Translations under genes and position numbers: made by a program
Part shown: in pieces, positions 1 through 64,000 of the stretch
How positions within the stretch are numbered: position 1 is the first letter of the stretch
Layout: the number at the start of each line of letters is the position of its first letter
The notes under the pieces: model-generated
Database searches by the model: none
What the model saw: the letters and a program-made list of their open reading frames with translations, nothing else
What the model was told of the DNA's origin: nothing
NCBI RefSeq assembly: GCF_048403405.1
Contig: NZ_CP183129.1
Reading direction: 5' to 3' (one strand)
Source of the DNA: Escherichia coli
GTDB lineage: Bacteria > Pseudomonadota > Gammaproteobacteria > Enterobacterales > Enterobacteriaceae
DNA length: 64,000 nucleotides

Positions 1-13602: not shown

Positions 13603-16600
13603 TATGCAAGCCTCACAATATAGTTAAATGCGATGTTTTTGACGGTGTTTTCCGCGTTACCCGCAGCGTTAACGGTGATGGTGTGTCCATGTGAACCAAT
13701 CGCAACGGAGTGCGTATGCGCACCAATACCTACAGTATGTGCATGTGCGCCAGAACTTGCTGCAGTACCAGACAGCGAGTGGGTATGAGCACCTGCTGAC
13801 TGTGTCTGAATACGTTGATAATACGATCTATAGGAAGAAGTCTCCGGGCTTACTTGATACTGTGAATTCTGGACATAAGTGAACCCACCGCCATCATAAA
13901 ATGCTAACGCAGAACCGCCGCCTCCTGGCCAACGAATACCATTACCATGAGTATGAACACCGGCAGACCCCGTAGAGCCACTCAGACTGTGCGTATGCGC
14001 CCCGGTGTTATTCGTGGATTTAGTGCCGTAATCAAACGACGATGTGGTTTTCGTCCCCAAATCCGTACTGGATGCGCTGGCGCTGTGGGTGTGCGATTTT
14101 ATGCCGTCCTGTTCCTGAGACAATACGGCCCGGCCACTGGCGGGTTTGCCCTTGATTGTCCAGCCGCGCATATCTGGAATAACACCTGAAGGATAGGCAA
14201 TAGCCAGTTTCGGATATGCTGCCTTATCAAACGTCTGCCCCTGCATGATCGCATAACCTGCAGGTGGTGTATCTGATGGCCACGGCAGCGGAACACCTGG
14301 CGGAAACGCTTCAATATTTGCCGAGCCGTCAAATTTTACGCCGTTAATTGTCCTTGCAGTTTGCAATTTGGTTGCTGTGCTTGCATTACCCGATAAAGAT
14401 CCAGTGATACCACCACTCGCGTTTAATTTAGTTGCAATTGTAACATTGCCAGTATGGTTACTAATTATAAACGGCCTTAAGCTATTGTGCGTACCAAGAC
14501 TGTTACCCGAATCTGTCAACATAAAATATGTGTTTGATCCATCATTTCGGATAAAGAATCCATAGTTGCCATAGGCAATACGCAGACCATTTGCTGACCT
14601 TGAAATAACCTCACCAGCAGCAGTTAAACCACCTGAAAGAGTCCCTCCAGTTAATGCCAATGCCCCAATATTTGAAGGGGTCAATGTGATATTTGCACTA
14701 CCATCAAATGACACACCGTTAATCGTTCTGGCTGCCTGAAGTTTCGTGGCGGTCGCAGCATTACCTGTAGTGTTTTGATTACCGGTAGCGTTGACTCCAG
14801 GCAAGTTGATATCTGCCGATCCATCAAATGCCACGCCCCCAATCTTACGTGCTGTCTTGATCTTGGTCGCAGTATCTGCGTTTCCGGTCAAATTACCAGT
14901 AACACTACCACCAACTTTTAGTCCATTACCGATGGACACCAACCCTGATCTTAAGTTTATAGAGAATGGTCTTAATGAACCGATGTCTCCATTTTCCCCC
15001 TCCCCTTCATTAGTCGGAATAAGATGAAGATGATCTTCGGAACGCCTAAAAATAAGGCCAAAGGCTTGGTTGAATATTCGAAGAGCATTTATCGTGCTGA
15101 TTTTTAACTGCCCTCCCATTGTGTCGCCAGTTTTTTGAACTGAACTATCTTTAACAGTTTTAACTGCCTTTGGCGTTGCCGCCAGCTTTTCACTGGTGCT
15201 GTTTGTTGCACTGCTGAGCTGTACTATCCCCTTTTTCGTCGTGCTCGCATCCTCCAGCGCCACGGCGGATGCAATATCCTCTGCCCGTTTTGCTGCTGTC
15301 TCGGCGCGCGTTGCCGCGGATTCAGCAGCAACTTTGCTCTGAGATGCAGCCGTCGCACTGCCTGCCGCCTCTGATGCTTTCGTTGTTGCTGTCGTGGCAC
15401 TACCTTTCGCTGCTGACGCTTGTCTGGTCGCCTCATCTTTTGAAGCAGACGCAGATGATGCCGATGACGCCGCTGAACTGGCTGACGATGCGGCTGCCGC
15501 CTTAGAGGAAGCAGCATTGTCTGCTGAAGTCTTTGCATTTGTTTCAGAGGTTTTTGCTGCAGAAGCAGACCTCGCTGCTGCAGTGGCTTGCTCAGTGGCT
15601 TTGCCAGCCTTCGTTGTGGCTGTTGAAGCGGATGATGCGGCGCTTTCTGCCGATTTTCCGGCGGCGGTGGCACTGGCTGAGGCCTGCCCGGCACTTGTTG
15701 ACGCGGCACTGGCAGATAATGCAGCCGCTGTTTTTGAACCTGCCGCAGCTGAGGCGCTCTGTCCCGCTGCTGTTTCAGAAGACTTAGCGTTCGTCTCGGA
15801 CGTTTTTGCCGCCTTCGCGGAATTTCCTGCCGCCGTTGCCGAGGAAGCTGCACTACTGGCACTTGATGATGCATTCGTTTCTGAAGATTTCGCTGCCTCT
15901 TTTGAGGCCGCCGCACCCCGTGCCGAGGTGGCAGCTTCTGACGCCTTCATGGTCGCTGTGGATGCAGAAGTGGCTGCCGATTTTTGTGATGCTGCGGCAT
16001 TCGTTTCTGACGTTTTCGCGGCACTGGCGCTGGTAGCTGCCGCGCTTTTTGATGACTCTGCAGCAGCAGCACTTTTTGCTGCTTCACGGGCCTTTGTCGA
16101 TGCCGTTCCTGCGCTGGAAGACGCTGACTGAGCCGACGACGCGGCCTGTCCGGCTGACGTGCTGGCGGCACGTGCTGAGGCTGCAGCATCGGTTGCATGA
16201 GTTGCCGCCTCGCTGGCTGATGCACTGGCATCGCTGGCTGATTTTTTCGCGGCTGCCGTATTCTGTGCAACCGCGGAGGCGTTACGTGACACCTCTTCCA
16301 CCATCTGCTCAAAGCGGCGCAGTGCCTCCGGTCGGACATCATCCTCCGTCATGGCACCGAGAAAATCATTCAGCGTACCTGGTCTGGAACCTTCATAGAC
16401 GGTAATGGTCCCGGCATGTGAAGGCGGAAAACCTTCAACCAGCAGGGTGACGCTGTACTGGCCATGCTCAACATCCATGCTGTAACGTCCGGCTTCATCC
16501 GGATTTTCAGAGGCCACCGTGTTCACCACCACCGTGCTGCTGGTTCGTCTGGCCTTCAGCACAATGGTGCAGTTCTGTACTGGTTTTCCTGTGCCATCTT

Positions 16601-16628
16601 TAAGCACGCCAGAAATTTTTACTGTCAT
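13602..16628 (-). CDS. stf: side tail fiber protein Stf
   Basis: 1008-aa ORF; long Ala/Ser-rich region, three GNxxTATKLxxARxIxGVxFDGSANI repeats, His-rich C-terminal HxH motifs. Confidence 0.85.
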
Positions 16629-16642
16629 ACTTTTCCACCAAT

Positions 16643-16673
16643 AAAAAAAGCCCGCAGCAGTGACGCCACGGGC
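16643..16673 (-). terminator. intrinsic terminator downstream of lom
   Basis: GC hairpin GCCCG-N14-CGGGC followed by a U-tract on the minus strand. Confidence 0.45.
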
Positions 16674-16779
16674 TTCAGGACAGTGTAACTTTACGTTTCC
16701 TCAAACGCAGTTCACCCCATAAGGTGGATGAACCTGCGTATCATAACAATATTTACAGAAGATAAATCGGCGTCTGTTG

Positions 16780-17379
16780 TCAGAAACGGTATCCGATACC
16801 AACAATAAATGCATCCGTTCGCCAGTCGCCACTACCGGAACCTTCATAAGCAAGGTCAATGGTTACGGATTCGGTCGGGTTAAACTGCACGCCAGCCCCC
16901 CACGCCAGAGACGTGTTGCTGTGGCGACCGTCATCACTTCCGGTCAGCACATCGTGCGTTTTCCCCTTGTTGTCAGTTACGCGGAGATAATCCCCGGAGA
17001 AAGTCGACACACGGCTGTAAGCCACACCCACCATCGCATACGCGCTGAACCATTCATTCACGCGTACAGACGGCCCCGCCATCACGCTGAACCAGCGGTT
17101 ACGCACGGAATCTTCATGCCAGCGGGTATCGCTGTAGTGCGTTTTTTGCTCATCCTCAGCATTGGCATAACTGAAGGACGTAATCAGCCCCAGCGCGTCC
17201 GTAAACTCATAACGGTATTTCACGTTAATCCCGTTCAGATTATCGCTGCCGGGAGCGTTCGTACGGGCATGAAGATACCCCGCGCTCAGTGTGGACTGAT
17301 GTTCAGACGCCCATGCAGGCGCACCGGATACGGACAGACAGATGGCTGCGGACAAAATGGCTGCACAAACTTTACGCAT
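16780..17379 (-). CDS. lom: Lom/Ail-family outer membrane beta-barrel protein
   Basis: 199-aa ORF with signal peptide and Ail/Lom-like beta-strand pattern ending ...GIGYRF; lambda lom position after J. Confidence 0.85.
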   Translation of the reverse strand: MRKVCAAILSAAICLSVSGAPAWASEHQSTLSAGYLHARTNAPGSDNLNGINVKYRYEFTDALGLITSFSYANAEDEQKTHYSDTRWHEDSVRNRWFSVMAGPSVRVNEWFSAYAMVGVAYSRVSTFSGDYLRVTDNKGKTHDVLTGSDDGRHSNTSLAWGAGVQFNPTESVTIDLAYEGSGSGDWRTDAFIVGIGYRF

Positions 17380-17402
17380 AATTACCTCTCGCTTTTCTGC
17401 AA

Positions 17403-17427
17403 TAAAAAAGGCGCCATTTCTGGCGCC
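17403..17427 (-). terminator. intrinsic terminator downstream of J
   Basis: Hairpin GGCGCC-ATTTCT-GGCGCC followed by U-tract on minus strand. Confidence 0.45.
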
Positions 17428-17446
17428 CGTATATGGGTTATAAAAT

Positions 17447-20400
17447 TCAGCTGATACTGATGCCTGCGGTGGCTTTCTTCATCACCACAACCAGCAAATC
17501 GCTGATACTTGCTGTGGGATACCAGTTATTCACCAGCCATGCTGACACCGAAAACTCCAGCGTCATGTGGCCGCGACCAGCTGGCATATCAATAACACCA
17601 CTGTAAATCAGCGTATTATCCAGCGCGGTACGGTTATAAATTTCAGCACCGTTTTTCCGTACTATCAGGCGGCATGACGAATAAGTATCGCTGTTCTCCC
17701 GCTCATGTCTGGCACCGCTGAAAGCCACCGCCGGAATAACAATCTGCCGGTTAAACGGCTGATCGTCATAAACCCTGACGGTAATGGTTCCTGATGGCCA
17801 ACGCTCCGGTGCACGGGAGTCACGGGGGAAAGCCTTACCCACTGTTTTAACGAGATCGCCTTCAATCTGGTTTGCAGACAGTTTCCCTCTGATGACACAG
17901 TTCTCGTTAATGGTGACATTATTGAGCGTGCCGGTATTCGCCGTGATGGCTCCACTGATATCCGCATTGCGGGCTGTCAGCCTGCCATCCGGCGTCAGGG
18001 AAAACGTAGGAGGATTGCCGGATGACGTGATGCTCACCGCAAACAGTCGCTTCAGGAACACGTCGTTCATGAACAGCTGATTCCCCTGCGCCACAAACAG
18101 CGGCGTGGTGTTGCCATTCTCCGGGGTAATCATCGCGATACGGTCCGCCTGCAGCAGAATACTGCTCAGCGTCTGACCATCAACATCCTCAATCCCCGCA
18201 CCAATCCCGGCCACATAGGGAATACCGTTTTTTGTTTTCTGCACCTTCAGCATATACATGGCATTCAGCTCATTGCGCGTGTCTGACTGAACCCGCTGGA
18301 TTTGCTGTATGGTCACGGCCTGGTCACCCAGCTTTTTATCCGTGGTCGAGGTAATTTCACTCCCTTTTTTATCCACGTACTGGCGGACCTGTGCTATCTG
18401 TCGGGCGTTTTCTGACTGCCCCTGGCTGACAGTCTGTGAGATTTCACTGCTCACCCGGTCCACTTTCTGGCTCACCTGCGCGATGGCCAGTGTCTGGTCC
18501 TCATTCTTTTTCGCAACCAGCTGCGTGAGGCTGTTTTCCGCCTTCCCGATTTTCCGGGTCACTTCTGCGATATCCGTGTCCATCCGCTGACGGATGTCTT
18601 CTTCCAGTTGCGTGACCTCCGTACGCAGCGCTGAAGCATCAATGCGCTCTTTCAGTGCCTGGCCCAGAAGCGTCTCATCTATCAGCCCCCGGAAAATTTC
18701 CAGATACCCTTCACCATCATTGCTGGGCTGCCCGCTGGCTTCCACAAAAGCAGATTTTCCCACCAGGTTGACGCTTCGCACGTAAAACCAGAAATCCGTC
18801 CCCGGCTTAATCCGGCTCCCCTGGACAGTCCACTGACTGCCGGTCCCCAGATAACGGGCAGATTTTTCCACCTGTGCCGTGTTCGTGATGCGTTTTTCTG
18901 AGAACCAGAATTCAAACTGTACCGTCGGGTCATACACCGCAAGACGCGGGACCGCCGTTATCTGAAAATACCCCGGCGTCAGCTCAATGGTGGCGGGTTT
19001 TGCAGGCGCGTTAATCCGGAAGGTGGTGGTCGCAGGTTCGCCCTGCTGGCCGTAGCTGTTAATGGCCCGCACCGTCAGGGTGTATTCCCCCAGTGGCAGG
19101 CCGCTGAAACGGTGCTCCGTGTCTGCGGTGATGGCGGTGGTCACCAGTCTGGCATCCGTTCCCTTACCACTGGTCAGGCGCAGACTGAAGCGCACACCCT
19201 TCACCACCCGCGGCGTGTCCCATTTCGCCTGCGCCAGATACTGGCCGTCAGCTGCGCTCACCTCCACCGTCAGGTGCTGCACTGCCGGTGGGATGACGCT
19301 GTTCAGGGAACCTGACTGCGGCTCAAAGCGGGCACCGTTATCCACGATGGCTTCTTTTTCCGGTACGTGCTGCACCGCCGTGATGGCAAAGGTGCCGTCC
19401 GTGTTTTCCCGGACGGAGACACAGCGGAACAGGCGACGGCGCAGTGACGGCAGGGAGAGTCCCCACACCCCGTATGTCTCCACACCATCAGGCAGGGTAC
19501 TGACCTGTATCCGGTCCGGCGCGGGGTGTTCGGTGATGTCCACACTCACTGGCTTACCGCTGCCGTTAATCAGGTTCACCGTGGCGGCACCGGTCTCCGG
19601 AAGTGTCACTTCACGGTCCAGCGTCAGGGTGCGGGTGGCAGCATCAATGGACAGGACACGTCCGCCGGTCAGGGTCCCGGCATAGTCGTTATCACAGATT
19701 TCAATGATGTCACCGGGTGTGTGCCGCAGCCCCTGAGACCCGAGCGTGAAATCCACCGTCTGCGTTTCCAGCAGTTCGGTCTTTATCACCCACAGTCCGG
19801 CACGGTGGGCCTGACCGCGGCTGGTACAGCCGAACGCGTCCATCTTCAGCAGGTTGCGTCCGTAGCGCAGTATGGCTTCCGGGTCTTCCACCAGTTCCGT
19901 GGAGGTCTGCCAGCCGTTCTGCGGGTCGGTGTAATTCACCTCCACCGCCGTGTGCCGGTCCTTCAGGGCACTGAAGCTGTAGCGGAATCCCACGCCGTTA
20001 TCATCCACCACCACATCGCTGTTGGTGTACGGCCACACCACATCCGACGGGCGGTCCTGAACGAACGTCAGCGTCTGACCGTTCCATACCGGCATACAGC
20101 GCATCGCAGAGCAGAAATCACTGAGAACGTCCCACGCCTTACGCTGTTGTGCCAGGTACGCATTAAAGGTCATCCGCGGCTCGGTCCCCCCGAAACCATC
20201 CGGGACCGTCTGGTCGCAGTACTGCCCGATGGCATACAGCGCCCACTTGTCCACATCCGCCGCCCCCAGACGTTTTCCCATGCCGTAGCGCGGGTGAGTC
20301 AGCATGTCCCACAGGCACCAGGCCGGGTTGTTGCTGTATGCCGGTTTCAGACTGCCGTCCCAGATACCACTGTACGTGCGTTTTTCCGGGTCATAGTTTG

Positions 20401-21139
20401 ACGGCACCTGGATGATACGACCGCGGATATGGTAGTTCACCGTCATCTGCTGGCCGCCGAACTGCTCCGCATCCACCTGCAGCCCCACAATGGCCGTGTT
20501 CGGGTAGCACTGTTTCACATCGATGATTTCGGTGTATGACGACCACAGCGTCTTATTCTGCAGCTGGTCCGTGGTGCTGTCCGCCGTCTCCCTGACCATC
20601 CGGATGTTAAAGGGCCGGGGAGGCAGATTATCCAGAATCACCGAGGCCAGGAACTGTGAGGTGGTCTTGCCGTTAATGGTGACGTCCTTTTCTGTCACCC
20701 AGTTACCGTTACGCTGTAACTGAATCAGCAGGCGGACGGTTGCCGGGTTACGGTCACCCTTTGAGGTGGTCTCCACCAGTGACTGCACCCCGAAGGTAAC
20801 CCGCAGGCGGTCAATGTTCGCGGACGTAATGGTGCGCGTCACCGGTTTTGCCTTCGTCACTTCCACGCCCAGTCCGGTTTCAGCTCCGGAGGACTCAAAG
20901 CCTTCCGGTGGTGTCTGCTCCTGCTCCCCGGCACGCCAGACCGCGGTCACACCGTGTATCACGGGATTACCGTCCGTGTCCGTCAGCGGGGTTTTGTTCA
21001 CCAGAATACTCTGCAGTCCCTTCACCGGACCTTCTATCGGTCCCTCACCAATCGCATCAATCACACTCATCATCTGCGTGGATTTGAGATTATCCTTCGC
21101 CTCACGAGGCGTGTGTGCCTTACCGCCACCTTTTCCCAT
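17447..21139 (-). CDS. J: tail tip host-specificity protein J
   Basis: 1230-aa ORF collinear with lambda J ([22 protein letters not shown]...; fibronectin-type regions; conserved C-terminal receptor-binding part). Confidence 0.95.
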
Positions 21140-21378
21140 ACAGCCTTCCCCTGAATAAATTAACCGCCACTTGCCATTCCGTACAGAAGTCGGATATCCT
21201 TCGCCCGAAAAGCATGAAACACATTTCTGCCATGCTAAAGAGAAACCCCGGTATCAGCAGATACCGGGGTTTTCTTTCATGCCCACCGATAATCCTGTTG
21301 GTTAAAACCGGTAATGGCATAAAAATTCTGAATATCTTCACATTTTCACACACTGACTGTGGCGCGTATAATTTCTCT

Positions 21379-21476
21379 GCGTTAATTTTTTTGTCGTGAT
21401 ATAAGAATAATTCCTTACACTTAATCTTCGTAACTCTCCCGCAGTTCCTGTCCGCGATCACTGCGGGATTTTTTTA
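21379..21476 (+). ncRNA. candidate small RNA in I-J spacer (sigma70-like promoter plus intrinsic terminator, antisense to tail operon)
   Basis: -35 TTCACA (21345-21350), 16-bp spacer, -10 TATAAT (21367-21372); hairpin CCCGCAGT...ACTGCGGG followed by TTTTTTT at 21438-21478. Confidence 0.3.
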
Positions 21477-21482
21477 TTCTTT

Positions 21483-22163
21483 TTACCCCTGCCGCCCGAT
21501 AACCACGACCTTTCCGCCCCCGCCTTCATCACGGGTGCTGATGTCCTGGGATATACGGCGGGAGCCAACCAGCATTTCCCCGTAAGGCACCGGCATCGGG
21601 TTCCCCTGGGCAATCATGTTATCCAGCGAGGAAAAGTACGTGTTCTGTCTGCCGTTATCCGTTGCGCGGTAATCCGGTGTTTTTGCCTTCGGGGCCAGCA
21701 TCTGGGCCACTCCGCCCAGTATCATGCTGGCACCCAGTGAAAACAGCATCGTGGTGGCAGAAAAACCACCGGCACTCAGGGCTGTACCCCATAACGCCAT
21801 CGAGCCTCCGGCCGTGAAGAAAGAGCCCACGATGGCTGCCGCCCCCAGCACAATCTGCAGTCCACCCTTTCCGGCCCCGGCCAGTCGCGGCACAATGTGG
21901 ATGACCGTTCCCTCACCCAGCTGTTCGTGAAGACGGGCGTACACCGCCTCCGGTGCCGTGTCATCACCGGCAATACGTATCTGGTACCAGCCTTCGTTCA
22001 TCTGACGGCGAAAGCCCGGCATCTGCATCGACAGGGCGCGAATGGCTTCCGCTGCCGTGTTCACATACAGGCTGAGGCGGCGGCCAAATCGTTGTAAATC
22101 CCCGTGAAGGCAGATGCGTGCCAGTGGCGGTGACGCCAGACAGAATGCGTTCGTCGTTGCCAT
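21483..22163 (-). CDS. I: tail assembly protein I
   Basis: 226-aa ORF collinear with lambda gpI (ARICLxGDLQRFGRR ... YGEMxVGSR). Confidence 0.9.
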   Translation of the reverse strand: MATTNAFCLASPPLARICLHGDLQRFGRRLSLYVNTAAEAIRALSMQMPGFRRQMNEGWYQIRIAGDDTAPEAVYARLHEQLGEGTVIHIVPRLAGAGKGGLQIVLGAAAIVGSFFTAGGSMALWGTALSAGGFSATTMLFSLGASMILGGVAQMLAPKAKTPDYRATDNGRQNTYFSSLDNMIAQGNPMPVPYGEMLVGSRRISQDISTRDEGGGGKVVVIGRQG

Positions 22164-22804
22164 TTTTCGGAATACCTCTCCCGTTTACTCAGTTGTTCAG
22201 GCAGATGGTGAAGCAGCTCACCGTTACCGCAGTAAATGGCGGCATGGTTCGGTACCGAAGCACCAAAGCAGCACAGCAGAATATCGCCCGCCTGTGCAGA
22301 GGACAGGGGCACCCGGTAAAAGCCGGTGACCGCCATATTGTCCAGGTAAAGGTTCTGGCCGTTGCGCCACCAGTCATCCTCGCGATGAAAATCCGGCATT
22401 TCAGTCCCCGCCAGATGATAAGCATCCCGGAACAGCGTGTAACAGTCCGTCACCCCGTGCTCAAAGCGCCGTCCCGTCAGATGTGGCACACAGCGGAATT
22501 TGTGAATGTCACCCCGGCAGACCAGCCACCAGGGCAGTGCGCTTTTTATCTGCAGCCGCCGGTCAGCCTCGCTCAGCCAGGGCAGCCCACCGGGATGACT
22601 GTGGACCAGTGCCACAATCTCCCCCTGCATCTCTGCCCGCAGCCAGTCTTCCGGTGCGATACGAAAATACGCCTCCGGCTCCGCGGAAATATTCACACAA
22701 GGGATATACCACTCCCCCTCCGGCGTGCTTATCACGAAGCCGCACGACTCCGCAGGCGCACACCGCCGGGCATGTGCCAGAATCGCTGATTCAGTCTGTG
22801 TCAT
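22061..22804 (-). CDS. K: tail assembly protein K (NlpC/P60 + JAMM/MPN domains)
   Basis: Start set at internal ATG (MTQTESAILAHARRCAPAESCGF); HSHPGG JAMM motif and NlpC/P60-like Cys/His region. Confidence 0.85.
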   Translation of the reverse strand: MTQTESAILAHARRCAPAESCGFVISTPEGEWYIPCVNISAEPEAYFRIAPEDWLRAEMQGEIVALVHSHPGGLPWLSEADRRLQIKSALPWWLVCRGDIHKFRCVPHLTGRRFEHGVTDCYTLFRDAYHLAGTEMPDFHREDDWWRNGQNLYLDNMAVTGFYRVPLSSAQAGDILLCCFGASVPNHAAIYCGNGELLHHLPEQLSKRERYSEKWQRRTHSVWRHRHWHASAFTGIYNDLAAASACM

Positions 22805-22814
22805 AAACCGGGAT

Positions 22815-23513
22815 TTACTGCGAAAGTTTATTAATGGAAAGGAAACCGCCAAAATTGCCGACATTCCTGCGCAGTTCACACCCGCGCATGCACTTGCTGC
22901 ATCTGTCCTTACGGATATCCGTGGTGGGTTTATCGAACTCATCCGCCACAGCCCCGCCCGTGTAACCACACTCATCAGAGCGGTAGGTCCACATACAGGT
23001 GTTCGCCAGCATGATACGACCGGGAAACAGCGCCCCGTCCGTCTCGGTCGGTGTGGCCAGCACAAACGAGGCCGTCATGGCTGTCAGCTGCGACATCTGC
23101 TCCACCACCCAGCGGTCACTCAGCTCCTGCTCCGGGTCCGCCGCCGGATTGCCCGCAACGAAATTCACCGCATCCAGAAAACGGGCATACACCCGGCGGC
23201 GGACCACCGTGGCCCCCACCAGACTCTGCAGGTCTTCCGCCATCCCGGTGACCAGACCGAACAGATTGGACACCGTCAGCGACGGTCTGGCACTGCTGCC
23301 CTTCCCGCTCATCTCAAAACCGCTGCCGTCAATCGGGTATGCCTGATATTGCCGCCCCTGCCAGGTGACCGGCTCCCCTTTTTCATTCAGCTCATTACAG
23401 AAAAAATACCGCTCACCGCCCTGTACCGTCAGGTCGATTTCCCAGAGTACCACCCGCGGTGACTGCTCTGACTTAACCGACTCGTTCAGACTTTCTTCGC
23501 GAATATCCTGCAT
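22815..23513 (-). CDS. L: minor tail protein L
   Basis: 232-aa ORF collinear with lambda gpL; C-terminal Cys cluster. Confidence 0.9.
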   Translation of the reverse strand: MQDIREESLNESVKSEQSPRVVLWEIDLTVQGGERYFFCNELNEKGEPVTWQGRQYQAYPIDGSGFEMSGKGSSARPSLTVSNLFGLVTGMAEDLQSLVGATVVRRRVYARFLDAVNFVAGNPAADPEQELSDRWVVEQMSQLTAMTASFVLATPTETDGALFPGRIMLANTCMWTYRSDECGYTGGAVADEFDKPTTDIRKDRCSKCMRGCELRRNVGNFGGFLSINKLSQ

Positions 23514-23842
23514 CAGTTCACCACCTGCTTAAACTCCGCGCTGAACTCAACGCGCAACATCCCGACCCGCGCAGACCACCCGGCACAGGTCACCTTTATC
23601 TGCCGGTATGCATAGGGTGGCTTCCACAAAAATGCCTTCCAGCCACCGTGCTCTGCCAGGAACGCTTCCAGATGCCGGGCCTCCTCCCGGGTCACGGAAA
23701 GCGTCACCCTGTATGTTTTCAGGTCAGCATTCAGCCCTGCCGCCATACGCTGTGAGTACCCGTCACCAAAACGCACTTCACGCACCGATGGCTGCGAGTT
23801 CACCTCCATATCCGGCTTCACTTTCCAGCGAAATGTTTTCAT
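23513..23842 (-). CDS. M: minor tail protein M
   Basis: 109-aa ORF in lambda gpM position. Confidence 0.9.
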   Translation of the reverse strand: MKTFRWKVKPDMEVNSQPSVREVRFGDGYSQRMAAGLNADLKTYRVTLSVTREEARHLEAFLAEHGGWKAFLWKPPYAYRQIKVTCAGWSARVGMLRVEFSAEFKQVVN

Positions 23843-34541: not shown

Positions 34542-36456
34542 TCACTCCTCCGGACAGCTTCGCTGCCAGTTCTTTAAGGGTTGGCCGGGTCGTCTCTTCT
34601 TCCCGGGATTTTGCCAGTACAGCCAGATCAAGCTGCCAGCGTTGCACGGACACACGTAATGCCGCGTAGGCATACACCAGGCAGTCCAGCGCTTCGTTAC
34701 GCCGCTTTTTGTTATCCCACAGCAGACGCATCTTTCCTTTTTCCCACTTCTCCACAAGCTCTTCCGCGACCAGTTGCTGCGCCTCTGTCTGCGAAAAAAT
34801 CTCCGGATCATCAGGAAAACGGATGGCATACGACGTGGCTTCATCCGCAGGCGTGGGCTCGGCTTTCATACGGGCATAGAGAATTTCTTTTGCGGTGTCC
34901 GTCCCCACTTCACACAGATAAACGCCCCGCTGATTGCGGGTTTTCGGCATGGTGATCACCGGCTTGCCATAGACAGACGCGCCTTTTACCGGCAGCACAC
35001 GGAAAACACCGTGTTTTTTTGACCTCTGGTAGACGATTTCACCATCGATCCCCCCGGTGTCCCAGCAGACACGGGAAATGGTCATTTCGGTGCCATCCGC
35101 ATGGCGGTATTTTTTGTTGATCGCCGCATCCACACGTAACAGCGTCTCTTCCTCATCAGGACGCCCCATAATGATGATTTTATCCACCAGAAAAGCTTCC
35201 TCTCCCGGTGCCCATCCCCAGACATACATCTCAAAACGGTTTCGCTGCGAGTCAATGCCCGCCGTCAGATAAACCACCCGGGCAGGCACCGCCGCCGTGT
35301 AACGCACAACCTTATCCATCAGCACCTGGTGATCGAGTTTTTCGCCCACGGCCTCTTCCCAGGTCTCGCCCAGCGTGGTGTTCACAAAGGTTTTCAGGCC
35401 GTTGGGATCTTTCAGTGCATCCAGCCAGTCATAGACTATCTGTACCCAGGTGGTGAACGGACTGTACGCTGTCCAGATATGGAACGTGATGGAGCGCGGC
35501 GGCGGAATTTCATTATCCGCGGCGCTGAAAAACGTCAGACCGTCACGGGTCCACATCCCCGTGTTTTCACAGATCCACCGCCCGTTGCTCTGGTCAAGCT
35601 CAGACTGATGGATCACGCAGCCATGATGTTCACAGAGGTAGAAAACGCTTTCGGGGCTGTCCTTCTCCCATTTAAGGCCAAAAGGCGTGGATTCATCGCC
35701 AAATTTCAGATACTGCTCCTCCCCACAGTGTGGGCAGGGCACATAAAAACGCATGAAATGCGCCGACTCGTTGGCCGCTTTTTCGATCTGGCAGGTGCCT
35801 TTGATTTTAGGCGTCGAGCCGCGAATGGATTTGGGCCATACAGAGCCCTCAATACGTTTATCCCCAAGCAGGGTTGGCGAACCCTCTTTTTCGACATCCG
35901 GTTCGAACGAGGAAAGTTCGTCATAGCAGACCACGTCCACGGATTTTTCACGGTAGTTTTTGGCGGCAGCGCCGCCCAGGCACCAGAAACCCACACCCGA
36001 TGAAAAGCGTTTCAGCGTGAGGGTATTGTCACGATGTTTACGCCCCAGCCATGGAAAAAGGTCTTTCAGACATGGCACATCCCGAATCGTCGCCTCCACG
36101 TGAGACTTCATAAAATCTTCAGCGGCAGAATCCGTGGGCTGAAAAAGCAGACTGTTTCGGGATTTATGCTCAATAAAATACCCGACCACCCCCAGCAACA
36201 TCTTTGTATAGCCAACACGGGCAGATTTAATCAGATTAACAGTCCGGATCTGATCATTCCCCATGCTGTTCATGATGGCGATCTGGAACGGCAGCGTTTT
36301 CCATTCTCCCTCACCATATGAAGATTCTTTAGGCAGATAATAATTTTGATCAGCCCATTCAACTGGCGTCACCGGCAATGCCCTTATCAGGGGCTGTAAT
36401 GCTGTTGTGACAGCACTCATCATATTATTCAGTTGTTGCTCTGATATATTCATCGA
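34525..36456 (-). CDS. A: terminase large subunit A
   Basis: Start set at MNISEQQLNN... ; collinear with lambda gpA (EWADxNYYLPKES, Walker-type ATPase, C-terminal nuclease). Confidence 0.95.
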   Translation of the reverse strand, partial: SMNISEQQLNNMMSAVTTALQPLIRALPVTPVEWADQNYYLPKESSYGEGEWKTLPFQIAIMNSMGNDQIRTVNLIKSARVGYTKMLLGVVGYFIEHKSRNSLLFQPTDSAAEDFMKSHVEATIRDVPCLKDLFPWLGRKHRDNTLTLKRFSSGVGFWCLGGAAAKNYREKSVDVVCYDELSSFEPDVEKEGSPTLLGDKRIEGSVWPKSIRGSTPKIKGTCQIEKAANESAHFMRFYVPCPHCGEEQYLKFGDESTPFGLKWEKDSPESVFYLCEHHGCVIHQSELDQSNGRWICENTGMWTRDGLTFFSAADNEIPPPRSITFHIWTAYSPFTTWVQIVYDWLDALKDPNGLKTFVNTTLGETWEEAVGEKLDHQVLMDKVVRYTAAVPARVVYLTAGIDSQRNRFEMYVWGWAPGEEAFLVDKIIIMGRPDEEETLLRVDAAINKKYRHADGTEMTISRVCWDTGGIDGEIVYQRSKKHGVFRVLPVKGASVYGKPVITMPKTRNQRGVYLCEVGTDTAKEILYARMKAEPTPADEATSYAIRFPDDPEIFSQTEAQQLVAEELVEKWEKGKMRLLWDNKKRRNEALDCLVYAYAALRVSVQRWQLDLAVLAKSREEETTRPTLKELAAKLSGGVNGYSR

Positions 36457-36934
36457 GTAAATCCGGTAATTTATCCCCCGCCCGCGCACACTGATTTGCC
36501 CCCTTCGCAATAAGGGTTTTCAGATGGTCAAGATGGCGCGGTGTTAAATCAGGAAACTGTCGCTGCATGGATAAAGGGATGGAATCAAGCGTACTGGATA
36601 ACGCCATTGCCAGCTTGCTGAGGGCAAAAATACAGAACCCGGTATCAATAAGTTTTCCTTTTGACACCTCATTTTTTAACTGCTGTGTAACAGCCTGTTC
36701 TGCTGTCAGTTCCCATCTGGCAATAAGCAATTTCTCCTCATAGTCGTCTTCGCTATCGCCATCAGGCACATCGTTTTTACTTCTTCTCAGATACGATATG
36801 TAAAAATCGCGCCAGGCATCCAGATCCAGTTGCCCTCGCTTATTCGATATCGGGGCACCCGGCAATTTCTGCAATCTGCGAAGCTGGCGATCGGTCAGAC
36901 TTAAATGCCTGGCAACTTCAGTCTGCGTAGCCAC
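36425..36934 (-). CDS. Nu1: terminase small subunit Nu1
   Basis: 169-aa ORF adjacent to cos; C-terminal half similar to lambda Nu1. Confidence 0.85.
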   Translation of the reverse strand: MATQTEVARHLSLTDRQLRRLQKLPGAPISNKRGQLDLDAWRDFYISYLRRSKNDVPDGDSEDDYEEKLLIARWELTAEQAVTQQLKNEVSKGKLIDTGFCIFALSKLAMALSSTLDSIPLSMQRQFPDLTPRHLDHLKTLIAKGANQCARAGDKLPDLLDEYIRATTE

Positions 36935-37117
36935 TCCTCACCTCGCAAAAACTCTCACTTCACAATCACAACAAAACCGGTCATGTCCGGCTTACATGTC
37001 TATTTTTTGTGCATGTCCGGTTCACAGAAGACCTCTTTTTTTATTTTTCATATAGTTAACTTGAAGAGAAACCGGACATGGTTCCCGGAAAATTTTCATA
37101 AATAGCGAAAACCCGCG

Positions 37118-37129
37118 AGGTCGCCGCCC
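37118..37129. other. cos site (cosN 12-nt cohesive end, GGGCGGCGACCT on minus strand)
   Basis: Minus strand of 37081-37160 reads ...CGGGTCCTTTCCG..GATCC.ACAGGTTACGGGGCGGCGACCTCGCGGGTTTTCGCTATTTATGAAAATTTTCCGG, matching the recalled lambda genome ends. Confidence 0.85.
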
Positions 37130-37277
37130 CGTAACCTGTTGGATCGACGGAAAGGACCCGAAAACGAGAATAATTATCACTTACAGCAAGAATCGAATCT
37201 GATCTATTATGGTGCTTGCTATTATGTGCCGGCACAAGTGCGTCGTTTACCGTCATTTCACACAGAGGCATCATCAA

Positions 37278-37529
37278 ATGAAAATCAGAAATATTCTCGC
37301 TATCTCCCTTGCAACATCATCCTTCAGTTGCCTGGCATTTAAATCCTCGCCCAATGTGCTACCAGGACCAACGAATCAACTAACTGCGGTAGAAAGTAAA
37401 ATTATCGGACATTTTTATGCCCCACACAGTGCATTACCCGGAACAACCATCACAGGGACATGTGACGCCTCCCCCGTCCCGGGATGCACCTGTCCGTTTT
37501 GTACTATGCTGCGTAGCCAAAACCGATAA
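37278..37529 (+). CDS. hypothetical secreted Cys-rich small protein (83 aa, signal peptide)
   Basis: N-terminal MKIRNILAISLATSSFSCLA; C-terminal CDASPVPGCTCPFC cluster; GAGG RBS; candidate promoter TTACAG-N18-TATTAT upstream. Confidence 0.35.
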   Translation: MKIRNILAISLATSSFSCLAFKSSPNVLPGPTNQLTAVESKIIGHFYAPHSALPGTTITGTCDASPVPGCTCPFCTMLRSQNR

Positions 37530-37590
37530 CATCCGCATTTACCTGGTATTACATGATGAGTTCACGCAGCGACTGATAGAGGAAGGAAAG

Positions 37591-37770
37591 ATGGTTAGTA
37601 AAAGCAAGGCGCATTGCCGCCGCATGCTGCAGGCATTGCAACAGACGAGAGCAGGTATTTTTGACCAGTTGGAAAACTGCCAGCATACTTTGCCCGAGTA
37701 TATCGCCATCTCATCGGAAACCAGTGCAACTCTTATTCATCGGGTTCCACCAGAGAAAAAGAAGAAATGA
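37591..37770 (+). CDS. hypothetical 59-aa protein
   Basis: ORF with strong RBS (AGAGGAAGGAAAG) following the secreted peptide gene; hairpin immediately downstream. Confidence 0.3.
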   Translation: MVSKSKAHCRRMLQALQQTRAGIFDQLENCQHTLPEYIAISSETSATLIHRVPPEKKKK

Positions 37771-37892
37771 ACAGTGAGGCGTTGTGTGGCATACAACGCC
37801 TTCTTCCATCATTCCTCGTCAGCCATGACAAAAATATAACCGCTGGCTCTTTCATTTTTCTCCTGCGTCCAGCCCCTCTCTACCTGGAAGCA

Positions 37893-38219
37893 TCAAGGAC
37901 GTGACGGCGTAAAGATAAATTGTCTCTTCACTCCCTGACAGGGGCGATTCTTTTCAAATCGCCATTTCGCCATGGCCTTCACCACTTCATCACGAAACAA
38001 ATTATGAGGCTCTGAGCGGAGAAAAACGATCCGTGTCACAGTCCCATCAGCACCAATATCGAACTTAACCTCAACCAGCCCCTTGATATAATTTGCTGCA
38101 GCATATTCCGGATATCGTGGATACACCGTCACTAATTGCCGGGGCTCATCAGCTTTTTGCTGCGAGCATCCCACTGCCAGGACAGATAACAGAAAAAGTA
38201 GTAAAAGGCGTCTTTTCAT
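37893..38219 (-). CDS. lipoprotein with TonB C-terminal-like domain (108 aa)
   Basis: Signal peptide + lipobox (LLLLFLLSVLAVGC, Ser at +2); body aligns to TonB C-terminal domain (YPxxA...G.V.VKFDxxxDGxV...P...F..EV..AM..WRxE). Confidence 0.6.
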   Translation of the reverse strand: MKRRLLLLFLLSVLAVGCSQQKADEPRQLVTVYPRYPEYAAANYIKGLVEVKFDIGADGTVTRIVFLRSEPHNLFRDEVVKAMAKWRFEKNRPCQGVKRQFIFTPSRP

Positions 38220-38529
38220 TTTTATTCCTACGGGTCTTATTCTGACAATATATCCTGTGTTCCAGACTGCCACATCACCACATCCTGTGCCATTATCTGA
38301 CTCACATTACATACATCGCATCGGGATACAGTAGTAGCACTTTCTGTAATACAGCTTCCTGTTTCTTCCACCATCGCACCGGGATAAACCCGCGAATCAT
38401 TAACGCGGTAAAAACCCGGTGTGCATCGTTTTTAATTATCCCCGCACACTCGCGCAGAGGAGTCTCCCTGTCGGGCTGCGGTCTCTGTTAATGAGGGAAT
38501 ATAGCGACGATACGGCGCATCAACAAAAC

Positions 38530-39003
38530 TTATTTCAGGCACTGAGTGCGGATATAGTCCTGTGCCCCTTCCAGTTGCTTGTGCATCGTCATCAGCCGCT
38601 CTCTGAGGGTGAAATAATCCCGTGTAACGGTGTCTGCCAGTTGGGGGCCGGTTGCATTATCCACGCCGGAGGTGGTGGGGGCTTCACGCACGGAGCCTGG
38701 ACAGGTGGCGTTGATCCGCAGGCGCTTACGACCAGCGGCAACGTCAGCGCGAAGAGTTTCATTTTCAGCTCTCGCATCGGCTAATTCCCTCGAGTATTTT
38801 GCATCGAGCGCAGCAACATCGCGCTGGCGCACCTGCATATCAGTAATGGTTGCGTTCGCCAGCTTCAGTTCACTGGCTTTGTTATCGCGCTGCGCTTTGT
38901 AGGTAATCGCGTTATCACGGTAATGGTCTGTTGCCATCCACAGCGCACCACAGGCCACCAGCAGAATAACGATAAACGCGGAAAGCATTCGGTTTATGTT
39001 CAC
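38530..39003 (-). CDS. Rz: i-spanin Rz
   Basis: 157-aa ORF similar to lambda Rz ([15 protein letters not shown] ... [10 protein letters not shown] ... [17 protein letters not shown]). Confidence 0.9.
38592..38777 (-). CDS. Rz1: o-spanin Rz1 (embedded in +1 frame of Rz)
   Basis: 61-aa ORF with lipobox and proline-rich core [14 protein letters not shown], as in lambda Rz1. Confidence 0.8.
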
Positions 39004-39131
39004 CCCAGCAACCCCGACGAAGACAACATCATCCAGGCCATGGAAAGAAAAAGAGCAACCAGCATTAGTGAAAATGAAATGCCGACAATTACACAGAGGA
39101 TCTTCGCCAGCGTTATGAGTTTGTCTGACAT
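39000..39131 (-). CDS. hypothetical small membrane protein (43 aa)
   Basis: Strong RBS (GGGAGG) before ATG; single hydrophobic TM segment; sits between R and Rz. Confidence 0.35.
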
Positions 39132-39145
39132 GCTTAATCCTCCCT

Positions 39146-39292
39146 TCACGATTTCAACGCAATGACCAGTTTTGCCAGCCCATACAGCATCGGGGACACA
39201 GCAACACCGACCGCCACCCACTTAATGGCAAAAGCCAGTGCTCTGCTGATGTCATCAGTTACAGGCGCTTTCAGTTCAAGGCCATTTTTCAT
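39146..39292 (-). CDS. hypothetical small membrane protein (48 aa)
   Basis: Short ORF with one hydrophobic segment between R and Rz; start uncertain. Confidence 0.3.
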
Positions 39293-39484
39293 AGTCAACC
39301 TCAACAGAATTCGTTTACACTTCGCCATGTTCTCCCTTGCCTTACTCAAGGTCAGAAACACAAAACCTCGCTTGGTGCCAACAAACGGGGTTTTTACTTT
39401 TATTCACTTACGTTTCGCCAGTTCGCAGGATTTCGTGTTATCCGCCCGCGTGGCCATTCCTCATTTTTCAGCAAAATATTCTGC

Positions 39485-40018
39485 TTATCTGTCGATACCC
39501 CAGCACGCCAGCGCGCTCTCCTGGTCACGACGGGATACCTGACCGTAACAGTTGTTTGAACGAATACGGCAGTCTCTGCCACCGTCCTTAATCCACCAGC
39601 GAATCGCTTCGCAGGCACCTTTTCGATCACCAGCATTAATTCGTCTGTAAAACGTCGACGGGAAACACTTACCGGGATCAATGTTGTACGGACAGAATGA
39701 CGCGATCCCCGCTTTCTGGGGTTCGGTCAGCGGCACTCTGATGTTTTTCTCCACCCACGCCAGCGCTTTATCACGCTCAATGGCGTTAACCTGGTCGCAT
39801 TTTTCCTTCGACAACTTCATGCCCGGAACGACAGGTTTGCCATCCACCATGATGGCACCACGGCAGATGGTCCAGATACCTGCACCATCACGGTATGCCG
39901 TGGTGTGGTTGCCTTCCTTTTCATCCAGAAACTGGTCGAGAATGTCAGGCGCAGGCGCACCAGCGGCAATCAGCGCCAGAACGGCAGCCGACAGGCCGTA
40001 TTTGATTTTGGTGTTCAT
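39485..40018 (-). CDS. R: SAR-endolysin (GH24 lysozyme R)
   Basis: 177-aa ORF; N-terminal Gly/Ala-rich weakly hydrophobic SAR segment then T4-lysozyme-like E...D...T catalytic pattern (EKEGNHTTAYRDGAGIWTICRG). Confidence 0.85.
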   Translation of the reverse strand: MNTKIKYGLSAAVLALIAAGAPAPDILDQFLDEKEGNHTTAYRDGAGIWTICRGAIMVDGKPVVPGMKLSKEKCDQVNAIERDKALAWVEKNIRVPLTEPQKAGIASFCPYNIDPGKCFPSTFYRRINAGDRKGACEAIRWWIKDGGRDCRIRSNNCYGQVSRRDQESALACWGIDR

Positions 40019-40054
40019 GGATATATTAAATATTCAGCCGCTGTCCCTGGCCCA

Positions 40055-40945
40055 CTAAATACGCACTTTAAGATAAGTCAGCCCCGGATGAAGCCAGTAA
40101 GCCGGCACTTTTTTAAAGGGTGGAGTATTAAAATCACGAAGAAGAGCCTCCCGCACAATTGCATCCTTATCAGCACCACTGGCCAGCGCTTCAATCTCAG
40201 CGGCTACCTGAAGATATCCCATGCAACGGCCAACGCGCTTCATCAGCCCCTGCTTTTTATTGTTCTTCAGGTAATCAATGGCAAATTCAATGAGCTCCTC
40301 ACTGTGCTGGTGCGATGGAGGTGTTACTTTCCCATTTTCTGAGATGGTTATTTTCCCAGCATCACCGGATACAACAAAGGATGGCCGGTTACACTCCCAT
40401 TCCGGGTCACTGAAATTATCATTATGAATACTGAAACACTCTGCGAGATTTCTGCTCATCACTTTCCGACAATAATCGTCAAACGCAGCAAACTGCTTTT
40501 CATCGCCAGAAGGCACCAATATCGACCATTTCTTATTCAGCTCAACGACGTAGCTCTCCAGTTTTTCAATACGTGATTCAACATCATCTTTTTCTGACCG
40601 CAGTGTTGACGGCGGCATCTTCAGAGAACAAGTAATTCTTCCCGGTAGCTTTCCTTTGTAGGTTATCAACATATCCTGCGCCTCTAAAATTACGGGGCGC
40701 TTTTCCGGCAACGGTTCGTTCCATTCACATAACCCGGCAGCAACATCCATGAAAAACTGCTTCGCCTGCTTTTTCGCCTCAGCTTCGTAAAACTCCAGCG
40801 TGGCACCTTCAGTACGGTCAAGACTAATCGCCACATCTGGCAACAACAGCGACGCTTGCCCGTCACCTTCCGACTTCACAGTAACAGTAACCTTATCCCC
40901 GTAATTATTTATCCCCTTAACAACCAGTTCATATTTTTTATTCAT
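40055..40945 (-). CDS. hypothetical protein (296 aa) between holin and endolysin
   Basis: Start abuts holin stop with GGGGAGAG RBS; no family recognised by inspection. Confidence 0.55.
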   Translation of the reverse strand: MNKKYELVVKGINNYGDKVTVTVKSEGDGQASLLLPDVAISLDRTEGATLEFYEAEAKKQAKQFFMDVAAGLCEWNEPLPEKRPVILEAQDMLITYKGKLPGRITCSLKMPPSTLRSEKDDVESRIEKLESYVVELNKKWSILVPSGDEKQFAAFDDYCRKVMSRNLAECFSIHNDNFSDPEWECNRPSFVVSGDAGKITISENGKVTPPSHQHSEELIEFAIDYLKNNKKQGLMKRVGRCMGYLQVAAEIEALASGADKDAIVREALLRDFNTPPFKKVPAYWLHPGLTYLKVRI

Positions 40946-40949
40946 CACT

Positions 40950-41165
40950 TTACTCTCCCCGCGCCGCCTTACGCCGGTCCTCTTTGATTTTGAAATACAG
41001 GTTAGTCAGATATGTCAGCAGCCCAAACAGCAGACTCCCCAGCACGCCTATTGCCGCCCACTGAGACGGGGAAACCCTGTCCAGCAACTGCAGGAACCAG
41101 TAGCCCGTTCCCACCGCTGACGTGGTGTATGACACACCTGTTGTGATTTTTTCCATCTGGTACAT
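40950..41165 (-). CDS. S: pinholin (S21-type holin, dual-start MYQM)
   Basis: 71-aa ORF nearly collinear with phage 21 S ([45 protein letters not shown]); two in-frame starts. Confidence 0.85.
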
Positions 41166-41472
41166 ACCCCGTCTCCCGTTATCCGGAAGCTGACAACAAT
41201 AAAAAAGCCACCAGTTAAGTACTGATGGCTCTGATAACTCATGCAGGCGTCTCAGACGCCCCACTGACACTACCGGTGAGTTTAACGATACCTTCCATTT
41301 GACTGGCTCACTTTTTATGATGATGCCGGTGCATTTATCTCCAGCACCAGACTTTCTATCTCAACGCCATACGTTGCATTTTTGGTAATATCCGTCAGCG
41401 TCAGTGCATTTAGTCCCACTGCCAGACCGTCTTTTATGGCCTGGAATGCCGGGCCAGTACGATGACGTAGTA

Positions 41473-41661
41473 TCACTCCGGCTCAGTTGCACCACTGACC
41501 ACCACATCACCTTCTGCTGCAATCGCCTGCATCAGGGTATAAGGGGTTATGGCCACCGGACTACCAAACGGCTGCCAGCCCTCTTTCAGTTTATGTGTCA
41601 GCTTTTCCGCAAGATCTGACGGCGACGCCGCCCTGACAACATCATAGTGTTTAAATGCCAT
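41473..41661 (-). CDS. small conserved prophage protein (DUF1737-like, assignment unverified)
   Basis: 62-67-aa ORF upstream of holin, a position commonly occupied by a small conserved ORF in lambdoid lysis cassettes. Confidence 0.45.
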   Translation of the reverse strand: MAFKHYDVVRAASPSDLAEKLTHKLKEGWQPFGSPVAITPYTLMQAIAAEGDVVVSGATEPE

Positions 41662-41921
41662 GGTTCTTTCCACCATCTGAAAAATGATTCTTTAAAATAC
41701 CTGACATGTAATACAGAAAAAACACAAAACCATACCTTAAATAAAAACCTCATCATCAAGCAGATATGCATGGATAAACTACAAGACGAGATATAAACCA
41801 CCCTGCATTTAAATAAACAATAAACAACATCAGAAAAATAATTCTGCTCTATGGTTTACAATCAAAAATATCATTTATACTTTTCAGAACATCACCAGCA
41901 AGGCATAAACAAGGAAACTAA

Positions 41922-42257
41922 ATGAAGTGGATTGTGATTGATACAGTTATCCAGCCATCATGCGGAATATCTTTTTCAGTCATATGGAGTAAAATAAAAT
42001 TAATAATCTGGTATCAATCGGATGCTTTCTTACCTCCTGAAAGTATATTTACACTGACTCACACAGGTATCATGCTCAATAACAAAGTGCTACCTGTAAC
42101 CATTTACAACGTAGTACCATTCAATAAAACATTCTGGAATTTAATCAAAAACAGCCAGGAATGCCCTACAAATACAGATAACGTATTGAATGAATGCTTT
42201 AATAACCGTTGCACTCTGCAAATATGTCCTTATGGGCTAAAACAACAAAGTCCATAA
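41922..42257 (+). CDS. hypothetical Cys-containing protein (111 aa) in AT-rich island, opposite strand to late operon
   Basis: AAGGAA RBS 6 nt before ATG; very AT-rich upstream region; no recognisable family. Confidence 0.4.
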
Positions 42258-42270
42258 GGAGTTTACTCAC

Positions 42271-42313
42271 ATCTGACAAAATCAATATAAACAGCCCCTC
42301 CGGAGAGGGGCTG
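42271..42313 (-). terminator. intrinsic terminator (minus strand) upstream of lysis cassette
   Basis: Hairpin CAGCCCCTC-CGGA-GAGGGGCTG followed on minus strand by TTTATATTGATTTT. Confidence 0.5.
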
Positions 42314-42610
42314 GAGAGTGGCGCTATGTGCCATTGCATGGTGCCGGGTGCCTCCCGGTGAATTCAGTACCAGCACCTGAATCCGCGATTATCCCATATA
42401 CCTACTCGCTGATTGCCCCTCCGCACAGGGGGATTCACCATGCCAGTTTCTTTTAACAAACTCCCCGCAAACCAGACAACAGTCAACCGCCTGAATTGTG
42501 AAGTATTTAAAAATTTCTCCCGCTAACTGATACCCGGCTAACAGTCTGGCGTTTTCTTTTTCAGCAACGGGAAAGCAACAACCACCACACCCACCAGCCG
42601 CCCATTTACC

Positions 42611-42639
42611 ACAAATAAAAAAGCCTTCAGGACTGAAGG
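42611..42639 (-). terminator. intrinsic terminator (minus strand) about 400 nt downstream of Q; tR'-like candidate
   Basis: Hairpin CCTTCAG..CTGAAGG followed by CTTTTTTATTTGT on minus strand. Confidence 0.5.
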
Positions 42640-42947
42640 TGTCTGTAACAACCAAACTGATAGTCTGCCAGACCCGCCATAACAAGCTGGGTCAGTATTA
42701 ACTGGCAGCGTTCGCGTGAAAGGTAAGTATTCTGTGCAATCTCCCTGACTGTCGCCGGGTCGGTAACGCTTAATTCATTAAACACCACTCTGGCGGCTTC
42801 TGTCATATCCTGCTGTTTTAGCATGTCTTTTTCCCTTTTCCGGTTAACGTGACATACCAATAACTCTTGTCGAAAAAGCCGGCAAGCTGAAAGACCCGTA
42901 TTCGCAACCACCAGCGCGTTTACTGTACTGACGCGATTTTCGGACAT
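42627..42947 (-). CDS. hypothetical protein between Q and late terminator
   Basis: ORF only; terminator overlaps its 3' end; coding status uncertain. Confidence 0.3.
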   Translation of the reverse strand: MSENRVSTVNALVVANTGLSACRLFRQELLVCHVNRKREKDMLKQQDMTEAARVVFNELSVTDPATVREIAQNTYLSRERCQLILTQLVMAGLADYQFGCYRHLQS

Positions 42948-43036
42948 AAAAAAAACCACCTGGCGGTGGTTTTTTCTTACTTTGCCATCACGTACAAAAT
43001 CGGCAAAATATCAGATTTATACGAAACATACGCGAT

Positions 43037-43732
43037 TTAATTGACTTTTGCAATATCTCGTCGTGAAAAGGTCGCTTTTTGTTGCGCTCTTATTTTCACG
43101 GAGCAAATCAAGGATTCTCTATCGAGGCGCTTAAAAATATCGCACATCTCACGCCAGTAGTTCGCATAATTATGGCTCCAGTTATCAGGCTTAACTCCAC
43201 ACAGTCTGGCAAGCTCCTGTCTCTGGTAGACCTCACACCCGGTAACCCATCCTCTGACATCCTGTGCCGCCAGCCAGATCAACTTCTTCACACGCTCCAG
43301 CGTTTTCACTGCAATTTTTCTGGAGCCGGACTGAGTTTTAAATTCACTCCACCCCCACTGCGTTATCGCGATCTGATGCTCCCAGCAAATGTTTCCGCCA
43401 TAACACCACAACAACCACGCCTTCTGATGTTCTTCCAGTTCCAGAACAGCACGCCGCCACGATGATGTTGCAAACTCAACAGGACTGACCAGCGCAATTG
43501 ATGAGCCTTTCGCCAGTGATTGTTTACCCTGGATCGGGGGATTATCCCGCGTGATCATTTTTCCGGTTACCTCATCGCGGTAACGAATTTTTTTGCGTCT
43601 GTAACGCCCTGTATCGAACAGGGCATTTTCCTGCCAGGCTTCCAGCTGGCATTTTGTCGACCCACTGAGATCTGCAGTGGCAATCATGAGTTGCTCACGA
43701 ACAAACTGTAAATACTGGTTATTCATGCACAC
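43037..43732 (-). CDS. Q: late antiterminator Q-like protein (QuuQ/phage-82 type)
   Basis: 231-aa ORF directly upstream of candidate pR'/tR' region and downstream of rusA; Cys/His-containing; family assignment by position and recalled similarity. Confidence 0.6.
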   Translation of the reverse strand: MCMNNQYLQFVREQLMIATADLSGSTKCQLEAWQENALFDTGRYRRKKIRYRDEVTGKMITRDNPPIQGKQSLAKGSSIALVSPVEFATSSWRRAVLELEEHQKAWLLWCYGGNICWEHQIAITQWGWSEFKTQSGSRKIAVKTLERVKKLIWLAAQDVRGWVTGCEVYQRQELARLCGVKPDNWSHNYANYWREMCDIFKRLDRESLICSVKIRAQQKATFSRRDIAKVN

Positions 43733-44087
43733 CCACCTCTGTAATTCTTATCTCCAGCCGTCCACCAGATACTGGCTGGCCACGTACAATATTGATTTCA
43801 TCAAACTGCTCATCGTCCATTAACAACCCCGCGTGCGTCAGCGCATCCAGTGGTGCTTTCAGAATATTGTCCAGGTCACGACGACGCTTATCCGGTGGCT
43901 CTGCAATAATTTTTATTGCCAGCCGTCCGGACAGGCTTAATTTCAGTCGCTGCTGGCGAACAATAAGCGCCACTGCCCGGCGATAACGCTCCCCGGCTTT
44001 TGATACAAAATATGTGCTGCCACGGCGTCGCCAGTAAGTGTTCACCGTCGGCGAGTAAGGCAAAACAAATTCTATGCGTTCGGTCAT
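43719..44087 (-). CDS. rusA: Holliday junction resolvase RusA
   Basis: 122-aa ORF with RusA motifs (YWRRRG ... RRRDLDN ... GGRLEI.ITE). Confidence 0.85.
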   Translation of the reverse strand: MTERIEFVLPYSPTVNTYWRRRGSTYFVSKAGERYRRAVALIVRQQRLKLSLSGRLAIKIIAEPPDKRRRDLDNILKAPLDALTHAGLLMDDEQFDEINIVRGQPVSGGRLEIRITEVGVHE

Positions 44088-45146
44088 TTATGCTTTCCAC
44101 TTCAGAACACCCGAATTTCTCGCGTGCATTAAAAAACGAATCAGCAACAACAACTGACTACCGTGTTTTTCTTCAAAATCTTTTACCCCGGCGTGTAGTT
44201 CGTTATGGCATTTACGACACAGCGGAATAACAAACAAATCGTCAGCCTTTGTTCCCATCCCTCCCAGTCCATGACCAATGATGTGATGCGGATCATCTGC
44301 CTGATTGCCACACGTCATGCATTTCTGCGTTTTTACCCAGCGCGTGTATACAGGCATCTCTTCCCGTTGTGGTTTCTGGCGCTGGAGATACTGAGCCGGA
44401 GATTCCGGATCAACGGCAATGCTGACCACCGTCTTTTCCTGTGGTGGGTTCTGTTGCTGGTGGGCGTGAGGCAGCGGCGCAAGATTTTTTGTGCGCTGTT
44501 TCAGTATGCTGGTGGCGGTCTGCTCTCCCGGTACGATGTCGCTTTCACGGTACATTGAGCGGATTTTTTCCGCACGCAACCCCAGCGAACGACGTAATAC
44601 CGCTTCCGGTAGCGCGTCCGCCACCTGATTGCGGACCGCCCACCAGGATAATTCAGCCAGCGATAATTCCCGTTCCTGCGAGCCATTCATTGCATGGCGT
44701 ATGACGTCAATCATCCATGCAGACAGGTTTTGGTGAGCAAGTTGCCCGAGTGATTCGGAGGTCTGGTCGCGCAGCTGGTTGTCGCAGTGCCAGCACAACA
44801 CCATTGCGCCGGTACCATAACGGTGAATGACGGTTTCACTGTGGTGATAATCGCCGTGTGGCCACTGGCAGGATTTAACATGGCGCAGTAACCAGTCAGA
44901 CAATGCGCCAGCGCCACCAGCAGCACGAATCACTCGTTCGTCGCTGAAAAATGGCAGTAATGATTTATCCTCCGCCAGCGGCTGGCGAACGGCAGGAACG
45001 ACCCCGGACGACAGATTACGCATGCTTTTCGGTTCCGGCTCCACCAGTACCCGGGTATTGTGGAATACCGGCATGGATTCACGGCCCGGTTTTAGCACCA
45101 CCAGCCCAAGTTCCGGTACCAGAACAGGTCGAAGTAATACCCGCAC
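44088..45146 (-). CDS. DUF968-like prophage protein with C-terminal HNH-like zinc motif (YdfU-like)
   Basis: 352-aa ORF; C-terminal CMTCG ... HHIIGHGLGGMGTKADD ... CRKCHNELH; same neighbourhood (Q, rem-like, hok) as Qin ydfU. Confidence 0.7.
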   Translation of the reverse strand: MRVLLRPVLVPELGLVVLKPGRESMPVFHNTRVLVEPEPKSMRNLSSGVVPAVRQPLAEDKSLLPFFSDERVIRAAGGAGALSDWLLRHVKSCQWPHGDYHHSETVIHRYGTGAMVLCWHCDNQLRDQTSESLGQLAHQNLSAWMIDVIRHAMNGSQERELSLAELSWWAVRNQVADALPEAVLRRSLGLRAEKIRSMYRESDIVPGEQTATSILKQRTKNLAPLPHAHQQQNPPQEKTVVSIAVDPESPAQYLQRQKPQREEMPVYTRWVKTQKCMTCGNQADDPHHIIGHGLGGMGTKADDLFVIPLCRKCHNELHAGVKDFEEKHGSQLLLLIRFLMHARNSGVLKWKA

Positions 45147-45147
45147 G

Positions 45148-45426
45148 TTACCTCCAGATGCGTTGCTGGAATGTGCGGGACGGACGCGGTGGCCGTTCGG
45201 AGTAAGGGAGCCTGACGGAGATTATCCAGTGACGATAATCGAGGCTGAGGGCTTTCTTAATCTCGTATCCGTGTCTGCGGTAGCACTGAATTAGCCACTC
45301 GGCCTGTTCTTCAGTGCATGGGGGATGCTGGTACCAGTCTGACTTAAATGCATGAGAATACCGCTCGTGCGTGTGGGCAAGAACGGTCGAATTATCATGA
45401 TTGTAATATTTTGCGTTGCGTGCCAT
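45148..45426 (-). CDS. hypothetical protein (92 aa)
   Basis: ORF tightly packed after DUF968-like gene. Confidence 0.4.
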   Translation of the reverse strand: MARNAKYYNHDNSTVLAHTHERYSHAFKSDWYQHPPCTEEQAEWLIQCYRRHGYEIKKALSLDYRHWIISVRLPYSERPPRPSRTFQQRIWR

Positions 45427-45492
45427 CGGTTTTCTCCGGTGGCACGGTGTTACTCAGCGGGAGTTCAGCCCCGCGCAAGATTGTAGATGAGT

Positions 45493-45744
45493 TTATTCTT
45501 CTGAAAAAGCAGAAAAGCCAGCTTTTATTCCGATCTCTTTCAATGCCTGTAATGAAGTGACAAACTCACCGTCGTGCAAGATAAATCCGTCCGTCACTCG
45601 GGCATCCACAAAATTAATTAACGCAGCCCCATTTTTTTGCAAACACACAATGCGGTAATGGCTAACAATATTTCCATTTTCAACGCACACAGCATAGAGG
45701 CCATCTTCACAAAAAATTTTACGCAGTTCTTCGATGTTCATCAT
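45493..45744 (-). CDS. hypothetical protein (83 aa), possibly Rem-like by position
   Basis: 83-aa ORF between ydfU-like and hok, the position/size of Qin rem (sequence identity not verifiable from memory). Confidence 0.4.
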   Translation of the reverse strand: MMNIEELRKIFCEDGLYAVCVENGNIVSHYRIVCLQKNGAALINFVDARVTDGFILHDGEFVTSLQALKEIGIKAGFSAFSEE

Positions 45745-45960
45745 CAGAATCCTTCCGGATAATTAGCTCTCCCCTTTAAGGGACCATCCCTCTTATCCCT
45801 GCGCGCTACTTAAGTATTTTTGATTCTATTCCGGCACCGTCCAGAACTTCAAATGCGTTGAAAATAAAAACAAAAACCCGCCGAAGCGGGTTAAGTGCGG
45901 GTGCGTTGAGGATGCCTGCCACATCAGAGGTGGCGAGGGATTTCTCCCTCGCCTGGTCTC

Positions 45961-46116
45961 TTACTCCTCAGGTTCGTAAGCTGTGAAGACAGCGACCTCC
46001 GTCTGGCCGGTTCGGATTCGTACCTCGCAGAGGTCTTTCCTCGTTACCAGTGCCGTCACTATGACGGTTAAACAGATGACGATCAGGGCGATTAACATCG
46101 CCTTTTGCTGCTTCAT
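45961..46116 (-). CDS. hok: Hok/Gef-family type I toxin (51 aa)
   Basis: Translation MKQQKAMLIALIVICLTVIVTALVTRKDLCEVRIRTGQTEVAVFTAYEPEE is a canonical Hok-family peptide; not in the ORF track (below size cut-off). Confidence 0.85.
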   Translation of the reverse strand: MKQQKAMLIALIVICLTVIVTALVTRKDLCEVRIRTGQTEVAVFTAYEPEE

Positions 46117-46129
46117 AGCCTGCTTCTCC

Positions 46130-46230
46130 TTGACCTTTCGGTCCGTAAGAGGCTAATCTCTATGTGTCGCATAGATATGGCCTCAGATTAATGTTAAGCG
46201 TCTTGCAGGACGCGTAATGTTAACTGGGGC
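46130..46230 (+). ncRNA. sok: expected Sok-type antisense RNA / mok leader region of hok locus (location approximate)
   Basis: By analogy with hok/sok loci the antisense RNA overlaps the hok mRNA leader; exact ends not determined. Confidence 0.3.
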
Positions 46231-46374
46231 TTTTCTCTATCTGCCTTTTGGTGTTCATGCCTGAGACAGATAGCCTCAAGCACCCGCAGTTATTCTACTT
46301 AACTAAGATTTCCCCGCAAACCGTTTTTGTCCGGCACAGTAAATATCCAACTAAACCAATGGCGTTCGCTGTAT

Positions 46375-46554
46375 TTACCGCCAGTATTCAATGCACATGA
46401 CCGCCATGAACACCCCTAAAAAAAGGGCATTTATATGTCCAAACATTAATATCAAAACATCAATTTTTTCCATATACCTTGCTGTGAAGATGATGGGCAT
46501 ACATGATGCGAACAACCAGAACGCAACAAACAAAAACTGCAATGCGTTTTTCAT
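46375..46554 (-). CDS. hypothetical small membrane protein (2 TM)
   Basis: 59-aa ORF with two hydrophobic segments. Confidence 0.4.
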   Translation of the reverse strand: MKNALQFLFVAFWLFASCMPIIFTARYMEKIDVLILMFGHINALFLGVFMAVMCIEYWR

Positions 46555-46674
46555 TATTCCCCCTACAATCAATGTGCAATAACATTTAAACACACCTCAA
46601 TTTGGCCGGACATATAAATATCTAAACCAGAAAAAATCACTTACATAGCGTTACAAACTCTTTAGTCTAAATAT

Positions 46675-47661
46675 TCATCGTAAAACATCCTCCACGCTTA
46701 TCAGTCCATTTCGTTTCAGGTAATCCATCGCCTTCTCCGGTAATTTGCAGTCCGGCTGAGCTTTTTTCAGTTGACTGACCAGTCGTTTAACCCACATTGT
46801 TAATTCGCTAACCTGGTTACCTAGCGCTGGCGACGCTACTGTCTGTTCCAGAACGTCATCAGGTACTACCGGCTCTACTGCCAACTGACTGGCATATTTG
46901 TTAATGGTAACGATAAGCTCTTGCTCGGCCTCATCCAGACAATCACCGATACCTCGCCTGTCACCGTCAAAATCATCGAAATCGGCGCGAATCCTGGCAA
47001 CCTCCCGGATTGCGGACAACACCTCACCAGGAATTACCGGAGAGTTGCCCGATAGTGCATTCTGCTCCAGTGATGCCTTTACAAACCACGCGGCCTGAAC
47101 TATTACGCCATGAATCCAGCGCAAATCAGCATCGCGATCTTTCTTTTTCATCTTTTCGCCACTTAAAGCCTGGCTTATGTGGCTACGTACAAGGTCTTCA
47201 TGTAACACCTTCGCATCCTCAATGGTGAAACCACCAGGCAGGCGAGCCGGGGTTACATGAGGGTTGCCTTCCCCCTGACTCTGAAGCATGGCGGCGCGGT
47301 AGGCATTCCAGCCTCTCACCTCTGCAATAGCGGCAACATCATCGACCGCGTACATTTTAAGAGGGTTAGGCATTGGTTTTTCTTCAGATACTACTGGCAC
47401 TGGAGGGGCGGCATAAACAGGAATAACGTCCGCTTGCTCTTTATTGCTTTCATCCGTTAAAGCCCAGAATAATTTCCCGGCCGGATGTTTGAAAATATAA
47501 GCAACTGGTTCTGCGCTATCAGCTTCGCGCCGCTTCTGTAGCTCTGCTGCCATTGCGCTCACGACTTCAACTGGTGCCCTTGCAGCAAACTCTATGTTGG
47601 TGATAAGCTCATTAAGATATTGCTCGCTGGGATACTGTTTCTTATTGGTAATAGTGGTCAT
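46675..47661 (-). CDS. hypothetical protein (328 aa)
   Basis: Long ORF in nin-type region; N-terminal module shared with ORF 48025-48432 (motif AAPPVPVVSE). Confidence 0.55.
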   Translation of the reverse strand: MTTITNKKQYPSEQYLNELITNIEFAARAPVEVVSAMAAELQKRREADSAEPVAYIFKHPAGKLFWALTDESNKEQADVIPVYAAPPVPVVSEEKPMPNPLKMYAVDDVAAIAEVRGWNAYRAAMLQSQGEGNPHVTPARLPGGFTIEDAKVLHEDLVRSHISQALSGEKMKKKDRDADLRWIHGVIVQAAWFVKASLEQNALSGNSPVIPGEVLSAIREVARIRADFDDFDGDRRGIGDCLDEAEQELIVTINKYASQLAVEPVVPDDVLEQTVASPALGNQVSELTMWVKRLVSQLKKAQPDCKLPEKAMDYLKRNGLISVEDVLR

Positions 47662-48023
47662 GCTGTAGCCCCTTCTTGATATTTTTCAAACCAGAACACA
47701 ACCGGGTCAGATTTCATTTCAACCAATCCCATACGAACCAGCGCTTTGCCTTTCCCGGACGCAAGGAATTCACGACGACCATCACTGATAATTCGCCGAT
47801 AGTCTTCCAGGCTACTGCAATGCTTGTGCAGATTGCATGGGTGGCATGCCGGAACCATGTTGGATATATCGTCACGTTCCTGGTGAAGCATATTTCCATT
47901 AAAACGAATGACCGGTTTTACATGGTCTGCATGCCACTTTTCGCCAAGTTCACAGCCGCAATAAGCACAGCGACCGCCAAACTTCATGCGCAATTCTGCA
48001 CGTTGTTTTTTCGTCAGTGCCAT
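47658..48023 (-). CDS. HNH endonuclease
   Basis: 121-aa ORF with CAYCG ... HADH ... N ... CHPCN ... H. Confidence 0.75.
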   Translation of the reverse strand: MALTKKQRAELRMKFGGRCAYCGCELGEKWHADHVKPVIRFNGNMLHQERDDISNMVPACHPCNLHKHCSSLEDYRRIISDGRREFLASGKGKALVRMGLVEMKSDPVVFWFEKYQEGATA

Positions 48024-48024
48024 A

Positions 48025-48432
48025 TCAGTCTCCTTTGATGCCAGTGTTTACAACCTGGCAGGCCTCTTTGAGCACCCAGTCAACAGCGTCTTTCCATGCT
48101 CCGGTTTCGACTGGCGGATTTTCACGCTTAACCTTTTCATAGAAGCGCACGGCTTTAACCAGTCCTTCAGACACAACCGGCACAGGTGGAGCTGCGAATA
48201 GTGGTTTAGGTGATATCTCCGCACGTTTTGCGTATGCTTCAACTGTGTCAGGATTAAACAGGATTATGTTTTCGCCGCATTTCCACGCTATCGGTTCCGC
48301 TTCTAGCGATGCCAGTGCAATTTTGAATAACTCACCCTCTACCCGTGCCATCCCTGAATTCGTGTGGCATTTCGCAATCGCTATTTTTAATTTGGCTTCT
48401 TCGATTAATTGCTCTTTTGTTAATTCAGTCAT
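48025..48432 (-). CDS. hypothetical protein (135 aa)
   Basis: ORF sharing N-terminal module with 46675-47661. Confidence 0.5.
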   Translation of the reverse strand: MTELTKEQLIEEAKLKIAIAKCHTNSGMARVEGELFKIALASLEAEPIAWKCGENIILFNPDTVEAYAKRAEISPKPLFAAPPVPVVSEGLVKAVRFYEKVKRENPPVETGAWKDAVDWVLKEACQVVNTGIKGD

Positions 48433-48527
48433 TTTTCATTACCGCCCTTTCGGGCGGCCTCCTGATGTTCTGAGGGTGCAGAAATCCCTCCGGTTAAGGA
48501 TAAAATTTTTAACAGTGCTAAATTTAA

Positions 48528-48884
48528 TTATTCAGTTCTGGATTTTGTCGCCCTGCATATCCGCGCTTTCGCGTTACGCTCAATCTGAATTAACTTTTCT
48601 ATATTTTTCCGCCTTTCCTGTTCCTCCTGGCGCAATAGCCTTACATCATCTGCCAGTCTGGTTTCTCTTTTCGCCACAGAGAGCATCCAGTCAAACGGCT
48701 CCACAACTGCACCGCAGATTTTACAGCGGACCTGACGCTCTTTTTCGTCAACCCGAACAGAGGCGTGATGACAATATGGTCTTTCCGATGACTCATAAAG
48801 AAAATTAACCTGATTACGAGGGTCATCCTCTTTTACCGGAAATAAAACGATATTGCTTAACTCATCCTCTGGTTTTATTTCCAT
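48528..48884 (-). CDS. hypothetical zinc-ribbon protein (118 aa)
   Basis: CHH ... CKICG pattern. Confidence 0.45.
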   Translation of the reverse strand: MEIKPEDELSNIVLFPVKEDDPRNQVNFLYESSERPYCHHASVRVDEKERQVRCKICGAVVEPFDWMLSVAKRETRLADDVRLLRQEEQERRKNIEKLIQIERNAKARICRATKSRTE

Positions 48885-49323
48885 GCTCCTCTCCTTTGAT
48901 GCGAATGCCAGCGACGCGTAATGCGTGTTCTAGGTCAATCAGGTAAAGCCAACTGCCATTTTCTTTAGGTATCATGACATGTCGCTCATCTGCATTTATC
49001 GGGTGTCCATATCGAAGGTCGTAGCGAGTCGGTAATTGAACTTCCCGCGCTTCCAGTTCAGCAATACGCTTACTCCCATCAGAGATAACGCCTTCGTAAT
49101 ACTCACGCTGCTCGTTGAGTTGTGATTTTGCTTCTTCCAGTCCATCCAGCAAATCAGCGATAATATCCGCTTCCCGATGACGGATGTGACGCTTAAACGC
49201 AGCAAGAGCCGCATCACAATCCCGTTCAGCATTTGGGCTGTCCGGGATAGCCTGATACCACGCCAGCGTCGACTGATAGTTTTGTGCTGCCTCACGAAGC
49301 GCCTCATAGTTAACCTCTCTCAT
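48862..49323 (-). CDS. hypothetical protein (153 aa), Ea22/ead-like coiled-coil
   Basis: ORF with coiled-coil-like heptads; nin-region position. Confidence 0.45.
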   Translation of the reverse strand: MREVNYEALREAAQNYQSTLAWYQAIPDSPNAERDCDAALAAFKRHIRHREADIIADLLDGLEEAKSQLNEQREYYEGVISDGSKRIAELEAREVQLPTRYDLRYGHPINADERHVMIPKENGSWLYLIDLEHALRVAGIRIKGEEHGNKTRG

Positions 49324-49616
49324 TGAGCCACCTCCTGATAAATCACCGCATGCCCCAGTTTCTCCGCCAGTGCCAGCTCTGCCTTAGCGCCCGCTGACCG
49401 CTGCCAGCCATTCAGCATGTAAATCGCATCCACACAACGAATCATTGCCATGCAAATATCCATGTAGTGCGGCTGTGTCAGCCCGTCCGGAAGTACTGCC
49501 GGGTTTAAGACGGTATGCCCTTCCCGTTTCAGTTCCTCTTCCGCCTTGTGAAACGCCTCACGGTTGAAATTTTCATATCCCGTCATTGGACCGGCAATAT
49601 AAACTCTCACCCTCAC
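49320..49616 (-). CDS. DUF4406/nucleoside 2-deoxyribosyltransferase-like protein
   Basis: VYIAGPMTG motif near N-terminus; GTG start with GGAGG RBS chosen to avoid overlap with upstream ORF. Confidence 0.5.
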   Translation of the reverse strand: MRVRVYIAGPMTGYENFNREAFHKAEEELKREGHTVLNPAVLPDGLTQPHYMDICMAMIRCVDAIYMLNGWQRSAGAKAELALAEKLGHAVIYQEVAQ

Positions 49617-50020
49617 TCCATCACCTCCTGAAAGTTTCCCCGATAGAACGCCAGCACACGCTGCATGACTTCGCTCTGGCGGCACTCACGACAAATTATG
49701 TTCTGCCGTCTGTTGTAACGACGTATTTCTCCGTCAGGTAACTTTCGAATCAGTGTCGGGTCAGCAGCCTTCTCCGGTGTCTTACGCCATACGCGATACG
49801 CCTGCTCTGATGGAAATACCCCGCAACCAGAGAGCCAGACATCACCACTGGCCGCAAGCGCACCAGATAAACGACGAATAGCGGTCTTACTGACACCCGT
49901 TTTATCTGCCAGTTGTCGAAAAGTTTCTCGTCCGCTCAGGCGCACGAATTCCACAATGCGCGCCTTCACTTCTTCCCGCTCTTCTGGTGTAAATACTTTT
50001 GCCATAAGCGCCTCCGGCAA
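49613..50020 (-). CDS. hypothetical protein with helix-turn-helix-like region (135 aa)
   Basis: ORF abutting upstream gene. Confidence 0.45.
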   Translation of the reverse strand: MPEALMAKVFTPEEREEVKARIVEFVRLSGRETFRQLADKTGVSKTAIRRLSGALAASGDVWLSGCGVFPSEQAYRVWRKTPEKAADPTLIRKLPDGEIRRYNRRQNIICRECRQSEVMQRVLAFYRGNFQEVME

Positions 50021-50809
50021 TCACTTTTCCGATACAACACGGCGGGAAGAATCACTAATCTGTCGAACAATATCCCGGTGCTTGTTCAGCTCCCGCAGCG
50101 CGGCGCAGACTCGCTCCCACTTCTGAACATCACTTTTCGCCCTGCGCAGCGCCAGGTTTGCCCTGCGAAGGGACGGAAAAATCAGCTCATCTGCTTGCGT
50201 TTCGGTAAACGATGGCAACGGCTGCACAATGTCCGCCACAGTTTCTGTTTTAATTTCTTCCTGTGTTGCGGCTTCCCGGACTGGTAACGCAGCACCTGCT
50301 GGCTGAGGAAAGGCCTTACCATCACTTTCCGTTACCAGCGCGGCTTTCGGCTCTGCTGGTAAATTATCGCCCGGCATGCAGTAACGAAATTTACCGTTCT
50401 GATTAACGCGTGCCAGCCGCCCCGTTGCGGTTACCACCGCCAGCGTGGAGGCAACCTTGCGAGTACTGACGCCGAACTTACCCGCCAGTTCCTCACACGT
50501 TTTAGCACCATCCTGACCGATAAACTCAATCATCATGTCTGCGGTAACTTTTTGTTCGACCTCCCCGGTCAGCATATCCTGTGCTTCAGATTTTACTGGC
50601 CGCTCTTCGGTTACCCGGGATTCACCTTCGCCAGCCAGAAACCAGGTGTGACCAGTTTTATCAACGACGCCATTTCTTTTGAGTTCCCACAGCTCGTTGA
50701 GAACCTCTTCACGACTGATATCAAGTCGCGCGGCCAGTTCTACCGATGTGGCTTTTCCCATTGCTTTCAGTGCGTCAAATACGGTTTCCATTAAAATTTC
50801 CTCCGACAA
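50021..50809 (-). CDS. hypothetical protein with two winged-helix-like segments (DUF1627-like, unverified)
   Basis: 262-aa ORF immediately after P-like gene. Confidence 0.5.
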
Positions 50810-50824
50810 AATCGTTTCTCAGAT

Positions 50825-51490
50825 TCAAATAAAACCAGCTGCCTTCCGGCGTTCGTATTCCTGTTTCAGCCGTTCAATTGGCGTTGGCCCTTGCGGGTGT
50901 TTCGCCCCTTCCAGTTGTCGTCGCACTGGCGGAACACTCATCCCGTTACCAACATGCTTTGCCCATTTCGTCAGTTGCCGTTCTGCAAGTCGTTTTAACT
51001 CACCCTGCGTCATCTGGCGCTCAATCCCTCTGGTACGCATTTCGAGGCAGATGTGGTACAGCACAGGCTGAGGCCACGGATATTTGTCGCTTCCGTCATA
51101 TCGCCAGGACTCATCACGCCAGCGGCGGTACTCCTCCATCACAGCATCCACCGTCAGGCCAAATGGATTGGCCCCGCTTTCTGAAATCAGCGCCACAAAC
51201 TCAGCCAGGTCCGGAGGCCATGTTTCACCCGCCCGGCAGCGGTCCATGCACTGGCGGCAGACCTGTCGGATTTGCTGCTCAGTCATCGCGCCAATCTGTG
51301 CAATCCAGAGCTTCGAAGGTGCGGCCCCGTTCTTCTGGGTCCAGCGGTTCGAATAAACCTCCCCCATGAGTTCCCACAGCTTCCAGACCGTTTCCGTCGC
51401 TGATAAATCCGTTTTCACGTTCCCACTGCTCACGTGCTGCCCGAATTTCCTGAACTGCCCGTGATGCGGTGCCACCTGGTGCTGCTGCAT
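50825..51490 (-). CDS. P: replication protein P-like (helicase loader); start uncertain
   Basis: C-terminal two thirds similar in pattern to lambda P; track ORF overlaps O by about 210 nt so true start is probably internal (for example near 51367). Confidence 0.6.
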   Translation of the reverse strand: MQQHQVAPHHGQFRKFGQHVSSGNVKTDLSATETVWKLWELMGEVYSNRWTQKNGAAPSKLWIAQIGAMTEQQIRQVCRQCMDRCRAGETWPPDLAEFVALISESGANPFGLTVDAVMEEYRRWRDESWRYDGSDKYPWPQPVLYHICLEMRTRGIERQMTQGELKRLAERQLTKWAKHVGNGMSVPPVRRQLEGAKHPQGPTPIERLKQEYERRKAAGFI

Positions 51491-52319
51491 GGTTTACCCC
51501 CTTGCTGACTGGTTTAACCTGCGCCCTGACGTGATTTACGTGACGGGCGAATTTCTGCTCCCACTGAATCTGCGTAAACACTTTCCCCTCCGCTGCCCAG
51601 TAGTCCCGGAAGGCGGCAAGTTCAGCAGGTGTAAATTCTGTCTCCGGCAAAGCCATCCCCCACAACGCAGCCCGTCGTCGAAAATCCCGTGACGGATACC
51701 AGCTATCGGTCATCGGAAATTTTCCGATGGGTTCGCTCAGGCCATCCAGGAATACAAGGGGTGCTGCCTGTAACGACAAAACTTCCTGCTCACTGGTCGG
51801 AGCACTCTCGCGTGCGTTATGTGTGGGGTTTAGATCTTTGGGTTCCTTTGGGTTCCGTGATCCGTTTTTGGGTGTCTTTGATGGAAAATTTGGGTGTCTT
51901 TGGTTATTTTCCATGCAGCTAAGAGTTCCGTTTTTGGGTCTGTTTTGTGCTGAAACATAACCATTTTCGGTACTGTTTTTATTAACAGCACCAATTTTAC
52001 CCACCTTTAAAGACTCCCGTTTTTGGGTGTATTCAGGCTCGGCAACACTTTCTTCTACACCGATAAGTCGGTACACCACAATTTGCTTTGTTCTGCCTTT
52101 TCTCTCACCGGTATCAACAATTAACCCAATCTCCATCAGGTGTCGTAAGCTGTCCTGCACAGTCTTTTTGTTCAGTTCCGTTACTTCTGCCAGTGCAGAT
52201 ACAGACGGGTATGCACACAAATCGGCACCGCACATATCAGCAAGCCAGGTCAATACAGACTTACTGGATGAACTGCCGGTTTTCACCTTTTTAGCCCATC
52301 GTAGTGCATCGATACTCAT
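51279..52319 (-). CDS. O: replication initiator O-like (N-terminal HTH initiator domain, DnaT-like C-terminus)
   Basis: Start set at MSIDALRWAKK...; iteron repeats embedded in mid-gene. Confidence 0.65.
   Translation of the reverse strand: MSIDALRWAKKVKTGSSSSKSVLTWLADMCGADLCAYPSVSALAEVTELNKKTVQDSLRHLMEIGLIVDTGERKGRTKQIVVYRLIGVEESVAEPEYTQKRESLKVGKIGAVNKNSTENGYVSAQNRPKNGTLSCMENNQRHPNFPSKTPKNGSRNPKEPKDLNPTHNARESAPTSEQEVLSLQAAPLVFLDGLSEPIGKFPMTDSWYPSRDFRRRAALWGMALPETEFTPAELAAFRDYWAAEGKVFTQIQWEQKFARHVNHVRAQVKPVSKGVNHAAAPGGTASRAVQEIRAAREQWERENGFISDGNGLEAVGTHGGGLFEPLDPEERGRTFEALDCTDWRDD
51840..52035. repeat. replication origin iterons inside O gene
   Basis: At least three copies of TCCGTTTTTGGGT(G/C)T plus TTTGGGTTCC repeats and adjacent AT-rich stretch. 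Confidence 0.5.
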
Positions 52320-52842
52320 ACAAACCCCTGGCAGACATTTGTTTATCTGCAAAGTAATATTGATATTGCTGACGATACGCATGCTTGAAAGCAATAGCTT
52401 TTTCTATAAGCTCGTCAGTCTCACGTTCCACAACAGCTGGATCCGCAAAAAGCAGCCCGGACTCCACCACATCGCCATATTCTTTGTTTAATCCGGCGAT
52501 CATGTACGTAATGCTTTTTCCATCACTGATCTCACGATACAACCTGAAATCACTAATTCGGATAGCCTCCATAATTGCCGGAATCAGCGCCGTGAATTTT
52601 TTCCGCTTATCCCTGGTGTCGATAGCTTTCCAGCGTTCGAATATCTTCACCCGGTTAACGCCCAGCGCCCGTTGATCAACCTCGCCATCATTAAACGTGA
52701 CGCGTTGAACATCGATGTTCGGGCGTTCTTTCAGAGCCCAGAATGCTTCCGTGATTAATATCGTCGCTTGCTCCTGTGTCATTCCTGGTCGACATACCCA
52801 GGCATCCAGAGCCTCACAAACCTGTTCAGGGGTGATTTTCAT
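52291..52842 (-). CDS. hypothetical protein (183 aa) in cII position
   Basis: ORF translationally coupled to cro-like gene, upstream of O. Confidence 0.4.
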   Translation of the reverse strand: MKITPEQVCEALDAWVCRPGMTQEQATILITEAFWALKERPNIDVQRVTFNDGEVDQRALGVNRVKIFERWKAIDTRDKRKKFTALIPAIMEAIRISDFRLYREISDGKSITYMIAGLNKEYGDVVESGLLFADPAVVERETDELIEKAIAFKHAYRQQYQYYFADKQMSARGLYEYRCTTMG

Positions 52843-53053
52843 TGTTCAACCGCCCCGCCCGCTTTGCCTTACGATATTCGTCATAAACTTTGGGGTCGTA
52901 CTGAAGTTCCCCGCCGGATGCCTCCTGTAGACGCATCGCGCGACCTTCAGGAACCAGTTTCCCCCATGCAGCAACGCTTGCCAGCCTAACTCCTGCGGCA
53001 TTGGCAAGCTTTGTTTTGCTGCCAAAAAACGCTATAGCATCAATTTTCAACAT
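52826..53053 (-). CDS. dicC: Cro-like regulator (DicC-like)
   Basis: 75-aa ORF divergent from repressor; sequence (FGSKTKLAxAAG.RLAS ... LVPEGRAMRLQEASGGELQYDPKVYDEY) matches recalled DicC. Confidence 0.7.
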   Translation of the reverse strand: MLKIDAIAFFGSKTKLANAAGVRLASVAAWGKLVPEGRAMRLQEASGGELQYDPKVYDEYRKAKRAGRLNNENHP

Positions 53054-53129
53054 ATCGAACTCCTTAGATTTTCCTAAGGAAACTAGATCGTAGAGAAACC
53101 TAAGTCAAGAAAAATTAGAATTACCTAAT
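53054..53129. promoter_or_regulatory. divergent promoter/operator region between dicC-like and dicA-like genes
   Basis: Palindrome TTCCTAAGGAA plus further CCTAAG half-sites. Confidence 0.5.
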
Positions 53130-53537
53130 ATGAAAAACGAAACCTTCGGTGCTCGCCTCTTATACAGGCGTAAAAAATTAAAACTGTCTCAGGCCGCATT
53201 AGGTAAGCTGGTCAAAGTGGCTCACGTAACAATTTCTCAATGGGAAAGAGATGAAACACAGCCAGCGGGGAAGAGATTATTCGCACTGAGCCAGGCGCTT
53301 CAGTGCTCGCCGACTTGGCTTCTTTTTGGAGATGAAGATAAGCAACCAGGCGAACCGATCCCAGATAATCAGCCAGTTAATCTGACAGAAGATCAAAAAG
53401 AGTTGCTTCAACTGTTCGACGCACTGCCTGAGTCAGAGCAAAAGGCTCTGTTGTCAGAGATGCGTGCTCGAGTTGAGAATTTCAACAAACTTTTTGAAGA
53501 ACTACTCAAAGCTCGCAAAAGAAGCGCAAATAAATAA
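53130..53537 (+). CDS. dicA: prophage repressor (DicA-like, HTH-XRE, no S24 peptidase domain)
   Basis: 135-aa ORF; HTH (LSQAALGKLVKVAHVTISQWE); C-terminal SPTWLLFGDEDKQP ... LPESEQ ... EMRARVENFNKLFEELLKAR matches recalled DicA. Confidence 0.8.
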   Translation: MKNETFGARLLYRRKKLKLSQAALGKLVKVAHVTISQWERDETQPAGKRLFALSQALQCSPTWLLFGDEDKQPGEPIPDNQPVNLTEDQKELLQLFDALPESEQKALLSEMRARVENFNKLFEELLKARKRSANK

Positions 53538-53589
53538 CCCTCCCTTTTTTTTCGCCACTCTCTGTAATAAAAAGCACAAACTTTCAAAT

Positions 53590-53660
53590 GCTTGTGTTTT
53601 TTACATCAAAAAACTTAGGTTTTTCTACACAAAAAGCTTGACCATAATTCTTAGGTTATT
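53590..53660. promoter_or_regulatory. second operator/promoter region (CTTAGG repeats) downstream of repressor gene
   Basis: ACTTAGGTTTTTC ... CTTAGGTTATTC repeats with embedded TTGACC; likely promoter of the dicB-type operon. Confidence 0.45.
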
Positions 53661-53743
53661 CTAAATTCTACTCATCAAGACACCGCACGGTGTTCTCAGC
53701 AAACAGTTCCGCTACCCTGGCGTTAAGGGGAAATGAGGTCAGC

Positions 53744-53896
53744 ATGGATACTATCGATCTTGGCAACAACGAATCTCTGGTATGCGGCGTGTTTCCCAAC
53801 CAGGACGGCACGTTTACCGCGATGACGTATACCAGAAGCAAAACGTTTCAAACTGAAGCTGGCGCGCGTCGCTGGTTAACCAGAAACACTGACTGA
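53744..53896 (+). CDS. small protein, YdfA-like (50 aa)
   Basis: MDTIDLGNNESLVCGVFPNQDGTFTAM... with GAGG RBS; first gene after repressor as in the Qin dicB operon. Confidence 0.5.
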   Translation: MDTIDLGNNESLVCGVFPNQDGTFTAMTYTRSKTFQTEAGARRWLTRNTD

Positions 53897-53907
53897 TGAG
53901 GTTGACG

Positions 53908-54282
53908 ATGGAATTTAAAGATTTACCAGTACCATTCCAGGAAATGGCATCGAATGTGGTTCGCTCTCAACTGGCGACTCTTGACCTGAGTACCGTAGAA
54001 AAAGAAACCATCGATACTATATCCGGTAACGTGCGTCGTGCCTTTATCGGTCTGTACGAAGAGAAGCAGCTCTCTGATAACCAGGATTTACATGAAAAAT
54101 ACTTCCTGGAATTAATGGACATCATTAATAAAGGATTTGGCTTGTTAATGAAAAAGAAAGGGATTCGAATAGCTCCCCTTGAAAATCATTTTACAGCGAG
54201 CAGTATTAATTCCTGTGATTTAAAGCATCACACATCCGATGGGAAAGTTGAATCAAACAACAAAATATCAATTAATCATTAA
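53908..54282 (+). CDS. hypothetical protein (124 aa), AT-rich
   Basis: ORF with GAGG RBS before MEFKDL; no family recognised. Confidence 0.45.
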   Translation: MEFKDLPVPFQEMASNVVRSQLATLDLSTVEKETIDTISGNVRRAFIGLYEEKQLSDNQDLHEKYFLELMDIINKGFGLLMKKKGIRIAPLENHFTASSINSCDLKHHTSDGKVESNNKISINH

Positions 54283-54584
54283 TTTATTCACAGGTGAGGT
54301 AGAGTGCGTGCGCCGGACACGGATAAGAATCCGGCACTGACAGTTTACTAAAAAGGATATATCCCTGAAAAGTCAGGGCATAACACGAAAGCGCCCGGCG
54401 AAGTTAGTCTCTCTGTATAGGTCGTCGTTAAATTTAATTCGATCGTGCGCTTCCGGTTGTGGCAATCCGCGAAATGGCGCGGCGGTAAGTATGGCTGGGG
54501 TTTCCTCCATTGCTCCAGAAAATGCACCGGGTTGTCAGGTTGACCATACGCTTAAGTGACAGCCCCGCCACAATACCCATGTGT

Positions 54585-54637
54585 AGTCTTTGGTGGCATC
54601 AGTTCTACTCCGTGACTGCTCTGCCACCCTTTTTAAA
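54585..54637 (+). ncRNA. dicF: DicF-like small RNA (3' stem-loop/terminator region conserved)
   Basis: TTTGGTGGCATCAGTTCTACTCCGTGACTGCTCTGCCACCCTTTTT closely matches recalled DicF 3' portion, with compensatory stem changes GGCGG/CCGCC to GGTGG/CCACC. Confidence 0.55.
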
Positions 54638-54812
54638 GTGAATTTTGTGATGCGGTGAATGCGGCTAAGCGCACGCGGAACAGTTAAAACCAAAAACAGT
54701 GTTATGGGTGGATTCTCTGTATCCGGCGTTAATTGTTAACTGGTTAACGTCACCTGGAGGCACCAGGCACCGCATCAACAAAGTTCACTTCGGTGATGAA
54801 AGGTAAGAGAAA

Positions 54813-55667
54813 ATGTTGAATGTAGCTATTGAAAACCAGAACGGGTGGAATTATAGTGCACCTGCACCTCATAAAACGGGTGCCGGGCGTGGAAACCCGG
54901 AATTCAATCAAGCGCATAACCGCGCTCAGGCGGTTTTTTTATGCGTCAAGCACAGCCACATTCAGATTATGGTGGGGCGTGCAGGGCAGCTGCAAGGCTG
55001 GCCGGATTCTTGGTTGACCGGTATTTCCACCCCTGTACGCCTCACCACCCTTATGGTCGTGGAAAACCTTGGTGGTGAGTTATTAATACTCAACCAAGAG
55101 GCTGCCATTATGGCTACTATCCCTACCCTTTCTCACCCTGACGTAACCATCGAAAATGGTCGCGCTGTCACTACGTCTGTTGCGGTTGCAGAGTTCTTCC
55201 GCAAAATGCACAAGGACGTTCTGCGCAAAATTGAAACGCTAGAATGCTCTGAAGATTTTAACGAGCGCAATTTTACGCCCGTTACCTACACCGACGCCAA
55301 AGGCGAAAAACGCCCCATGTACCAAATCACCAAAAACGGCTTCGTTTTCCTGGTGATGGGGTTCACAGGTAAAAAAGCCGCAACTTTCAAAGAAGCCTAC
55401 ATCGCTGAGTTCGATCGCATGGAGGAAGAACTGCGCCAGAATAACGCCCCGTCTCCCGACAAAATGATTCACGGGGACGGACGCACCCTGGTTATCCGTC
55501 TCGACGAACACGGCAATATCAAATTCACTGAAACCGTTCCTGACGGCGCAATGGTCTGCACCCTGGATACCTTCCGGTTTTATCTGGAGAAACAAGGATG
55601 GACTCTTGTAAACCGGAGCGCAATTAAAAATATGACTGTGGAGCAATTGCTAAAAATTCATTGTTGA
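54813..55667 (+). CDS. Rha-family phage regulatory protein (possible antirepressor); start uncertain
   Basis: C-terminal 185 aa carry Rha-like motifs (AVAEFF.K.H..VLR.I ... MGFTGKKA..FKEAYI.EFDRMEEEL); alternative start at 55110. Confidence 0.65.
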   Translation: MLNVAIENQNGWNYSAPAPHKTGAGRGNPEFNQAHNRAQAVFLCVKHSHIQIMVGRAGQLQGWPDSWLTGISTPVRLTTLMVVENLGGELLILNQEAAIMATIPTLSHPDVTIENGRAVTTSVAVAEFFRKMHKDVLRKIETLECSEDFNERNFTPVTYTDAKGEKRPMYQITKNGFVFLVMGFTGKKAATFKEAYIAEFDRMEEELRQNNAPSPDKMIHGDGRTLVIRLDEHGNIKFTETVPDGAMVCTLDTFRFYLEKQGWTLVNRSAIKNMTVEQLLKIHC

Positions 55668-55677
55668 GGACGCGATA

Positions 55678-55866
55678 ATGGAAACGTCACTACCAAACGT
55701 TAATACGTCTGACGGGTGCTTTAATATTGGTGTTCTGCTCAGTAACAGGGATTTCACCGAGGATGCAATCAATATGAGAAAATATGAACCCTACCTGCTG
55801 AATGACAATTCCATACTCTCCAGAATTGCCCTTCTTAAACTCGGTATTTTCGGAGAGTGGCGATGA
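55678..55866 (+). CDS. dicB: DicB-like cell division inhibitor (62 aa)
   Basis: LPNVNTSDGCFNIGV..SN..FTEDAINMRK matches recalled DicB; follows DicF-like RNA. Confidence 0.7.
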   Translation: METSLPNVNTSDGCFNIGVLLSNRDFTEDAINMRKYEPYLLNDNSILSRIALLKLGIFGEWR

Positions 55867-56066
55867 ACACATTATTCGTACTCATTCTGACTGTACATCT
55901 CAATACTGGTGAGTCGCTTGATGCAATCACCGGCATGTACAACTCAATGAAAGAATGCATGGCTGCCGCAGCGGAACAGAAAATTCCCGGCAACTGTTAT
56001 CCGGTCGATAAAGTTATTCACATGGACAATAACGAAATCCCGGCGGGGCTTAAAACAGCACCGTAA
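55863..56066 (+). CDS. small protein, YdfD-like by position
   Basis: ORF overlapping dicB-like stop; hydrophobic N-terminus. Confidence 0.45.
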   Translation: MNTLFVLILTVHLNTGESLDAITGMYNSMKECMAAAAEQKIPGNCYPVDKVIHMDNNEIPAGLKTAP

Positions 56067-56143
56067 TTAATATCCGGTTTCATTTTTATATGCCAGCAAT
56101 GGCAGGGATTTGTTCACCCTTAAATCTGTAATGAGGTTTATCA

Positions 56144-58600
56144 ATGAGCACTGATAAAGAAGAAATTGCACTATATTACGAAGCCAAAAATGACAAAATC
56201 AGAAAACGTCTTGGAATTAAAGGCGGTTTTTACTGGCGCACAGCAAAAAAATTATCGGTTGCAATATCACGCGGTGTTGTCGCAATGGACGATGCCGGAT
56301 TTGACAAAGAGGATTTTAAAAAACCTGTTCGCGTCCATTTACCCGTTGTGAATGACCTTCCTCCGGAAGGCGTGTTTGATACCGAATTCTGCAACCGATA
56401 CGAAAAGGGCGGTGAAGATGGTATCACAATGGTACTTATCGCGCCCTCGCCCTCTGTTCAGGATAAACCAGCCAGCACTGACAATACCAACGTCAACGGC
56501 GAAGACATGGCTGAGATTGAGGAGAACATGCTCCTGCCGGTTTCAGGTCAGATTCTGCCTGTTCGATGGCTGGCACAGCACGGCAGCGAAAAACCGATCA
56601 CACACGTTTCGCGGGACGAACTGCGCACATTACATAACGCACAGGATGAAAAACTTCCCGCCGTTACCGCGCTGGCCATCTCAAATAAAGCAGCGCAACT
56701 CGAACCGCTGGAAATTCGCGATCTCCACAAACTGGTTCGTGACACGGACAAAGTTTTCCCTAATCCTGGTAATTCAGACCTGGGACTGATGACTGCTTTT
56801 TTCGAAGCATACCTGGGCGCTGACTACACCGATCGCGGTCTGCTGACAAAAGAGTGGATGAAAGGAAATCGTGTTTCACGCATCACCCGCACGGCTTCCG
56901 GTGCTAATGCCGGTGGAGGGAACAAAACCGATCGCAATCCGAATTTAGTACACACCTTCGATACGCTGGATGTGGAGATTGCAGCGGCCACACTTCCGAT
57001 GGATTTTAATATTTATGAAATTCCGGGCAGCGTTTATCGTCGCGCAAAAGAAGTCGTCCGGAAGAAAGAAAGTCCGTTCAAAGAATGGTCCGCAGCACTT
57101 CGCGCAATCCCGGGTATCCTGGATTATTCCCGCGCCGCTATTTTTGCACTTATCCGAAGCGCACACCCTGAATTTTATCACTACCCGGGACGCCTTCAGG
57201 GGTATATCAACGCCTATTTGACGGAAACTGATCACGAGAACCCTACCGAGGAAACTCTCGCTGCTGCACGACATACACCGGAAAAAGATATCCTGGAAGA
57301 AGTTAACCGCGAACTGGCTGCTGAACGCGAAACAGAAGAAGAAAAAAATAATGAGGAAAAATCACAACCGTCTGACGCAATGGCAGATGAACAGGCAACG
57401 ACTGAAGCAATGGAGCCGAATACAACTGAACATCGCCAGGACACGCAATCGCTGGATACTCAGGCACAGATAGATCCGGTTAATCAGGTAAAAGTTACCG
57501 CTGACGAAGTAAACAAAATTATGCAGGCAGCCAATATCAGCCAGCCTGACGCCGATAAGTTGCTTGCGGCCTCTCGCGGAGAATTTGTTGCAGGGATTAG
57601 CGACCCGAATGATCCGAAATGGGTCAAGGGGATGGAAACCCGCGATTCTGTGAACCAGAACCAGCAAGAAACGGAACAGAACGGCCAGAAAGCGGAACAA
57701 AACAGCCCAAATGCGTTACAAAACGAGCCAGAAACGAAACAACCTGAACCAGTAGTGCAACAGGAACCGGAAAAGATCTGCACCGCCTGCGGTCAGACCG
57801 GCGGCGGCAACTGCCCTGATTGTGGCGCGGTGATGGGCGACGCAACATACCAGGAAACATTCAATGAAGAGAATCAGGTTGAAGTTCAGGAAAATGATCC
57901 GGAGGAAATGGAAGGCACTGAACATCCACACAAGGAGAACCCTGGCGGCAATCAGCATCACGATAGCGATAGTGAAACTGGCGAGGCGACAGATCACTCA
58001 GTTAAGGTGAACGGTCATCATAAAGGCACATCCACCAGCGGGACGTGTGACCATCTAATGATCGACCTTGAAACCATGGGAAAAAATCCAGATGCCCCGA
58101 TTATCTCAATAGGTGCAATATTTTTCGATCCGCAAACCGGAGATATGGGACCGGAATTTAGTAAGACTATCGATCTGGAAACTGCTGGCGGAGTCATTGA
58201 TCGGGACACCATTAAATGGTGGCTTAAGCAATCACGCGAAGCGCAATCTGCCATTATGACCGATGAAATCCCGTTAGATGATGCACTGTTACAATTGCGG
58301 GAATTTATCGACGAAAACTCCGGCGAATTTTTTGTTCAGGTCTGGGGAAATGGAGCCAACTTCGACAACACGATTTTGCGCCGTTCATACGAACGGCAGG
58401 GGATCCCCTGCCCGTGGCGTTACTACAACGATCGCGATGTACGCACAATCGTTGAGCTGGGGAAAGCCATAGACTTCGATGCCAGAACGGCTATTCCATT
58501 CGAAGGTGAGCGCCATAATGCACTTGATGACGCCCGTTACCAGGCAAAATACGTTTCAGTTATCTGGCAAAAACTGATCCCGAGTCAGGCTGATTTTTAA
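56144..58600 (+). CDS. large RecE-like prophage protein with C-terminal DEDDh 3'-5' exonuclease domain and central zinc ribbon
   Basis: 818 aa; C-terminal Exo I (LMIDLETMG), Exo II (GNGANFD), Exo III (H-x4-D: ERHNALDDARY) motifs; central CTACG ... CPDCG; acidic linker. Confidence 0.55.
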   Translation: MSTDKEEIALYYEAKNDKIRKRLGIKGGFYWRTAKKLSVAISRGVVAMDDAGFDKEDFKKPVRVHLPVVNDLPPEGVFDTEFCNRYEKGGEDGITMVLIAPSPSVQDKPASTDNTNVNGEDMAEIEENMLLPVSGQILPVRWLAQHGSEKPITHVSRDELRTLHNAQDEKLPAVTALAISNKAAQLEPLEIRDLHKLVRDTDKVFPNPGNSDLGLMTAFFEAYLGADYTDRGLLTKEWMKGNRVSRITRTASGANAGGGNKTDRNPNLVHTFDTLDVEIAAATLPMDFNIYEIPGSVYRRAKEVVRKKESPFKEWSAALRAIPGILDYSRAAIFALIRSAHPEFYHYPGRLQGYINAYLTETDHENPTEETLAAARHTPEKDILEEVNRELAAERETEEEKNNEEKSQPSDAMADEQATTEAMEPNTTEHRQDTQSLDTQAQIDPVNQVKVTADEVNKIMQAANISQPDADKLLAASRGEFVAGISDPNDPKWVKGMETRDSVNQNQQETEQNGQKAEQNSPNALQNEPETKQPEPVVQQEPEKICTACGQTGGGNCPDCGAVMGDATYQETFNEENQVEVQENDPEEMEGTEHPHKENPGGNQHHDSDSETGEATDHSVKVNGHHKGTSTSGTCDHLMIDLETMGKNPDAPIISIGAIFFDPQTGDMGPEFSKTIDLETAGGVIDRDTIKWWLKQSREAQSAIMTDEIPLDDALLQLREFIDENSGEFFVQVWGNGANFDNTILRRSYERQGIPCPWRYYNDRDVRTIVELGKAIDFDARTAIPFEGERHNALDDARYQAKYVSVIWQKLIPSQADF

Positions 58601-58661
58601 TGTTCAACCGTCGCCAGTTGTCGTTGATATTCTGCAACTGGCGCGTTCCGGAGTGATAGCC

Positions 58662-58931
58662 ATGAGCGAACAGTACCTGATAACGCTCGACGAGTGGAAA
58701 CCAAAACGGTTCAGTCTCCCAATAACAAACACTACCCTGGTGAAATACGGAAAACTAGGATACATCGTTCCAAGACCACAAAAAATTCGTGGGCGTTGGC
58801 TGATAGATCGCCGAGCAGTATTTGTTGGGCCTGGTGAAACGGGAATTGCGCCGGAAATTCATACTGGCGATGATGATGCACTGAAGGAGATTTTAACTCA
58901 TGTCACCGAGGCCACGAAAAAACAGCACTGA
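58662..58931 (+). CDS. xis: excisionase Xis-like
   Basis: Small basic ORF overlapping int start; pattern L.TL.EW ... TV.R ... P.P.K.GR similar to lambda Xis. Confidence 0.6.
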   Translation: MSEQYLITLDEWKPKRFSLPITNTTLVKYGKLGYIVPRPQKIRGRWLIDRRAVFVGPGETGIAPEIHTGDDDALKEILTHVTEATKKQH

Positions 58932-60018
58932 CGTAGCCGGTCTTTACGAAAAGTTTGATCGCAGAACTGGCAGAGTTTACTACCAGTATAAAAATCCTGT
59001 GACTGGAAAATTTCACGGACTCGGAACAGACAAAGGTAAGGCAGAAAAAATCGCTTCCACAGCCAATCAGCGAATAGCTGCAGCAGAAGCTGAATATTTC
59101 ATGCGCAAAATTGATGAAAGTCCGTCAGCAACAAAACGTCGGGGTATCAGATTAAAGGCATGGGTTGATCGATATCTGAAAATACAGGACACGCGACTGA
59201 AAAATGGAGATATTGCAGCTACAACTCACAAAGAAAAAACTCGAATGGCTGCATACCTGGTTTCCCGTCTGGGAAACCACCCATTGAAAGAACTGGAAGT
59301 AAGAGACTTTGCATTAATACTGGATGAGTGGCTGGATAAAGACATGGTCAGCACAGCGAGAGTAAATCGTGGATTATGGGTTGATATTTATAAAGAAGCA
59401 CAGCATGCAGGGGAAGTTCCTCCTGGATGGAATCCTCCGGAGGCTACCCGTAAACCGATCCCTAAAGTAACCAGAGCCAGGCTCACCATGGAAGACTGGC
59501 AAAAAATTTACAATGCAACGCCTGAAAAACACTTTATCCGTAACGCAATGCTTCTTGCGATTGTTACTGGTCAGCGCCGTGATGACATTTGCCACATGCG
59601 TTTTTCAGATGTGTGGAACGAACACTTGCATATCACCCAGGGAAAAACCGGAATGCGTCTGGCGTTACCGCTTACACTACGCTGTGATGCCATTGGGATA
59701 ACGTTAAAAGAAGTTATTGATGGGTGCCGAGACAGAATATTAAGTCCATATCTAATCCATAGTCGGCACCAGAAACAACCGAAGCCGATGAGTAAAGACA
59801 ACCTGAGCGACTACTTTGCCAAAGCACGGGATCTGGCTGGGATAATTCCACCAGCAGGAAAAACTCCGCCAACATTTCATGAACAACGCTCTCTATCAGA
59901 ACGGCTGTACCGTGCACAGGGTATCGATACAAAAACATTACTAGGACATAAAGTCCAGGCAACCACCGATCGCTATAACGATACTCGAGGTCAGGAATGG
60001 GTTAAGTTGGTTATTTGA
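58900..60018 (+). CDS. int: tyrosine integrase (lambda Int family)
   Basis: 372-aa ORF; Arg-His-Arg-Tyr catalytic residues (VTGQRRDD, HEQRSLSERLY, LLGHK...TDRYNDTRGQEW); adjacent to attR. Confidence 0.9.
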   Translation: MSPRPRKNSTDVAGLYEKFDRRTGRVYYQYKNPVTGKFHGLGTDKGKAEKIASTANQRIAAAEAEYFMRKIDESPSATKRRGIRLKAWVDRYLKIQDTRLKNGDIAATTHKEKTRMAAYLVSRLGNHPLKELEVRDFALILDEWLDKDMVSTARVNRGLWVDIYKEAQHAGEVPPGWNPPEATRKPIPKVTRARLTMEDWQKIYNATPEKHFIRNAMLLAIVTGQRRDDICHMRFSDVWNEHLHITQGKTGMRLALPLTLRCDAIGITLKEVIDGCRDRILSPYLIHSRHQKQPKPMSKDNLSDYFAKARDLAGIIPPAGKTPPTFHEQRSLSERLYRAQGIDTKTLLGHKVQATTDRYNDTRGQEWVKLVI

Positions 60019-60162
60019 CAAACACCATATGGAATATCCGTCACCATCTCAGGAAAAAAGTGTTGTAAAATGCGTGGCCTAGTTTTGGGGAAACGTTTTG
60101 GAGAGATTTTGGAGAAAGGAAAAAATTGAATAAATTCAAAATCCTGAAAGTGCTCCACCTTA

Positions 60163-60176
60163 TGAATAAGAAGGTG
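60163..60176. other. attR core (TGAATAAGAAGGTG) with native potB 3' end
   Basis: Identical to 11709-11722; 60152-60184 encodes ...LMNKKVELE-stop overlapping potC ATG. Confidence 0.6.
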
Positions 60177-60184
60177 GAACTCGA

Positions 60185-60979
60185 ATGATCGGTCGACTGC
60201 TTCGCGGCGGTTTTATGACCGCTATCTACGCGTACCTGTATATTCCAATCATTATTTTGATTGTGAACTCGTTCAACAGCTCGCGCTTTGGCATCAACTG
60301 GCAGGGTTTTACCACTAAATGGTATAGCCTGCTGATGAACAACGACAGTCTGTTGCAGGCAGCTCAGCATTCATTGACGATGGCGGTGTTTTCAGCGACG
60401 TTTGCTACGCTTATCGGTTCACTGACTGCAGTTGCGCTGTACCGTTATCGCTTTCGCGGTAAACCGTTCGTTAGCGGAATGCTGTTCGTGGTGATGATGT
60501 CGCCAGATATTGTGATGGCGATTTCGCTGCTGGTGCTGTTTATGCTGCTGGGTATTCAGCTTGGCTTCTGGTCGCTGCTGTTCTCGCATATCACCTTCTG
60601 CCTGCCATTTGTGGTGGTGACAGTGTATTCGCGCCTGAAAGGTTTTGACGTGCGAATGCTGGAAGCGGCGAAAGATCTCGGTGCCAGCGAATTTACCATT
60701 CTGCGAAAAATCATTCTGCCACTGGCAATGCCAGCGGTAGCGGCGGGCTGGGTGTTAAGCTTTACCCTGTCGATGGACGATGTAGTAGTTTCTTCGTTCG
60801 TCACCGGACCAAGCTATGAAATTCTGCCGTTAAAAATTTATTCGATGGTCAAAGTCGGCGTATCGCCGGAAGTTAACGCGCTGGCAACCATATTACTGGT
60901 GCTGTCGCTGGTGATGGTAATTGCCAGCCAGCTTATTGCTCGTGATAAAACGAAAGGTAACACAGGGGACGTTAAATGA
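60185..60979 (+). CDS. potC: spermidine/putrescine ABC transporter permease PotC
   Basis: 264-aa multi-TM permease; overlaps potD start. Confidence 0.9.
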   Translation: MIGRLLRGGFMTAIYAYLYIPIIILIVNSFNSSRFGINWQGFTTKWYSLLMNNDSLLQAAQHSLTMAVFSATFATLIGSLTAVALYRYRFRGKPFVSGMLFVVMMSPDIVMAISLLVLFMLLGIQLGFWSLLFSHITFCLPFVVVTVYSRLKGFDVRMLEAAKDLGASEFTILRKIILPLAMPAVAAGWVLSFTLSMDDVVVSSFVTGPSYEILPLKIYSMVKVGVSPEVNALATILLVLSLVMVIASQLIARDKTKGNTGDVK

Positions 60980-62022
60980 AAAAATGGTCACGCCACCTGC
61001 TCGCGGCGGGTGCTCTGGCACTGGGCATGAGCGCCGCTCACGCCGATGACAACAACACGCTGTATTTCTACAACTGGACCGAGTACGTGCCGCCAGGACT
61101 GCTTGAGCAGTTCACCAAAGAAACCGGTATTAAGGTTATCTATTCGACTTACGAGTCGAACGAAACCATGTACGCGAAGCTGAAAACGTACAAAGACGGT
61201 GCCTATGACCTGGTGGTTCCTTCAACCTATTACGTCGATAAAATGCGTAAAGAAGGGATGATCCAGAAGATCGACAAGTCGAAGTTAAGCAACTTCAGCA
61301 ACCTCGATCCAGACATGCTCAACAAGCCGTTTGACCCGAATAACGACTACTCCATTCCGTATATCTGGGGGGCGACGGCGATTGGCGTTAACGGTGATGC
61401 GGTAGATCCGAAATCCGTTACCAGCTGGGCCGATCTGTGGAAGCCTGAGTACAAAGGCAGCCTGCTGCTGACCGACGATGCCCGTGAAGTGTTCCAGATG
61501 GCGCTGCGCAAACTGGGCTACTCCGGTAACACTACCGATCCGAAAGAGATTGAAGCTGCATATAACGAGTTGAAAAAACTGATGCCAAACGTCGCGGCGT
61601 TTAACTCCGATAACCCCGCTAACCCGTATATGGAAGGCGAAGTTAACCTCGGCATGATCTGGAACGGTTCTGCTTTCGTTGCACGCCAGGCGGGTACGCC
61701 AATTGATGTGGTGTGGCCGAAAGAAGGCGGCATTTTCTGGATGGACAGCCTGGCGATCCCGGCAAATGCCAAAAACAAAGAAGGCGCGCTGAAATTGATC
61801 AACTTCCTGCTGCGCCCGGATGTGGCAAAACAGGTTGCAGAAACTATCGGTTATCCAACGCCAAACCTTGCGGCGCGTAAGCTGTTAAGTCCGGAAGTGG
61901 CGAACGATAAAACGCTCTACCCGGATGCTGAAACCATTAAAAATGGTGAATGGCAGAATGACGTTGGCGCAGCCAGCAGCATTTATGAAGAGTATTATCA
62001 GAAGCTGAAAGCAGGACGTTAA
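60976..62022 (+). CDS. potD: spermidine/putrescine periplasmic binding protein PotD
   Basis: 348-aa ORF with signal peptide, SBP family. Confidence 0.9.
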   Translation: MKKWSRHLLAAGALALGMSAAHADDNNTLYFYNWTEYVPPGLLEQFTKETGIKVIYSTYESNETMYAKLKTYKDGAYDLVVPSTYYVDKMRKEGMIQKIDKSKLSNFSNLDPDMLNKPFDPNNDYSIPYIWGATAIGVNGDAVDPKSVTSWADLWKPEYKGSLLLTDDAREVFQMALRKLGYSGNTTDPKEIEAAYNELKKLMPNVAAFNSDNPANPYMEGEVNLGMIWNGSAFVARQAGTPIDVVWPKEGGIFWMDSLAIPANAKNKEGALKLINFLLRPDVAKQVAETIGYPTPNLAARKLLSPEVANDKTLYPDAETIKNGEWQNDVGAASSIYEEYYQKLKAGR

Positions 62023-62079
62023 TTCAGCAAGCGGGCGGTGGTATTACCGCCCGTTTTTTATTTAGCAAGGATGTGGCTA

Positions 62080-62541
62080 ATGAGTCAGGACAGTAGAGTT
62101 TTCTTTCGTATATTCCTCGGTATCGGTCTGGTACTGATCCTCATTTCTGTTGTTGTCTTTTATAACCAGTTCACCTATAGCAAAGACGCGATTCATACTG
62201 AAGGCGTCATTGTTGATACCGTCTGGCACTCCAGTCATTCTCATCGCACGGGTAAAAATGGTTCGTGGTATCCCGTCGTTGCCTTTCGTCCAACGCCAGA
62301 TTACACGCTAATTTTCAATTCGAGTATTGGCAGCGATTTTTATGAAGACAGCGAAGGCGATAAAGTTAATGTTTATTATTCTCCAGGACATCCTGAAAAG
62401 GCTGAGATAAATAACCCGTGGGTTAATTTTTTTAAATGGGGATTTATCGGCATTATGGGCGTTATTTTTATCTCCGTCGGTTTATTAATCAGTATGCCCT
62501 ACTCTAAAAAGACACGCAGGAAACGGAAGTCCCGCCCATGA
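62080..62541 (+). CDS. ymfA: inner membrane protein YmfA (DUF3592-like)
   Basis: Start at internal ATG (MSQDSRV) gives 153 aa; two TM segments flanking a beta-rich domain. Confidence 0.75.
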
Positions 62542-63323
62542 AAAAAATCATATTATTGCTCAGTTTACTGATACTCCTGCCTCTGACGGCAACCAGTAAT
62601 CCATTGATTCCAATAATGAAGACTCTTTTTACAGATGTTACAGGTACTGTACCAGATGCTGAAGAGATCGCGCATAAAGCCGAGCTTTTTCGCCAACAAA
62701 CCGGGATTGCGCCGTTTATCGTGGTTGTACCTGGCGTTAATGAAGCAAGCTTCAGGCAAAATGGCAAAGCGATGCTGGCGCATGCGTCATCTTCATTGAG
62801 TGATGTAAAAGGCAGCGTCCTGTTACTTTTTACCACCCGCGAGCCACGGTTAATTATGATAACCAACGGCCAGGTTGAAAGCGGTCTGGACGATAAACAT
62901 CTCGGCCTTCTGGTAGAAAATCACACTCAGGCTTATTTACATGCGGACCTCTGGTATCAGGGAATCAATAATGCATTGGCTGTTTTACAAGCACAGATAT
63001 TAAAACAACCGACGCCGCCACTGACATATTATCCGCATCCCGGACAACAGCAGGAGAATGATCCTCCCGGCAGTACCACGATATTAGGTCTTTTTGCCTG
63101 GGCAGTTGCATTCATCGTCTTTACTGCATTTTTTTACTACACGACGCGCCTTAATTATGCATTAAAGTTTGCAGTGGCGATGACTATTGCCAATATGGGT
63201 TATCAGGCTTTATGCCTGTATATCGATAATAGCTTTGCGATTACCAGAATATCGCCACTCTGGGCAGGACTGATTGGTGTCTGTACGTTTATTGCCGCGT
63301 TGTTATTGACGAGTAAACGGTAA
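62538..63323 (+). CDS. ycfZ: inner membrane protein YcfZ
   Basis: 261-aa ORF with signal/TM segment and C-terminal TM helices; synteny. Confidence 0.8.
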
Positions 63324-63339
63324 AAGAGGCAGTAAAGTG

Positions 63340-63440
63340 TGCGTCTATTATGCCGGAGGCGGCGTAAACGCCTTATCCGGCCCACAAACCCGCAAATTCA
63401 ATTAATTGCGTCCCCTTGTAGGCCTGATAAGCGTAGCACA
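63340..63440. repeat. REP/BIME palindromic elements
   Basis: GCCGGAGGCGGCGTAAACGCCTTATCCGGCC and GTAGGCCTGATAAGCGTAGCACATCAGGC resemble REP consensus. Confidence 0.5.
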
Positions 63441-63459
63441 TCAGGCAATTCTTCCCGCT

Positions 63460-64000
63460 TTATAAGCCCTTCAGCAACTTTTCAACAAACTCTGGCACCA
63501 CCTGGCTTGCCGGGCCGTAATATTTCTCGGCAAATTCATTACCGACCTGGCTTGGTTCAAGATTCAGTTCCACGGTGTGCGCGCCATGCAGTTTCGCTTC
63601 GTGAACAAACCCAGCTGCCGGATAAACATGCCCGGAAGTACCAATGGCAATGAAAATATCGGCCATCGACAACGCCATATAAATTTCATCCATGCCGAGT
63701 GGCATTTCGCCAAACCAAACGACGTGCGGGCGCAAGGGCGCCGGGAACTGGCAACAATGGCATTTATCTTCTGGCGTAACGTCTCCGGTCCAGTCGAGAA
63801 CCTGACCACTTTGCGAACAGCGAACTTTCAGCAGTTCCCCATGCATATGAATGACATTGGTATTACCTGCGCGTTCATGCAGGTTGTCGATATTCTGCGT
63901 CACCAGCAAAAAGCGATCGCCGAGGGCGTCTTGCAGTTTAGCCAGCGCAAGATGCGCGGCGTTAGGCTGAATTTCTGGCTGCTGTAGCTGTCGACGACGG
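63460..64000 (-). CDS. cobB: NAD-dependent protein deacylase CobB (sirtuin), 5' end beyond window
   Basis: C-terminal sirtuin sequence with zinc-binding Cys pairs (CSQSG ... CHCC) and NAD-binding motifs; ORF continues to window edge. Confidence 0.8.

Follow-up and report, generated by a model that had tools for sequence, protein, structure and literature searches.

The interval between the Q gene and the lysis genes of an Escherichia coli prophage: a predicted phage-82-type late promoter with its leader, a small winged-helix gene and an STnc100 sRNA

Q, the late promoter pR' and its leader

The window analysed here, a stretch of 64,000 nucleotides of E. coli DNA (contig NZ_CP183129.1 of assembly GCF_048403405.1), contains at 43037-42271 the interval that separates a late-gene antiterminator gene from the lysis genes of a lambdoid prophage. 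Read in the direction of late transcription, which is the minus strand, this interval carries a predicted late promoter (pR') and terminator (tR'), a gene for a protein of 65 amino acids and an sRNA of the STnc100 family, and it is followed by a convergent iraM-like gene on the plus strand. It belongs to a widespread E. coli prophage, carried for example by strain 7/2 (NZ_CP023820), and is 100% identical in many clinical isolates, and RefSeq records of it hold nothing but 'hypothetical proteins' and a spurious pseudogene lying over the sRNA.

The antiterminator gene (43037-43726, minus strand) encodes a Q protein of 229 amino acids whose assignment is the same by Pfam, PHROG and RefSeq (PF06323 Phage_antiter_Q, E 2.2e-82, 276 bits at a cut-off of 25; PHROG 304, E 1e-102; WP_001064909.1, 'bacteriophage antitermination protein Q'). 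PMC9388147 identifies PF06323 with the Q82 family. A sequence search of the protein against PDB chains did not match it to Q-lambda or Q21, whose structures have been solved. Among the Q families, Q82 alone still awaits, to our knowledge, the solution of its structure and mechanism.

The late promoter pR' is predicted at 43025-43053 on the minus strand, with a -35 element TTGCAA (43053-43048), a spacer of 17 nt, a -10 element TATGTT (43030-43025) and a transcription start site (TSS) at 43018. The spacer contains the stop codon TAA of Q (43039-43037), and the promoter overlaps the 3' end of that gene. In six aligned Q82-family loci from phages of E. coli, Enterobacter and Klebsiella, TTGCAAAA as well as A2 and T6 of the -10 element are invariant, and the architecture TTGCAA-17-TATGTT recurs, as a sequence match in a pattern search, in 8 Q82-family loci from three genera. 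A generic promoter scan did not list pR'. Immediately downstream, a sigma70-dependent pause element is predicted at 43002-43013 (minus strand), consisting of the extended -10-like sequence TG-A-TATTTT (+6 to +14) followed by GCC (+15 to +17). All aligned Q82-family loci share its TGATAT without variation, and the triplet at +15 to +17 is rich in G+C, being GCC in seven of the eight loci and CGC in Enterobacter phage CobraSix. With the TSS taken as 43018, polymerase would pause at +25/+26 (42994/42993), and there is a U at +25. For pR' of phage 82 the published rules (PMC5001585) call for an extended -10-like element, for GCC at +15-17 together with an AT-rich stretch, and for pausing at +25/26, where position +25 is a U; in its sequence the spacing of the predicted pause element fits these rules exactly.

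The first intrinsic terminator of the late strand, and by pattern scan and folding also the strongest, is tR' at 42948-42975 (AAAAAACCACCgccaGGTGGTTTTTTTT; a hairpin plus T8). Because of its A6...T8 symmetry it resembles a terminator on either strand, and the scan matched it on both. Minimum-free-energy folds place a further hairpin between the pause site and tR' (42980-43010, minus strand), and the 91-nt leader stretch 43030-42940 that includes both hairpins folds with -27 kcal/mol (z -4.2, with none of 200 shuffles as good). The leader hairpin is kept in close relatives from E. coli but is probably dispensable, because it is absent from Klebsiella locus L019. A terminator is found at the equivalent place in every Q82-family homologue, 30-100 nt after the predicted TSS, and the stems of tR' covary between copies (CCACC/GGTGG, CCGCC/GGCGG and CCCGC/GCGGG). 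Moreover, the mosaic homology block that is common to phages with other Q types begins at 42973, that is, at the tR' hairpin. We predict from these features that tR' ends a leader of about 70 nt. Rfam gave only sub-threshold matches to the leader; isrK (19.4 bits) and Phe_leader (28.3 bits) as well as STnc370 on the plus strand (35.9 bits) were all rejected as leader families, as they score below gathering and are driven by the terminator hairpin.

A first-pass annotation of this DNA had counted two late-strand terminators in the interval, at 42611-42639 and 42271-42313. Both are present at these positions, but there are three, and the strongest one, at 42975-42948, had been missed. A pattern scan of 40500-45000 finds 13 terminator-like sites, compared with 4.2 +/- 2.2 in shuffles. 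With tR' in place the claim that the layout differs from the short pR'-tR' leader of lambda has to be withdrawn, since this terminator would end the leader about 70 nt after a phage-82-type pR'. It also changes the first of two readings offered at that time, the one nearer to what is found, namely that the interval encodes a small protein and a 6S-like terminated leader: both exist, but the predicted leader is ended by neither of the two terminators then listed. Taken literally, this reading has the pR' RNA run for about 400 nt through the open reading frame and end at 42639-42611 as a constitutive, long 6S-like leader. The reading frame and its hairpin plus T6 are indeed real and conserved together and a strong independent promoter ahead of them was not found, all of which would suit such a transcript. 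The far stronger, conserved and covarying terminator that lies between pR' and the reading frame, and that has its counterpart in all Q82-family homologues, should however stop unmodified polymerase well before, and we regard a leader of this length as very unlikely.

A conserved winged-helix gene and the hairpin at its stop codon

The second reading held that the reading frame is spurious and that the whole of 43037-42271 is an extended non-coding pR'-tR' region. The frame in question had been listed with 110 codons and a GTG start (42959-42627). It is there, but we reject this form as an artefact: it begins inside the descending arm and T-tract of tR', and its first 45 codons overlap tR' and the untranslated leader. 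The conserved gene is the 65-codon ATG form at 42627-42824 (minus strand), which starts at 42824 and has the SD-like sequence GGGAAAAAG upstream. Its product (RefSeq WP_001309418.1) has 274 homologues, mostly of 63-65 amino acids, in Escherichia, Salmonella, Klebsiella, Citrobacter and Buttiauxella, among which the start MLKQQDMT is conserved; the family forms 86 clusters at 50% identity. Substitutions in the reading frame favour third codon positions (e.g. 0/1/8) and the protein matches PHROG 331 with E 5e-36.

AlphaFold2 gave an unusable model of the protein from a shallow alignment (pLDDT 63), and with a deeper alignment a model of pLDDT 92.4 with the topology H-b-H-H-b-b. Foldseek matched this model to winged helices of the MarR/OhrR/SarZ/IclR kind (TMq 0.7-0.84; for OhrR, SarZ and IclR 0.76-0.84 with E about 2e-3). 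The model thus confidently predicts a winged helix-turn-helix fold. Many of the homologues carry the NCBI name 'TrmB family transcriptional regulator'; the protein itself misses the gathering threshold of Pfam TrmB (PF01978; 19.4 bits versus 25.6), and it differs from MarR and TrmB proteins in being devoid of their dimerisation helices. A sequence search against PDB chains gave nothing useful, and the NCBIfam match to RefZ (16.6 bits at a cut-off of 180) was discarded as meaningless.

What can be said for a spurious reading frame is that its 110-codon version is in part just that, over its first 45 codons, and that gene callers disagree about its start, giving products of 64-110 amino acids. 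The 65-amino acid core, on the other hand, is conserved, its start and length being fixed, in five genera or more, and together with the codon position bias, the PHROG family membership and the confidently predicted fold this leaves a purely non-coding interval hardly any credibility. Judged by its conservation, the 65-codon reading frame is a real gene that belongs to a conserved family of enterobacterial prophages.

As had been noted in the first-pass annotation, the 3' end of the reading frame overlaps a terminator-like sequence (terminator 1, 42613-42639, minus strand). It consists of a 6-bp hairpin over the stop codon, CCTTCAG-tc-CTGAAGG, followed by T6-A-T3, and the TGA stop lies within the 3' arm. 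In the pattern scan the hairpin spans 42639-42624, has three G-C pairs among its six and a loop of 4, and is followed by CTTTTTTATTT. Its local fold is unexceptional (z -0.6, with 49 of 200 shuffles as good). The hairpin is kept, with a different loop, in phiP27 and PhiR5_1, and also in Salmonella and Klebsiella, where CCTTC/GAAGG is changed to CCTCC/GGGGG and the T-tract is degraded in both. Such conservation with compensating changes is what supports terminator 1, which may be a weak intrinsic terminator or a stabiliser of the mRNA 3' end of the winged-helix gene.

A promoter scan found no consensus sigma70 promoter before the winged-helix gene, and because there is no convincing one the gene is most probably the first of the late genes that depend on Q. 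Upstream of it lies a conserved TTGnnG-17-TATTGG / AGAGTTATnnGTnTGTCA motif, and an invariant motif at 42867-42850 is placed 26 nt upstream of the reading frame. The latter could be a promoter or an operator; if so, the gene would not depend on Q. It may also be weakly expressed on its own.

Downstream of terminator 1, a 20-nt block (AATGGGCGGCTGGTGGGTGT; 42587-42606, minus strand) is invariant across genera in the alignment and contains a Chi site (42598-42591), and the ends of blastn blocks place a mosaic breakpoint at 42587, where this block ends. Chi sites number 12, compared with 2.2 in shuffles. E. coli DNA has Chi about once per 4.5 kb, and given this usual frequency we do not regard the density as special and note only the local clustering and the coincidence with the breakpoint. 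A reading frame of 24 codons at 42538-42612 (minus strand) is annotated by PGAP as 'DUF3927 family protein' (WP_214277461.1) and matches Pfam PF13064 with 29.9 bits, over profile positions 31-53 of 53 only. Because just the C-terminal half of the profile is covered and there is no SD sequence, we reject it as a real gene; it is probably a remnant that is not functional.

The STnc100 sRNA and its neighbours

The remainder of the interval is occupied by STnc100 (Rfam RF02076; 42283-42472, minus strand), which cmscan identifies over model positions 1-206 of 206 with 132.4 bits against a gathering score of 47 (E 7.6e-30). It is made up of a closed multi-helix core (42443-42336), a variable single-stranded linker (42335-42314) and a terminator (42313-42292) whose T-rich tail reaches to about 42277. 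The terminator hairpin has 9 bp, seven of them G-C, followed by TTTATATTGATTTTG; its fold is better than most shuffles (z -2.8, with 4 of 200 as good) and two of its pairs covary across homologues. Other copies have a better tail than the present one (GUUUAUAUUGAUUUU), in which the 3' U-tract is interrupted. This hairpin is the second terminator of the first-pass annotation, in which its identity as the end of a curated sRNA had gone unrecognised. Both of the terminators noted at that time are accounted for by known kinds of element, and nothing new is involved.

In RNAalifold and pair-count tests on an alignment of only 9 sequences, the structure of STnc100 comprises 37 pairs with 99.1% of cells paired, and six pairs are changed on both sides, compared with 2.2 +/- 1.2 in shuffles (one of 500 reaching six) and 0-1 in slid controls. 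Neither helix 1 nor helix 5 has a pair changed on both sides, which makes them uninformative: helix 5 never varies and helix 1 has a single one-sided change. Seven, four and five pairs of helices 1, 2 and 5, respectively, never vary. The flanks and the 3' linker, by comparison, are swapped between copies, and the linker found here is the 'AAUGGCACAUAGCGCCACUCUCC' variant that is also carried by the copies of an Stx1 phage, PhiR5_1 and PhiR12_2. A tRNA-like reading of the core was considered and then dropped.

A candidate promoter region for STnc100 lies at 42450-42486 (minus strand), with TTGACT at 42486-42481 and an extended -10-like TGtTAAAAG at 42458-42450. Among 10 aligned STnc100 copies TCACAATTCAGnCnGTTGAC and TGnTAnAAnA are conserved, and homology always begins at about 42501-42510. 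The two motifs are 25 nt apart, and we rejected their combination into one standard sigma70 promoter. The Rfam model begins about 30 nt upstream of the preferred predicted TSS.

But is STnc100 at this site an RNA in its own right? It might instead be mainly a cis-acting segment of the late mRNA, serving in processing, stability or termination control ahead of the lysis genes, with its terminator as a second barrier to unmodified polymerase. Its near-invariant helices 1, 2 and 5 amid exchanged flanks and linkers would be in keeping with this, as would its constant location in lambdoid prophages, where it occupies the pR' strand after the moron site and before the lysis genes, and the publications consulted on the family establish no target or function. 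Against it, copies of this multi-copy family are abundant in uninduced EHEC, and one has been verified as a discrete RNA by Northern blotting in EDL933 (PMC5331693). EcOnc27, which lies downstream of stx2B and overlaps STnc100, is bound by Hfq, and its overexpression alters the levels of fimZ and espA (PMC12711010). In addition, the related PasD sRNAs have RIL-seq interactomes, and the promoter-like motifs upstream of STnc100 are conserved. In the convergent pairs of sRNAs that occur at the moron site, STnc100 is reported to be the partner on the pR' strand (PMC4104026; see also bioRxiv 10.64898/2026.05.13.724894 for the family). We therefore consider a mainly cis-acting role unlikely and, by analogy with the copies studied elsewhere, predict that STnc100 is here too a discrete, Hfq-associated sRNA transcribed from its own promoter.

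Convergent with STnc100 and located on the opposite strand is a moron gene for an iraM-like anti-adapter (41922-42257, plus strand; RefSeq WP_000871291.1), which matches NCBIfam NF007393 with 162 bits at a cut-off of 121. The next late-strand reading frame, ahead of the holin gene (41165-40950), is a DUF1737 frame at 41473-41676 (minus strand; Pfam PF08410, E 4e-17) that RefSeq lists as a pseudogene. It is homologous to the start of a gene for about 650 amino acids in PhiR5_1 and Stx phages, and by this homology is the N-terminal remnant of a nanS-p/YjhS-type esterase gene.

A more speculative proposal concerns the two conserved elements of the interval. In different phages the winged-helix gene stands directly after tR' behind three Q types, namely the 126-aa Q of Stx2 phages, a PF06530-like Q in Salmonella and the PF06323 Q of Klebsiella and this window, and in relatives a DNA methylase usually comes next. 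These three Q families are unrelated, and the methylase to which the gene is usually coupled is an orphan N6/N4 DNA methylase. The stand-alone winged-helix protein might be a hitherto undescribed factor that regulates the late switch or the expression of the phage methylase, kept here without that methylase. Separately, the multi-helix core of STnc100, nearly invariant and joined to 3' linkers that can be swapped, might be a scaffold for protein binding or processing rather than a plain base-pairing sRNA. We put this proposal forward tentatively and think it rather improbable.

The moron insertion site in comparison with lambda, phage 82 and Stx phages

Taken together, we think it probable that a Qin-like lambdoid E. 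coli prophage has its 'moron insertion site' at 43037-42271, with three tandem late-strand units that each have an intrinsic terminator of their own; this estimate applies to the joint explanation by a pR'-tR' leader, a winged-helix gene, STnc100 and read-through mediated by Q. In the first unit transcription would start at about 43018, at a phage-82-type pR' overlapping the end of the Q82-family Q gene, and RNA polymerase would pause at about +25 on the extended -10-like element and, without Q, terminate at tR' to leave a leader as counterpart of lambda 6S RNA. The second unit would be the winged-helix gene (42824-42627), closed at its stop codon by the weak hairpin with its T6, and the third STnc100 (about 42472/42443 to 42283), which would be made in the lysogen from its own promoter and end at the 42313-42292 hairpin. 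After induction, Q would load at the paused complex and render polymerase resistant to all three terminators, and the modified polymerase would run antisense through the convergent iraM-like gene into the DUF1737 remnant and the holin and lysozyme genes.

Resolving the interval matters chiefly for annotation, and a specialist in lambdoid phages will find no surprise in it. Exact coordinates can now be given for a predicted Q82-type late promoter, a conserved small protein is flagged, and the dissection into pR'/tR', winged-helix gene, STnc100 and iraM shows that the site corresponds to the stx insertion site but is free of the toxin.

Lambda and the Stx2 phage Sp5 make 6S RNA and StxS, respectively, as their short pR'-tR' transcripts, and StxS has a function in trans. 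The RNA predicted here is likewise short, with about 70 nt, and would be made constitutively from pR' and ended at tR' without Q, but the Q family and the sequence are different. The late control region of phage 82 has a Q of the same Pfam family and a promoter that overlaps the 3' end of Q, and it resembles the present one in its pause element of the extended -10-like kind, in having GCC at +15-17 and U at +25, and in its downstream intrinsic terminator; this likeness was judged by the published rules (PMC5001585) and not by alignment with the phage 82 sequence.

STnc100, which is also known as EcOnc27/sRNA103 and is related to the PasD sRNAs of prophages in pathogenic E. coli, agrees with the known copies in its helices, its strand and its placement, with the pR' moron preceding it and the lysis genes following, and the start of its module matches that of copies beginning 45 nt after stx1B or stx2B. 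Unlike these it is preceded by the winged-helix gene and the DUF3927 remnant and not by stx, and its convergent partner is the iraM-like protein gene and not an anti-sRNA of the AsxR/AgvB type, for which Rfam gave no match at E <= 1 in 39000-46000.

Phage PhiR5_1 carries 42973-42293 as one contiguous block with 89.7% identity. The window segments 42973-42587 and 42501-41907 match the Stx2a phage Stx2_EH2201, where they flank its methylase-tRNA-stx2AB segment. The module of tR', winged-helix gene and hairpin is common to this phage and to the Stx2e phage phiP27 (92% and 89% identity), the STnc100-iraM module is shared at 71% identity, and the order of the modules is the same. The Stx2a/Stx2e phages have a different Q, of 126 amino acids, and between the two modules a 2.8-kb segment with N6/N4 methylase, tRNAs and stx2AB, whereas the present prophage has 85 nt there, including the DUF3927 remnant; ARAGORN finds no tRNA genes in the window. 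Since both modules are common to Stx2 phages, in which methylase, tRNAs and stx2AB are inserted between them, we conclude that the interval described here is the toxin-free version of this site.

The predicted late promoter and its terminated leader

The window is E. coli chromosome with a Qin-like lambdoid prophage, the late strand of which is the minus strand. The 900 bases around the Q-to-lysis interval occur with 100% identity in many complete E. coli genomes; at least 80% of these bases is present in 175 of 5,426 genomes and some part of them in 3,217 of 5,426 (genome search). In an identical locus RefSeq lists, in order, hokD, rem, DUF968, RusA, 'bacteriophage antitermination protein Q', hypothetical proteins of 65 and 15 aa, a pseudo-CDS, an IraM anti-adapter on the opposite strand, a DUF1737 pseudogene, a class II holin, a YdfR fragment and lysozyme. 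Elsewhere in the window (13061-13259, 46114-46285 and 54578-55052) the Rfam families IS009, sok, DicF, isrK and C4 score over their thresholds, in keeping with a Qin-like prophage immunity region plus a hok/sok module. Between the rem/hokD region and an 83-aa ORF there is also a sub-threshold isrK-like match (45871-45952, minus strand; 25.7 bits versus 50), which ends in a good terminator, AACCCGCttcgGCGGGTTTTT, and may be an unannotated small RNA or a terminator only.

All components of the Q-to-lysis interval are of known kinds, and their family membership, conservation, covariation and synteny are directly observed. A pattern scan finds 13 terminator-like sites around the interval as compared to 4.2 +/- 2.2 in shuffles. 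The two late-strand terminators described in the first-pass annotation are among the hairpin-plus-T sites (42639-42624 and 42313-42292, minus strand), but a third one, AAAAAACCACCgccaGGTGGTTTTTTTT at 42975-42948, had been missed although it is by far the best of the interval. The 91-nt leader stretch that holds it (43030-42940) folds with -27 kcal/mol (z -4.2, no shuffle as good), whereas the 42313 hairpin is moderate (z -2.8) and the 42639 hairpin on its own is weak (z -0.6).

The site at 42975-42948 is tR'. Q (43037-43726, minus strand) falls into the Q82 family by its Pfam domain, PF06323 (E 2e-82); which Pfam entry stands for which of the three Q families is taken from PMC9388147. A sequence search of solved structures with Q returned no relative. 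The 3' end of Q and the downstream DNA were aligned for six loci of the Q82 family (phages of E. coli, Enterobacter and Klebsiella), and the comparison was widened to eight loci by pattern search. Conserved among these loci are a -35 element TTGCAA (43053-43048), a 17-nt spacer in which the Q stop codon lies, and a -10 element TATGTT (43030-43025; A2 and T6 invariant), followed by an invariant TGATAT five bases past the predicted start. The pR' pause of phage 82 has been described as an extended -10-like element with GCC at +15-17, a pause at +25/26 and U at +25 (PMC5001585). With the start set at 43018, the window has TG-A-TATTTT at +6 to +14, GCC at +15 to +17 and U at +25 with an A/T-rich stretch in between, and thus matches the published geometry exactly at the sequence level. 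In every Q82-family homologue compared, an intrinsic terminator follows at a distance of 30-100 nt from the start, and the tR' stem carries compensating substitutions across copies of the downstream module (CCACC/GGTGG, CCGCC/GGCGG, CCCGC/GCGGG). The predicted Q-independent product is a leader of about 70 nt ending at tR', and the earlier view that the interval lacks a short pR'-tR' leader is therefore contradicted. With its A6 - hairpin - T8 symmetry, tR' is called as a terminator on the plus strand as well, where it also gives a sub-threshold STnc370-like match (35.9 bits); antisense transcripts arriving from iraM could be halted there before reaching Q.

A small winged-helix gene and the hairpin at its stop codon

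The 110-aa ORF proposed earlier is listed as a GTG ORF (42959-42627), and its stop codon does sit in the 42639 hairpin. Its GTG start, however, lies within the descending arm of tR', and it is the 65-codon ATG form (42824-42627, minus strand; WP_001309418.1) that is conserved. Searching 5.8 billion proteins yielded 274 relatives, typically of 63-65 aa, from Escherichia, Shigella, Salmonella, Klebsiella, Citrobacter and Buttiauxella; where versions are longer, gene callers have chosen another start. The N-terminus MLKQQDMT is kept among relatives, and substitutions among the DNA copies are biased to third codon positions (e.g. 0/1/8). Codon 27 (42744-42746) specifies Arg in the window copy, Gly in 18 of 19 aligned relatives and Trp in the remaining one. 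The protein belongs to PHROG 331, a function-unannotated family, and its family is small (86 clusters at 50% identity). AlphaFold2 (30-sequence alignment) models it with a pLDDT of 92.4 and a helix-strand-helix-helix-hairpin topology, and Foldseek relates the model to winged-helix domains of OhrR, SarZ and IclR and to O-methyltransferase N-termini (TMq up to 0.84, E about 2e-3). The Pfam TrmB score does not reach threshold (19.4 versus 25.6 bits), and we therefore class the protein as a stand-alone winged helix outside TrmB.

In Stx2 phages, phiP27 and Salmonella and Klebsiella prophages the gene directly follows tR', behind three Q types, and is itself followed about 150 nt downstream by an N6/N4 DNA methylase; the window has no methylase. 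Also absent from the window is the spacer of about 150 nt that separates the two genes in relatives (comparison loci L003, 3886-3996, and L018 and the Klebsiella locus L019, 2693-2842). It contains blocks conserved across genera, GGTCACAAGC, GCGCAAAAGC and TGAGCCTATCA, split by 1-nt indels, a pattern more suggestive of a regulatory DNA or RNA element than of coding sequence. The promoter scan listed no minus-strand promoter in this interval. The motif AGAGTTATnnGTnTGTCA (42867-42850, minus strand) lies 26 nt upstream of the ATG, with TTGnnG 17 nt upstream of TATTGG. It does not vary among the copies of E. coli, Salmonella and Klebsiella despite diverging flanks and might serve as a weak promoter or as an operator.

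The stop-codon hairpin (42639-42613) is kept in relatives, with a loop that differs in phiP27 and PhiR5_1. Salmonella and Klebsiella preserve it through a change from CCTTC/GAAGG to CCTCC/GGGGG, and there the T-tract has decayed. We rate it as a weak terminator or a 3' stabiliser of the small gene, and it is somewhat more likely than not to cause termination.

STnc100 and the convergent iraM-like gene

The second terminator of the first-pass annotation (42313-42292) belongs to an sRNA. The stretch 42472-42283 (minus strand) is Rfam STnc100, covering the full model with 132.4 bits versus a gathering score of 47. The earlier observation is real but incomplete, and its interpretation partly right: a small protein and a terminated leader both exist, but the leader end had been assigned to the wrong terminator and the curated sRNA not recognised. 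In the consensus an 8-bp closing helix (42443-42436 with 42343-42336) encloses three inner hairpins and is followed by a variable single-stranded linker and the terminator. In the consensus-structure test 99.1% of cells are paired, and six pairs, two of them in the terminator, are changed on both sides (2.2 in shuffles, 0-1 in slid controls). Ten phage copies can be aligned and share a start at about 42501-42510, which in Stx phages lies 45 nt past the stxB stop codon. Candidate promoter motifs are a conserved TTGACT (42486-42481) and, 25 nt apart from it, an extended -10-like TGtTAAAAG (42458-42450). The RefSeq pseudo-CDS ('hypothetical protein, incomplete'; 42328-42453, plus strand) runs opposite to the STnc100 core and is almost certainly a spurious call.

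EDL933 has 11 STnc100 copies; they are abundant in uninduced cells, and a Northern blot confirmed one of them (PMC5331693). STnc100 overlaps the Hfq-bound EcOnc27/sRNA103 downstream of stx2B (PMC12711010), has been described as the pR'-strand partner in convergent sRNA pairs at the moron site (PMC4104026) and is related to PasD sRNAs (bioRxiv 10.64898/2026.05.13.724894). In phage phiSTEC1589-Stx1c (L006) a tandem STnc100 pair, at 1568 and 1841, follows stx1B, the two differing in central regions and 3' linkers.

Convergent with STnc100 and within the late operon lies an iraM-like anti-adapter gene (41922-42257, plus strand; NCBIfam 162 bits), which late transcription would traverse antisense. 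Anti-adapters of the IraM type inhibit RssB and stabilise RpoS. Stx2a phage Stx2_EH2201 has the same gene after stx2B and STnc100. The DUF1737 ORF beyond it (67 aa, 41473-41676, minus strand; a RefSeq pseudogene) is only an N-terminal remnant of a nanS-p/YjhS-type esterase gene of about 650 aa; Stx phages and PhiR5_1 have this gene at full length.

Proposed working and relation to Stx phages

Most likely, late transcription stops at tR' in the lysogen and reads through under Q after induction. In the lysogen pR' would fire and polymerase would pause at about +25 and stop at tR', while STnc100 would have a promoter of its own and iraM would be transcribed from the opposite strand. Upon induction, Q would modify the paused polymerase, which would then pass tR', the hairpin at the stop codon and the terminator of STnc100, cross iraM in antisense and reach the holin and lysozyme genes by way of the DUF1737 remnant. 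The start sites, the pausing, the efficiencies of termination and the dependence of the small gene on Q are inferred.

Immediately past the stop-codon hairpin a 20-nt block, unchanged across genera from E. coli to Klebsiella, carries a Chi site (42598-42591). Four nt past this Chi site, at 42587, the phages that carry the methylase cease to be homologous. Within the 85 nt after 42587 lies a 24-aa ORF (42538-42612, minus strand; PGAP 'DUF3927 family protein') that matches the C-terminal half of the Pfam profile only, has no SD and is probably a gene remnant at a recombination joint. The window holds 12 Chi sites (GCTGGTGG) versus 2.2 expected from shuffles, 10 of them on the minus strand and 8 between 38955 and 45105, and two (42591-42598 and 42908-42915, minus strand) flank the winged-helix gene. 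This arrangement suggests Chi-stimulated module exchange.

The mosaic is seen in Stx2_EH2201, which shares 42973-42587 (tR', winged-helix gene and hairpin) at 92% identity and 42501-41907 (STnc100 and iraM) at 71%, the two blocks flanking a 2.8-kb methylase-tRNA-stx2AB segment. In PhiR5_1, 42973-42293 is contiguous (89.7% identity), behind a 126-aa Q. The interval is therefore a toxin-free arrangement of the same insertion site as in Stx2_EH2201, and one that is found also in an isolated phage.

What the first reader, a model, noticed from the sequence alone, without database searches (positions are those of the whole stretch)
45840..46330. hok-type type I toxin-antitoxin locus missed by the ORF track
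A 51-aa canonical Hok peptide (MKQQKAMLIALIVICLTVIVTALVTRKDLCEVRIRTGQTEVAVFTAYEPEE) is encoded on the minus strand at 45961-46116, with a downstream terminator hairpin (AACCCGC-CGAA-GCGGGTT) and a roughly 200-nt structured leader where the sok-like antisense RNA and mok frame are expected. It sits in a ydfU-like / rem-like / hok arrangement reminiscent of Qin. Such loci stabilise the prophage and can contribute to abortive infection.
Basis: partly seen in the sequence, partly recalled or inferred. Interest (0 to 1): 0.35.

Follow-up and report, generated by a model that had tools for sequence, protein, structure and literature searches.

The report
Intact hokD-type hok/sok toxin-antitoxin cassette
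This is an ordinary, already catalogued hok/sok-type toxin-antitoxin cassette in a lambda-like E. coli prophage: the complete form of the hokD gene, which in the K-12 lab strain survives only as a fragment.

Summary
A 51-aa ORF at 45961-46116 (-) is a Hok/Gef peptide (Pfam E=1.2e-23), identical to K-12 HokD/RelF. It follows a 169-nt leader that scores 106.7 bits against Rfam RF01794 (threshold 59) and precedes a terminator at 45892-45875.

All regulatory parts of the R1 hok/sok model can be placed:
- a 5' tac element that pairs with a 3' fbi element about 375 nt away;
- a ucb box that pairs with the mok Shine-Dalgarno;
- the Sok-target hairpin;
- a divergent Sok promoter (TTGACC-18-TAATCT);
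- a Sok RNA of about 70 nt.

The 601 bp around the locus (45800-46400) is 100% identical in many E. coli chromosomes, where RefSeq calls the gene hokD. The closest fully annotated and tested relative is hokW/mokW/sokW of Stx phage 933W/Sp5 (90.7% DNA identity).

Unlike K-12, where relBE replaces everything more than about 16 nt upstream of the ATG, this copy is complete.

One small departure: this allele's target hairpin is 2 nt shorter. As a result mok is a 19-codon ORF whose UGA overlaps the hok AUG.

Verdict: real, correctly interpreted, already known, low interest. The biological role was not tested.

The parts
46292..46319 (-). Predicted hok/mok mRNA promoter: -35 TTGCGG (46319-46314), 16-nt spacer, -10 TAGAAT (46297-46292); +1 about G46285
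   Evidence: Read from the sequence. The -35 matches only 3 of 6, so the consensus scan did not list the site. The -10 and +1 region is conserved among relatives, while sequence upstream of about 46301 is not. The +1 is inferred from Rfam model position 1.
45866..46285 (-). Predicted full-length hok mRNA (about 416-420 nt)
   Evidence: MFE -169.5 kcal/mol, z=-7.39 against 100 shuffles. The ends are inferred from the Rfam match and the terminator.
46274..46285 (-). tac (translational activator) element, GGGUGCUUGAGG, at the mRNA 5' end
   Evidence: Pairs with 45899-45911 in both the MFE and the centroid of the full-length RNA. Pairs with ucb when the leader is folded alone. Diversity there is 0.009 across the 91 distinct full-length sequences from the sampled related loci.
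46250..46267 (-). Partner of tac in the alternative 5' 'metastable' hairpin
   Evidence: In the 3'-shortened RNA, the MFE pairs 46285-46273 with 46250-46267. This matches the metastable hairpin described for R1 (PMC9841398).
46224..46233 (-). ucb (upstream complementary box), AAAGCCCCAG
   Evidence: In the full-length fold it pairs with the mok SD region 46185-46180. In the leader-only fold and in the Rfam consensus it pairs with tac. Diversity there is 0.011.
46149..46184 (-). Sok-target (sokT) hairpin: mok SD GAGG (46184-46181), mok AUG (46172-46170), 5-nt loop CGACA, and dcb GCCUC (46153-46149)
   Evidence: Rfam consensus hairpin; local fold -12.9 kcal/mol. It is the most variable part of the cassette (diversity 0.25-0.37). 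This exact allele occurs in 776 E. coli records at 99% identity or more.
46113..46172 (-). mok-like leader ORF: 19 codons (MRHIEISLLRTERSRRSRL); its UGA overlaps the hok AUG (AUGA)
   Evidence: The start aligns with the mok/mokW AUG of R1, Rac and 933W. The AUG-to-AUG spacing is 56 nt here, against 57 or 58 in relatives.
46126..46131 (-). hok Shine-Dalgarno, AAGGAG
   Evidence: Sequence. Homology with K-12 hokD begins here.
45961..46116 (-). hok CDS, 51 aa, identical to K-12 HokD/RelF
   Evidence: Annotated as hokD in identical RefSeq DNA.
45932..45953 (-). 3'-UTR hairpin, GGCGAGGGAGAAAUCCCUCGCC
   Evidence: Present in both the MFE and the centroid.
45899..45911 (-). fbi (fold-back inhibitory) element, CCUCAACGCACCC
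   Evidence: Forms 12 pairs and one bulge with tac. A complementary site lies at the same distance (352-390 nt) in R1-type, Vibrio and Aeromonas loci, with compensating changes.
45866..45892 (-). Rho-independent terminator of hok mRNA
   Evidence: stem 45892-45875, then a T-run. Sequence conservation among relatives stops here.
46130..46159 (+). Predicted Sok promoter: -35 TTGACC (46130-46135), 18-nt spacer, -10 TAATCT (46154-46159)
   Evidence: Sequence. The -10 reads TAAYCT in all 21 alleles sampled. The homologous TAACCT of sokW is what the 'pro-less' mutant changed, which unmasked HokW toxicity (PMC8621323). The -10 matches only 3 of 6, so the consensus scan did not call it.
46166..46236 (+). 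Predicted Sok antisense RNA (about 70 nt): 13-nt single-stranded 5' tail, a long hairpin, then GGGGCUUUUCU
   Evidence: Fold -29.5 kcal/mol, z=-5.57. The position corresponds to the sokW feature annotated in 933W on the strand opposite hokW. It is fully complementary to the mok SD and AUG. The ends are inferred, not mapped.

Best explanation
This is a complete hokD-type (hokW-like) hok/mok/sok type I toxin-antitoxin cassette, about 430 bp, in the nin region of a Qin/Rac-like lambdoid prophage of E. coli.

Proposed mechanism, inferred from the R1 and hokW models:
1. A weak promoter produces a stable mRNA of about 416 nt. Pairing of its 5' tac element with its 3' fbi element locks it shut, and ucb covers the mok Shine-Dalgarno.
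2. Slow 3' trimming removes fbi. tac then pairs with ucb, and the mok SD and AUG are presented in the sokT hairpin.
3. Sok, an unstable antisense RNA of about 70 nt made from a divergent promoter inside the locus, pairs with that region. This blocks mok translation and marks the duplex for RNase III.
4. When Sok supply stops, ribosomes translate the 19-codon mok ORF and run through the hok SD to a UGA that overlaps the hok AUG. This switches on hok.
5. The 51-aa Hok peptide inserts into the inner membrane and kills or lyses the cell.

Shown here: the sequence elements, their complementarity, the predicted folds and the homology. Inferred: transcription, processing, coupling, toxicity of this copy and its trigger.
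For: - Pfam HOK_GEF E=1.2e-23.
- Rfam RF01794 at 106.7 bits over the full model.
- The CDS and 3' UTR are near-identical to K-12 hokD. The 601 bp at 45800-46400 is 100% identical to RefSeq loci annotated hokD.
- 90.7% DNA identity to 933W hokW/mokW/sokW, which are annotated on the expected strands and shown experimentally to be a type I TA (PMC8621323).
- tac-fbi pairing appears in the MFE and the centroid, z=-7.4, and is kept through compensating changes in distant loci.
- ucb pairs with the mok SD in the full-length fold and with tac in the leader-only fold, as described for R1 (PMC9841398).
- The Sok -10 is homologous to the mutated sokW -10. The Sok fold has z=-5.6.
- In R1, mok translation is needed only as far as the hok initiation region (PMC9841398), which fits a 19-codon mok.
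- This allele is present in about 14% of complete E. coli genomes.
- Conservation stops sharply at the -10 and at the terminator.
Against: - No expression data were available here; the RNA ends and both promoters are predictions.
- Both promoters fall below the consensus scan's threshold.
- The target loop of this allele is 5 nt (CGACA) and lacks the YUNR U-turn motif found in R1 and most alleles, so Sok binding could be slower.
- mok is out of register with both known arrangements.
- Chromosomal hokA, hokB and hokC loci tested earlier did not give post-segregational killing.
- For the 3'-shortened RNA, the MFE chose the 5' metastable hairpin rather than tac/ucb.
Confidence: 0.85

Rival explanations
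1. The cassette looks intact but is physiologically silent: a selfish passenger or a decaying copy that never releases Hok under natural conditions.
For: [quoted passage not shown]
- K-12 hokD itself is a truncated remnant.
- This allele has a 2-nt shorter target loop without YUNR, and a mok shortened to 19 codons.
- The predicted hok promoter has a poor -35.
Against: - Every regulatory element is present and complementary.
- The hok CDS is almost invariant among the sampled relatives (diversity about 0-0.05).
- The allele is found in 776 E. coli records.
- The 90.7%-identical hokW-sokW is active from its native prophage.
- Two other common alleles also lack YUNR.
Confidence: 0.2
2. Role: a lysis helper. 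Prophage induction removes Sok, and Hok damages the inner membrane early and increases phage release, as proposed for hokW-sokW of Sp5.
For: The closest tested relative behaves this way: mitomycin C removes sokW RNA, HokW appears in a RecA-dependent manner, and phage yield halves in the deletion mutant (PMC8621323). The window prophage carries replication, Q, holin and lysozyme genes around the locus.
Against: The evidence is a single study, a 2-fold effect, and a different position in the phage genome: near the right end in 933W, in the nin region here. Whether this prophage can be induced is unknown.
Confidence: 0.35
3. Role: addiction or defence. Either the cassette kills cells that lose the prophage, or it causes abortive infection when an incoming phage shuts off host transcription.
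For: R1 hok/sok stabilises plasmids and reduced T4 plating by 42% when carried on a high-copy plasmid (cited). hok genes are about 4-fold enriched in prophages.
Against: Neither role has been shown for a hokD-type prophage copy. Chromosomal hok loci failed post-segregational killing tests, and no enrichment near defence systems was found. PADLOC was not searched here.
Confidence: 0.3

Closest known systems
hokW / mokW / sokW of Stx2 phage 933W (= Sakai prophage Sp5)
   Same: - 90.7% DNA identity over 93% of the locus.
- The Hok peptides are identical except in the last 8 residues, where 5 differ.
- The tac, ucb and fbi sequences are the same.
- Sok lies on the opposite strand at the same place.
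- The Sok -10 is homologous: TAACCT there, TAATCT here.
- It has been shown experimentally to be a type I TA.
   Different: - mokW is in frame with hokW (57-nt spacing, 70-aa product), whereas here the spacing is 56 nt and mok stops at the hok AUG.
- The target-hairpin sequence differs: loop CUGAACA there, CGACA here.
- In 933W the homology ends before a terminator like the one here.
- 933W carries the locus near its right end, not in the nin region.
hokD (relF) of E. coli K-12 cryptic prophage Qin
   Same: The CDS is identical. The 3' UTR, including fbi and the terminator, is near-identical (3 SNPs). rem and ydfU lie downstream in both.
   Different: In K-12, relB-relE replaces everything upstream of the hok SD. 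It therefore has no promoter of its own, no tac, ucb, mok or sokT, and no Sok gene, and hokD is co-transcribed as relBEF (PMC3598666). The window copy keeps all of these.
hok/mok/sok (parB) of plasmid R1
   Same: The architecture is the same, and both fit the same Rfam leader model. Both have tac-fbi, ucb and sokT elements and an antisense promoter at the same place.
   Different: Hok is only about 43% identical. R1 mok has 70 codons in the -1 frame at 58-nt spacing. The window's Sok hairpin carries a 16-nt insertion relative to the Rfam consensus. R1 is a plasmid locus; this one is in a prophage.
hok/mok in the 'Escherichia phage Rac' record MN652886 and in P1-like/IncY phage-plasmids
   Same: 88-94% DNA identity. 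In Rac, the hok-rem order is the same.
   Different: In Rac and in the P1-like record the spacing is 58 nt, giving an R1-like 68-aa Mok, and the sokT allele differs.

Membership tests
Hok/Gef toxin family (Pfam PF01848) | Small hydrophobic peptide that matches the HOK_GEF profile above the gathering score | tested here: met
   82.9 bits against a cutoff of 22, E=1.2e-23, covering profile positions 1-42 of 42. PHROG 251 at E=2.8e-33. The NCBIfam Hok subfamily and HokA models score below their cutoffs (48.5 against 73; 40.2 against 89), so those particular models do not claim it.
hok/sok type I TA locus (R1 paradigm) | Conserved structured hok mRNA leader (Rfam RF01794) | tested here: met
   106.7 bits against a gathering score of 59, over the full model 1-157. 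The match is on the hok sense strand and ends at the hok AUG.
hok/sok type I TA locus (R1 paradigm) | Long-range pairing between the 5' tac and 3' fbi elements that closes the full-length mRNA | tested here: met
   12 pairs between 46285-46274 and 45911-45899 in the MFE and the centroid. The equivalent pairing with compensating changes is found in R1-type, Vibrio and Aeromonas loci. This is prediction only; no structure probing was done.
hok/sok type I TA locus (R1 paradigm) | Alternative pairings: ucb with the mok SD in the inactive form; tac with ucb and the mok SD with dcb in the active form | tested here: met
   ucb pairs with the mok SD in the full-length fold. tac pairs with ucb in the leader-only fold. 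The SD-dcb hairpin is in the Rfam consensus alignment. For the 3'-shortened RNA the MFE chose the metastable 5' hairpin instead.
hok/sok type I TA locus (R1 paradigm) | A mok leader ORF that starts in the Sok target and is translated at least as far as the hok initiation region | tested here: met
   ATG 46172 with GAGG 8 nt upstream; 19 codons; the UGA overlaps the hok AUG. It is shorter than the 70-codon R1 mok, but R1 data show that translation beyond the hok start is dispensable. Coupling itself was not tested.
hok/sok type I TA locus (R1 paradigm) | A cis-encoded antisense Sok RNA with its own promoter, overlapping the mok translation start | tested here: inconclusive
   The promoter (TTGACC-18-TAATCT), the hairpin and the U-run can all be placed. 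They are homologous to the annotated and mutated sokW. No transcript evidence exists for this allele, and the consensus scan did not call the promoter.
hok/sok type I TA locus (R1 paradigm) | Toxicity of Hok, neutralisation by Sok, RNase III cleavage and 3' processing | not testable with these tools
   Only literature on relatives is available. HokD was used as a toxic control, and hokW-sokW has been characterised.
K-12-type relBEF operon (hokD fused behind relBE) | relB-relE immediately upstream of hok, with no hok leader | tested here: not met
   The window has a full leader and no relBE; homology to K-12 ends about 16 nt upstream of the ATG. It shares the toxin gene with K-12 but not the operon arrangement.

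The most novel reading that the evidence does not exclude
The 36-38-nt Sok-target hairpin may be a fast-evolving cassette inside an otherwise frozen module. At least 21 alleles exist, and they place mok in all three registers relative to hok.

The window's 2-nt-shorter allele is a natural 'minimal mok'. It would couple hok to a 19-codon leader purely by termination-reinitiation at an AUGA overlap, and it would work without the YUNR U-turn loop thought to speed Sok binding.

If this allele is fully functional, it would show in nature that neither the Mok peptide, nor its frame, nor the U-turn is required.
Probability: 0.4. Interest if true: 0.3.

Novelty: already known. Interest (0 to 1): 0.1.

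Why it matters
There is little to gain from the finding itself. It confirms that the window carries a standard prophage-borne type I toxin-antitoxin module, and the identical sequence is already annotated as hokD in hundreds of genomes.

Three points have practical value:
1. RefSeq annotates only the toxin CDS. The antitoxin RNA, mok and the mRNA boundaries given here complete the annotation.
2. K-12 hokD is a poor reference, because it is a relBE-fused fragment.
3. The Rfam family named 'sok' reports the hok strand, so using its strand as the antitoxin strand is wrong.

The allele series at the Sok target (56, 57 or 58-nt spacing) is a ready-made natural experiment on how mok couples to hok.

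Tried and rejected
1. The consensus promoter scan found neither the hok nor the Sok promoter. Both have one hexamer matching only 3 of 6, so they were placed by homology instead.

2. I tested whether co-resident hokD-type copies carry different Sok-target alleles, which would insulate them from each other. Among 18 within-genome pairs from IMG/VR, 8 shared an allele against about 2 expected. The idea is not supported. Duplicate or fragmented assemblies may inflate the count.

3. RNAalifold on a MAFFT alignment of 11 leaders recovered only tac/ucb, one hairpin and part of the hok-SD stem, with 2 compensatory pairs. The alignment of distant members is poor, and I included a stray 10-nt sequence by mistake. 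I do not rely on this result; the Rfam scores and the explicit tac/fbi table carry the argument.

4. tac-fbi duplex energy alone is only about 2.7 sd better than shuffled targets. Position and covariation, not energy, are the evidence.

5. The sub-threshold Rfam hits in the locus are treated as terminator or hairpin look-alikes: isrK at 25.7 bits, ceN48 and rsmX.

6. Absence of YUNR was considered as a sign of a defective allele. It was rejected as evidence, because two other common alleles also lack it and all alleles keep a hairpin of -10 to -15 kcal/mol.

7. The R1-type mok frame (-1) is open across hok in the window but has no ATG, GTG or TTG start after the upstream stop, so it is not the mok of this allele.

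Full report

Yes.
- It matches Pfam HOK_GEF (PF01848) at E=1.2e-23, 82.9 bits against a cutoff of 22.
- It matches PHROG 251 'MokW-like host killing' at E=2.8e-33.
- A terminator lies downstream: stem 45892-45875, 7 pairs, then a T-run. It is the only terminator-like site in the 1-kb scan.
- Upstream, Rfam RF01794 matches 46285-46114 over the whole model at 106.7 bits against a gathering score of 59, E=1.5e-24. It is one of only six Rfam hits above threshold in the whole window.
- The predicted 416-nt transcript folds far better than shuffles: -169.5 against -123.7 +/- 6.2 kcal/mol, z=-7.4.

**2. What is it?**

The 601 bp around the locus (45800-46400) is 100% identical to many E. coli chromosomes, where PGAP names the CDS hokD. 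In one such genome the neighbours are a lambdoid prophage early-right/nin region, in this order: DnaT-like, P, several small genes, HNH, hokD, rem, a 92-aa gene, DUF968 (ydfU-like), RusA, Q, holin, lysozyme.

Aligning the window with K-12 is informative. The two are identical through the CDS and differ by 3 SNPs in the 3' UTR. Homology stops about 16 nt upstream of the ATG, where K-12 has the end of relE. K-12 hokD is therefore a fragment driven by the relBEF promoter (PMC3598666). The window carries the complete locus.

The closest fully annotated relative is phage 933W. It is 90.7% identical over 93% of the locus, and hokW, mokW and an opposite-strand sokW RNA are annotated there. Related copies occur in a phage Rac record, in P1-like phage-plasmids and in IncY plasmids.

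**3. Anatomy**

On the minus strand:
- **hok promoter.** -35 TTGCGG (46319-46314), -10 TAGAAT (46297-46292), +1 about G46285.
- **tac.** GGGUGCUUGAGG, 46285-46274.
- **Metastable hairpin partner.** 46267-46250, which can pair with tac.
- **ucb.** AAAGCCCCAG, 46233-46224.
- **Long hairpin.** 46225-46186.
- **Sok-target hairpin.** 46184-46149. It holds the mok SD GAGG (46184-46181), the mok AUG (46172) and dcb GCCUC (46153-46149).
- **hok SD.** AAGGAG, 46131-46126.
- **hok CDS.** 46116-45961.
- **3' UTR hairpin.** 45953-45932.
- **fbi.** CCUCAACGCACCC, 45911-45899.
- **Terminator.** 45892-45866.

The folds behave as the R1 model requires:
- In the full-length RNA, both the MFE and the centroid pair tac with fbi across about 375 nt, and ucb covers the mok SD.
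- The leader on its own pairs tac with ucb.
- The Rfam consensus pairs the mok SD with dcb.

These are the inactive and active conformations described for R1 (PMC9841398).

A complementary site lies at the same distance (352-390 nt) in distant loci. The changes compensate:
- GGGUGC/GCACCC here becomes GGCGC/GCGCC in the R1 type.
- UUGAGG/CCUCAA here becomes CUCUUGG/CCAACGAG in a Vibrio plasmid.

On the plus strand:
- **Sok promoter.** -35 TTGACC (46130-46135), an 18-nt spacer, -10 TAATCT (46154-46159), +1 about 46166.
- **Sok RNA.** The product of about 70 nt has a 13-nt free 5' tail complementary to the mok AUG and target loop, then a long hairpin, then GGGGCUUUUCU (fold z=-5.6).
- **Promoter evidence.** The -10 reads TAAYCT in all 21 alleles sampled. 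It is the counterpart of the TAACCT that Takada et al. destroyed in their sokW 'pro-less' construct, which unmasked HokW toxicity (PMC8621323).

One caution on Rfam. The RF01794 model is labelled 'sok antitoxin', but it matches the hok sense strand and ends in the hok AUG. It identifies the leader, not the antisense RNA.

**4. The one departure: a short mok**

The AUG aligned with mok/mokW starts a 19-codon ORF (MRHIEISLLRTERSRRSRL) whose UGA overlaps the hok AUG as AUGA. Three spacings occur among relatives:
- 58 nt in R1, the IncFII Citrobacter plasmid, Rac and the P1-like record. mok is in the -1 frame and gives a 68-70-aa product.
- 57 nt in 933W, 640R1, HannyBb and PPompW. mok is in frame with hok and gives a 70-aa product.
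- 56 nt in the window.

Among 129 loci matched by a flank-anchored pattern (mostly from IMG/VR), the counts are 98 at 57 nt, 20 at 56 nt and 10 at 58 nt. One more locus has a mutated mok AUG.

The window's exact 80-nt target region occurs in 776 E. coli records at 99% identity or more, about 14% of genomes. It is therefore a common allele, not a private lesion. R1 genetics show that mok must be translated only as far as the hok initiation region (PMC9841398), so a 19-codon mok is compatible with coupling.

Diversity across the 91 distinct full-length sequences from the sampled loci:

| Region | Diversity |
|---|---|
| Target hairpin | 0.25-0.37 |
| hok CDS | about 0-0.05 |
| tac and ucb | about 0.01 |
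| Beyond about 46301 and about 45875 | above 0.4 |

The rise beyond about 46301 and about 45875 delimits the conserved cassette. The columns fixed by the search pattern are zero by construction.

All alleles keep a hairpin of -10 to -15 kcal/mol. Most have a 7-9-nt loop with a YUNR motif like that of R1. The window's loop is CGACA, without YUNR, and two other common alleles also lack it. What this means for Sok binding is unknown.

**5. Mechanism and role**

I take the R1/hokW mechanism as the working explanation. Its elements are a locked full-length mRNA, 3' trimming, refolding, Sok binding at the mok start, and mok-coupled Hok synthesis once Sok disappears.

Only the elements and their complementarity are shown here. 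Transcription, processing, coupling and toxicity are inferred.

The role is open:
- For the nearest tested relative, prophage induction removed sokW, HokW appeared in a RecA-dependent manner, and the locus doubled phage release.
- R1 hok/sok stabilises plasmids and modestly inhibits T4.
- Chromosomal hokA, hokB and hokC failed post-segregational killing tests, and hok genes are enriched about 4-fold in prophages.

**6. Comparison, novelty and verdict**

The locus meets every family feature that can be tested in silico. Sok expression and toxicity are untested. It is not a K-12-type relBEF arrangement.

The sequence is already in public annotation as hokD. The hokW-sokW locus of Sp5, the same phage type as the 933W record compared here, has been characterised. 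Interest is low. The only mildly new point is the 56-nt 'minimal mok' allele within a hypervariable Sok-target cassette.

Noticed in passing
window 54578-55052 (+), 42283-42472 (-), 13061-13259 (-): Other Rfam hits above threshold: DicF (54578-54629), isrK (54864-54940) and C4 antisense RNA (54965-55052) lie together, as in a Qin-type dicB/immunity region. STnc100 and IS009 lie elsewhere in the window.
   Followed up: no
window 45823-45852 (-): The only sigma-70-like site the scan called, TTGAAG-18-TAGAAT, sits just after the hok terminator and about 80 nt upstream of rem. It is conserved in K-12. It may be a rem promoter.
   Followed up: no
window 46375-46593 (-): A 72-aa very hydrophobic ORF lies directly upstream of the hok promoter. 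RefSeq does not annotate it in the identical locus, and it has no Pfam, NCBIfam or PHROG match. It is 92-93% conserved in three E. coli phages, and in two of them the overlapping annotation reads 'hornerin'.
   Followed up: partly
L017 1-560 (Citrobacter sp. Y3 plasmid NZ_CP050011.1): This plasmid has relB-relE followed by an R1-type hok (MKLPRSTLLW...). The relE/hok junction sequence is nearly the same as in K-12 relBEF, and there is no hok leader. The relBE-hok fusion therefore exists with a different hok subtype, which suggests recombination at the hok SD.
   Followed up: partly
window 45976-45978 (-), hok codon 47: Tyr47 is UAC followed by G (UACG), the kind of site reported to be A-to-I edited to Cys by TadA in hokB and also in hokC, hokD and hokE (bioRxiv 10.1101/2025.08.07.668861). 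Only the presence of the motif was seen; the local hairpin was not evaluated.
   Followed up: no
window 45871-45952 (-); L004 1860-1940: The hok 3' UTR (two hairpins including the terminator) gives weak, sub-threshold isrK matches: 25.7 bits in the window and 33.2 bits in the Rac record, against a gathering score of 50. This is probably only hairpin and terminator resemblance.
   Followed up: no
L010 (phage phi315) and related Stx phages, query positions 202-424: Several Traversvirus/Stx phages match only the 3' half of the locus, in two pieces, close to the integrase gene, and no hok is annotated there. This looks like a truncated hok remnant.
   Followed up: no
L117/L118 (same IMG/VR contig) and L137: Some viral contigs carry two hokD-type cassettes. 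On one contig the two have different Sok-target alleles, and one locus has two pattern matches.
   Followed up: no

What the first reader, a model, noticed from the sequence alone, without database searches (positions are those of the whole stretch)
46675..48432. Paralogous N-terminal module in two nin-region proteins flanking an HNH nuclease
The 328-aa and 135-aa products share an N-terminal module ending in the identical decapeptide AAPPVPVVSE, with an EP(I/V)A(W/Y) motif about 30 residues upstream. Their DNA is diverged, so this is protein-level conservation rather than a recent repeat. They bracket a 121-aa HNH endonuclease. This looks like a modular gene family with a shared interaction domain and different C-terminal payloads; the function is unknown.
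Basis: seen in the sequence. Interest (0 to 1): 0.45.

Follow-up and report, generated by a model that had tools for sequence, protein, structure and literature searches.

The report
Shuffled prophage genes sharing junction peptides
Two neighbouring E. coli prophage genes share short conserved "junction" peptides because both belong to a very large family of phage accessory genes assembled from interchangeable pieces; the nuclease gene between them is a separate, unrelated insert, so this is ordinary phage mosaicism rather than a new system.

Summary
The 135-aa and 328-aa minus-strand ORFs both carry AAPPVPVVSE, with EP(I/V)A(W/Y) about 30 residues upstream. Seven of the ten decapeptide codons differ, all synonymously. 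An intact 121-aa HNH gene lies between the two ORFs.

The shared element is not a conserved domain. It is two junction peptides, J1 (ALASLEAEP-V/I-A-W/Y) and J2 ([17 protein letters not shown]). They flank a 26-49-aa slot that is filled by at least 18 unrelated sequence types, and the two window interiors are not significantly similar.

Both genes belong to a highly mosaic family of lambdoid-prophage accessory genes. The family has about 2,900 clusters at 50% identity and is variously labelled hypothetical, Eaa, DUF551 or Ea22-like. Leaders, cassettes and tails reassort freely, and DNA mosaic blocks start and stop at the junctions.

Syntenic prophages have one 187-aa gene at this position. In the window, 43 bp of that gene are replaced by a 1,237-bp block: a short tail with a stop codon, the HNH gene, and 280 codons of another family member.

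The HNH cassette occurs between many unrelated neighbours, and only 4 of 82 loci have the module on both sides. The protein function remains unknown. Interest is low to moderate.

The parts
48025..48432 (-). 135-aa gene (phrog_660 type): leader, J1, cassette, J2, helical tail ending ...QVVNTGIKGD*
   Evidence: ORF. phrog_660 E=9.5e-51. dN/dS 0.125 against the 187-aa gene over codons 1-125. AF2 model pLDDT 72.
48283..48318 (-). J1 junction of the 135-aa gene (ALASLEAEPIAW, aa 39-50): end of leader helix 2 plus first beta-strand
   Evidence: The only ~31-nt stretch of this gene conserved at DNA level (82-94%) with many otherwise unrelated family members. H27-43 and E47-52 in the model.
48202..48282 (-). 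Cassette interior of the 135-aa gene (KCGENIILFNPDTVEAYAKRAEISPKP)
   Evidence: One of at least 18 cassette types. Found with 13 leader and 27 tail types. Predicted strand-helix-strand.
48166..48201 (-). J2 junction of the 135-aa gene (LFAAPPVPVVSE, aa 78-89)
   Evidence: Last beta-strand, then a segment with pLDDT below 50 at residues 82-86.
47658..48023 (-). HNH endonuclease gene, 121 aa: CxxC...CxxC zinc site and His-Asn-His motif intact
   Evidence: PF01844 at 31.7 bits, above the 21.4 cut-off. phrog_2118 E=1e-56. 458 IMG/VR contigs encode a relative, and the 80 loci kept are 95-100% identical.
47646..48035 (-). HNH cassette as a DNA mosaic block. It includes the SD-containing last codons of the upstream gene (AAAGGAGAcTGAtATG) and the first codons of the downstream gene (ATGACCACTaTTAC).
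   Evidence: 391 bp, 96.7% identical, in Stx phage ArgO145 between unrelated neighbours. Boundary sequences are conserved across about 80 loci.
46675..47661 (-). 328-aa gene: a chain of at least 6 mosaic modules. Leader (phrog_6847), J1-like, cassette, J2, tail ending in GWNAYRAAML (J3), two helical modules separated by NALSGNSPVIPGE (J4), then a C-terminal domain shared with phrog_660.
   Evidence: The AF2 model is of low confidence (46.6) but shows the same N-terminal topology.
47497..47514 (-). J1-like junction of the 328-aa gene (AEPVAY, aa 50-55)
   Evidence: Several DNA mosaic blocks start exactly at gene nt 148.
47419..47496 (-). Cassette interior of the 328-aa gene (IFKHPAGKLFWALTDESNKEQADVIP)
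   Evidence: Second most common cassette type, found with 16 leaders and 7 tails. In E. albertii proteins P0072 and P0078 it occurs inside the 135-aa-type framework.
47383..47418 (-). J2 junction of the 328-aa gene (VYAAPPVPVVSE, aa 82-93)
   Evidence: DNA blocks end or begin at gene nt 236-255.
46821..48057 (-). 1,237-bp block that replaces 43 bp of the single 187-aa gene found in syntenic prophages
   Evidence: Flanks are 95% identical (48058-48434) and 96% identical (46675-46820) to loci L005-L008, with sharp breakpoints.
46675..46820 (-). C-terminal domain module (...NQVSELTMWVKRLVSQLKKAQPDCKLPEKAMDYLKRNGLISVEDVLR) shared with the 187-aa gene and with the 114-aa gene downstream of HNH in Stx phages

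Best explanation
The two genes are mosaic paralogs from a very large family of lambdoid-prophage accessory genes built like beads on a string. The order is: a helical-hairpin leader; junction J1 (ALASLEAEP-V/I-A-W/Y); a small beta-rich cassette of 26-49 aa; junction J2 ([17 protein letters not shown]); one or more tail domains separated by further junctions (GWNxCRAAML, GNSPV(T/I)P...); and then a stop, a DUF551 domain or another end.

What the two window proteins share is only J1 and J2. J1 supplies the end of the leader helix and the first strand of the cassette. J2 supplies its last strand plus a proline-rich hinge predicted to be disordered. Because these connectors are the same everywhere, any leader, cassette and tail can be joined in frame and still fold.

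Module exchange most likely occurs by phage Rad52-type (Red/RecT) relaxed homologous recombination. It would act at the junctions and at equally conserved gene-boundary sequences (...AAAGGAGAnTGAnATG and ATGACnACTwTTACC). This mechanistic step is inferred.

The window arrangement arose when 43 bp of a single 187-aa family gene were exchanged for a 1,237-bp block. That block carries a short tail with a stop codon, an independent HNH cassette and the first 280 codons of another family member. The direction of the exchange is not determined.

The HNH gene is a separate mosaic unit with no specific tie to the module. The biochemical role of the proteins is not shown. By position and kinship with Ea22/Eaa genes they are probably non-essential early-expressed modulators, with the variable cassettes and tails as specificity parts. 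This is inference with low confidence.
For: Family and mosaicism:
- phrog_660 covers the 135-aa protein (profile positions 3-143) and the last 48 aa of the 328-aa protein (positions 146-193). The 328-aa protein hits 10 PHROGs piecewise.
- There are 1,645 and at least 7,972 homologs with many architectures, and 2,932 clusters at 50% identity.
- 216 parsed proteins give 24 leaders x 18 cassettes x 38 tails in 116 combinations, with J2 consensus LYAAPP(A/V)PVVP(E/D).
- P0072 and P0078 combine the 135-type leader and tail with the 328-type cassette.

Breakpoints at junctions:
- DNA blocks of the 328-aa gene found in other loci at 86-99% identity start or stop at gene nt 148, 236-255, 349-381, 597-632 and about 823-832.
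- J1 is conserved over about 31 nt of DNA.

Replacement event:
- Syntenic loci L005-L008 carry one 187-aa gene at this position.
- Flanks are 95-96% identical with sharp breakpoints, and 43 bp are replaced by 1,237 bp.

HNH independence:
- The 391-bp cassette is 96.7% identical in ArgO145 between other genes.
- Across the 82 HNH loci there are 44 distinct upstream proteins, of which 59 loci carry the DUF4014 type and the rest several unrelated kinds; 21 loci end in KGE/KGD, and the 59 DUF4014-type ones end in ...NPYKE(S/N/G/R). 78 of 82 downstream genes start MTT.... The module is on both sides in only 4 of 82.

Structure:
- The 135-aa model has two helices, then strand-strand-helix-strand, then pLDDT below 50 over PPVPV, then two helices.
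- The 328-aa model shows the same N-terminal topology.

Peptide-level selection:
- Synonymous sites in J2 are essentially saturated, with no amino-acid change in the decapeptide.

Literature:
- Ea22 genes of Stx phages are described as mosaic with portable C-terminal domains (PMC10834534).
- Rad52-like phage recombinases recombine short diverged homologies, with a minimal efficient pairing segment of 23-27 bp for Red-beta (PMC3945230).
Against: - No experiment or known structure assigns a function to any module.
- J2 is poorly conserved at the DNA level (9 DNA variants in the loci read). It is therefore unlikely to be a frequent homologous crossover site itself, and its strict peptide conservation is more than a passive hinge would usually need.
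- The direction of the 43-bp / 1,237-bp exchange cannot be determined from two states.
- The 328-aa structure model is of low confidence (46.6).
- dN/dS of the 328-aa N-terminal part against strain 1506 is about 1, on only 17 substitutions, so constraint on that part is not demonstrated.
- The protein sets are biased towards relatives of the two queries, so the type counts are lower bounds and the combination frequencies are not population estimates.
Confidence: 0.75

Rival explanations
1. One reading: the shared module is a protein-interaction domain through which both flanking proteins work with the HNH nuclease as a three-gene unit, for example a nuclease with two adaptors.
For: The three genes are tightly packed and probably translationally coupled: a 1-nt gap and an ATGA overlap. 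The arrangement recurs in 127 E. coli genomes and in 4 IMG/VR loci. The peptide is under protein-level selection.
Against: The same 1-nt gap and ATGA overlap occur with every neighbour type. Only 4 of 82 HNH loci have the module on both sides, and 59 of 82 have an unrelated DUF4014-type gene upstream. The family has about 2,900 clusters and thousands of members without an adjacent HNH. PADLOC finds no system, only weak generic HNH similarity.
Confidence: 0.05
2. The HNH gene is a free-standing homing endonuclease. It cuts HNH-less alleles at or near the conserved boundaries, and repair copies the HNH gene together with flanking segments. This would create the split gene and drive the local mosaicism.
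For: There is a presence/absence polymorphism at the same locus (window against L005-L008). The HNH cassette is 95-100% conserved between many different neighbours, with exact cassette ends. The catalytic and zinc residues are intact.
Against: The HNH-less allele differs by a 1,237-bp versus 43-bp replacement that includes 280 codons of another gene, not by a precise HNH insertion. The cassette ends are the generic gene-boundary sequences used by all genes of this region. Non-nuclease modules show the same block behaviour. HNH DNA identity between contexts (96.7%) is no higher than that of the neighbouring shared modules (95-96%).
Confidence: 0.12
3. J2 (LYAAPPVPVVPE) is a functional short linear motif rather than only a hinge. 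It could be a docking site for a host protein, or an EF-P-dependent APP/PPV translational pause that separates co-translational folding of the modules.
For: The peptide is strictly conserved while synonymous sites are saturated. The consensus is held across 67 cassette-by-tail combinations. The segment is predicted to be disordered, as such motifs usually are. That X-Pro-Pro motifs stall ribosomes without EF-P is established knowledge, recalled and not tested here.
Against: No partner is known. Positions 7, 8 and 12 vary (A/V, P/L/S, E/D). Some members replace the proline run, for example VYAAAPASVVPD and LFTATPVPLTPE. This reading is compatible with, and not exclusive of, the best explanation.
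Confidence: 0.12
4. The shared decapeptide is a chance low-complexity match or a recent DNA repeat or gene conversion.
For: The sequence is Pro/Ala/Val-rich. Both window copies carry the minority Ser (TCT) at position 11, whereas 328-type relatives elsewhere have Pro (CCT).
Against: The motif is family-wide, found in hundreds of proteins. It occurs in only these two ORFs of the window. 7 of 10 codons differ, and blastn finds only 31 nt at 77% identity, which excludes a recent repeat.
Confidence: 0.01

Closest known systems
Ea22 / Ead_Ea22 genes of lambda and Stx phages (exo-xis region; PMC10834534, PMC7093339)
   Same: Early-region lambdoid accessory genes with a helical N-terminal part and mosaic, portable C-terminal domains, some of them DUF551. 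They share the conserved gene end ...AGIRIKGE*. A true Ead/Ea22-like gene lies two genes upstream in the window (48862-49323). Hybrid proteins exist that join an Ea22-type N-terminus to the 135-aa-type module (P0039, U_L065).
   Different: Neither window protein matches Pfam Ead_Ea22. They lack the Ea22 coiled-coil region. They lie in the nin-region equivalent here, not between exo and xis. The prolysogenic effect shown for Ea22 has not been tested for them.
DUF551 (PF04448) domain-containing prophage proteins / 'Eaa protein' of E. coli prophages
   Same: Most homologs of the 328-aa protein, and many of the 135-aa protein, carry the same leaders, J1, cassettes, J2 and GWNxCRAAML junction, followed by a DUF551 domain.
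   Different: The two window proteins have no DUF551 domain. They end in a short tail (135 aa) or in the KLPEKAMDYLKRNGLISVEDVLR domain (328 aa).
PHROG families phrog_660, phrog_6847, phrog_14306, phrog_60 and phrog_5117 (all 'unknown function')
   Same: Direct profile matches: 135 aa to phrog_660 at E=9.5e-51; 328 aa to phrog_6847 at E=2.3e-55, phrog_14306 at 4.6e-44 and phrog_660 at 2.3e-29.
   Different: Each PHROG captures only part of the 328-aa protein. These families are themselves overlapping slices of one mosaic pool.
Lambdoid phage genome mosaicism by relaxed homologous recombination (modular theory; PMC2327257, PMC3945230)
   Same: Blocks at over 90% identity are flanked by short, weakly conserved sequences. 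Conserved gene-boundary sequences are present. A RecE-like exonuclease is encoded in the same prophage.
   Different: Here many breakpoints lie inside genes, at in-frame junction peptides, giving sub-genic modules of about 80-230 nt rather than whole-gene modules.
Small phage HNH endonucleases (PF01844; phrog_2118; NinG/Rap-like and endonuclease VII-like relatives)
   Same: Beta-beta-alpha-Me HNH motif with a CxxC...CxxC zinc site.
   Different: It is not next to terminase, unlike the cos-packaging HNH proteins. It scores below threshold for NinG (18.9 against 25.4 bits) and far below cut-off for IscB, retron and PtuB HNH models. Substrate unknown.

Membership tests
Ead/Ea22-like family (Pfam PF13935) | Match to the Ead_Ea22 profile (N-terminal segment plus coiled coil) | tested here: not met
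   No Pfam family at E<=1 for either protein and no NCBIfam hit. The neighbouring 153-aa gene, not these two, carries that name.
DUF551 (Pfam PF04448) | C-terminal DUF551 domain (...GWISCSERMP...THWMPLPEPP) | tested here: not met
   No Pfam hit and the motif is absent from both sequences. Many homologs that share the N-terminal modules do have it.
PHROG phrog_660 / phrog_6847 (phage proteins of unknown function) | Significant profile match | tested here: met
   135 aa: phrog_660 E=9.5e-51 over residues 1-134. 328 aa: phrog_6847 E=2.3e-55 over residues 1-97, and phrog_660 E=2.3e-29 over residues 281-328.
Mosaic J1-cassette-J2 family (defined here) | J1-type peptide, 26-49-aa cassette, J2 peptide L/V-Y/F-AAPPxPVVxE, in that order | tested here: met
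   Both window proteins have this layout. The 328-aa leader ends in ...READSAEPVAY rather than the canonical ALASLEAEPVAY.
Mosaic J1-cassette-J2 family (defined here) | Independent reassortment of leader, cassette and tail among members | tested here: met
   116 combinations among 216 proteins. The two window cassettes occur with 13 and 16 leaders and with 27 and 7 tails. DNA block ends fall at the junctions.
HNH endonuclease (Pfam PF01844) | Profile match above the gathering score, with His-Asn-His and zinc-binding Cys pairs | tested here: met
   31.7 bits against a 21.4 cut-off. C19/C22, C60/C63, HADH and N-x8-H are visible in the sequence.
Free-standing homing endonuclease | Precise presence/absence of the endonuclease gene at one locus | tested here: not met
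   The HNH-less allele differs by a 1,237-bp against 43-bp replacement that includes 280 codons of another gene.
Free-standing homing endonuclease | Cleavage of the endonuclease-free allele and biased inheritance | not testable with these tools
   Needs enzyme assays and co-infection crosses.
NinG/Rap (Pfam PF05766) | Profile match above the gathering score | tested here: not met
   18.9 bits against a 25.4 cut-off.
Known anti-phage defence systems (PADLOC) | Match of the flanking proteins to a system component | tested here: not met
   No hits for the 135-aa protein, the 328-aa protein or the two upstream proteins. HNH shows only weak generic PtuB / PDC-M01B similarity.

The most novel reading that the evidence does not exclude
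The J1/J2-delimited slot is a natural in-frame cassette-exchange site. A pool of at least 18 unrelated mini-domains, including a zinc ribbon, is swapped by phage recombinases into a constant scaffold. This would diversify the specificity part of an early-expressed phage protein engaged in an arms race with host or rival-phage factors. In this reading the strictly conserved J2 peptide is itself functional, as a docking motif or a programmed translational pause, rather than a passive hinge.
Probability: 0.15. Interest if true: 0.6.

Novelty: new member of a known kind. Interest (0 to 1): 0.3.

Why it matters
The result explains a puzzling paralog-nuclease-paralog arrangement as ordinary lambdoid mosaicism, so a three-gene functional unit should not be pursued.

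It also provides a usable grammar (leader, J1, cassette, J2, tail, J3 and so on) for a very abundant but uncharacterised group of E. coli prophage proteins. Annotation pipelines currently label these inconsistently as hypothetical, Eaa, DUF551 or Ea22-like, and sometimes truncate them, as here.

If the cassette slot turns out to be a specificity determinant, the family would be a natural example of domain shuffling at fixed in-frame junctions.

Tried and rejected
- Pfam and NCBIfam scans of both flanking proteins gave no hits.
- PDB sequence searches gave nothing at E<=10.
- Foldseek of the 135-aa model against PDB found nothing significant. Against BFVD it found only uncharacterised phage proteins.
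- The AF2 model of the 328-aa protein has too low confidence (46.6) for a fold search.
- PADLOC recognises no defence system.
- I tested whether the two cassette interiors are homologous by sequence. They are not distinguishable from shuffles.
- I tested whether the HNH gene is habitually flanked by module genes. It is not.
- I considered a precise HNH insertion (homing) and rejected it as the simple explanation, because the indel is 1,237 bp against 43 bp and composite.
- I considered a recent repeat or gene conversion and rejected it on codon divergence.
- A literature search for the motif strings found no paper. DUF551 and Ea22 papers give mosaicism and a prolysogenic role for Ea22 only.
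Full report
**Observation**

There is a 1-nt gap between the 135-aa stop and the HNH start, and an ATGA overlap between the HNH stop and the 328-aa start.

AAPPVPVVSE is present in both flanking proteins, at aa 80-89 and aa 84-93. EPIAW and EPVAY lie 30-35 residues upstream. A six-frame scan finds these motifs nowhere else in the window. BLASTP gives 21/49 identities at E=4e-5.

At the DNA level, 7 of the 10 decapeptide codons differ, all synonymously. Over the 12-codon junction, 9.0 of 10.8 synonymous sites differ against 2.0 of 25.2 non-synonymous sites. blastn between the two genes finds only 31 nt at 77% identity. The claim of protein-level conservation rather than a recent repeat is therefore correct.

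One caveat applies. Between the two conserved peptides the sequences are no more alike than shuffled controls (831/5000 and 1205/5000 shuffles reach the observed score).

**Context**

The window is 100% identical to a lambdoid prophage of E. coli strain 7/2 integrated next to potC. The gene order is: replication genes, DUF1627, DUF977, DUF4406, Ead/Ea22-like, a hypothetical gene, the 135-aa gene, HNH, the 328-aa gene, hokD, rem, DUF968, RusA and Q. 'Nin region' is therefore a fair label.

PGAP calls only the last 204 codons of the 328-aa ORF, starting at Met125. The full ORF is supported by three things: its coupled start, phrog_6847 matching residues 1-97 (E=2.3e-55), and 328-aa products predicted in other assemblies.

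**What the shared element is**

Neither flanking protein matches Pfam, NCBIfam or any PDB sequence. Both match PHROGs of unknown function. phrog_660 covers the whole 135-aa protein (profile positions 3-143) and the last 48 residues of the 328-aa protein (positions 146-193).

Homolog searches return 1,645 and at least 7,972 proteins. A profile search of 1.84 billion representatives returns 2,932 clusters at 50% identity. Those that carry a source name come mainly from Escherichia, with some from Salmonella and Citrobacter. Labels vary: hypothetical, Eaa, DUF551 or Ea22-like.

Reading these sequences shows a fixed grammar:
- a helical leader, of which there are many types;
- J1, ALASLEAEP-(V/I)-A-(W/Y);
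- a 26-49-aa cassette;
- J2, (L/V)(Y/F)AAPP(V/A)PVV(P/S)(E/D);
- a tail;
- further junctions, GWNxCRAAML and GNSPV(T/I)P;
- then a stop, a DUF551 domain or another C-terminal domain.

In 216 parsed proteins I count 24 leader, 18 cassette and 38 tail types in 116 combinations. The window's two cassette types occur with 13 and 16 different leaders and with 27 and 7 different tails. One alternative cassette is a CxxC...CxxC zinc ribbon (P0088). E. albertii proteins P0072 and P0078 place the 328-type cassette inside the 135-type leader and tail.

The identical decapeptide is therefore the family-wide J2. Ser at position 11 is a minority variant, seen in 3 of 67 combinations.

**Structure**

The AlphaFold model of the 135-aa protein (pLDDT 72) has these elements in order:
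- two leader helices (6-22 and 27-43);
- a strand-strand-helix-strand unit (47-52, 55-58, 61-70, 76-79), whose first strand is the PIAW of J1 and whose last strand is the PLF of J2;
- a segment with pLDDT below 50 over PPVPV;
- two tail helices.

The 328-aa model is poor (46.6) but repeats the same N-terminal topology. Foldseek finds no solved structure and only uncharacterised phage proteins in BFVD.

J1 and J2 thus look like the fixed ends of a plug-in mini-domain followed by a proline-rich hinge.

**DNA mosaicism**

Pieces of the 328-aa gene recur in other loci at 86-99% identity. They begin or end at gene nt 148 (J1), 236-255 (J2), 349-381 (J3), 597-632 (J4) and about 823-832. About 31 nt of J1 are conserved at DNA level across otherwise unrelated members. 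J2 is conserved only as a peptide.

Gene boundaries are conserved too. Of the 82 HNH loci, 21 have an upstream gene ending in ...KGE*/KGD*, with the Shine-Dalgarno AAAGGAGA in its last codons. The 59 DUF4014-type upstream genes end ...NPYKE(S/N/G/R)* (TATAAGGAAAGCTGA). 78 of 82 downstream genes begin ATGACnACTwTTACC (MTTF/IT).

Published work shows that Rad52-like phage recombinases recombine short diverged homologies, with a minimal pairing segment of 23-27 bp for Red-beta (PMC3945230). [quoted passage not shown] The prophage encodes a RecE-like exonuclease. That these recombinases drive exchange at the junctions is an inference.

**Why the two genes flank HNH**

Syntenic prophages (L005-L008) have a single 187-aa gene at this position. 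Its first 125 codons are 95% identical to window 48434-48058, and its last 146 nt are 96% identical to window 46820-46675. Its 43 intervening bp are replaced in the window by 1,237 bp (48057-46821): the tail QVVNTGIKGD* with its stop, the HNH gene, and 280 codons of another family member. The breakpoints are sharp. The direction of the exchange cannot be told from two states.

The HNH cassette alone (391 bp, window 48035-47646) is 96.7% identical in Stx phage ArgO145, where it lies between a DUF4014-type gene and a 114-aa gene.

Across 82 HNH loci, a J2-bearing gene is upstream in 6, downstream in 32 and on both sides in only 4, all of them window-type. In 59 the upstream gene is the DUF4014 type. 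The bracketing is therefore incidental.

HNH itself is an intact zinc-binding HNH protein (PF01844 above cut-off). It scores below threshold for NinG and far below the curated cut-offs for the IscB, retron and PtuB HNH models; PADLOC shows only weak PtuB-type similarity.

**Rivals**

- A functional three-gene unit is contradicted by the neighbourhood survey.
- HNH homing remains possible. It is not needed, and it is not supported by a precise insertion.
- A functional role for J2, as a docking motif or an EF-P-dependent pause, is compatible with the saturated synonymous divergence. It is untested.
- Chance or a recent repeat is excluded.

**Verdict**

This is a further member of a known but uncharacterised mosaic class of lambdoid accessory genes. 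No paper in the searchable library prints the junction motifs, so the junction grammar may be a useful descriptive addition. Nothing here is categorically new, and the protein function remains unknown.

Noticed in passing
window 47290-47661 (minus strand): RefSeq/PGAP annotates only the C-terminal 204 aa of the 328-aa ORF (WP_369759143.1, starting at Met125 inside the AAMLQ junction). About 370 nt after the HNH gene are left unannotated, although this part matches phrog_6847 at E=2e-55 and has an ATGA-coupled start.
   Followed up: partly
window 46333-46674; ORF 46375-46593 (minus strand): An AT-rich segment (35-40% GC) lies between the 328-aa gene and the hok locus. In syntenic loci L005-L008 only about 75 bp occupy this position. 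The segment holds a 72-aa strongly hydrophobic ORF with no PHROG hit that PGAP does not annotate. It may be a small membrane-protein moron or non-coding filler.
   Followed up: partly
window 48020-48040 and 47640-47665; loci L002-L088 around the HNH gene: Conserved gene-boundary sequences surround the HNH cassette. Several unrelated upstream genes (21 of 82 loci) end ...(A)GI(R/G)(I/V)KGE*/KGD*, with the Shine-Dalgarno AAAGGAGA in their last codons. Nearly all downstream genes start ATGACnACTwTTACC (MTTF/IT...). Lambda Ea22, as I recall its sequence, ends the same way.
   Followed up: yes
window 48862-48890 (minus strand): The 153-aa Ead/Ea22-like gene reads through the usual ...AGIRIKGE stop position by 8 codons (EHGNKTRG*). 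It overlaps the start of the next gene (118 aa, phrog_1621, with a CxxC pair) by 23 nt. This looks like a variant of the standard boundary.
   Followed up: no
window 47386-47388 and 48169-48171: Both window copies of J2 carry the minority Ser codon TCT at position 11, whereas 328-type relatives in other contexts (L003, L057) have Pro CCT. This could be coincidence or a very short conversion tract between the neighbouring paralogs.
   Followed up: partly
loci L028, L032 etc. (221-aa gene downstream of HNH): Some family members carry two cassettes in tandem, each ending in LYAAP (...MHELYAAPRMRQPDGWKAVAVAWKVTF...ITPLYAAPAVPV). The cassette plus J2 unit can therefore be repeated within one protein.
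   Followed up: no
window 44088-45146 (minus strand): The DUF968 protein just upstream of RusA carries its own C-terminal HNH-like motif (CMTCGN...HHIIGH...CRKCHNELH). This prophage therefore encodes at least two HNH-type proteins plus RusA in its nin-region equivalent.
   Followed up: no

What the first reader, a model, noticed from the sequence alone, without database searches (positions are those of the whole stretch)
51840..52035. Iteron cluster inside the O-like initiator gene
Repeats of TCCGTTTTTGGGT(G/C)T (at least three copies) plus TTTGGGTTCC duplications and an adjacent AT-rich stretch lie within the initiator gene, the architecture of ori-lambda, though the iteron sequence differs from lambda's. 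This marks the replication origin and predicts initiator specificity distinct from lambda O.
Basis: partly seen in the sequence, partly recalled or inferred. Interest (0 to 1): 0.3.

Follow-up and report, generated by a model that had tools for sequence, protein, structure and literature searches.

The report
Prophage replication origin inside initiator gene
The repeats are real and are almost certainly the initiator-binding sites (iterons) of a lambda-style replication origin inside the replication-initiator gene of a common E. coli prophage, which is an expected, textbook layout.

Summary
On the gene-sense (minus) strand, ACCCAAAAACGG occurs three times exactly within 167 bp and nowhere else in 64 kb. 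Six of the window's seven ACCCAAA copies lie in 51837-52028.

The array sits in gene 51279-52319 (minus), just after the part that encodes a predicted winged-helix DNA-binding domain. A lambda-P-like helicase-loader gene follows.

The repeats are constrained as DNA, not as peptide. Copies fall in three reading frames. In six relatives at 65-76% nucleotide identity, the core is the only invariant run of 6 nt or more in the first 310 nt.

A scan for paired cores in viral contigs gave 115 usable ORFs, and 111 carry the same N-domain with the array at the same place. N-domain and iterons are inherited together, while the C-terminal domain is swapped at a joint at 51835-51839.

- The initiator is not a Pfam lambda-O member. 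It combines an HTH_36-type domain with a DnaT-like domain.
- The iteron is close to phi80's.
- The AT-rich stretch lies inside the array and aligns with two decayed iterons.

Binding and origin activity are inferred, not shown. This is a new member of a known kind, of low to moderate interest.

The parts
51279..52319 (-). Replication-initiator gene (346 aa, starts ATG MSIDALRW). It has an N-terminal winged-helix domain, an iteron-encoded linker, a DnaT-like domain and a C-terminal tail.
   Evidence: ORF. Pfam DnaT 6.5e-17 and HTH_36 3.3e-4. PHROG 'replication initiation protein' 1.7e-90. Annotated 'phage replication protein' in LC567818.
52050..52319 (-). Region coding for the N-terminal winged-helix DNA-binding domain (aa 1-90), the presumed iteron reader.
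   Evidence: AlphaFold model with pLDDT 89.7 and a helix-helix-helix-helix-strand-strand topology. Foldseek matches winged-helix regulators and RepA_N-type initiators. The same domain is found in 111 of 115 array-bearing ORFs.
52013..52030 (-). Iteron 1, ACACCCAAAAACGGGAGT. Its dyad arms match 5 of 6. Read as TQKRE.
   Evidence: The core is invariant in all relatives.
51987..52004 (-). Site 2, GTGGGTAAAATTGGTGCT, a decayed iteron. All seven relatives have an intact CCCAAAAACGG here.
   Evidence: Alignments.
51956..51973 (-). Site 3, GTACCGAAAATGGTTATG, a degenerate iteron. Some E. coli variants restore CGG.
   Evidence: (family D1).
51957..51986 (-). It lies between iterons 1 and 4.
51924..51941 (-). 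Iteron 4, AGACCCAAAAACGGAACT, read as PKNG. It is deleted in three relatives and polymorphic in E. coli.
51880..51897 (-). Half-site 5, ACACCCAAATTTTCCATC. It has the left arm only and is conserved in all relatives.
51858..51875 (-). Iteron 6, ACACCCAAAAACGGATCA, read as PKNG. The core is invariant in all relatives.
51837..51856 (-). Tandem 10-mer GGAACCCAAA x2 (TTTGGGTTCC on the + strand). It corresponds to the least stable post-iteron segment of relatives.
51818..51839 (-). Conserved block AAAGATCTAAACCCCACACATA, which holds the mosaic joint. Homology to Rac-SA53 ydaU and to the Actinobacillus phage starts at 51839 and 51835.
   Evidence: phi80 has AAAAGATCT at the equivalent place.
51510..51740 (-). 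Region coding for the DnaT-like domain (aa 194-270).
   Evidence: Pfam PF17948 at 61.5 bits. PDB DnaT chains 6aep and 4ou6 at 1e-18 to 1e-19.
50825..51490 (-). Lambda-P-like helicase-loader gene. It overlaps the initiator gene by 212 nt.
   Evidence: Pfam PF06992 5.2e-16. phrog_109 2.2e-63. Overlap.

Best explanation
This is the replication origin of a lambdoid prophage (the PPompW type of E. coli), embedded in its own initiator gene. The initiator's N-terminal winged-helix domain is inferred to bind the 18-bp quasi-palindromic iterons, consensus ACACCC-AAAAAC-GGGTGT. The window has three full copies, one conserved half-site and two decayed copies, spaced mostly by about 22, 33 or 44 bp, that is, close to whole helical turns. 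By analogy with the lambda O-some, the bound array would bend and destabilise neighbouring DNA. The C-terminal part (DnaT-like domain plus tail) would then recruit the P-like loader with host DnaB. What is shown here: the repeats, their DNA-level conservation, their fixed place after the N-domain, their co-inheritance with it, the modular joint and the gene order. What is inferred: binding, unwinding, loader recruitment and whether this particular copy still fires.
For: Clustering is far beyond chance. Copies lie in three reading frames, TQKRE, PKNG and HPNF. In six collinear relatives at 65-76% nucleotide identity, ACCCAAAAACGG is the only invariant run of 6 nt or more in gene nt 1-310. Only 9 of 96 third codon positions are invariant in the N-domain, against 4 of 4 in the core. 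EPP-1, a plaque-forming phage, has the same N-domain (71% aa) and five full iterons plus one half-copy, but a different C-terminal domain, Phg_2220_C. Rac-SA53 YdaU has the same C-terminal part but a DUF1376 N-domain and no such repeats, with the joint at 51835-51839. Of 115 viral-contig ORFs with paired cores, 111 carry this N-domain, with the array starting mostly 250-420 nt into the gene. The N-domain is modelled as a winged helix with pLDDT 89.7. Lambda O and this protein both hit phrog_678 and phrog_345 with their N-terminal parts. The annotated lambda and phi80 origins have the same layout and similar iterons. The gene order is Cro-like, cII/YdaT-like, initiator, P-like.
Against: No experiment bears on this sequence, and no paper in the library mentions the iteron. 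The window lacks a lambda-like AT-rich tract after the last iteron; that segment is about 58% AT, against 83% in lambda and 77% in phi80. Sites 2 and 3 are decayed relative to all relatives, and iteron 4 is polymorphic. PPompW prophages are reported to be defective, at least in packaging (PMC8112680). HTH_36 scores below Pfam's cut-off in this protein, 20.8 against 25 bits. A direct profile comparison with lambda O was inconclusive.
Confidence: 0.8

Rival explanations
1. The array is a relic. It was an origin, but in this defective prophage lineage it no longer fires, because two of the seven site positions have decayed and there is no AT-rich flank.
For: Site 2 is intact in all seven relatives but mutated at 5 core positions here. 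Polymorphism among E. coli copies concentrates in gene nt 305-409, with 19 of 25 variable sites. All PPompW prophages were judged defective (PMC8112680). The post-iteron segment is not the least stable one.
Against: Iteron 1, half-site 5, iteron 6 and the tandem 10-mers show 1 variable site in 110 nt across 67 E. coli loci. Both replication ORFs are intact. The module is present at 95% identity or more in 907 of 5426 complete E. coli genomes. For lambda, two iterons plus the adjacent AT-rich region are reported to form the minimal fragment competent for unwinding (cited in PMC7466680). The PPompW defects described concern packaging and lysis genes, not replication.
Confidence: 0.25
2. The repeats bind the initiator but act mainly in control (autoregulation, titration, or exclusion of related phages), and strand opening happens elsewhere.
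For: Plasmid iterons do both jobs (established knowledge). No strong AT-rich flank is present here. Up to 4 copies of the module occur per genome, so cross-talk is plausible.
Against: The layout matches the mapped origins of lambda and phi80 point by point. No other repeat cluster or markedly AT-rich tract was found between the Cro-like gene and the end of the P-like gene. No DnaA boxes lie nearby.
Confidence: 0.1
3. The repeats only reflect a repetitive flexible linker peptide (PKNG-type) and have no function as DNA.
For: In phiV10 and H20 most copies share one frame and encode P(K/E)NG repeats. Lambda O's linker is likewise repeat-encoded.
Against: In the window and in EPP-1 the copies use two or three frames, giving TQKRE, PKNG, HPNF and PQKRD. 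Synonymous positions inside the core are invariant, whereas 91% of N-domain third positions vary. The core shows dyad symmetry, up to 6 of 6.
Confidence: 0.04

Closest known systems
ori-lambda (four 18-bp O-binding iterons plus an AT-rich tract inside gene O, followed by gene P)
   Same: Direct repeats sit inside the initiator gene, just after the DNA-binding N-domain coding part. The iterons are quasi-palindromic with an A-tract centre: TCCCTC-AAAAC-GAGGGA in lambda, ACACCC-AAAAAC-GGGTGT here. A P-like loader gene is next, and the gene order is Cro, cII-like, initiator, loader. A recombination joint lies right of the origin.
   Different: The initiator is not PF04492. Its C-terminal domain is DnaT-like rather than Phg_2220_C. 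Spacing is about 22-44 bp instead of 20-24 bp. There is no 80% AT tract after the last iteron. Two sites have decayed.
ori of phage phi80 (annotated gp15 binding sites, TTCCCGAAAACGGGAA)
   Same: The core differs by one base, CCCGAAAACGGGA in phi80 against CCCAAAAACGGGA here. AAAGATCT follows the origin in both.
   Different: phi80 gp15 is PF04492. The flanks are TT rather than ACA, the spacing is 21 bp, and a clear 77% AT tract follows the array.
Stx-phage origins (P27, 933W; six iterons), PMC7466680
   Same: They are found in the same hosts, and the origin sits in the middle of the initiator gene. They also carry extra, weakly bound iterons that are still needed.
   Different: Those are true lambda O/P regions with lambda-type iterons.
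'Primosomal protein' initiators of phiV10/epsilon15-type phages, and the domesticated DopC/DopE pair (PMC5509034)
   Same: The same protein design, HTH_36 N-domain plus DnaT C-terminal domain followed by a P-like protein. phiV10 carries the same iteron core at the same place.
   Different: DopC is reported to have no iterons. phiV10 has 24-bp tandem spacing, GAAT flanks and no 212-nt overlap with the loader gene.
Iteron plasmids (RepA, pi, TrfA)
   Same: A winged-helix initiator and phased direct repeats. The fold search touches RepA_N-type initiators.
   Different: Plasmid iterons lie outside the rep gene, next to DnaA boxes and an AT-rich region. No DnaA box is present here.

Membership tests
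Lambdoid origin of the ori-lambda type | Three or more direct repeats of about 18 bp with internal dyad symmetry | tested here: met
   Three full copies, one half-site and two decayed copies. Dyad arms match 3 to 5 of 6 here and up to 6 of 6 in relatives.
Lambdoid origin of the ori-lambda type | Repeats lie inside the initiator gene, in the linker after the DNA-binding N-domain | tested here: met
   The array occupies gene nt 290-483 of 1041, and the N-domain is aa 1-90. The annotated lambda and phi80 records show the same placement.
Lambdoid origin of the ori-lambda type | AT-rich unwinding tract directly after the last iteron | tested here: not met
   The post-iteron segment is about 58% AT and is not among the three least stable 30-mers. 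The controls, lambda and phi80, rank first at that position. The least stable stretch lies inside the array.
Lambdoid origin of the ori-lambda type | Helicase-loader gene (P-like, or DnaC/DnaB type) immediately downstream | tested here: met
   PF06992 5.2e-16 and phrog_109 2.2e-63.
Lambdoid origin of the ori-lambda type | The initiator binds the repeats, and the fragment supports replication | not testable with these tools
   Needs EMSA or footprinting and an origin-cloning assay.
Lambda O protein family (Pfam PF04492 Phage_rep_O) | N-terminal domain matches PF04492 above the cut-off | tested here: not met
   No PF04492 hit at E up to 0.01. Lambda O scores 123 bits and phi80 gp15 88 bits. There is only indirect similarity through phrog_678 and phrog_345, and hhalign was inconclusive.
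HTH_36 + DnaT_C phage initiators (phiV10 'primosomal protein', DopC-like) | HTH_36-type winged-helix N-domain | tested here: inconclusive
   HTH_36 scores 20.8 bits against a cut-off of 25 in this protein. Relatives pass, phiV10 at 40.9 and EPP-1 at 30.5. The fold is predicted as a winged helix.
HTH_36 + DnaT_C phage initiators (phiV10 'primosomal protein', DopC-like) | C-terminal DnaT DNA-binding domain | tested here: met
   PF17948 at 61.5 bits against a cut-off of 25. PDB DnaT chains at 1.6e-19.
Plasmid iteron origins | Iterons outside the rep gene, with DnaA boxes | tested here: not met
   The array is intragenic. There is no DnaA box within 2 kb.

The most novel reading that the evidence does not exclude
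The origin may work as a hybrid of lambda-type and primosome-type initiation. It has no flanking AT-rich tract, so the winged-helix domain would assemble on the phased iterons and opening would occur inside the array, at the decayed sites 2-3. The initiator's own DnaT-type single-strand-binding domain would then capture the opened strand and hand over the P-like loader with DnaB. If so, the widely shared core (the same in HTH_36-type initiators and some PF04492 initiators, and one base different in phi80 gp15) would be a generic bending and assembly signal, and specificity would lie in the flanks and spacing.
Probability: 0.2. Interest if true: 0.5.

Novelty: new member of a known kind. Interest (0 to 1): 0.22.

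Why it matters
The module occurs in 908 of 5426 complete E. coli genomes, including O157:H7, O26, O111 and O145 strains, with up to four copies per genome. Its origin is not annotated in any of the five annotated records of this module type examined. Knowing the iterons and the module boundary lets one predict which co-resident prophages share an initiator. Such prophages could cross-activate or interfere with each other after induction, which bears on Shiga-toxin phage biology. The locus also gives a defined test case for what sets initiator-iteron specificity when the core is shared. It does not change the general picture of phage replication.

Tried and rejected
- Profile comparison of the N-domain alignment with lambda O aligned the equivalent helix-turn-helix and wing (aa 41-83 against 73-115), but only at E 0.015 and probability 3%. 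It is not usable as proof of homology.
- Full-text searches for the iteron string, and for iterons together with DnaT or primosomal phage initiators, found nothing on this origin. The Eru replication-type paper does not mention DnaT or iterons.
- There are no DnaA boxes near the array. No sigma-70-like promoter, and only one weak terminator-like site, lies in 50700-53300. The window has no tRNA genes.
- A 13-nt inverted repeat flanks iteron 4 (51901-51913 and 51951-51963). It is absent from EPP-1, so I treated it as chance or lineage-specific.
- The viral-contig search with the N-domain protein returned only near-identical E. coli copies. These were useful for polymorphism but not for divergence, so I obtained divergent relatives from a DNA pattern scan instead.
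- The idea that the TTTGGGTTCC tandem is a pair of iteron half-sites is not supported. Relatives have a non-repeated segment there.

Full report
**1. The observation**

The + strand at 51837-52034 holds the repeats as described. On the gene-sense (minus) strand:
- The 12-mer ACCCAAAAACGG is exact at 51862-51873, 51928-51939 and 52017-52028. Allowing one mismatch, the whole 64 kb holds one other match. The expectation is 0.42, and none of 100 shuffles reached four.
- The 7-mer ACCCAAA is not over-represented in the window overall, with 7 copies against 11 expected. But 6 of the 7 lie in 51837-52028, all on one strand.
- TTTGGGTTCC is a perfect tandem pair at 51837-51856.
- The most AT-rich 60 nt (31.7% GC) is 51940-51999.

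**2. The gene around it**

The array lies in a minus-strand ORF. Its real start, judged from homologues, is the ATG at 52319 (MSIDALRW), and it ends at 51279, giving 346 aa.
- Pfam finds a DnaT DNA-binding domain at aa 201-267 (61.5 bits) and a sub-threshold HTH_36 at aa 36-67 (20.8 bits against 25). It finds no Phage_rep_O.
- PHROGs calls it a replication initiation protein (1.7e-90).
- PDB DnaT chains match aa 194-270 at about 1e-19.
- An AlphaFold model of aa 1-90 (pLDDT 89.7) is a winged helix-turn-helix. Its Foldseek neighbours are winged-helix regulators and RepA_N-type plasmid initiators, at weak E-values.
- Upstream on the same strand are a Cro-like gene and a YdaT/cII-like gene. A DicA/cI-like repressor is divergent. 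Downstream is a lambda-P-like loader (PF06992, phrog_109).
- The region is 98.8% identical to the PPompW prophages of STEC O145:H28. The N-domain and array segment (window 51800-52330) occurs in 908 of 5426 complete E. coli genomes.

**3. Anatomy of the array (gene-sense)**

| Site | Window coordinates | Sequence | Status |
|---|---|---|---|
| Iteron 1 | 52030-52013 | ACACCCAAAAACGGGAGT | full |
| Site 2 | 52004-51987 | GTGGGTAAAATTGGTGCT | decayed |
| Site 3 | 51973-51956 | GTACCGAAAATGGTTATG | degenerate |
| Iteron 4 | 51941-51924 | AGACCCAAAAACGGAACT | full |
| Half-site 5 | 51897-51880 | ACACCCAAATTTTCCATC | left arm only |
| Iteron 6 | 51875-51858 | ACACCCAAAAACGGATCA | full |
| Tandem 10-mer | 51856-51837 | GGAACCCAAA x2 | lineage-specific |

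- Start-to-start spacings are 26, 31, 32, 44 and 22 nt.
- Thirty iterons from seven related genes give the consensus AAAsAcACCCAAAAACGGGAnnnTTA. The dyad form is ACACCC-AAAAAC-GGGTGT, perfect in one EPP-1 copy.

**4. DNA-level or peptide-level repeats?**

- The copies are read in three frames: TQKRE, PKNG and HPNF.
- Six collinear relatives (window, EPP-1, L194, L204, L125, L127) share 65-76% nucleotide identity in the N-domain coding part.
- In them only 9 of 96 third codon positions are invariant, and there is no invariant run of 6 nt or more in nt 1-288.
- By contrast, ACCCAAAAACGG at nt 292-303 is invariant, including 4 of 4 third positions.
- This is a constraint on the DNA itself.

**5. 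Relatives**

- Edwardsiella phage EPP-1, a plaque-forming isolate, has 71% aa identity in the N-domain. It has five full iterons and one half-copy of the same iteron, spaced 26, 33, 33, 33 and 22 nt.
- A multiple alignment with five further viral-contig relatives (73-84% aa) shows that iteron 1, half-site 5 and iteron 6 are present in all. Site 2 is intact in all but the window, and iteron 4 is deleted in three.
- A scan of viral contigs for two CCCAAAAACGG cores within 9-39 nt returned 120 loci, of which 115 had an ORF of at least 140 aa around the array.
- Of those 115, 111 match an HMM of this N-domain. Two of the four exceptions are cut by contig ends, and two are true PF04492 lambda-O-type initiators.
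- The array starts about 250-420 nt into most of these genes.
- phiV10, Vibrio phage H20, AP22 and Bcep176 each carry their own array at that place.

**6. Modularity**

- EPP-1 combines the same N-domain and iterons with a Phg_2220_C C-terminal domain.
- Rac-SA53 YdaU combines a DUF1376 N-domain, without such repeats, with the window's DnaT-type C-terminal part.
- Nucleotide homology to Rac-SA53 and to an Actinobacillus phage begins at 51839 and 51835, directly after the array.
- Among the array-bearing ORFs, 54 have DnaT-type, 6 Phg_2220_C-type and 51 other C-termini.
- This is the lambda logic: the N-domain and iterons form the specificity module, and the C-terminal part with the loader forms the other module.
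- The lambda record marks recombination points just right of its origin.

**7. Comparison with mapped origins**

- Lambda: iterons TCCCTCAAAACGAGGGA at 39034-39118, followed by an AT-rich tract.
- phi80: annotated gp15 sites TTCCCGAAAACGGGAA, followed by an AT-rich tract ending in AAAAGATCT.
- The present core differs from phi80's by one base, and AAAGATCT follows the array here too.
- A nearest-neighbour stability scan places the least stable 30-mer of lambda O (83% AT, z 3.3) and of phi80 gene 15 (77% AT, z 3.0) right after the last iteron. The same position ranks first in EPP-1, L192, L194 and L127.
- In the window, the least stable 30-mer is instead at 51957-51986, inside the array (73% AT, z 2.7). 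The post-iteron segment is only about 58% AT.

**8. State of this copy**

- Among 67 E. coli loci there are 25 variable positions in 250 nt.
- Of these, 19 fall in gene nt 305-409 (sites 2-4 and spacers), none in nt 270-304, and one in nt 410-484 (half-site 5, iteron 6 and the tandem).
- Some variants improve the sites. A305T makes iteron 1 a perfect dyad, and T357C restores CGG in site 3.
- PPompW prophages are described as defective for packaging, though they excise (PMC8112680).
- Whether this origin fires is open.

**9. Literature**

- I found no paper on this iteron or this origin.
- PMC5509034 describes the same protein design (HTH_36 plus DnaT C-terminus, followed by a P-like protein) as the domesticated DopC/DopE pair. 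It reports no iterons there, and it assigns HTH_36 to lambda O's N-terminus by HHpred.
- PMC7466680 sets out the lambda and Stx-phage origin rules used above.

**10. Verdict**

This is a real iteron array marking a lambda-style origin inside a non-PF04492, DnaT-domain initiator gene. It is a new member of a known kind. The layout is textbook, and the open points are the site of unwinding and the basis of specificity. Interest is low to moderate.

Noticed in passing
window 51279-51490 (minus strand): The initiator ORF and the P-like loader ORF overlap by 212 nt in different frames. The loader's residues 19-221 match phrog_109 positions 22-236, so it starts near 51490. The initiator's tail is conserved as protein in divergent relatives. 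Both frames stay open over 212-224 nt in L194, L204, L125, L127 and Rac-SA53. Public records (LC567818, KU052037) instead annotate a truncated loader of 140-153 aa. This is probably a real dual-coding stretch of about 70 codons.
   Followed up: partly
phrog_15931 against window 50825-52319: One PHROG profile (482 positions, unknown function) matches both the initiator's C-terminal half (positions 163-347) and the loader (280-482). It looks as if it was built from mis-called fusions or frameshifted genes across the overlap.
   Followed up: no
L198 and L200 (IMG/VR contigs): True PF04492 lambda-O-type initiators carry iterons with the same CCCAAAAACGG core as the HTH_36-type family. The core is therefore shared across both N-domain types.
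   Followed up: partly
window 54578-55052 (+): Rfam hits in the immunity-region neighbourhood: DicF RNA (54578-54629), isrK (54864-54940) and C4 antisense RNA (54965-55052). The last two lie just inside the start of a 284-aa ORF at 54813-55667.
   Followed up: no
window 46114-46285 (-), 42283-42472 (-), 13061-13259 (-): Rfam hits: sok antitoxin RNA (a hok/sok-type module), STnc100 sRNA and IS009 RNA.
   Followed up: no
window 51901-51913 and 51951-51963: A 13-nt inverted repeat (85% complementary) brackets iteron 4. It is not present in EPP-1.
   Followed up: partly
L084 1808-1843 (phiV10 initiator gene nt 407-442): Directly after phiV10's last iteron there are three tandem 12-mers, (A/T)AACCAGTCA-type, encoding QSYNQSYNQSF. 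This is also that gene's least stable 30-mer, and it recalls the repeated unwinding elements of other origins.
   Followed up: no
window 49613-50809 (-): Downstream of the loader gene are DUF1627 (262 aa) and DUF977 (135 aa) proteins with weak helix-turn-helix matches. Their function is unknown, and they sit where lambda has ren and nin genes.
   Followed up: no
E. coli complete genomes: The N-domain and iteron module occurs up to 4 times in one genome, and 3 of the 993 places are on plasmids. Co-resident prophages may therefore share one initiator specificity.
   Followed up: no

What the first reader, a model, noticed from the sequence alone, without database searches (positions are those of the whole stretch)
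52826..53660. Qin-like dicA/dicC immunity switch in a lambda-like prophage
The immunity region is not lambda cI/cro but a 135-aa DicA-like repressor divergent from a 75-aa DicC-like Cro, with palindromic operators (TTCCTAAGGAA and CCTAAG/CTTAGG half-sites) on both sides of the repressor gene. The second operator set sits at the start of a dicB-type operon. The phage is thus a mosaic of lambda morphogenesis with Qin-type control and division-inhibition genes, intact rather than defective as in K-12.
Basis: partly seen in the sequence, partly recalled or inferred. Interest (0 to 1): 0.45.

Follow-up and report, generated by a model that had tools for sequence, protein, structure and literature searches.

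The report
DicA/DicC prophage immunity switch
This is the repressor/anti-repressor "lysogeny switch" of a lambda-like prophage, of the well-known DicA/DicC (Qin) type; the same gene variant has already been studied in E. coli O157:H7, so it is correctly read but ordinary.

Summary
Window 52826-53053 (-) encodes a 75-aa DicC/Cro-like protein (84% identical to K-12 DicC). Window 53130-53537 (+) encodes a 135-aa DicA-like repressor (63% identical to K-12 DicA). Both pass NCBI's curated DicC and DicA family cut-offs.

One motif, TAGANNNNCCTAA, occurs exactly five times in the 64 kb, against 0.08 expected by chance. Three copies lie between dicC and dicA. Two lie on the other strand at the promoter of a ydfA-dicF-dicB operon.

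The likely operators are 18-bp P22-type sites such as CCTTAG-N6-CTAAGG, sitting where K-12's tested operator Oc sits.

The repressor combines a P22 c2-like DNA-binding domain (62% identity) with a short helical tail and no self-cleaving domain. Induction is therefore probably by an antirepressor; a Rem homologue is present.

The prophage is 48.5 kb, between potB and potC, with att repeats. All 56 annotated prophage genes checked are intact, and the late genes are lambda-like.

It is not novel. This variant occurs in 750 of 5,426 E. coli genomes and is annotated dicA/dicC in GenBank. It matches the primers of a 2019 O157:H7 DicA/DicC study. Functional phages with DicA/DicC immunity are already known.

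The parts
52826..53053 (-). dicC-like gene (75 aa), Cro analogue
   Evidence: 84% identical to K-12 DicC. NCBIfam DicC 167.4 bits against cut-off 130. Pfam P22_Cro 50 bits against 30.2. P22 Cro structure 1rzs, E 6e-7.
53062..53079 (.). O1, CCTTAGATTTTCCTAAGG, an 18-bp inverted repeat. It is the positional equivalent of K-12 Oc, covers the inferred dicC transcription start and overlaps the dicC Shine-Dalgarno sequence.
   Evidence: Motif match. Aligns with K-12 Oc, TTGTTAGTCATAACTAACAA, whose DicA binding was shown genetically (PMC3441716). Invariant across four E. coli copies of this allele, with a single A-to-G change (column 31) in the Klebsiella phage.
53088..53105 (.). O2, TCGTAGAGAAACCTAAGT, overlapping the -35 (TTGACT, complement of 53103-53108) and the spacer of the inferred dicC promoter
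   Evidence: Motif match. The -35 is conserved in all six alleles compared. The promoter is assigned by homology to the 5'RACE-mapped K-12 dicC promoter (PMC3441716). The window's -10, TAGTTT (53085-53080), is a weak match, so this is inferred.
53113..53130 (.). O3, AATTAGAATTACCTAATA, overlapping a -10-like TAGAAT (53116-53121) located 8 nt before the dicA ATG
   Evidence: Motif match. A -10-like hexamer lies 6-9 nt before the start codon with no Shine-Dalgarno sequence in all alleles. A leaderless dicA mRNA is my inference.
53130..53537 (+). dicA-like repressor gene (135 aa), CI analogue
   Evidence: 63% identical to K-12 DicA. NCBIfam DicA 241.6 bits against 101. Residues 2-69 match the P22 c2 N-terminal domain at E 1e-21. 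The AF2 model superposes on 3jxb at 0.5 A with 62% identity. No S24 peptidase domain.
53568..53603 (+). Hairpin followed by a U-tract, likely the dicA terminator, insulating the dicB-operon promoter
   Evidence: RNA fold -11.2 kcal/mol, z -3.85, 0 of 200 shuffles as good. A terminator-like site was also called on the - strand.
53613..53630 (.). OB1 operator (reverse orientation), 8 bp upstream of the dicB-operon -35
   Evidence: Motif match on the - strand. 94% complementary to O2 (I2). The CTTAGG core is invariant while flanks vary among allele copies.
53638..53667 (+). dicB-operon promoter (PL analogue), TTGACC-18-TAAATT
   Evidence: Promoter scan. The -35 TTGACC is conserved with K-12 dicBp.
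53649..53666 (.). OB2 operator (reverse orientation), covering the spacer and -10 of the dicB-operon promoter
   Evidence: Motif match on the - strand. 88% complementary to O3 (I3). Same position as the K-12 TGTTAGTCATGGCTAATC site.
52291..52842 (-). ydaT-like gene (183 aa), overlapping the dicC stop by 17 nt; likely CII analogue
   Evidence: Pfam YdaT_toxin 25.2 bits against 21. Annotated cII in phage PhiR42_1. YdaT is described as a transcription factor of the Rac immunity region in PMC11879457.
53744..53896 (+). ydfA (DUF1391), first gene of the DicA-repressed operon
   Evidence: Pfam DUF1391, E 8e-28. The 5'UTR plus gene is 92.6% identical to K-12.
54578..54629 (+). DicF small RNA
   Evidence: Rfam RF00039, 61.1 bits against gathering score 48.
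54788..55667 (+). Accessory cassette absent from K-12: isrK/c4-target RNA (54864-54940), C4 antisense RNA (54965-55052) and a Rha-family putative antirepressor (ATG 55110)
   Evidence: Rfam isrK 69.2 bits and C4 78 bits. Pfam/TIGR Rha. Insertion junctions relative to K-12.
55678..55866 (+). dicB (62 aa), cell-division inhibitor
   Evidence: 64% identical to K-12 DicB. NCBIfam DicB 103.4 bits against 100.
45493..45744 (-). rem, homologue of the DicA antirepressor of Qin
   Evidence: 93% identical to K-12 Rem. Rem derepresses dicBp 165-fold in K-12 (PMC10448788).
11709..60176 (.). Whole prophage between potB and potC, bounded by the 14-bp direct repeat TGAATAAGAAGGTG (11709-11722 and 60163-60176)
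   Evidence: att repeat. All 56 annotated prophage CDS checked are intact, plus the flanking potB and potC. The late region is lambda-like.

Best explanation
This is the immunity (lysis-lysogeny) region of a lambdoid prophage, of the DicA/DicC (Qin) type.

The repressor DicA has a P22-c2-like helix-turn-helix domain, a flexible linker and a short two-helix tail. It probably binds as a dimer to 18-bp pseudo-palindromic operators with half-site CCTTAG(A/G), arranged 7+4+7 as in P22.

Three sites (O1-O3) lie between dicC and dicA. O1 and O2 cover the start site, -35 and spacer of the leftward dicC promoter (the PR analogue). They would shut off dicC, the ydaT-like gene, the replication genes and Q. 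O3 overlaps the weak dicA promoter, whose mRNA is probably leaderless.

Two sites (OB1, OB2) bracket and cover the promoter of the ydfA-dicF-dicB-exo-xis-int operon (the PL analogue).

DicC (Cro-like) would bind the same sites and turn dicA off, which gives a bistable switch.

DicA has no LexA-like cleavage domain, so derepression is expected from an antirepressor rather than from RecA-mediated cleavage. The candidates are Rem and perhaps the C4-gated Rha protein. DicA instability or stochastic switching are alternatives.

Shown here: homology, site positions and the conservation pattern. Inferred: binding, promoter assignments, the leaderless mRNA and the induction route.
For: - Protein homology and curated family cut-offs are met.
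- The N-terminal domain is 62% identical to P22 c2 and superposes at 0.5 A on the operator complex 3jxb. DicC matches P22 Cro.
- There are five exact motif copies, all at the two regulatory regions, against 0.08 expected.
- O1 sits where K-12 Oc sits. Oc binds DicA, represses dicC and activates dicA (PMC3441716).
- Six alleles keep the 3+2 site layout and the TTGACT/TTGACC -35 boxes. Each has its own half-site: window and Klebsiella phage CCTTAG, K-12 and H8 TGTTAG, mEp460 TTGAG.
- Within this allele the half-site cores are invariant while flanks vary.
- Divergence from K-12 is confined to about 52955-53672. That stretch holds the DicC helix-turn-helix, the operators, dicA and the dicB-operon operators. 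Flanks are 90-93% identical, like a classical imm cassette.
- The same allele in O157:H7 was tested: DicA overexpression lowers dicB, and DicC overexpression lowers dicA and raises dicB (PMC6915034). The primers of that study match the window.
- There is no S24 domain, and Rem is 93% identical to K-12 Rem (PMC10448788).
Against: - No binding data exist for these operators.
- In K-12 only Oc bound DicA in vivo; Om and Oa did not (PMC3441716). O2 and O3 may therefore be weak or serve DicC only.
- The window's dicC -10 (TAGTTT) matches the consensus in only 3 of 6 positions and was not called by the promoter scan.
- No RNAP site was found for K-12 dicA by Reg-Seq (PMC7567609), so the dicA promoter and leaderless mRNA remain conjecture.
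- No LexA box lies upstream of rem or rha. Both genes lie downstream of DicA-repressed promoters, so the primary inducing signal is unidentified.
Confidence: 0.85

Rival explanations
1. The switch is real, but the prophage is functionally dead or domesticated. The module then only governs host-affecting genes (dicB, dicF, ydfD-like), as in K-12 Qin, and is not a working lysis-lysogeny decision.
For: K-12 Qin and all PPompW prophages carrying this allele (97.7% identity) are described as defective, with no packaged DNA (PMC8112680). The annotation of the near-identical strain 7/2 lists two small pseudogenes in the lysis region. No inducing signal could be identified.
Against: Here int, xis, O/P-like replication genes, Q, holin, lysozyme, Rz, terminase, head and tail genes are all open, and both att cores are present. 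The late region is 93-94% identical to isolated ECOR phages. Functional phages with DicA/DicC immunity exist: mEp460_ev081 (PMC10448788) and PhiR42_1, whose DicA and DicC are identical to K-12's.
Confidence: 0.25
2. The functional operator is the reader's 11-bp palindrome TTCCTAAGGAA, and the isolated CCTAAG hexamers act as independent half-sites.
For: The palindrome is present at 53071-53081.
Against: It occurs once. It is not palindromic in the Klebsiella (TTCCTAAGGAT), H8 or K-12 alleles. All five sites instead share a 13-nt gapped motif with P22-like 7+4+7 geometry. That geometry suits a c2-type dimer and matches the tested 20-bp Oc of K-12 (PMC3441716).
Confidence: 0.05
3. The repeated motif is not a repressor site. 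It is instead a shared promoter or architectural element (for example an IHF or UP-like sequence), or a remnant of a duplication.
For: The sites are AT-rich and overlap promoter elements. O3 is identical in alleles whose O1 differs, which could reflect shared ancestry rather than function.
Against: Half-sites change with the allele while the layout is kept; mEp460 has TTGAG/CTCAA at all positions. The cores are invariant while flanks drift. Single-base changes in the homologous K-12 Oc abolish DicA binding (PMC3441716).
Confidence: 0.05
4. The repressor is a lambda-cI or P22-c2 type SOS-cleavable repressor.
For: The N-terminal domain is 62% identical to P22 c2. PPompW prophages with this allele excise after mitomycin C treatment (PMC8112680).
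Against: The protein is 135 aa with only helix-turn-helix Pfam hits and no Peptidase_S24. The AF2 model has a two-helix tail in place of the beta-rich cleavage domain. K-12 dicBp is not induced by mitomycin C and its spontaneous switching is recA-independent (PMC10448788). Excision in O145 could be driven in trans by co-resident phages.
Confidence: 0.02

Closest known systems
dicA-dicC-dicB region of cryptic prophage Qin, E. coli K-12
   Same: Same gene order: ydfX/ydaT-like, dicC, divergent dicA, then ydfA, dicF, dicB, ydfD. Protein lengths match (135 and 75/76 aa). Three sites lie in the spacer and two at dicBp. The -35 boxes are the same. Rem is present (93% identity). Flanks are 90-93% identical.
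   Different: DicA is only 63% identical, with the divergence in the DNA-binding half. The operator half-site is CCTTAG rather than TGTTAG, so immunity specificity may differ (untested). O1 lies 7 bp closer to the dicC start. ydfB and ydfC are replaced by a 124-aa ORF. There is an extra isrK-C4-Rha cassette before dicB. The host prophage is complete rather than a remnant.
dicA/dicC of E. coli O157:H7 (Pan et al. 2019, PMC6915034) and of PPompW prophages (LC5678xx records)
   Same: It is the same allele. The published primers match the window at 22/22, 23/23 and 22/22. PPompW copies are 97.7% identical and annotated dicA/dicC. Genetic tests showed DicA lowers dicB and DicC lowers dicA.
   Different: Those prophages are degraded and sit at ompW, whereas this one is complete and sits at potB/potC. 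Most O157 copies lack the isrK-C4-Rha cassette. The operators of this allele were never mapped.
Phage P22 immC (c2 repressor, Cro, 18-bp operators)
   Same: The N-terminal domain is 62% identical and superposes at 0.5 A. DicC is in the P22_Cro family. The operators are 18 bp with a TTA core in each half-site. The genes are divergent, with three sites between them.
   Different: There is no S24 C-terminal domain, so no RecA-stimulated self-cleavage. A roughly 50-aa helical tail takes its place.
Gifsy-type short repressors (GfoR, GfhR) controlled by antirepressors (Lemire et al. 2011, as cited in PMC10448788)
   Same: A short repressor without a cleavage site, with inactivation by a small antirepressor protein encoded in the same or another prophage.
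   Different: The Gifsy antirepressors are LexA-controlled. No LexA box was found upstream of rem or rha here.
Functional temperate phages with DicA/DicC immunity: mEp460_ev081 and PhiR42_1
   Same: These are complete lambdoid genomes with dicC, dicA and a ydfA-to-dicB operon.
   Different: The immunity alleles differ. mEp460 has half-site TTGAG and 53% DicA identity. PhiR42_1 is identical to K-12.

Membership tests
DicA/DicC (Qin-type) immunity module | Repressor belongs to the DicA family by the curated model | tested here: met
   NCBIfam NF007257, 241.6 bits against cut-off 101, full length 1-135. 63% identity to K-12 DicA.
DicA/DicC (Qin-type) immunity module | Divergent Cro-like partner belongs to the DicC family | tested here: met
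   NCBIfam NF007282, 167.4 bits against 130. 84% identity. 76-bp divergent spacer.
DicA/DicC (Qin-type) immunity module | Inverted-repeat operator at the dicC promoter (Oc) plus further sites in the spacer and at dicBp | tested here: met
   By sequence only: O1-O3 and OB1-OB2, 5 exact motif copies against 0.08 expected, positionally homologous to the K-12 sites.
DicA/DicC (Qin-type) immunity module | DicA binds the operators, represses dicC and dicB, and activates dicA; DicC represses dicA | not testable with these tools
   Reported genetically for the same allele in O157:H7 (PMC6915034; primer match) and for K-12 (PMC3441716, PMC10448788). There is no binding assay for these sites.
DicA/DicC (Qin-type) immunity module | Downstream operon ydfA ... 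dicF ... dicB ... ydfD | tested here: met
   DUF1391. Rfam DicF 61.1 bits against 48. NCBIfam DicB 103.4 bits against 100. DUF1482.
DicA/DicC (Qin-type) immunity module | Cognate antirepressor Rem encoded in the prophage | tested here: met
   83-aa ORF at 45493-45744, 93% identical to K-12 Rem. Its activity on this DicA was not tested.
Lambda cI / LexA-like cleavable repressors | C-terminal S24 peptidase domain with a Ser-Lys dyad and a cleavage site | tested here: not met
   Only helix-turn-helix families hit in Pfam. 135 aa. AF2 shows a two-helix C-terminus.
P22 c2 / Cro immC | c2-type N-terminal DNA-binding domain and P22-type Cro | tested here: met
   PDB 1adr/2r1j/3jxb at E 1e-21. Foldseek TM 0.97, 62% identity. 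Pfam P22_Cro and PDB 1rzs.
P22 c2 / Cro immC | Full-length c2 architecture (216 aa with cleavable C-terminal domain) | tested here: not met
   The protein is 135 aa and has no S24 domain.
Gifsy-type antirepressor-controlled repressors | Short non-cleavable repressor | tested here: met
   DicA is grouped with GfoR/GftR in the literature (PMC10448788).
Gifsy-type antirepressor-controlled repressors | Antirepressor gene under LexA control | tested here: not met
   No CTGT-N8-ACAG box lies upstream of rem or the Rha gene. The only good LexA-like box (51971-51990) lies inside the O-like gene.
Complete (potentially inducible) lambdoid prophage | att repeats plus open int, xis, replication, Q, lysis, terminase, head and tail genes | tested here: met
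   14-bp direct repeat. All 56 annotated prophage CDS checked are intact. Lambda-like late region.
Complete (potentially inducible) lambdoid prophage | Excision, replication and release of infectious particles | not testable with these tools
   This needs induction and plaque assays. Related PPompW prophages excise on mitomycin C but do not package (PMC8112680).

The most novel reading that the evidence does not exclude
The prophage may be a fully functional lambda-like phage whose lysogeny is held by a non-cleavable DicA of a distinct operator specificity (CCTTAG against Qin's TGTTAG). Both of its candidate antirepressors (Rem, and a C4/isrK-RNA-gated Rha protein) lie behind DicA-repressed promoters. 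Induction would then have to be triggered from outside the phage. Possible triggers are antirepressors of co-resident prophages, physical destabilisation of DicA (temperature or urea), or DicC-driven stochastic flipping. That would make it a natural model for SOS-independent, cross-prophage induction networks.
Probability: 0.12. Interest if true: 0.45.

Novelty: already known. Interest (0 to 1): 0.15.

Why it matters
The value is mainly for annotation. RefSeq labels these genes only as "helix-turn-helix domain-containing protein" and "Cro/CI family transcriptional regulator", although they pass the DicA and DicC family cut-offs.

The comparison also gives sequence-level positions for the dicB-promoter operators. 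Reg-Seq authors list those binding locations as unknown even in K-12 (PMC7567609). It further suggests which operator bases change together with the repressor's DNA-binding half.

If the prophage is inducible, it would be a convenient intact system for studying how non-cleavable DicA-type repressors are switched off. None of this changes current understanding of the family.

Tried and rejected
- LexA boxes as the SOS link. Three CTGT-N8-ACAG matches occur in the window, none upstream of rem or rha. The best (51971-51990) is inside the O-like gene. I found no support for LexA control.
Rejected because it is unique and not conserved.
- A structured nut- or put-like element in the conserved ydfA 5'UTR. 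The fold is no better than shuffles, z +0.46. Left open.
- The repeat finder across the two prophage ends found nothing, because the tool treats regions separately. A k-mer script found the 14-bp att core.
- The promoter scan did not call the dicC promoter. It is assigned only by homology to K-12.
- A PDB sequence search for the YdaT-like protein gave only weak hits, E about 0.2.
- A Foldseek search of the full DicA model returned SinR/SinI and arbitrium repressor-antirepressor complexes, but with large rmsd. I use these only as an analogy for a helical tail targeted by a small antirepressor.
- One literature search (mEp460 OR DicA) was uninformative.
Full report
**What is at the coordinates**

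The window holds a 75-aa ORF at 52826-53053 on the minus strand and a 135-aa ORF at 53130-53537 on the plus strand. They are divergent across 76 bp.

- The 135-aa protein is 63% identical to K-12 DicA over its full length. It scores 241.6 bits against NCBI's curated 'transcriptional repressor DicA' model, whose cut-off is 101.
- The 75-aa protein is 84% identical to K-12 DicC. It scores 167.4 bits against 130 for the DicC model. It also hits Pfam P22_Cro and the solved P22 Cro structure.
- The gene downstream of dicC (52291-52842, overlapping its stop by 17 nt as ydfX does in K-12) is YdaT-like. It is annotated cII in a related phage.

**The operators**

Repeat analysis and inspection gave a gapped motif, TAGANNNNCCTAA.

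- It occurs exactly five times in the 64-kb window. Three copies are on the plus strand in the dicC-dicA spacer (53065, 53091, 53116). Two are on the minus strand downstream of dicA (53615, 53651).
- Shuffles give 0.08 matches on average. Allowing one mismatch adds a single unrelated site.
- I derived the motif from these sites, so the test is partly circular. The clustering is still not chance.

Extended to 18 bp, the sites are:

| Site | Coordinates | Sequence or orientation |
|---|---|---|
| O1 | 53062-53079 | CCTTAGATTTTCCTAAGG |
| O2 | 53088-53105 | plus strand |
| O3 | 53113-53130 | plus strand |
| OB1 | 53613-53630 | minus strand |
| OB2 | 53649-53666 | minus strand |

It is not palindromic in other alleles, so I do not regard it as the functional unit.

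**Relation to promoters**

*dicC promoter.* O1 aligns with K-12 Oc, TTGTTAGTCATAACTAACAA. Oc is the only DicA site with experimental support. Single-base changes in it abolish binding. It abuts the -10 of the 5'RACE-mapped dicC promoter, and DicA bound there represses dicC and activates dicA (PMC3441716).

By homology the window's dicC promoter is TTGACT (complement of 53103-53108), then 17 nt, then TAGTTT (53085-53080). O2 covers the -35 and spacer. O1 covers the start site and the dicC Shine-Dalgarno sequence. The -10 is weak and the promoter scan did not call it, so this assignment is inferred.

*dicB-operon promoter.* Downstream of dicA there is a hairpin with a U-tract at 53568-53603 (z -3.85), probably the dicA terminator. 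After it comes a promoter, TTGACC-18-TAAATT, at 53638-53667. OB2 lies across its spacer and -10, and OB1 ends 8 bp upstream of its -35. The -35 box and the layout are shared with K-12 dicBp.

*dicA promoter.* O3 overlaps a -10-like TAGAAT located 8 nt before the dicA ATG, with no ribosome-binding site. All six alleles show a -10-like hexamer 6-9 nt before the start codon. I infer a weak, activator-dependent promoter that gives a leaderless mRNA, as at lambda PRM. Two published observations fit this: the K-12 dicA promoter is 'not obvious' (PMC3441716), and Reg-Seq saw no RNAP site there (PMC7567609).

**Comparative support**

I extracted the same region from K-12 Qin, E. coli H8, a 'Rac' phage from strain 442/2, Klebsiella phage ST405-OXA48phi1.2, phage mEp460_ev081 and phage PhiR42_1.

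All keep three sites in the spacer. Where downstream sequence is available they keep two at the dicB-type promoter, along with the -35 boxes. The half-site differs by allele:

| Allele | Half-site |
|---|---|
| Window and Klebsiella phage | CCTTAG (their DNA-binding halves are nearly the same) |
| K-12, H8, 442/2 | TGTTAG |
| mEp460 (divergent recognition helix, SGSSISLWES) | TTGAG/CTCAA |

Within the window's allele, O1 and O2 are invariant across the four E. coli copies. The Klebsiella phage differs by one base in each, while the dicC leader drifts. The CTTAGG cores of OB1 and OB2 are invariant while adjacent bases vary.

Against K-12, divergence is confined to about 52955-53672. That stretch holds the DicC helix-turn-helix, the spacer, dicA and the dicB-promoter operators. 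It is flanked by 90-93% identical DNA, which is the classical picture of an exchangeable immunity cassette. Whether CCTTAG and TGTTAG operators are truly heteroimmune is not shown, because both share the TTAG core.

**How the repressor is built**

- Residues 2-69 match the P22 c2 N-terminal domain at E 1e-21.
- An AlphaFold model (mean pLDDT 83, built from a shallow six-sequence alignment) shows a five-helix domain at 6-66, a disordered Pro-rich linker, and two helices at 87-97 and 101-134.
- The domain superposes on the P22 c2-operator complexes at 0.5 A with 62% identity.
- P22 operators are 18 bp with a 7+4+7 layout, which I state from my own knowledge. The entries 2r1j and 3jxb are c2-operator complexes. 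The sites here have the same geometry.
- No S24 peptidase domain is present, so RecA-stimulated self-cleavage is excluded.
- The C-terminal half is the most conserved part across alleles.

The full-length Foldseek hits include SinR-SinI and arbitrium repressor-antirepressor complexes. I use these only as an analogy for a helical oligomerisation tail that a small antirepressor can attack.

**Induction**

In K-12, Rem derepresses dicBp 165-fold. Spontaneous switching there needs DicC but not RecA or Rem. Mitomycin C does not induce it, whereas urea and heat do (PMC10448788).

The window encodes a Rem that is 93% identical (45493-45744).

It also carries, about 20 bp upstream of dicB, an 865-bp cassette absent from K-12. 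The cassette holds isrK/c4-target and C4 antisense RNAs and a Rha-family gene. This is a P1 immI-like antirepressor module.

Both candidate antirepressors lie downstream of DicA-repressed promoters. I found no LexA box in front of either. The primary trigger therefore remains unknown.

PPompW prophages with this allele do excise after mitomycin C treatment (PMC8112680). They do so in strains full of other inducible phages.

**The prophage**

- The window is 99.6-99.9% identical to E. coli strain 7/2.
- The element spans about 11709-60176 between potB and potC. It is bounded by the 14-bp direct repeat TGAATAAGAAGGTG.
- All 56 annotated prophage CDS checked are uninterrupted in the window, as are the flanking potB and potC. 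They include int, xis, a RecE-like exonuclease, O/P-like replication genes, Q, holin, lysozyme, Rz, terminase, portal, capsid, tail and tail fibre.
- The late region is about 87% identical to lambda and phage 21, and 93-94% identical to isolated ECOR phages.

'Lambda-like morphogenesis' and 'apparently intact' are therefore supported by gene content only.

**Novelty**

- The allele is present at 80% coverage or more in 750 of 5,426 complete E. coli genomes.
- It is annotated dicA/dicC in eleven GenBank PPompW and Stx2a phage records at 97.6-97.7% identity.
- The primers that Pan et al. (2019) used to clone, delete and quantify 'dicA' and 'dicC' of O157:H7 match the window genes at 22/22, 23/23, 22/22 and 21/21. 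This very allele has therefore already been shown to behave as a DicA/DicC pair.
- Functional temperate phages with DicA/DicC immunity are known: mEp460_ev081 (PMC10448788) and PhiR42_1, whose DicA and DicC are identical to K-12's.

**Verdict**

What this work adds is small: a sequence-level operator map, including the dicB-promoter sites, and the note that this copy sits in an apparently complete phage with an extra RNA-gated antirepressor cassette. Interest is low.

Noticed in passing
window 54788-55667: An 865-bp cassette absent from K-12 sits about 20 bp upstream of dicB, inside the DicA-repressed operon. It holds isrK/c4-a1b1-like RNA (54864-54940), C4 antisense RNA (54965-55052) and a Rha-family putative antirepressor (likely start 55110). 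RefSeq annotates a longer ORF (54813-55667) whose 'Ash' N-terminus overlaps the RNAs. The dicF-cassette-dicB arrangement occurs in 263 of 5,426 E. coli genomes. It resembles the P1 immI c4/ant module.
   Followed up: partly
window 51971-51990: A good LexA-box-like sequence, TACTGTTTTTATTAACAGCA (perfect CTGT-N8-ACAG core, 15 of 20 to consensus), lies inside the O-like (DnaT-domain) replication gene. It could be chance or an internal regulatory or origin element.
   Followed up: no
window 53673-53743: The 5' leader of ydfA is 92.6% identical to K-12 although the adjacent operators are diverged. It contains a small hairpin, GACACC-GCAC-GGUGUU. The fold is no better than shuffles. No N-like antiterminator gene is visible at the head of this PL-like operon, so how early transcription reaches int and xis is unclear.
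   Followed up: partly
window 45493-46285: rem (the DicA antirepressor homologue) lies next to a hokD/sok type I toxin-antitoxin locus (Rfam sok at 46114-46285). The arrangement and roughly 91% identity match K-12 Qin.
   Followed up: partly
window 11709-11722 and 60163-60176: A 14-bp direct repeat, TGAATAAGAAGGTG, marks the prophage ends. The phage is inserted at the potB/potC junction of the potABCD operon, and the repeat restores the potB 3' end.
   Followed up: partly
window 41922-42257; 12295-12963; 16780-17379: Cargo genes in the prophage: an IraM-like anti-adaptor homologue between Q and the lysis genes, a SAM-dependent methyltransferase next to attL, and a Lom/Ail-family outer-membrane protein.
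   Followed up: no
window 13061-13259 (-), 42283-42472 (-), 54641-54782 (+): Further Rfam matches: IS009 sRNA (225 bits), STnc100 (132 bits), and a sub-threshold partial STnc100-like match (38 bits) just downstream of DicF.
   Followed up: no
window about 62054-62059: Compared with the near-identical strain 7/2 genome, the window lacks the IS200C copy that strain 7/2 carries between potD and ymfA. The window therefore comes from a close relative, not from that strain.
   Followed up: no
window 53908-54282: A 124-aa ORF with no Pfam or NCBIfam hit replaces ydfB and ydfC of K-12 between ydfA and dicF.
   Followed up: no

What the first reader, a model, noticed from the sequence alone, without database searches (positions are those of the whole stretch)
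53908..54282. Unrecognised AT-rich 124-aa ORF inserted in the dicB-type operon
Between the ydfA-like gene and the DicF-like RNA, where Qin carries ydfB/ydfC, there is a single AT-rich ORF with a good RBS and no recognisable family. It lies directly downstream of the repressor-side operator/promoter, so it could be expressed on derepression with the division-inhibition genes, or at a low level in lysogens. Such operator-adjacent cargo is a common home for exclusion or host-takeover functions.
Basis: partly seen in the sequence, partly recalled or inferred. Interest (0 to 1): 0.5.

Follow-up and report, generated by a model that had tools for sequence, protein, structure and literature searches.

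The report
Uncharacterised small prophage early-operon gene
This is a real, conserved 124-residue prophage gene of unknown function in the repressor-controlled dicBF-type operon of an E. coli Qin-like prophage; it belongs to a small Enterobacteriaceae-only family with a fixed two-helix N-terminal module and swappable C-terminal ends, so it is ordinary prophage cargo.

Summary
The ORF is real. It runs 53908..54282 (+), with GAGG 6 nt upstream of the ATG, and is 37.9% GC against 51.2% for the window. It lies between a ydfA/DUF1391 gene and the DicF leader.

It is not a diverged ydfB or ydfC. BLASTP and hhalign find no similarity. In other E. coli prophages the same gene follows ydfA-ydfB-ydfC in one operon. 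RefSeq already lists it as WP_000394557.1, "hypothetical protein", and it matches PHROG 6937 (unknown function). At least 80% of the ORF is present in 722 of 5426 complete E. coli genomes.

Residues 1-53 form a conserved two-helix module ("MEFKDLP...VRxAFxxLY"). This module also occurs alone (50-66 aa) and joined to at least 8 unrelated C-termini. A third helix and a disordered tail follow it.

Pfam, NCBIfam, PADLOC, PDB, and Foldseek against PDB, AFDB50 and BFVD find nothing outside the family. dN/dS of 0.2-0.7 supports translation.

Most likely reading: a soluble, non-essential early accessory protein, co-transcribed from the DicA-repressed dicBp-type promoter with DicF and DicB, acting by protein binding. 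The target is unknown.

Related loci carry a convergent small ORF just downstream; this window lacks it.

Interest is modest.

The parts
53908..54282 (+). ORF124 coding sequence (124 aa, stop included); identical to RefSeq WP_000394557.1; PHROG 6937
   Evidence: dN/dS below 1; chance of an open frame about 1e-4
53898..53901 (+). Shine-Dalgarno GAGG, 6 nt upstream of ATG 53908. An alternative ATG at 53896 overlaps the ydfA stop codon.
   Evidence: read; UniProt B7NB09 uses the longer 128-aa form
53908..54066 (+). N-terminal module (aa 1-53): conserved two-helix hairpin, MEFKDLP..Q..A....L....KE......NVR.AF..LY; 45% GC
   Evidence: alignments; PHROGs 1363, 2151 and 9419 match only residues 1-53 to 1-63; AF2 pLDDT about 89 with helices 8-23 and 32-55; standalone 50-66 aa forms and a 52-aa protein of phage phi191
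54067..54282 (+). C-terminal module (aa 54-124): third helix (aa 59-84, pLDDT about 65) plus a predicted disordered tail (aa 90-124); 32% GC. This part is swapped between family members.
   Evidence: (breakpoints at about nt 113, 160, 180, 244, 317)
53638..53667 (+). dicBp-like sigma-70 promoter (TTGACC-18-TAAATT) with repeated CTTAGGTT.TTCTA operator-like motifs. It is the inferred start of the ydfA-ORF124-dicF transcript.
   Evidence: aligns with K-12 dicBp; operon biology from PMC10448788
53130..53537 (+). DicA-like HTH repressor (135 aa), 63% identical to K-12 DicA
53744..53896 (+). ydfA-like gene (DUF1391), first gene of the operon
54289..54577 (+). Conserved untranslated leader/precursor upstream of DicF, 82-86% identical to K-12 and other prophages. 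It starts 6 nt after the ORF124 stop codon.
   Evidence: for the K-12 sequence
54578..54629 (+). DicF sRNA
   Evidence: Rfam RF00039, 61.1 bits, E 3.7e-12
55678..55866 (+). Intact dicB, the downstream division inhibitor of the same operon

Best explanation
Shown: ORF124 is a genuine protein-coding accessory gene of a Qin/lambdoid-type E. coli prophage. It is the second gene of the DicA-type-repressed early-left (dicBF-type) operon, between ydfA and the DicF precursor leader. It belongs to a small family restricted to Enterobacteriaceae prophages and phages (PHROG 6937). The family has a conserved N-terminal two-helix module of about 53 residues and interchangeable C-terminal modules. It is unrelated to YdfB and YdfC and can coexist with them.

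Inferred from operon homology: it is co-transcribed from the dicBp-like promoter on the same polycistronic RNA that yields DicF. It would therefore be made only when the DicA-like repressor is relieved, by an antirepressor, by stochastic switching or in stationary phase. That is the same time at which DicF and DicB are made.

Inferred from protein features and least certain: it is a soluble cytoplasmic helical protein acting by protein-protein binding on a host or competing-phage target. The conserved hairpin would be the common scaffold, oligomerisation or docking element. The variable C-terminal helix would give target specificity, and the disordered tail would be dispensable. It is non-essential cargo, since the slot is empty in K-12 Qin.
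For: Gene reality: RBS and open frame; the exact protein is on at least 1000 contigs; 722 of 5426 complete genomes carry at least 80% of it; dN/dS 0.20-0.69 with the frame intact up to dS about 0.8.

Family and modularity: PHROG 6937 matches full length at E 1.3e-76, and PHROGs 1363, 2151 and 9419 match the N-terminus only. In 1.84 billion representatives there are 68 clusters, nearly all matching from residue 1. Distinct C-termini are seen.

Independence from ydfB/ydfC.

Conserved position: it lies after the repressor/ydfA and before dicF/dicB or kilR in E. coli loci and in loci of more distant family members, one a Salmonella enterica assembly.

Promoter, operator and repressor homology. No terminator is predicted between the promoter and DicF. 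In K-12 a ydfABC-dicF polycistronic transcript from dicBp is repressed by DicA (PMC10448788).

Protein features: no transmembrane segment (maximum Kyte-Doolittle 19-residue window 0.51), pI 5.9; three helices and a disordered tail. The extreme tail changes with whichever downstream cassette is present.
Against: There is no experimental or homology-based evidence for any activity, partner or phenotype. Pfam, NCBIfam, PADLOC and PDB by sequence and profile find nothing, and Foldseek against PDB, AFDB50 and BFVD finds only family members.

The AF2 model is confident only for residues 1-50. Transcription and translation were not measured. dN/dS in the N-module is high for some pairs (up to 1.24), which may reflect mosaicism or relaxed constraint. 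The scaffold-plus-specificity reading of the modular architecture is an analogy, not a test.
Confidence: 0.55

Rival explanations
1. Superinfection-exclusion or anti-phage defence cargo. ORF124 would protect the lysogen against other phages, possibly through low-level expression in the repressed state.
For: It lies in an immunity-region operon where DicB already confers phage resistance (PMC6832061). Its composition is AT-rich and looks foreign. Variable C-termini suggest an arms race. Related prophages carry other cargo, such as PaaA2-ParE, in the same promoter-proximal region.
Against: No PADLOC match. No separate promoter is predicted in front of it, only the dicBp-like promoter upstream of ydfA. 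In K-12 the operon-level phage protection was attributed to DicB. There is no membrane segment of the kind seen in many exclusion proteins.
Confidence: 0.15
2. Orphaned half of a two-gene convergent module. In many relatives a small ORF on the opposite strand (57-92 aa) overlaps the 3' end of the gene. ORF124 may act only with, or be counteracted by, such a partner (toxin/antidote-like or mutually antisense-regulated). In this window it would be a solitary remnant.
For: Convergent (-) ORFs with an identical strong RBS junction (CTCAGGAGGGTGAAATG on the - strand) occur in L004-L008. Distant members L014 and L015 also have a convergent overlapping ORF. The C-terminal tail type covaries with the (-) cassette type.
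Against: The solo arrangement is the commonest for this allele: 460 genomes carry the window-type junction against 87 with the 73-aa partner, and the frame stays intact. The (-) ORFs are mutually unrelated and fall in different PHROGs, all of unknown function. The same C-module (aa 54 to about 100) is found with different (-) cassettes, so the covariation is explained by physical overlap of a swapped cassette.
Confidence: 0.15
3. Functionless hitch-hiker: an open frame kept only because it sits between selected elements (ydfA and dicF/dicB) in a frequently recombining region, making no useful protein.
For: The slot is empty in K-12 Qin without obvious consequence. The family is narrow, the C-module is low in GC, and the tail is predicted disordered. 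Some N-module pairs have dN/dS near 1.
Against: dN/dS for the C-module is 0.24-0.50 in all 15 pairs. The frame is intact across alleles down to 63% identity. The RBS is well placed. The N-module is conserved down to about 25% identity in other genera and in functional Stx phages.
Confidence: 0.1
4. Diverged member of the ydfB or ydfC family.
For: Only that it occupies roughly the same region between ydfA and dicF.
Against: BLASTP finds no significant alignment. hhalign gives probability 0.6% for YdfC and 0.1% for YdfB. It coexists with ydfB and ydfC in one operon and follows ydfC in at least 12 IMG/VR loci. A YdfC-like::N-module fusion protein (P0162) shows the two as separate adjacent units.
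Confidence: 0.02

Closest known systems
PHROG 6937, with PHROGs 1363, 2151 and 9419 sharing the N-module; RefSeq WP_000394557.1; UniProt B7NB09
   Same: Full-length match to PHROG 6937 at E 1.3e-76. Identical protein in RefSeq and UniProt. Same position in prophage early operons.
   Different: None in sequence. The whole family is annotated "unknown function", so membership gives no mechanism.
YdfA, YdfB and YdfC, the promoter-proximal small proteins of the K-12 Qin dicBF operon
   Same: Small proteins of unknown function encoded between dicBp and dicF and co-transcribed with DicF (PMC5069750, PMC10448788).
   Different: No sequence or profile similarity to YdfB or YdfC. ORF124 is a separate gene that can sit downstream of ydfC and is absent from K-12.
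Small early-left (PL-operon) accessory proteins of lambdoid phages: Kil/KilR, DicB, CIII, Gam, Ral
   Same: Small, non-essential, mostly helical proteins made only on derepression, encoded next to division inhibitors, and acting by binding host proteins. This comparison rests on general knowledge of lambda biology and is by context only.
   Different: No homology to any of them; all PHROG hits are to unannotated families. No target is known. ORF124 has a modular structure, with a conserved N-terminus and a swappable C-terminus, not described for those proteins.
Polymorphic or modular effectors with a constant N-terminus, a variable C-terminus and a cognate neighbouring gene
   Same: A conserved N-module joined to many unrelated C-termini, often with a variable small gene immediately downstream.
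   Different: The downstream gene is convergent rather than co-directional. It is absent in this window and in most carriers of this allele. No toxin or immunity domain was recognised.

Membership tests
PHROG 6937 / MEFKDLP-module family | Full-length profile match | tested here: met
   E 1.3e-76, residues 1-124 on profile positions 1-124 of 124
PHROG 6937 / MEFKDLP-module family | N-terminal motif M-E-F-K-D-L-P ... Q..A ... NVR.AF..LY forming a two-helix hairpin | tested here: met
   Invariant or near-invariant columns M1, L6, P7, Q11, A14, F46, L49, Y50; AF2 helices 8-23 and 32-55 with pLDDT about 89
PHROG 6937 / MEFKDLP-module family | Location in the repressor-proximal early operon of lambdoid prophages | tested here: met
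   Exceptions: Stx phage PA2, where it lies further down the early-left region, and L015, where it lies before lysis genes
YdfB | Sequence similarity to K-12 YdfB (42 aa) | tested here: not met
   BLASTP finds no alignment; hhalign probability 0.1%; coexists with ydfB
YdfC | Sequence similarity to K-12 YdfC (72 aa) | tested here: not met
   BLASTP E 1.6 over 14 residues; hhalign probability 0.6%; coexists with ydfC
Known anti-phage defence systems (PADLOC-DB v2) | Match to any defence-protein model | tested here: not met
   0 families at E up to 1
Toxin-antitoxin pair | Adjacent cognate partner gene | tested here: not met
   Only 6 nt separate the ORF stop from the dicF leader in the window. 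The solo arrangement is found in 460 genomes.
Toxin-antitoxin pair | Toxicity relieved by the partner | not testable with these tools
   Needs expression experiments
Pfam, NCBIfam or structurally characterised folds | Significant profile or fold match | tested here: not met
   Pfam; NCBIfam; PDB by sequence and profile; Foldseek against PDB, AFDB50 and BFVD finds only family members
dicBF-type operon member (co-transcribed with DicF) | Lies between a DicA-repressed dicBp-type promoter and dicF, on the same strand, with no intervening terminator | tested here: met
   Promoter 53638-53667 aligns with K-12 dicBp; DicF at 54578-54629; no terminator predicted between them
dicBF-type operon member (co-transcribed with DicF) | Transcript actually spans the gene and is DicA-repressed | not testable with these tools
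   Shown only for K-12 ydfABC-dicF (PMC10448788)

The most novel reading that the evidence does not exclude
The conserved MEFKDLP hairpin, its many swappable C-terminal modules and the variable convergent small ORFs plugged in at a fixed RBS junction together mark a previously undescribed diversity hotspot in the dicBF-type early operon. Under this reading the family would be modular conflict effectors, for example anti-defence or inter-phage interference proteins, with a fold of their own. ORF124 would be one allele that works without a partner.
Probability: 0.15. Interest if true: 0.6.

Novelty: new member of a known kind. Interest (0 to 1): 0.3.

Why it matters
[quoted passage not shown] Yet its promoter-proximal small proteins remain uncharacterised. 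About 13% of complete E. coli genomes, including O157:H7 and ExPEC strains, carry this extra gene in that operon. About 25% carry its N-terminal module.

If the protein has an activity, it would be released together with DicF and DicB whenever the operon switches on. It could then contribute to phenotypes now attributed to those two products in non-K-12 strains.

The modular structure also offers a tidy experiment: a fixed hairpin with exchangeable C-termini can be tested for how small phage proteins diversify. As it stands, however, this is a catalogued hypothetical protein with no functional lead, so the immediate value is modest.

Tried and rejected
1. Chance ORF: rejected. Only 0.012% of shuffles stay open, and the ORF is conserved with dN/dS below 1.

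2. Diverged ydfB/ydfC: rejected.

3. Homology to any characterised family: nothing found. Pfam was searched with the single sequence and with the 44-sequence alignment. NCBIfam, PADLOC, and PDB by phmmer and by profile (the best hit, Clr1, has E 0.052 and was not considered meaningful) gave nothing.

4. Fold comparison with the better AF2 model (pLDDT 67.6 overall, about 89 for residues 1-50). Foldseek against PDB has no hit below E 1. AFDB50 returns only family members, one named "Ybl81". BFVD returns only a 52-aa protein of phage phi191.

5. Exhaustive profile search of 1.84 billion representatives: 68 clusters. Apart from two short proteins that look like fragments of the family (P0088, P0095), the C-module has no relatives outside this family.

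6. Literature searches for MEFKDLP, ybl81 and DUF1391 returned nothing useful. The dicBF papers describe ydfABC only as unknown.

7. Toxin/antidote pairing with the convergent ORF seen in relatives: considered and downgraded. The solo form is commonest and the cassettes swap independently. The (-) ORFs themselves match only PHROGs of unknown function.

8. A paralog elsewhere in the window: none found by tblastn.

9. An RNA element inside the ORF: no Rfam hit in 53908-54282 at E up to 1.

Full report
**Observation**

The window holds an open reading frame from ATG 53908 to the TAA ending at 54282, on the + strand, encoding 124 aa. A GAGG at 53898-53901 lies 6 nt upstream of the start codon.

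A second in-frame ATG at 53896 overlaps the ydfA stop codon (TGATG) and would add four residues, MRLT. UniProt B7NB09 uses that longer form. Every family alignment begins at MEFKDLP, including loci where the upstream gene is ydfC rather than ydfA. So 53908 is the conserved start.

The ORF is 37.9% GC against 51.2% for the window. Its 5' half is 45.1% GC and its 3' half 32.4%. Only 0.012% of shuffles of its 372 nt remain open.

- A ydfA/DUF1391 gene at 53744-53896, matching PHROG 751 and 92.6% identical in DNA to K-12 ydfA.
- DicF at 54578-54629, matching Rfam at 61 bits against a gathering score of 48.

**Where the window comes from**

The 1.1-kb stretch around the ORF is 100% identical in many complete E. 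coli chromosomes. There PGAP annotates the ORF as WP_000394557.1, "hypothetical protein". The exact protein is on at least 1000 contigs.

The gene order, left to right in window coordinates (strand in brackets), is:
1. Cro-like (-)
2. DicA-like repressor (+), 63% identical to K-12 DicA
3. ydfA (+)
4. ORF124 (+)
5. dicF leader (+)
6. DicF (+)
7. an inserted RNA/Rha cassette (+)
8. dicB (+)
9. DUF1482/ydfD-like (+)
10. exonuclease (+)

**Not a ydfB or ydfC derivative**

K-12 Qin has ydfB (42 aa) and ydfC (72 aa) between ydfA and the dicF leader.
- BLASTP of ORF124 against both finds nothing.
- Profile comparison with a 44-sequence family alignment gives probabilities of 0.1% for YdfB and 0.6% for YdfC.
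- In strain B2C the operon reads ydfA, ydfB, ydfC, an ORF124 homolog (87.7% DNA identity), dicF leader, dicB, ydfD. This is the decisive point.
- Among 80 IMG/VR loci the window-type allele follows ydfA directly in at least 20 and follows ydfC in at least 12.
- One database protein, P0162, is a YdfC-like::N-module fusion.

ORF124 is therefore an independent gene with its own slot immediately upstream of the dicF leader. This prophage lacks ydfB and ydfC, and K-12 lacks ORF124.

**The family**

ORF124 matches PHROG 6937 over its full length at E 1.3e-76. Residues 1 to about 63 also match PHROGs 1363, 2151 and 9419. All four are of unknown function.

Word-indexed and exhaustive HMM searches find only Escherichia, Shigella and Salmonella hypothetical proteins. 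There are just 68 clusters at 50% identity among 1.84 billion representatives, and nearly all matches start at residue 1.

The shared unit is residues 1-53, with conserved M1, L6, P7, Q11, A14, F46, L49 and Y50. It occurs in three forms:
- Alone, as 50-66 aa proteins, including a 52-aa protein of Stx phage phi191.
- Joined to at least 8 unrelated C-termini, giving proteins of 101-208 aa.
- In ORF124 and its close alleles.

In complete E. coli genomes, 722 of 5426 carry at least 80% of ORF124, and 1356 carry at least the 5' module. Recombination breakpoints fall at about nt 113, 160, 180, 244 and 317. The drop in GC content at the module boundary fits this mosaic structure.

**Protein features**

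AlphaFold2 with the 44-sequence alignment gives:
- helices at 8-23 and 32-55, with pLDDT about 89;
- a third helix at 59-84, with pLDDT about 65;
- a disordered tail at 90-124, with pLDDT below 50.

A first model built on a shallower alignment was poorer but had the same topology. There is no transmembrane segment, and the pI is 5.9.

No search connects the protein to anything outside its own family:
- Pfam
- NCBIfam
- PADLOC
- PDB by sequence and by profile
- Foldseek against PDB, AFDB50 and BFVD

**Evidence that it is translated**

Six alleles spanning dS up to about 0.8 keep the frame. Pairwise dN/dS is 0.20-0.69 overall. For the C-module it is 0.24-0.50 in all 15 pairs. The N-module is noisier, at 0.05-1.24, probably because it is itself mosaic.

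**Expression (inferred)**

A sigma-70-like site at 53638-53667 (TTGACC-18-TAAATT) aligns with K-12 dicBp. It is flanked by repeated CTTAGGTT.TTCTA motifs. No terminator-like site lies between it and DicF.

In K-12, dicBp drives a polycistronic ydfABC-dicF RNA. That transcript is repressed by DicA, relieved by the Rem antirepressor, switches on stochastically, and accumulates in stationary phase (PMC10448788; PMC5069750).

By homology, ORF124 should be made together with DicF and DicB on derepression. This was not measured.

**The slot and its convergent cassettes**

In the related loci L004-L008 a small ORF on the opposite strand (73-92 aa) lies between the gene's stop codon and the dicF leader. 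It overlaps the gene's 3' end. There are four mutually unrelated sequences, and on the - strand all begin at the same junction, CTCAGGAGGGTGAAATG. Three of them match PHROGs of unknown function and one matches nothing. Distant family members L014 and L015 also have a convergent overlapping ORF.

The window lacks this ORF. Its stop codon is 6 nt from the leader.

That solo junction occurs in 460 of 5426 genomes. The same allele with the 73-aa partner occurs in 87.

The extreme C-terminal tail covaries with the cassette type:
- NNKISINH with no cassette
- SHEISINH with the 73-aa ORF
- SFDSK(QEN) with the 91-aa ORF

The core C-module (aa 54 to about 100) is shared across these. I read the covariation as a consequence of physical overlap with a swapped cassette, not as evidence for a functional pair. 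This also fits the predicted disorder of the tail.

**Mechanism**

I commit to the following, with the last step being the weakest. ORF124 is a soluble, non-essential early accessory protein released on derepression alongside the division inhibitors. It acts by protein binding. The conserved hairpin would serve as a common scaffold, oligomerisation or docking element, and the variable third helix as the specificity element.

- The identity and context parts are well supported.
- The mode of action rests only on size, predicted structure, modularity and analogy with other small early-left proteins such as Kil, DicB, CIII and Gam. That analogy is general knowledge, not tested here.
- Rivals are exclusion or defence cargo, an orphaned half of a convergent pair, and a functionless hitch-hiker. 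They are listed with their tests.

**Novelty and score**

The gene is catalogued but uncharacterised. It adds one more member to the known class of small accessory genes in lambdoid early operons.

The modular N-module family and the cassette hotspot are mildly interesting. Neither would strongly surprise a specialist, and neither opens a long-standing question. Interest is 0.3.

Noticed in passing
window 54788-55652: Relative to K-12 and strain B2C, an insertion of about 865 bp separates dicF from dicB. It sits 18 nt before the dicB start. It carries an isrK-like sRNA (54864-54940, 69 bits), a C4-type antisense RNA (54965-55052, 78 bits), a weak c4 a1/b1 target hit (54851-54903) and a Rha-family regulator ORF (ATG 55110 to 55667; PGAP calls 54813-55667). 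This resembles a P1 immI / Gifsy-1 isrK-type antirepressor module embedded in the dicBF operon. Rha genes sit in the equivalent place in L009 and L014.
   Followed up: partly
window 54699-54782: In identical genomes PGAP annotates a partial DicB pseudogene here. The stretch aligns at 95% with the K-12 dicF-dicB spacer (L002 about 3505-3588), upstream of the K-12 dicB start. It is probably an annotation artefact rather than a dicB fragment. A sub-threshold STnc100 hit (38 bits against a gathering score of 47) covers 54641-54782.
   Followed up: partly
L005 2865-3086, L006 2799-3074, L007 2862-3140, L008 2886-3119, L004 4386-4619 (all - strand); absent in the window at 54283-54288: Four unrelated small ORFs (73, 91, 92 and 77 aa) are plugged in antisense to the dicBF operon. 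All share the same junction with an identical strong RBS (AGGAGG-N5-ATG) at the edge of the dicF leader. This is a variable cassette site. The RBS junction or leader edge is present in about 2200 E. coli genomes. The function of these ORFs is unknown.
   Followed up: partly
window 53896-53910: The ydfA stop codon and an upstream in-frame ATG overlap (TGATG), which is a possible translational-coupling start and would give a 128-aa isoform (MRLT-MEFK...). UniProt B7NB09 uses this start and PGAP uses 53908.
   Followed up: partly
protein P0162 (149 aa): A single predicted protein fuses a YdfC-like N-terminal half to the MEFKDLP module. This reflects the conserved ydfC-then-module adjacency. Whether it is a real fusion or a frameshift/annotation read-through was not checked.
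   Followed up: no
L011/L012 3085-3563: In a related prophage a PaaA2-ParE toxin-antitoxin pair lies between the DicA-like repressor and the DUF1391 gene, and KilR replaces DicB downstream. The promoter-proximal part of this operon type repeatedly accepts cargo.
   Followed up: no
window 52291-52842 (-): A YdaT-toxin-family gene lies immediately downstream of the Cro-like gene on the rightward side of the immunity region. It is followed by DnaT-like and lambda-P-like replication genes.
   Followed up: no
window 54283-54310 compared with L005 3080-3140 and K-12 L002 3043-3100: The window lacks the roughly 35 nt (GGTTGGTAATTAAGGAGTTCTC...) that precede the leader in K-12 and in cassette-bearing loci. 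The sequence TTTATTCAC after the stop codon resembles the CATTTCAC start region of the (-) cassettes. The window junction may therefore be a deletion derivative of a cassette-bearing ancestor. This is unresolved.
   Followed up: no
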